Part shown: positions 1 to 25,557 of the stretch, in pieces
Position numbering within the stretch: the stretch's first letter is position 1
How the letters are laid out: each line of letters begins with the position of its first letter
Assembly: GCF_006345805.1 (NCBI RefSeq)
Contig: NW_021836049.1
Coordinates: 1-25,557 of the forward strand
Origin: Octopus sinensis
Taxonomy: Eukaryota
DNA: 25,557 nt
Direction: 5' to 3'
Notes under the pieces: generated by a model
The model's input: the letters and a program-made list of their open reading frames with translations, nothing else
What the model was told of the DNA's origin: nothing
Databases searched by the model: none
Program-made: the position numbers and the translations under genes

Positions 1-86
1 TGTATGTGTGTGTGTGTTGTAAACCCAGTTTTAAATTATTGTCGTTCAGTTTCTAAATGTATTTGGATGTGTTGGGTTCATGTATT

Positions 87-88
<2 letters not shown>

Positions 89-140
<52 letters not shown>

Positions 141-154
141 GAGGTAGCTATATT

Positions 155-228
<74 letters not shown>

Positions 229-259
229 GAGTGAAGCTATATTTATATATATTATATAT
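89..259. repeat. (TA)n microsatellite with an internal ~88-bp duplication
   Basis: Long TA runs; the non-TA motif TATAGAG(GT/TGA)AGCTATATTTAT occurs twice (~137 and ~225). Confidence 0.9.
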
Positions 260-467
260 TTTTTTTTTTTTTCATCTAGTTTCAGATCACAAGCTGTGGC
301 CATGCTGGGGCACCGCCATTTGGTGTTGCTACATGATTTTACTTCAACGAATGATTTTTAGCAATTGCCATTGGTGCATGAGAGAGTTCGATGCAGCTGC
401 CCTCATCTGCACCTCCTGCCGTGAAGTTGGTTCATCTGGGATACCTGACAAGAAAGAGATCCAGTTT

Positions 468-469
<2 letters not shown>
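260..469 (-). mobile_element. 5'-truncated CR1/L2-group LINE 3' end (~200 bp) with poly(A)
   Basis: Closely similar to 16411-16605 (TTCATCTAGTTTCAG...GGGCACCGCCATTTGGTGTTGCTACATGATTTTACTTCAACGAATG...); minus strand encodes KLDLFL, as in the LINE C-terminus; poly-T at 260-272. Confidence 0.85.
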
Positions 470-534
<65 letters not shown>

Positions 535-580
535 GATACGTATGCACACACAAAAACACACACACGCACACACATATACT

Positions 581-636
581 CTTTTACTCTTTTACTTGTT
601 TCAGCCATCCGGCTGAGGCCATGCTGGGGCACCGCA
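581..636 (-). mobile_element. ~55-bp isolated LINE/SINE 3' tail fragment
   Basis: Minus strand GCGGTGCCCCAGCATGGCCTCAGCCGGATGGCTGAAACAAGTAAAAGAGTAAAAGAG matches the shared LINE/SINE-C tail. Confidence 0.75.
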
Positions 637-672
637 TATATACATATTTGTGTGTATATATTTTATTTTACA

Positions 673-910
673 CTTTTACTTGTTTCAGTCATTTGACTGC
701 GGTCATGCTGGAGCACCACCTTTTAGTCGATCAAATCGACTCCAGGACTTATTCTTTTGTAAGCCTATTACTTATTCTATCGACCATTTTTGATGTCCCG
801 CTAAGTTATTGAGCTGTAAACACACTAGCGATGTTGGTGGGGACTAACACAGACACACAAACATATGCACACACACATACACACACACACACACACATAC
901 ACACACACAA

Positions 911-943
<33 letters not shown>

Positions 944-1120
944 CATATATATATATATGACGGGTTTCTTTCAGTTTCCGTCTACCAAATCCACTCACAA
1001 AGCTTCGGTCGGCCCGAGGCTATAGTAGAAGACACTTGCCCAAGCTGCCATGCAGTAGAACTGAACCCAGCACCATGTTGCTGGTATGCAAGCTACCTAC
1101 CACACACCCACTCCTGCACC

Positions 1121-1121
<1 letters not shown>
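673..1121 (-). mobile_element. SINE family C (tRNA-like head, CORE-like block, internal (CA/TA)n, LINE-like tail)
   Basis: Reverse complement matches 10737-11143 and 18732-19143 end to end. Confidence 0.92.
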
Positions 1122-1155
<34 letters not shown>

Positions 1156-1810
1156 ACTGCATTTATACATACACTTACTCATACACACACACACACACAT
1201 GCGCACATTCTGACACACCACACGCACATATACATGTCATGTACGCGTGTGCGTGTGAAAGCATTCCTTTACGCCAGGTGTGGAGTTCGTAGCGGCTAAC
1301 CAAAAGCAGCCAACGTCATTCTATACAGCCACAAATTATATACCGCTCGAAACAAATAAGTGCCTTGTCTGTGTGGACATACATATCATATAAGTTTGTA
1401 TAGACGTAATTCAACCTTTTCCACACACACACACAAATGCACTCTCTCTCACTCTCTTTCTCTCTCTCGCTCTCCCTCTCACGGTCTCCTTTTGAGCATA
1501 AAGCTGAGTGTATATTTTCCTTATAGCAAACTGATGCTTCTCTGACTTAAACGTAAGTTTCACATTTTCGGTGGTTCATACGATAGATGAAAACTGACAG
1601 CTTGACAATATATAAGAAGCAAGGCTATTCTAGAATGCAGCGAGTTCTGATTGATTCAAAGCAAATTTGATTCCTTACTGAACAATCTTCTGAATAACGG
1701 AATACGTTCGCGTCTCTTTATTAGTGTGTGCAGGAATCTGTTTTTTCCCCTATCATTGTCACATATGATAGCACTTTACATCTTCTTCATCACGTCAGTA
1801 ATATGCGCAA

Positions 1811-2140
1811 GTGGAGGCACAATGTTCCAGTGGTTAAGGGTATTGGACTCGCGGTCTTAGGATCGCGGTTTCGATTCCCAGATCGGGCGTTGTGAGTGGG
1901 GTTTTTTTTTTTTTTTTTACTTGTTTCGGTTATTTGACAGTGGTCATGCTGGAGCACCGCCTTTAGTCGAGCAAATCGACCGCAGGACTTGTTCTTTGTA
2001 AGCCTAGTACTTATTCTATCGGTCTCTTTTTGCCGAAGCGCTAAGTTACGGGGACGTAAACACACAAGCATAGGCTGTCAAGCGATGTTGGGGGGGGGGG
2101 ACAAACACAGACACACAAACATATACGGACACACACACAC

Positions 2141-2190
<50 letters not shown>

Positions 2191-2641
2191 CATACATATA
2201 TACGACGGTCTTCTTTCAGTTTCCCTCTACCAAATCCACTCACAAGATTTTGGTAGCCCGAGGTTATAGTAGAAGACACCTGCGCAAGGTGCCACGCAGT
2301 AGGACTGAACCCGGAACCATGTAGTTCGTAAGCAAGCTACTTACCCCACAGCCACTCCTACACCTAAAAGATCCACGAGGCTCCGGCAGGGGGTGGTGGT
2401 GATCCCTGCTGTACTCTTTCACCACAACTTTCTCTCACTCTTTCTTCCTGTTTCTGTTGTACCTGTATTTCAAAGGGCCAGCCTTGTCACACTCTGAGTC
2501 ATGCTGAATCTCCCCGAGAACTACGTTAAGGGTACACGTGTCTGTGGAGTGCTCAGCCACTTGCACCTTAATTTTACGAGCTCGTTGGTATGTTGATCGA
2601 ATCAACTGGAACCCTCGTCGTCGTAACCGAAGTGCTTCGAG
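1811..2641 (+). mobile_element. SINE family A, tail type 1, split by a nested SINE C
   Basis: Head at 1811-1898 and body/tail at 2361-2641 match the intact copy at 20161-20550; TSD AATATG(C/T)GCAA at 1800-1810 and 2642-2652. Confidence 0.88.
1902..2365 (-). mobile_element. SINE family C nested inside SINE A
   Basis: Full-length reverse-complement match to SINE C; poly-T at 1902-1918; internal (CA)n. Confidence 0.92.
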
Positions 2642-2755
2642 AATATGTGCAAAGAAATAAAGAAAGGAAAACACGGAATCAAGAGGAGGCAACTCTTGTT
2701 ACTTTTGATGAATTTTAGAGTAGTTTTGATGAATACAACATTGTTTCATGAAGAT

Positions 2756-2874
2756 GTCGACATCTACTTTGCCTTTCATCCTTAATGGTTCGATGAATTA
2801 GTGTAGCAGTCAAGCAGTGGGGCCCGAAGTAATCACTCACCCCCATCTAAAATTGCTGGCATTGTGCAAATTTG
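2756..2874 (+). mobile_element. Old SINE-like repeat family E, 3' part
   Basis: CTTTGCCTTTCATCCTT...AAAATTGCTGGCATTGTGC, homologous to 2886-3080 and 6547-6758. Confidence 0.6.
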
Positions 2875-2885
2875 TTAACAATTTT

Positions 2886-3080
2886 GCAGGCACTGCGTTG
2901 GCAGAATCTCTAGCACGCTGTTCGAAATGCTTTGCGCATTTCTTTTGGGTCTTTACGTTCTGAGTTCAGACTCCGTCGCGGTCGAATTTGCGCTTCGTCT
3001 TTCGGTCTCGATAAAATAAGTACCATTTGAGTTCCGGGATTGATATGTTCGACTTGCACATTTCCCCCAAAATGTCAGGG
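2886..3080 (+). mobile_element. Old SINE-like repeat family E
   Basis: GGCAGAATC..TAGCACG...TTTACGTTCTGAGTTCA...GATAAAATAAGTACC...CCCCCAAAAT; same block order as 6547-6758 (reverse complement) and 20660-20832. Confidence 0.7.
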
Positions 3081-3098
3081 GATGACTCAAAAATAGAA

Positions 3099-3478
3099 AG
3101 AATTATAGTAATTATAGTATTATATTAATAGTTATCGCCAAGCTAATATGGCAGTCCAGAAATATGGGACGAACGCTGCCGTTGATTAGCTCCAAGAAGC
3201 CATCGCCTTTAGCGAGCTATGTGACACACGAACCGGTGTTCATTATAGTCTTCGAATAGGGGAAGCGGATGACCTCCTTTGTTCGAAGGTTATAATAGAC
3301 ACAGGTTCATGTGTCACATAGCTAGCTAGAGGCGATGGCCTCTTGGAGCTAATCAACGGCAGCATTCGTCCTGTATTTCTGGACTGCCATATTAGCTTGG
3401 CGATAACTATTAATATCCAGTACCGCTGCCGTAGTCTCCTTTAGAGAGACTTAGAAATAAAAATATTTCTATAATTCT
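3099..3478. mobile_element. Palindromic fold-back (MITE-like) element
   Basis: 3122-3256 is the reverse complement of 3282-3416 with only scattered mismatches; outer AGAATTATAG (3099-3108) and CTATAATTCT (3469-3478). Confidence 0.85.
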
Positions 3479-4328
3479 AGTACTCCATTGCCGTAATATG
3501 TCTCTATTTTATTTCATGGAATATTAATGATTCAAGAAATTTTAGTTGCGAGTTTATGTACCGTATATAAAATATGGCCGATTGAAATTTCCGTAAGGTG
3601 GCAATATTACGTTAAAAATTCCAAATTGTTAGAAGTTGGCGCTTGTCAGTAGCTCGATTACTGATTCTCACATGTGTGTCATAATTCATGTGTGACATAT
3701 TCCAGCTTATGAAAGTTACCTAGGTTAATTATAGAGATCCCGACGACTTTAAATTATGGACAGCTGACGCTATGTGTATGTATTTATCTATAGACGATTC
3801 TACATAGATGATATCTGGAGGTCCTTTTTGTCGATAGAAATATCCGCCTATTCAGAGGATTCAGTCAGTTCCTCTGAGAGAGTTGGGAAGTCTAAGCATG
3901 TTTTTTGAGATTTTTGCACCCACCTCCCCTATCGGCTAGATTCACTCACAACCATCGTGCATTCATGATGCCTTCCATTCTCTCATAAGCATGAGACAAC
4001 TGGGCGTTGTTATGTAAACCTCAAGCCGTCTAAAAAATTCACACGCCATTCTCCTTTTGTTGCATATCGCGTAGACGTCTACTATTTGGAAGGCATGATA
4101 TTCGCTGCTGACTACATCCAGCGCAGCCCCGTTTAGACTCTTCTTCCGCATCTTCACACAACATTTCATAGAGGTCTCACGTGGCGAGTCATGTCTTAGA
4201 ACGTATCAGTTTTGTTGTTGATATAGGGCTTTCAGTTGCTACTAATTCCATTGTTGCTGATGTGTTAGTTTCTGTTGTTCTGCTGTCGAGATTCCTAGTG
4301 TTACTTTTGCCGTATTGTTGTTGCTGGT

Positions 4329-4707
4329 TGCTGTTGCTGTTGAGCAAACGGTCTTCGTCCCAGAGCTCAGAAGATGGGAGAAGTCCGAAACGTGGTTCTT
4401 TGCTATTCGTACGACCCGCAGAAGAGAAAGCAGGTCAACCCCCGACACCGAGAGCATCGACAGATGGATGAATGCGCATCCAGGCTCAGTGGTTGCGTAG
4501 GAAGTTGGGGACAAGAAACAGGAAGAAAGAGTGAGAGAAAGTTGGATCGAAAGACTGCAACAGGGGTCGCTACCACCCCCTGCCGGAGCCTCGTGGTGCT
4601 TTAGGTGTTTTCGCTCAATAAACACACACAATGCCCGGTCAGGGAATCGAAACCGCGATCCTCCGACCGCGAGTCCGCTGCCCTAAGCATTGGGCCATTG
4701 CGCCTCC
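4329..4707 (-). mobile_element. SINE family A, tail type 2 (ends in CAACAG repeats)
   Basis: Head and body match family A; distinct tail; 13-bp TSD TGTTGTTGCTGGT at 4316-4328 and 4708-4720. Confidence 0.9.
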
Positions 4708-6016
4708 TGTTGTTGCTGGTAATGTGCTACTGTTACTGTTGTGAAACGGTTATCCTTGCAGCTGCATCTGTTGTTAGTTTGGTTATTACAGTTATGGAAA
4801 TGGCACCATCAGTAATGTAGCCCTTCCTGCTTCACACTATTGCTGTGGATAGATTGCTTGTGTGTTTCTGCCTTCAACCACTGTGGATAAATTGCAATAC
4901 ATCTGAAAAATTAATCAGGTCCTTGATCACCTCCATACACTCATATTCTGTTTGGATCAATAGGTTCGTCTTTGTAACCTACCAATTGTCCTTCAACAGC
5001 TTCTTGAATTGCAATAGGTTCACTTTATTCTACATCATGCCAAACAATATCTACTAAGGAACAAATGTCTACTTCTAGAGGCCACCATTCTTTGTTCTGT
5101 TGAAGTAGATTGGAATGAGTTCGTCACTCTTTAAGATTGTAGTGGAGTACTTCTAGCCGCTTACTCGGTGAGAAATCTCACCATTACCGTGCTGAAATTG
5201 CTTCCTCAGGTGACATGAATTTTGGTTTCTAAAGACAGTTTCCATTTTGGTTTCAAGTCACGTTGAGTCACTACGCTGATTCTTCCCGATCACAAAGCAT
5301 TTCTAGTTATTTTCGTGCACGCCACCGAAAATTTTCCTCTACAATTGTATGGAAATTTAGCGAATAATATTTCCCGTACCCATGTACTGTGTCATAAAAT
5401 TATTAGTGGTTCTGTTGCGCAAAATCTCTGCATGCTTTTGAGCCACGACTTCAGTCTTAATAGTCACGCACTCGATGCCACAGGCTCTCCTCCACTCACT
5501 ATATATGATGCCAGACATGCCATCTTCCAGCGCATCATTTCATAGAGCCTTTCATTTCCATAGTAAAGCTATTCCATTATTTACACTTCTACAGATATTC
5601 TTCAGGCAAAGAGATAGTTCTTAAAAACTGAAAATCTACCCGAGCGAAATTTCTTTTACGCATGCATCTCTCGCTTGGCAGCGCTTCTGCTTGCACGTGA
5701 ATGGCGCTCGCATTGTGGATGTTGTTGTTGTTCTTCTTGTGGTGGTGGTGGTCGTCGTCGTTGTTTTTCATGATACGATGATGAGGCTTAGCGAATTTTC
5801 AAAATCATCTTTAAAAAAATATATGTATCTGAAAGCACAAAGTTTTCCTTCTCCAAAGGAAATGTAAACTGTTGTAAAACAGTTTTTTATTGCACTTCCC
5901 TATTACCTGTTTCTTTGAATGGTTAGGCGTTATTTAGCCGACTTGAAGGCAATACTCTAACGAAAATAGTCGAGCCTAAAGTGGACCAAATTAATACAGT
6001 TCTATATTTATGAGAT

Positions 6017-6332
6017 GTGGTGGCGCAATGGCCCTATGGTTAGGGCAGCGGACTCGCGGTCGGAGGATCGCGGTTTTGATTCCCAGACCGGGCGTTGTGT
6101 GTGTTTATTGAGCGAAAACACCTAAAGCTCCACGAGGCTCCGGCAGGGTGTGGTGGTGACCCCCTGTTGTACTCTTTCGCCACAACCTTCTCTTACTCTC
6201 TCTCTTCCTGTTTCTTGAGTAACGCTGAGATGGACTGGCGTCCCGTCCAGATGGTGGGAACACATACGCCACAGAAACCGGGAAACCGGGCCTATGAGCC
6301 TGGCTAGGCTTGAAAAGGGCGGCATAATAATA
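6017..6332 (+). mobile_element. SINE family A, tail type 3 (GATGGACTGGCGTCCCGTCCAG...; (ATA)n end)
   Basis: A-box TGGCCCTATGG, B-box-like GTTTTGATTCC; TSD ATATTTA(T/A)GAGAT at 6004-6016 and 6333-6345. Confidence 0.9.
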
Positions 6333-6546
6333 ATATTTAAGAGATAAGGAATTATGTACATTATTTACTGTAAATAATGAACCAAATTGTTTGAATAAAA
6401 TTGATATAAAGTTTGTTATTTATGAGAAACAATTAAATAATCAAATTCGCTTCGTAAAATGCGGTTTCGTGCAAAACCATATAAAGTTACTAATCCTCTT
6501 CCGTATAATATAGAGTTACACGAAAGAAAGGGTTTACTGGTTAATC

Positions 6547-6758
6547 CTTTCTACTATAAACAAAAGGACTGAAGTATTTTAGGAACGGATGGTCATCAAT
6601 ATTTGTCCCAGTGCGGAACTTCGACTTATTTCATCGGCCCCGCAAGGATGAAAAGCAAGATCCACCTCGGTGGAATTTGAATTCAGAACGTAAACACGGA
6701 CAAAATGCTGCAAATTATTTGCTTCGAGGAAATAGCTGTTCTGTCAGCTTATCGGCTT
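6547..6758 (-). mobile_element. Old SINE-like repeat family E
   Basis: Reverse complement contains TTTACGTTCTGAATTCAAATTCCACCGAGG...TTTTCATCCTTGCGGGGCCGATGAAATAAG. Confidence 0.7.
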
Positions 6759-6778
6759 TCGTTTAATACTTTGAGATA

Positions 6779-6944
6779 CGGCCAGCAATTCTGTGTGGCG
6801 GGGTTTACTCGGATATACCGAACCGTTTACTTGACTGATCCTTTATTTCAGCGAAGGGATCAATAGCAATGTTGACATTGCGTGATTAGAAATCAGAGCT
6901 TCAAGAGCTTGAAGAAATGATGCTAAACGTTTCTTCCGACGCTA
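6779..6944 (-). mobile_element. Highly diverged family E copy
   Basis: Reverse complement TAGCGTCGGAAGAAACGTTTAGCATCATTTCTTC...AGAATTGCTGGCC keeps family E block order. Confidence 0.45.
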
Positions 6945-7002
6945 TATTACAATACCAGCACAATACCACAAATTACCCACACATCTTACATTCAACACAA
7001 TT

Positions 7003-7342
7003 CTGAGACCTCCTTCGATCATGACACAGACCATGGGGTTGCACCTAGAAAGTTACCCTCCAAGGCACTAGTCCGGGCAAGGTTGTTTGTGGAAGACCAG
7101 CAGTCGCCCATGCATACCAGCCTCCCCTCTCTTCGCCACCAGTGTTATCCAAGGGAAAGGCAAAGGGGCCGATACAGCTTGGCACCAGTGACTTTGTAAC
7201 TCATTTCTACAGCCGAGTGAACTGGAGCAACGTGAAATAAAGTGTCTTCCTCAAGAACACAACACGCAGCCCGGTCCGGGATTCGAGCTCACAACCTCAC
7301 GATCGTAAGCTCAACGCTCTAACCACTGAGCCATGCGCCTTC
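7003..7342 (-). mobile_element. SINE family B (tRNA head, CORE-like block, own tail)
   Basis: A-box TGGCTCAGTGG, B-box GCTCGAATCC; TTCAACACAATT flanks both ends (~6991-7002 and ~7340-7351), consistent with a TSD. Confidence 0.9.
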
Positions 7343-7638
7343 AACACAATTACCACCCAGTAACTTAACTCCCACCAATAAAGGTTGACATCAAATCCTC
7401 ACAACCTCACAACCTCACGATCGTAAGCTCGACGCTCTAACCACTGAGCCATGCGCCTTCAACACAATTACCACCCAGTAATTTAACTCCCACCAATAAA
7501 GGTTGACATCAAAACCTCACAACCTCACAACCTCACGATCGTAAGCTCGACGCTCTAAACACTGAGCCATGCGCCTTCAACACAATTACCACCACCCAGT
7601 AATTTAACTCCCACCAATAAAGGTTGACATCAAATCCT
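7343..7638. repeat. ~119-bp tandem repeat (2.5 copies): local flank plus 5' half of SINE B head
   Basis: Unit AACACAATTACCACCCAGTAA(C/T)TTAACTCCCACCAATAAAGGTTGACATCAAA(T/A)CC-TCACAACCTCACAACCTCACGATCGTAAGCTCGACGCTCTAA(C/A)CACTGAGCCATGCGCCTTC. Confidence 0.92.
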
Positions 7639-8186
7639 TCAGGCATTTTGCGCATCAGATTTCAATAGACCGCAAAGCAAAAGCTAAACGAAACTTGCTT
7701 TACCTCCTGATAGGTTGTTTTTTTCTGTAGGAAACCCATTTGCATGCTTTCTTGGTCTGTGTCAAAATAAAAACTAACATCCATTTGGAAAATAACTAAA
7801 AATGTTATCAAACTTCCTCTACGACATTTCGCAAAATTTAAGGGAAATCGCTAGGATATCACGTAGCTCCAGTTTCTAAATCCGTCAAATATCGACCAAG
7901 TAAAATACAACGCCTCTATTATAGGGAGGGGCCCATACCAAGGAACAAGATGTCGTCTTTCCCTGTATCGAAATCTAGGCCTCTGCAATGTATTAGGCCT
8001 TCATCTCCGATATAAACTTATATTTTAGAATTTTGATGATTAACTTTTTTTTGCCATGCTAACAGTAGTACGGTGTTGTAAAACGTATCACAGCTGTGCC
8101 AATGTCGTTTGGAATTTATCTCATTCTCTTTCTGCATCTTCCTGGCTCCAAACTACAGCTTGCATGGTGAATGTTGGGATTCATAA

Positions 8187-8318
8187 TGTTATGTGGCAAT
8201 ACTACACAGTGACTGTGTGAGTTACGAAATCCTCGTCACCACTGTTATATCGCAATACTACACAGCGGCTGTGTGTTTAACGAAATCCTCTTCGCCACTG
8301 TTATGTCGCGACATAACA
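8187..8318. repeat. 56-bp tandem repeat (2 copies) ending in a perfect 20-bp palindrome
   Basis: Units start at 8187 and 8243; TGTTATGTCGCGACATAACA at 8299-8318. Confidence 0.8.
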
Positions 8319-8369
8319 CATAATGAATTCGCTTTGCACTAAAGCACTACCTACCTCAGGAAGGAAAAC

Positions 8370-10600
8370 AATAAATTTGCTCCCTCGTACTCACACTGAA
8401 AATATACATACAGTAGGAGTTCAGTTTCATAGAGTCTATAATAAATAGATGTAGAAGATAGCATCATGCAATTTGAGGTTAAAACGAGTGACGTTTCAAC
8501 AATGAAAAAAGGAAATATATTAGAAAATAATCGGATATAAGACCACTTTACGACAATCATAAAACAAACAGAAACAAAAGGTTTGAAATATTTAGGTATA
8601 ACCGTGTGATAAAAAAGAAACTAGATTGCTTGTTCTGTTTTGATTTTTTTCTCTTAGAAAACCAAACTTCACAAGGTTAAAATTATATTTTTAATCTAAG
8701 TAAATGGTTCAAATATGAGTCTATCTATTAACTTATAGACCATATTTTCTTTGAAGTGTAGAGGGACATTCTTGAAACAATACAGAAGATAATGTTTGTT
8801 TAGATAGAAACGAACGAAAATCAATGAATATATATGGAACATTAGCGCACCCTAATGATGTTTATAGGATCTATATAGCCCATGAACAAGGAAAGAGAAA
8901 ATTGATTTGCTGTAAAATAGCATACATTGAGAGGAAGTAATAGAGTATATTACGTAAGAAATTGTATACTACTGGTGATGAACGAGATTAGGAAATCTGG
9001 AAAAATATAAGACTGGAGACTGGTACAGTACTACAGAACGTAACGACAGTGAATCATGGAAACGTGAAGAAGCCTTGGCTTGAAACATACATTTGATCAC
9101 GCTGGCAGGTGGATGGGCGGGTGGAGGGATGGATGGCTGGATGGAGGGAGGGAGGGAGGGACAGAGGGACGGATGGTTAGATGGAAGTTTGGACTAATGG
9201 ATAGATGGTTAGATGGAGAGATGGAGGGACGGACGGACGGGCGGATAGATGGAGGAAGGAATGGATAGATGGATGGATTGATGGAGTGACGGATGGTTAG
9301 ATGAAAGGATGGAGGGAGAAAGAGTGAGACGGATATATGAATGGATGGATCGATGGATGGTGGGATGGATGGATGCTGAGGTGGATGGAGTGACGGATGG
9401 TTAGATAGAGGGATGGGCTAACGGATGGAGGAACGGAGGGACGGACGGACGGATAGATGGAGGGATGGATAGATGGATAGATAGATTGATGGGGTGGCGG
9501 GTGGTTACATAGAGAGAAGGACTAATGGATGGAGGGGAAAAGGGAGAGAGGAAGGGAGGTGTTGACAGACGGACGGACGGGTAGATGGAAGGCGGGATCG
9601 ATGGATGGATGGAAGGATAGCTGGATAGTTGGATGGATGGATGGATGGATGGATGGATGGATGGATGGATTGACGGATGGTTAGATAGAGGGATGGGTTA
9701 ATGGATGGAGGGGCGGACGGACGGACGGAAGGGTAAATGCAGGGAGGGAGGGGTAGATGGATGAATGGATGGATAGATGGATGGAGGGATGGAGGAAGGA
9801 CGAATGGATGGAGGAAAGGTACATATTGGTGGGTGAATGGAGGGATGGATTGATAGATGGGCGGATGGATGGATGGATGAACGAACGGAAGGATACCAGC
9901 TATTGACGAAAATGAGATATCAGACCGAAAATGTGGTATTCACAGATGTAAAATTGATGAGAAGGGGAAGAAAAAAACCCATCAAATTTCATAATCACCG
10001 AATTCCCACGGAGTATCATACTATGTGACAACAAAAGCGAAGGTTTAACATATTGGATAAGTGAAAGCAGTAAATTAACTAGAAAGAAATATAAGGAGTC
10101 ACTTGGTATGGTTTCGCGTATGGTTCATTGGGAATTATGCGAAATGCATAATATTGAAAGAATTAAGTAAGGACGCCAACCTTTCCGTTTAATAAAGTGT
10201 AAAAACATCACAATCTTCAGGGATGTTAACAGTCAATGTGATTAGTTTACGGAAGGGGAGACCTGGTATATAAATATGAGAAAAATCGAGAGAATATTAA
10301 AGAACTGACATTGCATATAGAGAATTGGGACCAGAAAAAAAAGTGGAGAACATGAAAATTTTGTACATATTTGGTCACTAATGTTATTATTGATATAATT
10401 TCTTTGTAGGGTTTTCAATAGAATAAATAACATGTCAAGTGCAGTAGAAAGATAATTGTAATACATCTGGGGATAGGATCGACAATAGGGATGGTTTATA
10501 AGAGACTGGGTAAAAGATTATCTAACATAAGACATATAGAAATATTCGCAATACAGATATGAACTCGTGATATGGTAAACTGTAATGAAGACAAATAGTC
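8370..10600 (+). mobile_element. Ancient RLE-type (R4/Dong-like) non-LTR retrotransposon relic: RT C-terminus, CCHC knuckle and PD-(D/E)xK endonuclease, split by (GGAT)n
   Basis: Degenerate translations: MQFEVKTS..MKKG..KGLKYLGI (8468-8604); LDRNERKSMNIYGTLAHPNDVYRIYIAHEQGKRKLICC (~8800-8915); LCDNKSEGLTYWISESSKLTRKKYK...MVHWELCE (~10021-10143); TIFRDVNSQCD..RPG (~10210-10266). These match the known motifs YKYLGI, LDRKTRK..HPKSDVDRLY, C..C..ET..HI.SEC.KL..KEY..VHW.LC and ILWD.NIQCD..RRPDI. Many stops and frameshifts; ends approximate. Confidence 0.8.
9108..9893. repeat. Degenerate (GGAT)n purine-rich satellite, ~790 bp, with higher-order periodicity
   Basis: GGAT/GGAC/GGAG units; GACGGATGGTTAGAT recurs at ~9168, 9288, 9392 and 9673. 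Confidence 0.9.
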
Positions 10601-10736
10601 AAGTGAAGTAGGGAGATATAAGTGATAGCTATGATGACAGCATCCCTATATGTAATAAACAGGATGATGCATTAATTAAAATTGTAAGCTAGATGTAAGA
10701 TCAATGATGATAGAGGATATAGTTATAATCTAAAAG

Positions 10737-11143
10737 AGGCGCAGGAGTGGCTGTGTGGTAAGTAGCTTGCTTACCAACCACATGATTTCGGGTTCAGTCC
10801 CACTGCGTGGCACCTTGGGCAAGTGTCTTCTACTATAGCCTCGGGCCGACCAAAGCCTTGTGAGTGGATTTGGTAGACGGAAACTGAAAGAAGCCCGTCG
10901 CATATATGTATATATATATATATATATGTGTGCGTGTATGTCTGTGTGTCTGTGTTTGTCCCCCTAGCATTGCTTGACAACCGATGCTGGTGTGTTTATG
11001 TCCCCGTCACTTAGCGGTTCGGCAAAAGAGACCGATAGAATAAGTACTGGGCTTACAAAAGAATAAGTCCCCGGGTCGAGTTGCTCGATAAAAGGCGGTG
11101 CTCCAGCATGGCCGCAGTCAAATGGCTGAAATAAGTAAAAGAG
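10737..11143 (+). mobile_element. SINE family C
   Basis: AGGCGCAGGAGTGGCTGTGTGGTAAG head, GGTTCAGTCC B-box-like motif, CCTTGGGCAAGTG CORE-like block, internal (TA/TG)n, tail GGCGGTGCTCCAGCATGGCCGCAGTC...AAGTAAAAGAG. Confidence 0.92.
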
Positions 11144-11189
11144 TAGATGTTTAACTAGGGAACTATTTTAGAGAAATACTTATTTAACT

Positions 11190-11502
11190 GTGTAGGCGCA
11201 ATGGCCCAGTGGTTAGGGCAGCGGACTCGCGGTCGTAGAATCGCAGTTTCGATTCCCAGATCGGGCGCTGTGAGTGTTTATTGAGCGAAAACACCTAAAG
11301 CTCCACGAGACTCCGGCAGGGGTTGGTGGCGGCCCCTGCTGTACTCTTTCGCCACAACTTTCTCTCGCTCTTTCTTCTGTTGGCCTGCTCGCTTAGCCAG
11401 CGGGGTGGCGTCATTCGAAGGCTAAAAACAACGTGAAGCGCATTGTGACCAGCGATGTGTAGCAACATCTGATAGCCTGGTTGGTCACGTGATCACGTGA
11501 TC
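11190..11502 (+). mobile_element. SINE family A, tail type 4 (ends in CACGTGAT repeats)
   Basis: Family A head; tail shared with 19200-19477; TSD ACTTATTTA(A/G)CT at 11178-11189 and 11503-11514. Confidence 0.9.
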
Positions 11503-12249
11503 ACTTATTTAGCTAGACAGACACAACCAATGGTGGTATGCAATTTCGCTGGCTAAATCTATCAACTTACGTATCTCTAGTAATATATAACTGTTTTCTT
11601 TATATGTATATTATTCTAGATATAAAGGTTATGTAATTTTACTGGTTGTGTATGTTGATCAAGATATAACCATTGTTATGTAATTTTGACTAAGAAAAAT
11701 ATAAGTTGTATTATAAAGCAGCTATTGATAAAGCCATCAGTTGATTTAGAAATGAATGAAGGAGAATTACACCTTAAGCTGTGTATTTCGGCATTCTATA
11801 CGCATTTTGCTGTACAAATTGTCTCAACGTTGTCACTGACCATGATAAACAACTCACTGAGAAAAACAAAGCATTGTATCATCCCTTCAGTAAAGCTATT
11901 AATTCTATGGTGCAAATTATATCATATGGATTCTTAGTATTCAGTTGAGATGTATAATATATAGATATCATAAGTTCACTAGCAATCCTTCTGAAAACAA
12001 AACAAAGGAGATTACATAATAATCTTAACTGGGTTTTAGGTAAATATATAAGTCTATATATGTATGAAAGAGAGTATTTGACACATGTAGTGCATACTTA
12101 TACATATTGCCTCAGTTAAATCTTAACACAACCGTTACTACAAGTTTCCAACTGTTTCACATTTCGTCAAACATGTAATATTGAGAAGCTTCATCTACCA
12201 TTAACCCGCGAACACAGAAACATATATATACGTGTGTAAAAGTACGTAT

Positions 12250-12327
12250 CTACATACAAATACATGGATATATACATGTACACTTATATATATATACATA
12301 TATATATATATATACATATATATATAT

Positions 12328-12370
<43 letters not shown>

Positions 12371-12390
12371 ATATTATATATATATATATT

Positions 12391-12429
<39 letters not shown>

Positions 12430-12819
12430 GTATTTATATATATGTGTTGTGTGTGTGTGTGTGTGTGTGTGGATGCGGTTGTATAAATACGTGTGTGACT
12501 GCACTTGTGATTTTCTGTGTATTTCACATAATAGCAAAGTGCTCGGCCTTGTTTATTCAGTATTATGTATATCACGCTAATTAAACAATGATATGTTTTC
12601 TTTGGATTAAACAAAGCCACGATAAAGCATTAAATATAATACATCTGGTGTATATTCTCCTCTGTTCATACGTTTTAATTATTAACTTGTAAATAGCACT
12701 CTCTATCCACAGACATATATATATATATACATGCATATATAAATAAATATATATATATTATATATATATATATATATAATATATATATATATATATTATA
12801 TATATATATATATATATGC

Positions 12820-12870
<51 letters not shown>

Positions 12871-12892
12871 TGCATACAAATACATGTAAGAT

Positions 12893-12972
<80 letters not shown>

Positions 12973-13088
12973 ATATATATATACATACATGTGTGCTTGT
13001 TTGCATATGTGTGTGTATATTTGCCTATATGAGCATATAATTTAATATATATGCATACATATACAAATATACAAATATGTATATATAT

Positions 13089-13137
<49 letters not shown>

Positions 13138-13291
13138 CCATGTTCAAACTGTTTCAATGTTATATATTTCTTTTGACAACGTTCCAAACTTTCAGCGTAT
13201 CTGTAAACCATTTTAATGTCTTCCCGCCTATCTCCGCCCATCTCCGCCTATTTAGAGGTTTACATCTGCGATATTTTACTCTCTCACACAC

Positions 13292-13345
<54 letters not shown>

Positions 13346-14432
13346 ACACGCAGGCACACACACACACACACATTCACATACGTACTTACGCAATCGCTCG
13401 CACACACCCCCACCCCAGTATTATATCTTATATATATATATATATACGTTTACATATGTAAGTGTAACTGTACATGTGCATGGTACTATGTGTGTCTTTG
13501 TGTCTCTGTCCGTTAATGCACATTTACATATGTTTATACATGTGTATTTACATATGTCTCAGTTTGTGTGCGTTGTATTATTATATATGGCTTGGAGTGT
13601 TTACATTTTTGTGAAACATATGCGATATATTTACAGTTATTTTACTTTAAGATTCCGTATATTTGCTCTATAATTTCTATTGTCTTAATTTCTACAATTC
13701 AAAGTGTCATATCTTCTATTTGTTTTGTTTACTTCGCTCTTCTTACGTTCACTATATGCATCTCTCTCTTTCTCTCTATTTCTGTATATATCTATGTATA
13801 TATATATATATATATATAATATATATTATATATATATATATATATATACATGTATATATATATATATACATGTATATATATATATATGTGTATGTATGTA
13901 TATATGTATATATATATATATATACATGTATATATATATATATATATGTGTATGTATATATATGTGTACACGTAAAAACATATGTATATGATTACATATA
14001 TATTCACATATATATATTTACATTTATGTATGTATGTATATATATATATTTATATATATATATTGTACTTATGTATACGCACTCCTGCATAACTGCATTC
14101 GCACGCATATACACAAGCATCTACAACAGAGGCACGCACACACACATATAAGGATGTATATACCCTTATATTTACATCGATATGAGTGTCTGTATATACA
14201 TACTGTATATGTACATACATATTCACACACACGCACAAACACACGCACACACATATATATACATATACATATGCATACTTCCACACACACACACACACAC
14301 ATATATATGTGTGTGTGTGCGTCTGTGTGTGTGCGCGTCTGTCTGTGTGCGTGTGTGCGTGTGTGTGTGCGACTGTGTGTGTGTGCGTCTGTGTGTGTGC
14401 ATGTGTGTGTGCGTCTGTGTGTGTGTGTGTGT
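12250..14432. repeat. Large compound microsatellite zone: (TA)n, (CA)n, (TG)n
   Basis: Near-continuous dinucleotide arrays at ~12250-12480, 12705-13135, 13281-13395 and 13790-14432. Confidence 0.95.
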
Positions 14433-14616
14433 ATTCCTTTAGCTGCATTGCTAAAGTAGCGAATATTATTTAAAATATCCTGTATATATGTTCAACTATA
14501 GCAATTGTCTATTTCTCTAGTATGGGTGTCTAAAGATTCTGCTGAAATCGGTGATATTGAGAGTACTGTACATATTATCCATATAAAATCCAAATTTTTC
14601 TCTTTATTAACCCCCA

Positions 14617-14935
14617 AAGGGTCCTCAACCATTTTTTATCTGTGGACTCTTTTGATTACTATTTTATCTTGGTGGTTCCCGATAGCCATTCGATGTTTAA
14701 AAATTAGTTTTATAGAAACCTCTTTCGAAACTCCTGTTTTGTTTTTTACACATTAATTTGTGTTAGCGGAATTGTATTTAACGTCAAAGAAAGAAACCTA
14801 GGAGTTTTTTTGCAATAAATACGTTGAAAGCAAAATTTTGTCATGGAAACTTAAATTACTTCTGCGGATCCCTAATTGAAAATTTTGTTGCATGGAACCC
14901 CCAAAATCTTAAATGGAACCCGATTTAGAATTCAA
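14617..14935. mobile_element. Possible degenerate hAT-like MITE
   Basis: Starts GGGTCCTCAACCATTTTTT and ends GGAACCCGATTTAGAATT, resembling CAGnGGTTCTCAACC...GGTTGAGAACC termini (from memory); terminal repeats are poorly preserved. Confidence 0.35.
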
Positions 14936-15021
14936 ACCGCTGCAATCATATAGATTTCAGAAATGGTCTTTAATGCTACTCGATTACAAATAATCAGCAC
15001 CTCACTCCTGTTAGCACTTCC

Positions 15022-16310
15022 GGTAGAATTGTAGGATTAAGGTGTATTACAACAATGCTAATTTACTCTGAAAAGGGTTCCTGTACCTTAACCTTAGAAG
15101 GAAATTCGGTTGCAATACGTGATTACCTCTGCAAGGTTCGAATACTTTTATGCGTCAGCAAACTTAATCTTACCTGTTTTAATTTCCAGTATTGAACTTG
15201 TTCTATCTAAATCTAAAAATCAATATTATTTTTTATTACCGCTTCTGTTTAGCAACTCAGTTTTCAAATGTCATACTAATACAATGAGTTTATCTCCCTC
15301 TTCCTTTTTATTTAAATTTATTCACTTTTGTACAGAACTATTGAAATATCTCAAATGTATACGTTTGAAGTCTGGCAGTTCAGTTATATGAGAAATTCAT
15401 TCGATTTTCTGCGTTGCACCTTTTGAAATTCATGTTCAACTCACATCACAGTTAACGAAAACCTTTTTCTTTACATATTTCAGAACAGAGAAAGAAAAAT
15501 TACAACCAGAAACGTACCTACAATTTCAATAAAGAACTATATTCTTTTGATAAAAGCATTGCTGGTAACGGTCGGTTGGGACCCCCTTCGGTCACGACAC
15601 TGACCATGGGATTGCACCTAGAAAGTTACCCTCCTAGTCACAAGTCTGGGCAAGGTGGTTTATGGAAGACCAGCAGTCGCCCATGCATACCAACCTCCCC
15701 TCTCCACGCCATTAATGTTATCCAAGGGAAAGGCAGAGGGGCCGATACAGCTTGGCACCTGTGACGTCGCAACTCATTTCTACAGGTGTGTGAACTGGAG
15801 CAAAGTGAAATAAAGTGTCTTCCTCAAAAACACAACACGCAGTCCGGTCCAGGATTCGAGCTCACAACCTCACGATCGTAAGCTCGATGCTCTAACTACT
15901 GAGCCATGCGCCTTCAACACAATTACCACCCAGTAATTTAACTCCCACCAATAAAGGTTGACATCAAATCCTCACAACCTCACAACCTCACGATCGTAAG
16001 CTCGACGCTCTAACCACTGAGCCATGCGACTTCACATTGCTGGTAACACAATCAAATTGGAATTAGAAGCTATCTTCTACGATTTAGAATGACGAAGAAT
16101 TATTTACAAGTAAGTTGTCCAATCTCATTCAGAAAGGTGCCGAGTGCATACTGTTCATGTTGATTCGAGTTGGAGTGATAAACACGCACATTGGAGGTGT
16201 ATTAATGCACCGCGTATCGCAACCAACTTTTCTTCTAAGCTTAAGGTACAGAAACCCTTTTCAGCGTAAATTATCATTGTTGTAATACACCTTAATCCTA
16301 CAATTCCACC
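15022..16310. repeat. ~98-bp inverted repeat pair (15022-15119 / 16213-16310), possibly MITE termini
   Basis: GGTAGAATTGTAGGATTAAGGTGTATTACAACAATGCTAATTTACTCTGAAAAGGG... is the reverse complement of ...CCCTTTTCAGCGTAAATTATCATTGTTGTAATACACCTTAATCCTACAATTCCACC. Confidence 0.85.
15570..16034 (-). mobile_element. SINE family B composite (full SINE, spacer and extra partial head)
   Basis: 13-bp TSD CATTGCTGGTAAC at 15557-15569 and 16035-16047; spacer plus extra head differ from the 7343-7460 unit at only ~2 positions. Confidence 0.92.
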
Positions 16311-16405
16311 ATTGGTGGTGTATTAATATCTTACCGTTGCAATTTGTCTTAATATACATCTGCTGAGATTGGGTCGCGTTATTTTATACTTCATATATAT
16401 ATATT

Positions 16406-16960
16406 TTTATTTCATCTAGTTTCAGCTCACGAACTGTGGTCATGCTGGGGCACCGCCATTTGGTGTTGCTACATGATTTTACTTCACGAATGCTTTTTAG
16501 CAATTGACATTTGGTGCATGAGTTTGATGCAGCTGCCCTCATCTGCACCTGCTGCCGCGAAGTTGGTTCATCTAGGACACCTGACAGGAAGAGGTCCAGC
16601 TTTATTTTGAAGACACCTACATCCACCCCAGGTCTCTCAGGTTCTTCGGGAGGATACTGAACAGCTGTGGATGTCTGAAGCCCAGGCTATCACAGTATCT
16701 TGTCATACACCTTGATGGCAAATTTGGAGTCCTTGGCACTATGCAGTGGCGCCTAGTTCTAGTATTTGTGTAACTCTCGATGTCAAAGTTTGGGACAAGT
16801 CCTTCCAGGATCTTCCAGATGTATGTTATGGCATATCTTTCTCGCCTACGCTCCAAGGAATAGAGTCTTAATCTCTTGAGTTTTTTCCAATAGCTTATAT
16901 GCTGCACAGAGTCTATCTTCTTCGTGTAGCTTCGATGGATTGCCTCAAGTTCTGAGCTAT
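16406..16960 (-). mobile_element. 5'-truncated CR1/L2-group LINE (ORF2 C-terminus and 3' UTR)
   Basis: ORF 16617-17003 encodes ELEAIHRSYTKKI..YWKKLKRLRLYSLERRRERYAITYIWKILEGLVPN, the typical CR1/L2-group C-terminus; continues after a frameshift into DVGVFKIKLDLFLSGV; 3' UTR ends GAAACTAGATGAAATAAAA. Confidence 0.9.
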
Positions 16961-17279
16961 ATAAGGTATAGCTTCTTTGATTAGAAAAATCATTGACTCT
17001 CATCTCTTAGTCTGGGGTTGTCGTGTGATGCCGTCACTGATAGGTGCTCAAAGATACCAAAATATTTTGACGATATTCGGTTACATATGTTGGTTCCAAA
17101 TTATTCCACCAGTGGAGAAAACTTTCTCTATTTATCTTTTGCTTAAATCCGTCATTTATTAATCAGGTGGAAGCTTTCTTAGCGTCGTCTGAACATTACA
17201 TTCTAGTGCCAATTTCAGCTTAATCTTTAGTCTTGTAATAGTTTCTGCTGCTGTTACTTTTTTTTCATTCTTCATTTTT

Positions 17280-18370
17280 GTTTATTCTCTTCGTTTTGTA
17301 ATTCACATTTTTGGCCAAATTTTTCTATTGTGTATTCTAAATGCAGTCATGATTTTTCTTTCTTCCTGTCTAGTCTTGCTAAATCACTTATGTCTAGTAG
17401 AGAATATTAAAACTGTTATTTATTACTGGACAGTGAGTGCATTTATATTACCGTTTTTGTCCCGTTTTATTTTTGTTTGGCATTTTAGACTATTTTCAAT
17501 ATTTAATATTTTAGTAATAGTTGCTCCTACAATTTTTCCATTCGTATGTATTTGTGCCGTACTCAATCAATTTCTTTAGATCTTAAGTACTTCTGTGTCT
17601 ATATTTGATGTAATTCGCTTTTCTCAGCTCTTTAAACCACTATTTTTAATGTTACACAGAAATTGACCTCTCATCAAAGTTACGTTGGCGTAAGATTGTT
17701 AACGAAATAGGATAAACATTTTTTGTAGTTAACCAACGTAGTGTTTGTAATTGTGTTTTCCAGTTCTGTATAATCGGGTGCACCTACAATTATGTCTTCC
17801 ATGTACAAAATAGGGATCGTTTTTCTCCCACATTTGTATCCAAGAAAACCCAGTTTGATCTTTTATGCAGAATAAATGTATTAGCACGGATCAAGGAAAG
17901 AGCAACGGGCAAATGGAGAACCCAGGAATACTCTTTATAAACAGGGACAGGATTTGATTTCGTAATTCACTCTTTTGTTTATATCTTCAAAATTATTTGC
18001 CATTTATTCGATATCCTTGTTGTTTGTCTTATTTTGGTGATGCTTTTTAGTGGCTGGTGTTTCCAAAGGTGTTAACCCCGACAAGAGGTATCAGATTGTC
18101 TTTCCATTGAATGACCATATCGAGTTTCTTCTGCAGATATCGTTTAAAAGTTAGTTTACCAACGATTAATCTTTGCAACCTCATGAATTTATACAGCCGC
18201 CATTAAATTCGTTTGGAATTAATTGCGATAGTTCTTAGTAATTATACTCCATCGACTTGATTACTACTTTTAAGGCCTTATCAGATAAGTTATGGATCAA
18301 TAGTTTTCAATGTTTACTGTATCTTTAATCGTGTTCAATTAGTCATTCCCACACGTCAATGAAACTAAAT
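17280..18370 (-). mobile_element. Second ancient RLE-type LINE relic (RT domain)
   Basis: Minus-strand degenerate motifs in order: NIENY*SITYL (cf. NYRPITCL); IPNEFNGGCINS*GCKD*SLVN (cf. EQKGC..GCKDQLLIN); QKKLDMV; GYKCGRK..ILYMED at ~17794-17805 (cf. LLYMDD); INALTVPVINNSFNI; LDRK.RKIMTAFRIH. Confidence 0.8.
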
Positions 18371-18420
18371 ATGTTGTTCTTGGATAGATACCTTTTGAAG
18401 CGACTTACTGTGTGACTTTC

Positions 18421-18549
18421 GAAGATTGTCTGGCATGATGAGACCCCATTTAAATTTCATGGTCCATTTAAGAACCGCAATTGGACCTCCTGGGAAGCCG
18501 AGAATCTGTATATTACGGAGAACAGCATGCTTAATTACCAGGGTTACAG
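18421..18549 (+). repeat. Unclassified ~130-bp dispersed repeat, copy 1
   Basis: GAAGATTGT.TGGC.TGAT...CTGGGAAGCCGAGAATC...ATATTACGGA...CTTAATTA..AGGGTT.CAG shared with 20849-20980. Confidence 0.75.
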
Positions 18550-18731
18550 AATGCTGGGGCTTATCATCAAAAGGATCAATTTGACCTGTCTTTATTATTA
18601 TGCTGTGGCTGCTCCCATGTACTAATACTTACTGAGGCAATCTAACATGCTAAGCACTGAAGATTATTTTGGATGTGGGGTTATATTTCCAGCAAGAGGC
18701 ACTTCGTTTTAAATTAGTAATATAATGTCAT

Positions 18732-19143
18732 GCGCAGGAGTGGCTGTGTGGTAAATAGCTTGCTAACCAACCACATGGTTTCGGGTTCAGTCCCACTGCG
18801 CGGCATCTTGGGCAAGTGTCTTCTGCTATAGCCCCGGGCCGACCAATGACTTGTGAGTGGATTTGGCAGACAGAAACTGAAAGAAGCCTGTCGTATATAT
18901 GTATATATATAAGTGTGAGTGTATAGGTCTGTGTGTCTGTGTTTGGCCCCCTAGCATTGCTTGACAACCGATGCTGGTGTGTTTACGTCCCCGTCTCTAA
19001 GCGGTTCGGCAGAAAGTGACCGATAGAATAAGTACTGGGCTTACAAAGAATAAGTCCTGGGGTCGATTTGCTCGACTAAAGGTGGTGCTCCAGCATGGCC
19101 GCAGTCAATTGACTGAAACAAGTAAAAAGAGAAGAAAAGAAAG
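18732..19143 (+). mobile_element. SINE family C
   Basis: Colinear with 10737-11143. Confidence 0.92.
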
Positions 19144-19176
<33 letters not shown>

Positions 19177-19199
19177 ATATTATATATATATATATGTAC

Positions 19200-19477
19200 A
19201 TGTGGAGGCGCAACGGCCCAGTGGTTAGGGCAGCGGACTCGCGGTCGTAGGATCGCGGTTTCGATTCCCAGACCGGGCGTTGTGAGGCTCCGGCAGGAGG
19301 TGATGGCGATCCCTGCTGTACTCTTTCGCCACAAATTTCTCTCAATCTTCCTTCTGTTGGCATGCTCGCTTAGCCAGCGGGGTGGTGTAATTTGGAGCCT
19401 AAAAGAATGCGAAGCGCACTGTGACCAGCGATGTGTAACAGCATCTGATAGCCTGGTCGGTCACACTGATCATGGTG
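19200..19477 (+). mobile_element. SINE family A, tail type 4, with a 35-bp internal deletion
   Basis: TSD ATATATATGTAC at 19188-19199 and 19478-19489; the segment between two GAG trimers is missing compared with 20245-20280. Confidence 0.88.
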
Positions 19478-20160
19478 ATATATATGTACTTATGTATACA
19501 CATCCATGTTCATGCAGTCACATGCAGACACATACACACACACACACACACACGCGCATACAAAACACCTATATTAGCACAATGTAGATCTGGGTGTTAT
19601 GTATTACAGTAGACATGACGGCTGTAGATTGTCACCGTTTAGCATGTTAATGTAGTTAAATTAAATTGTATATCTCACTGCATGATGATAATTAATTAAA
19701 GTAAGAATAACAATAATGCATATATATCTAATGTTAGATATATTATCGTATTAGATGATTTATTATTGCCGGTCTCTAACCTTTCGTACTCCAACAGCAT
19801 TTATATGCTCCTATAATCTTTCCTTAACTCCTATGTGAATCACTTATATCTTATGTATGTTTTTCTAATTGAAATATAAGTGTGGCACGTTCATTATACC
19901 TAACACGATAATAGACAGCGAATTTGCTGAAATAATAGAATCGTGGAAATGTTGCTGTGATATTTATCAAATACTAATTTCATCGCTAGCATATCGAGAT
20001 GGTACGTTGCGACATAGAAATATCCTGAGGCTTATTCAATCAACTACAAGAAAGACCTTACGTAATATATTTTAGGAAATTGGTTGTGAAATAATTTTCG
20101 TGATCCCGAATGTAGTAAGGCAATAGCTTGCATAATAATCCACGTGATGCCTTATGTGAT

Positions 20161-20550
20161 GTGGAGACGCAATGGCCCAGTGGTTAGGGCAGCGGACTCG
20201 CGGTCGTAGGATCGCGGTTTCGATTCCCAGACCGGGCGTTGTGAGTGTTTATTGAGCGAAAACACCTAAAGCTCTACGAGGCTCCGGCAGGGGATGGTGG
20301 TGATCCCTGCTGTACTCTTTCACCACAACTTTCTCTCACTCTTACTTCCTGTTTCTGTTGTACCTGTATTTCAAAGGGCCGGCCTTGTCACTCTCTGTGT
20401 CACGCTGAATATCCCCCAGAACTACGTTAAGGGTGCACGTGTCTGTGGAGTGCTCAGCCACTTACACGTTAATTTCACGAGCAGGCTGTTCCGTTGATTC
20501 GGATCAACCGGAACCCTCATCGTCGTAACCGACGGAGTGCTTCCATGTCC
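20161..20550 (+). mobile_element. SINE family A, tail type 1, intact
   Basis: A-box TGGCCCAGTGG, B-box-like GTTTCGATTCC; perfect 14-bp TSD ATGCCTTATGTGAT at 20147-20160 and 20551-20564. Confidence 0.95.
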
Positions 20551-20659
20551 ATGCCTTATGTGATAAAATGAATGGCGAACTAACTTTCGCCATTCCCTAT
20601 TAGATATCGCATGTGATAAAGGTCTGTATAATTTATGACGTTTATAAATGTAATAACTA

Positions 20660-20832
20660 AGGCGGCGAGCCGGAGGAATCTTGTTCACAACGGACAAAAT
20701 GCTGAGCTGCATTTCTTCCGGTCTTGGCTTCCATCCGTTCGGGATCAATAAGTTATGTATAACCAGATGCTGGAATCGATGTAATCGAGTAGATCCCCTT
20801 CCAGAAAATGCCTGGCCTTGTTCCTATAGTTA
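20660..20832 (+). mobile_element. Family E copy with an internal deletion
   Basis: GGCGGCGAGCCGG..GGACAAAATGCT..GCATTTCTTCCGG ... TCGATGTAATCGA...CTGGCCTTGT. Confidence 0.65.
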
Positions 20833-20848
20833 ATGCACACTTTGTTAA

Positions 20849-20980
20849 GAAGATTGTTTGGCGTGATCAGGGCCCCCTTTTAAATTAAATGGCTCAATTA
20901 ACAGCCACTGTTGTACCTACTGGGAAGCCGAGAATCCACATATTACGGACTAATATCATTCTTAATTATTAGGGTTGCAG
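20849..20980 (+). repeat. Unclassified ~130-bp dispersed repeat, copy 2
   Basis: Homologous to 18421-18549. Confidence 0.75.
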
Positions 20981-21494
20981 GTTGCCTATAGTTAATATGT
21001 ATAAACTGTACGACAAAGTTTGTTTCTCCAGCTATATGATTGTAAAATACCCCGTAGTCCTTATACTAATATGCTACATGCTACAGCACGACTACAATGA
21101 AGTTAAAGGCGCGGATTCGTATCTGGACTTTTTTTTTTTATCCAATATCACGCTTATCAAACCGGAAGCGAAACAAGAACAAAAAACACAATGGCATACT
21201 AGGAAAAATATTTTGCTTCTATGTAACTTTTGACCTAGTTTCCTCTTGGAAACAAAATATAGGTTGAGTGTTCCCGTACCGATGTACATATAAACTTGAC
21301 AAAGCTAAACCCAGGGCCTCACAGTCCATACAGACGTTAAAAGACATTGGTATTTTCTTTTCCGTGACATTCTGGTGCAACGTTTGTAAAAACAGATCGT
21401 CTAAATACAGTTCCATATTTAAGAGATGAGGAATTATGTAGATTATTTACATTATTTACATTCGACGGATATTTGTCCTCAACTGTTTGTTGTT

Positions 21495-21542
21495 AACACA
21501 ACGTTTCGGCTGATATCCCCCCCCCAGCCTTCATCAGGTGTC
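21495..21542 (-). ncRNA. Minimal type I hammerhead-ribozyme-like motif
   Basis: Minus strand GACAC-CUGAUGA-A-GGCUG(loop)CAGCC-GAAA-CGU-U-GUGUU. Confidence 0.6.
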
Positions 21543-21589
21543 TTGGGGAAATTTCGAACCTGGGTTCTCATTCCTAAGGTATTTCTTGA

Positions 21590-21657
<68 letters not shown>

Positions 21658-21857
21658 TCACTGCCCGTGGACATATGGCGTATTGGTTAAGAGCGCGGGC
21701 TACTAACACCAAGATTCTGATTCCGATTCCATGCAGTGACCCGAATACTACTACTACTACTACTACTACTACTAATAATAATAATAATAATAATAATATT
21801 AATAATAACATCGAAAAATACCTTAGGAACGAGAACCCAGGTTCGAAATTTCCCCAA

Positions 21858-21908
21858 GACACCTGATGAAGGCTGTGGGGGGTGGGGTATCAGCCGAAAC
21901 GTTGTGTT
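21858..21908 (+). ncRNA. Minimal type I hammerhead-ribozyme-like motif
   Basis: GACAC (helix I) CUGAUGA A GGCUG...CAGCC (helix II) GAAA, palindromic ACGU (helix III), U17, GUGUU (helix I'). Confidence 0.6.
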
Positions 21909-22193
21909 AACAACAAACAAGATGAGGACAAATATCCGTCGAATGTAAATAATGTAAATAATGTAGATCATCAAAATCTTATGTAGTTTCTACATCCTGC
22001 GTAGTATTGCACGCTGTACTCCTCGATAATTTTCAAATTGAGAGCAGGGAATATAAACCTGATTGATTAGGACCGATCTCTGTTTAACCAAAGCAAAAAA
22101 ACAACTTTGTAACAGATTTACAATAGTGAACATAAATTTCATTTTAGTTTAATAACACGTGTATTTGCCAGTAGTTATTTTATAGTTTAATAA

Positions 22194-22513
22194 AGACTCC
22201 GCCGGTTACGACGACGAGGGTCCCAGCTGATACGATCAACGGACAGCTTGCTCGTGAAATTAACGTGCAAATGGCTGAGCATTCCACAGACACGTGTACC
22301 CTTAACGTAGTTCTCGGGATAATCAGCGTGACACAGAGAGTGTGTGACGCTGACCCTTTGAAATACAAGTACAACTCATTTTTGCCAGCTGAGTGGACTG
22401 GAGCAACGTGAAATAAAGTGTCTTGCTCAGGACACAACGCGTCGCCGGGAATCGAACTCACAACCTTACAATCATGAGCCGAATGCCCTAACCACTAAGC
22501 CACTCGCCCTCAC
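22194..22513 (-). mobile_element. SINE family D (B-like head and CORE-like block, family A type 1 tail)
   Basis: A-box TGGCTTAGTGG, B-box GTTCGATTCC; CCTGAGCAAGACACTTTATTTCACGTTGCTCCAG shared with SINE B; tail shared with 20161-20550; TSD ATAGTTTAATAA at 22182-22193 and 22514-22525. Confidence 0.92.
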
Positions 22514-23924
22514 ATAGTTTAATAACCAATATTATGGTCTACATGTCTCCGTGGTTGCTTCCCATACATACTGACGTAGTTATGTTGTGCATTTCTGGAA
22601 TACATTGGGCCACATGTTTACCTGAAGCAAAACGCAAATTGATCAATGATCCTGTTAATCGCGGCCCAGCATTTTAAGATATGGCACTGGTTAGTGTGAG
22701 GATAGGGTCGCAATACATAAAACTTAGATGAGATGACCAGGGTTCGAACAGGTTCGCTTAGGTGTATATTCAACAAAGTCTGACTTGCAGCTAAGCAACG
22801 ACGACAGCGACCAAGGCTACAACAGATACAACAAATCTGAAACCAAGAATATACTAATACAGTTTCCTTTTTTTTCTTCTTATTTCTTGAATTTTTGAAA
22901 CACAGAAAAATACAGGCAAAAAGTCATTTCGATATTTGACTTATTCTCCTAATATACGAGAACGGCATAAACGTTACAACACACAAACTTGGAATTCAAT
23001 AGGCCTGATTAGATAAGTTTATCATGAAAAGAAAAAAAAATTGTTTTTAATATTTAAGGAAGCATTACTCAATAAAAATCGAGAAGTCAATAAGTTTTTA
23101 TCCCATATTTTATCCATGCGTGGGATATATACATATTTCACAGCATATTTTTTTACATTTTTACTAATTTATATATTTTCCTAGTAACTTATCATTCCAC
23201 AACATCATTTTAAAAATAATACATATATAATTATTATTTAACTTATTTTGCTTTTTTTCTCTTTATTTATTTTAATAGTGGCATGTTTTTTAAGTTGTAT
23301 CATTTTCTATTTTTTTACTTTTTATTATTAATGTTATATTATATTTTCATATCGCCATGTTTTTCTCCACGTCTGGTGAATATTCCAGGCTGTCAGCGTT
23401 TCTTTATGTCTCATGCTGCTGTTGGGAGAATTAGCTGTTGTTATTGTTATAATAATTTATCATGTTCAGTGCGGTAACGGTTGTTATTGTGGCTGATGTT
23501 TGTCCATGTTAGTATTATTATATTTGTTGTTGCTGTTGCTGTTGTTGTGCTAGTTGTAGTTGATGATATTTTCGTCGTGTTCTACATGTGCAAGCATTCC
23601 CATACAACATACGATTCTGTGCTTCTAAAAAGAGAAACGCATACACACCTACATGCACAAGTACATACATATGTACACATGCATACACACGAAAATACAA
23701 ACACGCATACACACAAGCACACACACACATACACACACACACACATATGTATGGTTGTGTATGTATATATGTAATATAACTATGTAGATATGTATGTATA
23801 TTCTGTATGCATATATGTGCATACCTATGCAAATATATTCATATACATGTCCGTCTACACACATATATGCATACATGCGCATGTATGTATGTGTGTATAT
23901 ATATTGGGTGGGGGGAGAGACAGA

Positions 23925-23939
23925 TGGACAACAGATAGA

Positions 23940-23971
<32 letters not shown>

Positions 23972-24074
23972 TAGATAGATAGATAGATAGAGATAGATAG
24001 ATAGATAGAAAGATAGATAGATAGATATATAGATAGATAGATAGATAGATAGATAGACAGATATATATATATAT

Positions 24075-24126
<52 letters not shown>

Positions 24127-24165
24127 TAGATAGATAGATAGATAGATAGATAGGTAGGTAGATAG

Positions 24166-24185
<20 letters not shown>
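23925..24185. repeat. (GATA)n / (TA)n / (GA)n compound microsatellite
   Basis: Long GATA and GACA arrays, directly visible. Confidence 0.95.
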
Positions 24186-24198
<13 letters not shown>

Positions 24199-24675
24199 CA
24201 GAGAAAGAGTGAAGTGGGCAAGCGAACGTATAGGTAGATCGGTAAAAGAATGGATGCTAATAAAGATTGATATGAAGACGGACCTGGGAGGAAACAAAGT
24301 TTTCATATACAAACTGAAATATCGATAATACATACTGTGACATTATTCGTATAAACATCCATTGGCTGAAATCCGCTCTAAAACATAGGTACAAACGCAC
24401 AGCTAGATATACCTGCATACATATTCATTCGTACATGTGTGTTTTTGCATGTATTGCAAATTTCTATATTGTTACATAAATGTCCATCCATACGTTTCGT
24501 TATGTAAATATCTAGACACATACTGCCGCATGTTTATATGTTTAAAATTACATAAAATACAAATATTCATCTGACAGTCAGCGATCGTTTCTGAGTTCAT
24601 GACAACATGACTTATATATGCAACAAATATGATTACGAACACCCACAAACACTGACTTATGCATCCAAACACACA

Positions 24676-24710
<35 letters not shown>

Positions 24711-24735
24711 CCACACACCACCCACATATATATAT

Positions 24736-24789
<54 letters not shown>

Positions 24790-24825
24790 ATATAATAAAA
24801 TATTAAAATTACTAAGTCTCTATAA

Positions 24826-24870
24826 TCTGCCTCTGTATCTGTCGGAGTCTCTTTCTCTTGATATATATGT

Positions 24871-24932
<62 letters not shown>

Positions 24933-24943
24933 ATGTATGTATG

Positions 24944-24977
<34 letters not shown>

Positions 24978-25053
24978 ATATATAATATATATATATATAA
25001 TTATATACACACATATATATCAAGAGAAAGAGACTCCGACAGATATAGAGCAG
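24826..25053. repeat. ~44-bp inverted repeats around a (TA)n core
   Basis: TCTGTATCTGTCGGAGTCTCTTTCTCTTGATATATATG (left) is the reverse complement of CATATATATCAAGAGAAAGAGACTCCGACAGATATAGA (right), one mismatch. Confidence 0.9.
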
Positions 25054-25078
25054 CGGAATAAATAGCTAGCTAGGTACA

Positions 25079-25474
25079 TATCAGGCTGAGTAAGAAGTAA
25101 GTAAGCAACGTTTTGAAACATTAAATTCATCAAAAAATATTTCAAAAACCGTGAAAAATTTTATTGATCAAAGTAAGTAAAATTACGATCAACAAATGTT
25201 TGCCAATGGGGGTTACAATTTTGTTTATTCTGCTAATATAAAAGTTCTGGAGTTCTGCAGCTGATGAACTCTTTCAACGCACTTTCAGCATGGGTTTTTT
25301 AATTATTTTTGAACTCCTTCTCTCGCAGGAAACCGTCAAGCTGCTTGAAAACATGGTAGTCGGTAGGAGAAACCTCTGGGGAATAAGCTGAGTAGGGAAG
25401 AACTTCGTAACCAAGTTCCCTCAACTTCTGGAGCGTTATTAATGGTCGAACAATATTATGAAGTATTTTTGACC
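25079..25474 (-). mobile_element. Mariner transposase relic (C-terminal catalytic part and degenerate terminal repeat)
   Basis: Minus strand LHNIVRP.TLQKLRELGYEVLPYSAYSPEVSPTDYHVFKQLDGFL..EF resembles Hsmar1-type HDNARP..YSPDLSPTDYHFFKHLDNFL; TA-TCAGGCTGAG.AAG..AAGTAA at 25079 resembles a mariner TIR. Confidence 0.85.
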
Positions 25475-25557
25475 CTATGAAGAAAGGATGAGGACGCTCG
25501 AACTTTATTCTCTAGAAAAACGCTGCCGCCGTGGTGATCTCATTCTCGCCCACAGCA
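25473..25557 (+). mobile_element. CR1/L2-group LINE fragment abutting the mariner (runs off the window)
   Basis: PYEERMRTLELYSLEKRCRRGDLILAH matches the YEERL..L.LYSLE.RR.RGDLI motif. Confidence 0.75.

What the first reader, a model, noticed from the sequence alone, without database searches (positions are those of the whole stretch)
21403..21965. tRNA-headed SINE-like element with a minimal hammerhead-ribozyme tail, present as an inverted duplication: candidate Penelope-mobilised 'ribozyme SINE'
Seen: a Pol III-type head (21669-21741), then a trinucleotide array, then a tail containing GACAC-CUGAUGA-A-GGCUG..CAGCC-GAAA-CGU-U-GUGUU (21858-21908). This places the hammerhead core boxes correctly, with a 5-bp helix I (one G-U pair), a 5-bp helix II and a minimal palindromic ACGU helix III. 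A second copy lies on the minus strand (21495-21542); its helix II loop differs but the stems and core are unchanged. Established: Penelope-like elements carry minimal type I hammerheads with a palindromic helix III thought to cleave as dimers, often insert with inverted terminal duplications, and Schistosoma SM-alpha joins Pol III boxes to a hammerhead. Inference: this is a non-autonomous, Pol III-driven, possibly self-processing retroposon using Penelope machinery. Caveats: an extra A after A9 and U at position 17 may weaken or abolish cleavage.
Basis: partly seen in the sequence, partly recalled or inferred. Interest (0 to 1): 0.85.

Follow-up and report, generated by a model that had tools for sequence, protein, structure and literature searches.

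The report
Penelope-type hammerhead retroelement, inverted double insertion
This is a 563-base non-coding retrotransposon insertion of the Penelope-like kind, made of two head-to-head copies that each carry the minimal hammerhead ribozyme typical of those elements; it is a clear example of something already known, and its suggested tRNA-like "SINE head" is not established.

Summary
The hammerhead observation is real. A minimal type I hammerhead (HHR) descriptor hits the window only at +21858-21908 and -21495-21542, and never in 400 shuffles. The motif has the published hallmarks of Penelope-like-element (PLE) min-HHRs: a short helix I, an unpaired base between A9 and G10.1, a G10.1-C11.1 pair and a palindromic ACGU helix III.

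Nine metagenome contigs share the core, their helix II covaries, and four encode RT and/or GIY-YIG ORFs.

The unit is 21402-21964, flanked by an 8-bp target-site duplication. It consists of:
- a 40-nt one-sided "tail";
- an inverted 5'-truncated copy;
- a longer plus-strand copy.

A second insertion of the same family (5993-6380, exact 8-bp duplication) holds only the tail and about 10 nt of each inverted 3' end. This matches the published PLE signature of 5' truncation, inverted pairs and an optional 30-40 bp tail.

The "Pol III head" has only an A-box-like 10/11 match. It has no B box within 2 mismatches and no convincing cloverleaf. No other copies could be retrieved, so "SINE" remains unproven.

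Verdict: a new member of a known kind, of modest interest.

The parts
21394..21401 (.). Left copy of the target-site duplication, AGATCGTC
   Evidence: It matches AGATCATC at 21965-21972 in 7 of 8 positions, exactly at the boundaries set by homology with locus 2. Random boundary pairs in this window reach >=7/8 with P=0.024.
21402..21441 (-). 40-nt 'tail' extension, present only 3' of the minus-strand copy
   Evidence: It lies outside the inverted repeat but inside the TSD. The same sequence recurs at locus 2 (5993-6016 plus 6346-6359) at about 90% identity. It corresponds to the optional 30-40 bp one-sided PLE tail (PMC8557442, PMC11167929).
21442..21664 (-). Inverted, 5'-truncated copy (left arm). 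Its 3' end is (GTAAATAAT)x2
   Evidence: Inverted-repeat pairs I1, I7 and I13 and alignment A1.
21495..21542 (-). Minimal type I hammerhead, minus-strand copy. The predicted cut lies between 21500 and 21499
   Evidence: Descriptor hit. The core and stems are identical to the plus copy.
21592..21653 (.). (TTA)20.7 microsatellite, the reverse complement of the (TAA)n in the right arm
   Evidence: TRF. It lies inside the inverted repeat.
21656..21664 (.). GGTCACTGC, the inner 9-nt inverted repeat partner of 21733-21741. It marks the junction or turning point of the two copies
   Evidence: Pair I2, alignment columns 1-13 and the fold.
21665..21732 (+). It holds an A-box-like motif at 21676-21686 and a weak B-box-like motif at 21720-21730
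   Evidence: No other copy exists in the window. Orientation is assigned only from the A-box-like motif.
21733..21964 (+). Plus-strand copy (right arm): GCAGTGACC, (TAC)9.7(TAA)12, 3' domain, (GTAAATAAT)x2 plus GT
21858..21908 (+). Minimal type I hammerhead, plus-strand copy: GACAC / CUGAUGA / A / GGCUG-loop15-CAGCC / GAAA / CG / U / U / GUGUU. The predicted cut lies between 21903 and 21904
   Evidence: Descriptor hit with 0/400 shuffles. Helix II covaries in PLE-linked relatives. The bare motif's MFE contains helices I and II.
21909..21946 (+). AC-rich stretch and small predicted hairpin between the hammerhead and the 3' ends. It is a candidate RT-recognition or initiation region
   Evidence: Fold. 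Its role is inferred by analogy with the AC-rich stem-loop of the anole PLE (PMC11167929) and was not tested.
21965..21972 (.). Right copy of the target-site duplication, AGATCATC
5985..6388 (-). Locus 2, a second insertion of the same family. TSD ACCAAATT lies at 5985-5992 and 6381-6388. The element (5993-6380) consists of the tail plus ATTATTTAC-T-GTAAATAATGA, 59 nt in all, interrupted by a nested tRNA-SINE (6017-6332) that has its own TSD ATATTTAWGAGAT
   Evidence: The 8/8 TSD has P=0.006 for random boundaries.

Best explanation
The feature is one retrotransposition product, 563 bp long (21402-21964), non-coding and flanked by an 8-bp target-site duplication. It was made by the machinery of a Penelope-like element (PLE: a telomerase-like RT plus a GIY-YIG endonuclease) acting in trans on a short hammerhead-bearing RNA.

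Proposed steps:
1. The endonuclease cuts both strands of an AT-rich target about 8 bp apart (inferred from the TSD).
2. Each 3' end primes reverse transcription inside the RNA's 3' region at one of two alternative start sites about 38 nt apart. This gives one copy with the 40-nt tail (left, minus strand) and one without it (right, plus strand). This step is inferred from the two kinds of 3' end, which are identical at both loci.
3. The two cDNAs stop at different points and are joined head to head. Here the join is at a 9-nt inverted microhomology (21656-21664 / 21733-41), which creates the long inverted repeat with a 68-nt unique centre. At locus 2 both cDNAs were tiny.
4. The hammerheads are the PLE-type minimal type I form, which has no closed helix III. 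They could cleave only as a dimer or with protein help. They are carried along because reverse transcription starts downstream of them on uncleaved RNA. They more likely belong to the 3' module recognised by the RT than act as a processing device for this copy.

The template's identity is open. It was either a dedicated ~310-350-nt non-autonomous family (my slight preference) or a 5'-truncated part of an autonomous PLE.
For: Motif:
- There are two descriptor hits in the window and none in 400 shuffles.
- All four published PLE min-HHR hallmarks are present (PMC4209133).
- A scan with the core pattern found 9 metagenome contigs. All have the extra A, and helix II covaries: pair 1 is always G-C, pairs 2-4 show 3-4 Watson-Crick types, and there are no mismatches.
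- Four of those contigs carry PLE-type ORFs: GIY-YIG in L002, L005 and weakly L006, RT in L005 and weakly L007, with the HHR 200-470 nt upstream of the first ORF.

Insertion anatomy:
- The TSDs are AGATCGTC/AGATCATC at locus 1 and ACCAAATT/ACCAAATT at locus 2.
- The 40-nt tail lies on one side only and is shared by both loci.
- Both loci have the same two 3' termini.
- The inverted arms are about 96% identical, and 3 of their 7 differences are CpG decay.

Literature:
- PLE insertions show heavy 5' truncation, an adjacent inverted 5'-truncated copy and a one-sided 30-40 bp tail (PMC8557442).
- A purified PLE protein cuts and extends both strands and starts RT at two internal sites that delimit the tail, downstream of the HHR (PMC11167929).
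- Dual min-HHRs 100-700 bp apart on opposite strands are already described (PMC4209133).
Against: - No PLE ORF lies in the window (tblastn E>=0.5; ORF list), so no partner element sharing the 3' module could be shown.
- Only two insertions of the family are available, and one is 59 nt long.
- No further copies were found in any searchable collection.
- Conservation of the HHR stems and core between the arms (0 changes in 36 nt against about 1.5 expected) is not significant.
- Rfam hammerhead models do not hit the motif even at E<=10.
- In 147 nt of context the HHR fold is 6.5 kcal/mol worse than the MFE.
- The two-cDNA model cannot be separated from a model in which the whole palindrome is the transcribed unit.
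Confidence: 0.75

Rival explanations
1. The plus-strand unit (about 21656-21964) is a dedicated tRNA-derived SINE. It is transcribed by Pol III from internal A and B boxes in the head, carries a captured PLE 3' module, is mobilised by a PLE and processes itself with the hammerhead.
For: - An A-box-like motif lies at 21676-21686 with 1 mismatch. Its start is 44 nt from the start of the best B-like motif, the same spacing as in the window's real tRNA-SINEs.
- The unit is about 309 nt (347 with the tail) and 39.5% GC, with no TTTT run on the sense strand.
- A 9-bp acceptor-like stem closes the head.
- The microsatellite and head do not look like coding or typical pLTR sequence.
- Non-autonomous PLE derivatives are documented (PMC6685494; PMC8557442; bioRxiv 10.64898/2026.07.22.740005).
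Against: - No B box is found within 2 mismatches.
- ARAGORN sees a cloverleaf only at a threshold that gives 82 calls per window, and the D, anticodon and T stems are poor. Resident SINE heads pass the stricter threshold.
- The 9-bp stem is equally well explained as the junction of the inverted copies.
- Only one copy of the head exists, so a defined 5' end cannot be shown.
- Absence of TTTT is expected by chance in roughly a third of such sequences.
- Cleavage would separate the head from the RT start sites.
Confidence: 0.25
2. Both arms are ordinary 5'-truncated copies of an autonomous PLE, that is, pLTR fragments. The central segment and the microsatellite are simply part of that element's pseudo-LTR, and there is no separate non-autonomous family.
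For: - Heavy 5' truncation is the rule for PLEs, and most genomic min-HHRs are solitary truncated copies (PMC8557442; PMC4209133).
- Locus 2 shows extreme truncation in this very family.
- In the metagenome PLEs the HHR sits in non-coding sequence 200-470 nt upstream of the ORF, so about 200 nt upstream of an HHR need not be coding.
Against: - No PLE coding sequence lies in or near the element.
- The longer copy ends at a hairpin-forming 9-mer rather than at an arbitrary point.
- The sequence downstream of the HHR has no ORF. The AUG inside CUGAUGA opens only 14 codons.
Confidence: 0.3
3. The whole palindrome is the unit. It is transcribed from the minus strand with the tail at the 3' end and copied by single-ended target-primed reverse transcription. 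Locus 2 arose when the RT jumped across the base of the RNA hairpin.
For: - Both loci share both termini.
- A 220-bp RNA hairpin would favour such a template jump.
- The arms differ by 4% and by (TAC)9 against (TAA), which could reflect divergence within a master copy.
Against: - It needs a new mechanism, whereas the documented PLE behaviour already explains both loci.
- CpG decay in the arms fits divergence after insertion.
Confidence: 0.1
4. It is a foldback element or MITE, that is, a DNA transposon with about 220-bp terminal inverted repeats that happens to contain hammerhead-like boxes. Alternatively it is an assembly foldback artefact.
For: A long inverted repeat with a short GTAG direct repeat at the repeat tips.
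Against: - The TSD-defined termini are asymmetric: TAAATACAG... against ...AATAATGT, with the 40-nt tail on one side only.
- Both loci have 8-bp TSDs outside the tail.
- Locus 2 keeps the tail with only 9-12 nt of each tip.
- The arms differ by 4% and in repeat type, so this is not a read-level artefact.
- The HHR is not a chance motif.
Confidence: 0.03

Closest known systems
Minimal type I hammerheads of Penelope-like elements (Cervera & de la Pena 2014, PMC4209133; Lunse et al. 2017, as cited in PMC7761336)
   Same: It has the CUGAUGA...GAAA core and a 5-bp helix I. It has an unpaired base between A9 and G10.1, a G10.1-C11.1 pair and a palindromic ACGU in place of a closed helix III. It occurs as a solitary motif and as a pair on opposite strands 100-700 bp apart.
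   Different: Loop 2 is an unusually long G-run (10-15 nt, against 4-6 nt in the relatives I retrieved), and helix II is 5-6 bp rather than 7-8. Activity was not tested.
PLE insertion architecture (Craig et al. 2021, PMC8557442; Frangieh et al. 2024, PMC11167929)
   Same: It shows 5' truncation, an inverted 5'-truncated copy abutting a longer copy, and an optional one-sided tail of 30-40 bp. Its 3' ends lie a few tens of nt downstream of the HHR. The target is AT-rich and duplicated.
   Different: There is no ORF and no direct pseudo-LTR. The longest copy is only about 310 nt. One insertion of the family is just 59 nt.
Non-LTR retrozymes (Cervera & de la Pena 2020, PMC7229834; Li et al. 2026, bioRxiv 10.64898/2026.07.22.740005)
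   Same: It is a non-coding unit of about 300 nt with low GC and a type I HHR, thought to depend on PLEs. Solo 'monomers' are described.
   Different: Retrozymes are defined by direct tandem repeats that yield circRNAs, and most invertebrate ones carry canonical HHRs that cleave efficiently. Here the copies are inverted, not tandem, and the HHR is the minimal form.
Schistosoma Sm-alpha (cited in PMC4209133; the details of its Pol III boxes are from my own knowledge)
   Same: It is a short interspersed element that combines tRNA-like promoter boxes with a hammerhead.
   Different: Sm-alpha has a canonical HHR with loop-loop contacts and clear A and B boxes. Here the boxes are doubtful and the HHR is the PLE minimal type.
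Short non-autonomous Penelope elements (Heliconius, PMC6685494; Chlamys MRC1, PMC8557442)
   Same: They are non-coding derivatives that share 3' ends with autonomous PLEs and form tandem or inverted structures.
   Different: No partner PLE could be shown here. A small-RNA-derived head is not reported for those families in the passages I read.

Membership tests
PLE-type minimal type I hammerhead | Conserved core: C3-U4-G5-A6-N7-G8-A9, G12-A13-A14, U16.1-H17 | tested here: met
   CUGAUGA ... GAAA ... U-U is present on both strands.
PLE-type minimal type I hammerhead | Short helix I (4-5 bp) formed by the 5' and 3' flanks | tested here: met
   GACAC/GUGUU, 5 bp with one G-U pair.
PLE-type minimal type I hammerhead | [quoted passage not shown] | tested here: met
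   An extra A followed by G...C. The same is seen in all 9 metagenome relatives. The hallmark is stated in PMC4209133.
PLE-type minimal type I hammerhead | Palindromic 15.2-16.2 with no closed helix III, giving dimer potential | tested here: met
   A15.1-C-G-U16.1 reads ACGU, which is self-complementary.
PLE-type minimal type I hammerhead | Compensatory changes in helices among copies of the family | tested here: inconclusive
   Helix II covaries across 8 distinct stems from different PLE families. Helix I was fixed by my search pattern, and no same-family copies were available beyond the two arms, which are identical in the stems.
PLE-type minimal type I hammerhead | Self-cleavage as a dimer or with protein assistance | not testable with these tools
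   This needs in vitro transcription. Folding shows only that the bare motif can form helices I and II.
Penelope-like element (autonomous) | A single ORF with a telomerase-like RT and a GIY-YIG endonuclease | tested here: not met
   No such ORF lies in the element or anywhere in the window. It is present in metagenome relatives L002 and L005-L007.
Penelope-like element (insertion signature) | An inverted 5'-truncated copy adjacent to a longer copy | tested here: met
   The arms are 21442-21664 (-) and 21733-21962 (+). Locus 2 has 9-12 nt of each.
Penelope-like element (insertion signature) | An optional 30-40 bp tail at one end only | tested here: met
   A 40-nt tail lies at 21402-21441 inside the TSD. 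It is shared with locus 2 and absent from the right end.
Penelope-like element (insertion signature) | Direct pseudo-LTRs from partial tandem copies | tested here: not met
   No direct repeat of the arms was found.
tRNA-derived SINE (SINE2) | Internal Pol III A box and B box at tRNA-like spacing | tested here: inconclusive
   The A box matches 10/11 at 21676-21686. No B box is found within 2 mismatches, and the best candidate, 44 nt downstream, has 3.
tRNA-derived SINE (SINE2) | A recognisable tRNA-like cloverleaf in the head | tested here: not met
   ARAGORN detects the resident SINE heads at the 80% threshold. It detects this segment only at 70%, which is noise level, and with poor stems. 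The Rfam tRNA model is uninformative because the control head is also missed.
tRNA-derived SINE (SINE2) | Many copies with a common 5' end, and a 3' tail shared with an autonomous partner | not testable with these tools
   The source genome is not in any searchable collection.
Non-LTR retrozyme | Direct tandem repeats, each with an HHR, giving circRNA | tested here: not met
   The copies are inverted, not tandem. The unit size (309-347 nt) and GC (39.5%) fit. circRNA formation is not testable.
MITE / foldback DNA transposon | Terminal inverted repeats directly abutting the TSD | tested here: not met
   The TSD-defined ends are asymmetric because of the one-sided 40-nt tail.

The most novel reading that the evidence does not exclude
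The plus-strand unit would be a true tRNA-derived, Pol III-transcribed SINE that has captured the 3' recognition module of a Penelope-like element (the min-HHR plus the two RT start sites). That would make it a SINE whose autonomous partner is a PLE rather than a LINE. The head's acceptor-like stem would supply the microhomology that joins the two cDNAs.
Probability: 0.2. Interest if true: 0.6.

Novelty: new member of a known kind. Interest (0 to 1): 0.3.

Why it matters
Minimal hammerheads occur in the thousands in many animal genomes, and their role in Penelope-like elements is still unsettled. This locus adds no new principle.

It is, however, an unusually legible in-genome record of how PLE machinery inserts:
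- Two insertions of one family lie in 25 kb.
- Both are bounded by target-site duplications.
- Both have the same two alternative 3' ends about 38 nt apart.
- One is 563 bp long and the other 59 bp.

This agrees with the in vitro finding that a PLE protein primes on both DNA strands from two internal RNA sites. If the central segment proved to be a functional Pol III head, it would show that PLEs, like LINEs, have SINE partners.

Tried and rejected
**RNA-family and tRNA tools**
- Rfam at gathering threshold and at E<=10 on the region gave no hammerhead or tRNA hit. The few weak hits (CrcZ, snoRNAs, a CRISPR repeat) are low-complexity or chance matches.
- The Rfam tRNA model also misses the window's genuine tRNA-SINE head, so I dropped it as a test.
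- ARAGORN at default settings found no tRNA. Lowered thresholds were used only for comparison.

**Search for more family copies**
- A six-frame chimera of the arms found nothing in the 5.8-billion-protein collection.
- Exact look-ups of two window ORFs found nothing on record.
- The LINE and mariner fragments found only relatives of <=70% identity on ~1-kb contigs, which are useless for recovering same-species DNA.
- DNA pattern scans of viral and prokaryote-genome collections gave 0 hits.
- The single metagenome scan found other PLE families, not this one.

**Other checks**
- A literature search for resident-SINE and HHR strings found only an irrelevant primer match.
- Lunse et al. 2017 is not held.

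**Explanations rejected**
- Chance motif: 0 of 400 shuffles gave a hit.
- DNA-transposon or MITE: the ends inside the TSD are asymmetric.
- Assembly foldback: the arms differ by 4% and in repeat type.
- Selection on the HHR inferred from arm-to-arm conservation: 0 changes against 1.5 expected is not significant.

No step had to be referred.
Full report
**1. The observation**

The window is AT-rich (38% GC) animal-type DNA, full of microsatellites and tRNA-derived SINEs.

I wrote a descriptor for a minimal type I hammerhead. It requires:
- helix I of at least 4 bp;
- CUGANGA;
- 0-1 extra nt;
- helix II of at least 4 bp, opening with G-C;
- GAAA;
- a self-complementary helix III;
- U then H.

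It finds exactly two hits, at +21858-21908 and -21495-21542. It finds none in 400 dinucleotide-preserving shuffles of the window.
- Helix I is GACAC/GUGUU.
- CUGAUGA is followed by an extra A.
- Helix II is GGCUG/CAGCC, closed by a G-rich loop of 15 nt (10 nt in the minus copy).
- GAAA is followed by ACGU.
- The predicted cut follows U21903.

The trinucleotide arrays are real. The two copies sit in a long inverted repeat with arms at 21442-21664 and 21733-21962 and a unique 68-nt centre. Outside the microsatellites the arms differ by 7 substitutions and 2 indels in about 165 nt. Three of the substitutions are CpG decay. Inside the hammerhead, only loop 2 differs. Zero changes in the 36 nt of stems and core, against about 1.5 expected, is not evidence of selection.

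**2. The hammerhead's type**

Cervera and de la Pena (PMC4209133) list the features that recur in the minimal hammerheads of Penelope-like elements (PLEs):
- helix I of 4-5 bp;
- a conserved G10.1-C11.1 pair;
- palindromic 15.2-16.2, so that helix III forms only in a dimer.

All are present here. U17 is an allowed H.

The same paper already reports pairs of such motifs 100-700 bp apart on opposite strands. It also reports low activity in vitro.

A scan of metagenome contigs with ACACCTGATGA-N15-45-GAAACGTTGTGT returned nine contigs.
- All have the extra A.
- Helix II covaries across eight distinct stems. Pair 1 is always G-C, pairs 2-4 show three or four Watson-Crick types, and there are no mismatches.
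- Four of the contigs carry PLE-type ORFs: GIY-YIG in L002, L005 and weakly L006, RT in L005 and weakly L007. The hammerhead lies 200-470 nt upstream of the first ORF.

Their flanks are unrelated to the window's element. They validate the ribozyme type, not the family.

Rfam's hammerhead models do not hit the motif even at E<=10. My inference is that these models expect a closed helix III.

The bare 51-nt motif folds into helices I and II (-11.5 kcal/mol MFE against -10.9 for the pure hammerhead fold). In 147 nt of context an alternative fold is 6.5 kcal/mol better. That fold pairs the G-run of loop 2 with the CCCC upstream. This fits the published weak, dimer- or protein-dependent activity.

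**3. The true unit and a second insertion**

The 40 nt to the left of the inverted repeat (21402-21441) recur at 5993-6016 plus 6346-6359. There they are split by a nested tRNA-SINE that has its own 13-bp duplication.

At that second locus the 40 nt are followed only by ATTATTTAC-T-GTAAATAATGA. That is 9-12 nt of each tip of the inverted repeat.

Both loci are bounded by direct repeats placed exactly at the limits of homology:
- AGATCGTC / AGATCATC around 21402-21964;
- ACCAAATT / ACCAAATT around 5993-6380.

Random boundary pairs in this window reach 7/8 and 8/8 matches with probabilities of 0.024 and 0.006.

So the mobile unit is tail plus inverted pair. Its ends are asymmetric. The same two 3' termini, about 38 nt apart, occur at both loci:
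- ...GTAAATAATG(T/A) on one strand;
- ...AACTGTATT(TA) on the other.

**4. Mechanism**

These features are the published signature of PLE insertions.
- PLE insertions show heavy 5' truncation, an inverted 5'-truncated copy next to a longer one, and a 30-40 bp tail at one end only (PMC8557442).
- A purified PLE protein cuts and extends both DNA strands. It starts reverse transcription at two internal RNA sites that delimit the tail, downstream of the hammerhead. It uses uncleaved RNA, and the hammerhead cleaves only with protein present (PMC11167929).

I therefore read locus 1 as two cDNAs primed from the two ends of a staggered break. The left one started at the distal site and so carries the tail. 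The right one started at the proximal site. They were joined head to head at a 9-nt inverted microhomology (GGTCACTGC/GCAGTGACC). Locus 2 is the same event with two very short cDNAs.

Shown:
- the motif;
- the duplications;
- the one-sided tail;
- the shared termini;
- the inverted arms.

Inferred:
- the double priming;
- the joining step;
- the dependence on a PLE enzyme.

The cut site lies 61-99 nt upstream of the 3' termini. Self-cleavage would therefore detach the body from its priming region. The hammerhead is thus more likely part of the 3' module bound by the RT than a processing device for this copy.

**5. The 'SINE head'**

The central segment has an A-box-like TGGCGTATTGG with 1 mismatch. 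There are 17 such hits in the window against 7 expected, and most lie in resident SINEs.

The best B-like motif lies 44 nt downstream, which is the tRNA spacing. It has 3 mismatches to the consensus, and nothing passes at 2 or fewer.

ARAGORN recovers the resident SINE heads at its 80% threshold. It recovers this segment only at 70%, where it makes 82 calls in the window, and the proposed stems are poor.

The 9-bp 'acceptor' stem is equally well explained as the junction of the two copies.

The unit's size (309-347 nt), low GC and lack of TTTT are compatible with a SINE or a retrozyme-like element but are not diagnostic.

No second copy of the head exists in the window. I could reach no same-species sequence. 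I therefore cannot tell a dedicated non-autonomous family from 5'-truncated copies of an autonomous PLE. I lean slightly to the former.

**6. Comparison and verdict**

The ribozyme is a member of the PLE min-HHR class. All sequence-level criteria are met, and activity was not tested.

The insertion carries the PLE signature, but it is not an autonomous PLE. It has no ORF, and no PLE coding sequence lies in the window.

It is not a retrozyme in the strict sense, because it has no direct tandem repeat. It fails the tests for a MITE.

Non-autonomous PLE derivatives are already known (PMC6685494, PMC8557442, bioRxiv 10.64898/2026.07.22.740005).

This is a new member of a known kind. Its interest is modest, apart from the unusually clear pair of insertions and the unproven possibility of a PLE-dependent SINE.

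Noticed in passing
window ~1817(+), 4703(-), 6021(+), 11202(+), 19214(+), 20173(+): There are at least six copies of a tRNA-derived SINE family. Its A box is TGGCYCAGTGG and its B box GTTTCGATTCC, 44 nt apart, followed by a shared core (GAGCGAAAACACCTAAAGC...) and varied 3' modules.
   Followed up: partly
window 22150-22520(-), 20380-20540(+), 2438-2698: A second SINE-like family has a different tRNA-like head at 22502(-). Its 3' module (...CACGTTAATTTCACGAGCA...CGTCGTAACCG...) is shared with the copy starting at 20148. It lies about 200 bp to the right of the hammerhead element.
   Followed up: no
window 6004-6345: A tRNA-SINE (6017-6332, tail (AAT)3) is nested inside the 40-nt tail of the second PLE-type insertion. 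It has its own 13-bp target duplication, ATATTTAWGAGAT. This shows that the mini-insertion is older than the SINE insertion.
   Followed up: yes
window 7288-7638: A 118-bp unit is repeated 2.9 times in tandem at 96% identity. Each unit contains a SINE-head-like A box on the minus strand.
   Followed up: no
window 9110-9879: A degenerate (TGGA)n-like array runs for 770 bp. Long (AT)n, (AC)n and (AGAT)n arrays occur elsewhere, for example at 12715-13134, 13785-14063 and 23933-24202.
   Followed up: no
window 16620-17006(-): A 129-aa open frame resembles the C-terminal part of a LINE reverse-transcriptase ORF. Database relatives are at most 70% identical, and one carries Pfam RVT_1. Pfam gives no hit for the fragment itself.
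   Followed up: partly
window 25302-25511(-): A 70-aa open frame contains ...LPYSAYSPEVSPTDYHVFKQL..., which I recall as typical of the C-terminus of mariner/Tc1 transposases. Pfam gives no hit.
   Followed up: no
L001:1199-1535 versus L002 and L003: In one metagenome contig, the homology to its PLE relatives begins exactly at the 5' edge of the hammerhead. This suggests a copy whose 5' end coincides with the ribozyme.
   Followed up: no
window 21840-21850(+) and 21550-21560(-): Each arm has a better B-box-like motif (GGTTCGAAATT, 2 mismatches) than the 'head' does. It lies 8 nt upstream of helix I (18 nt start to start), in a run of small palindromes (GAACCCAGGTTC, TTCGAA, GAAATTTC).
   Followed up: no
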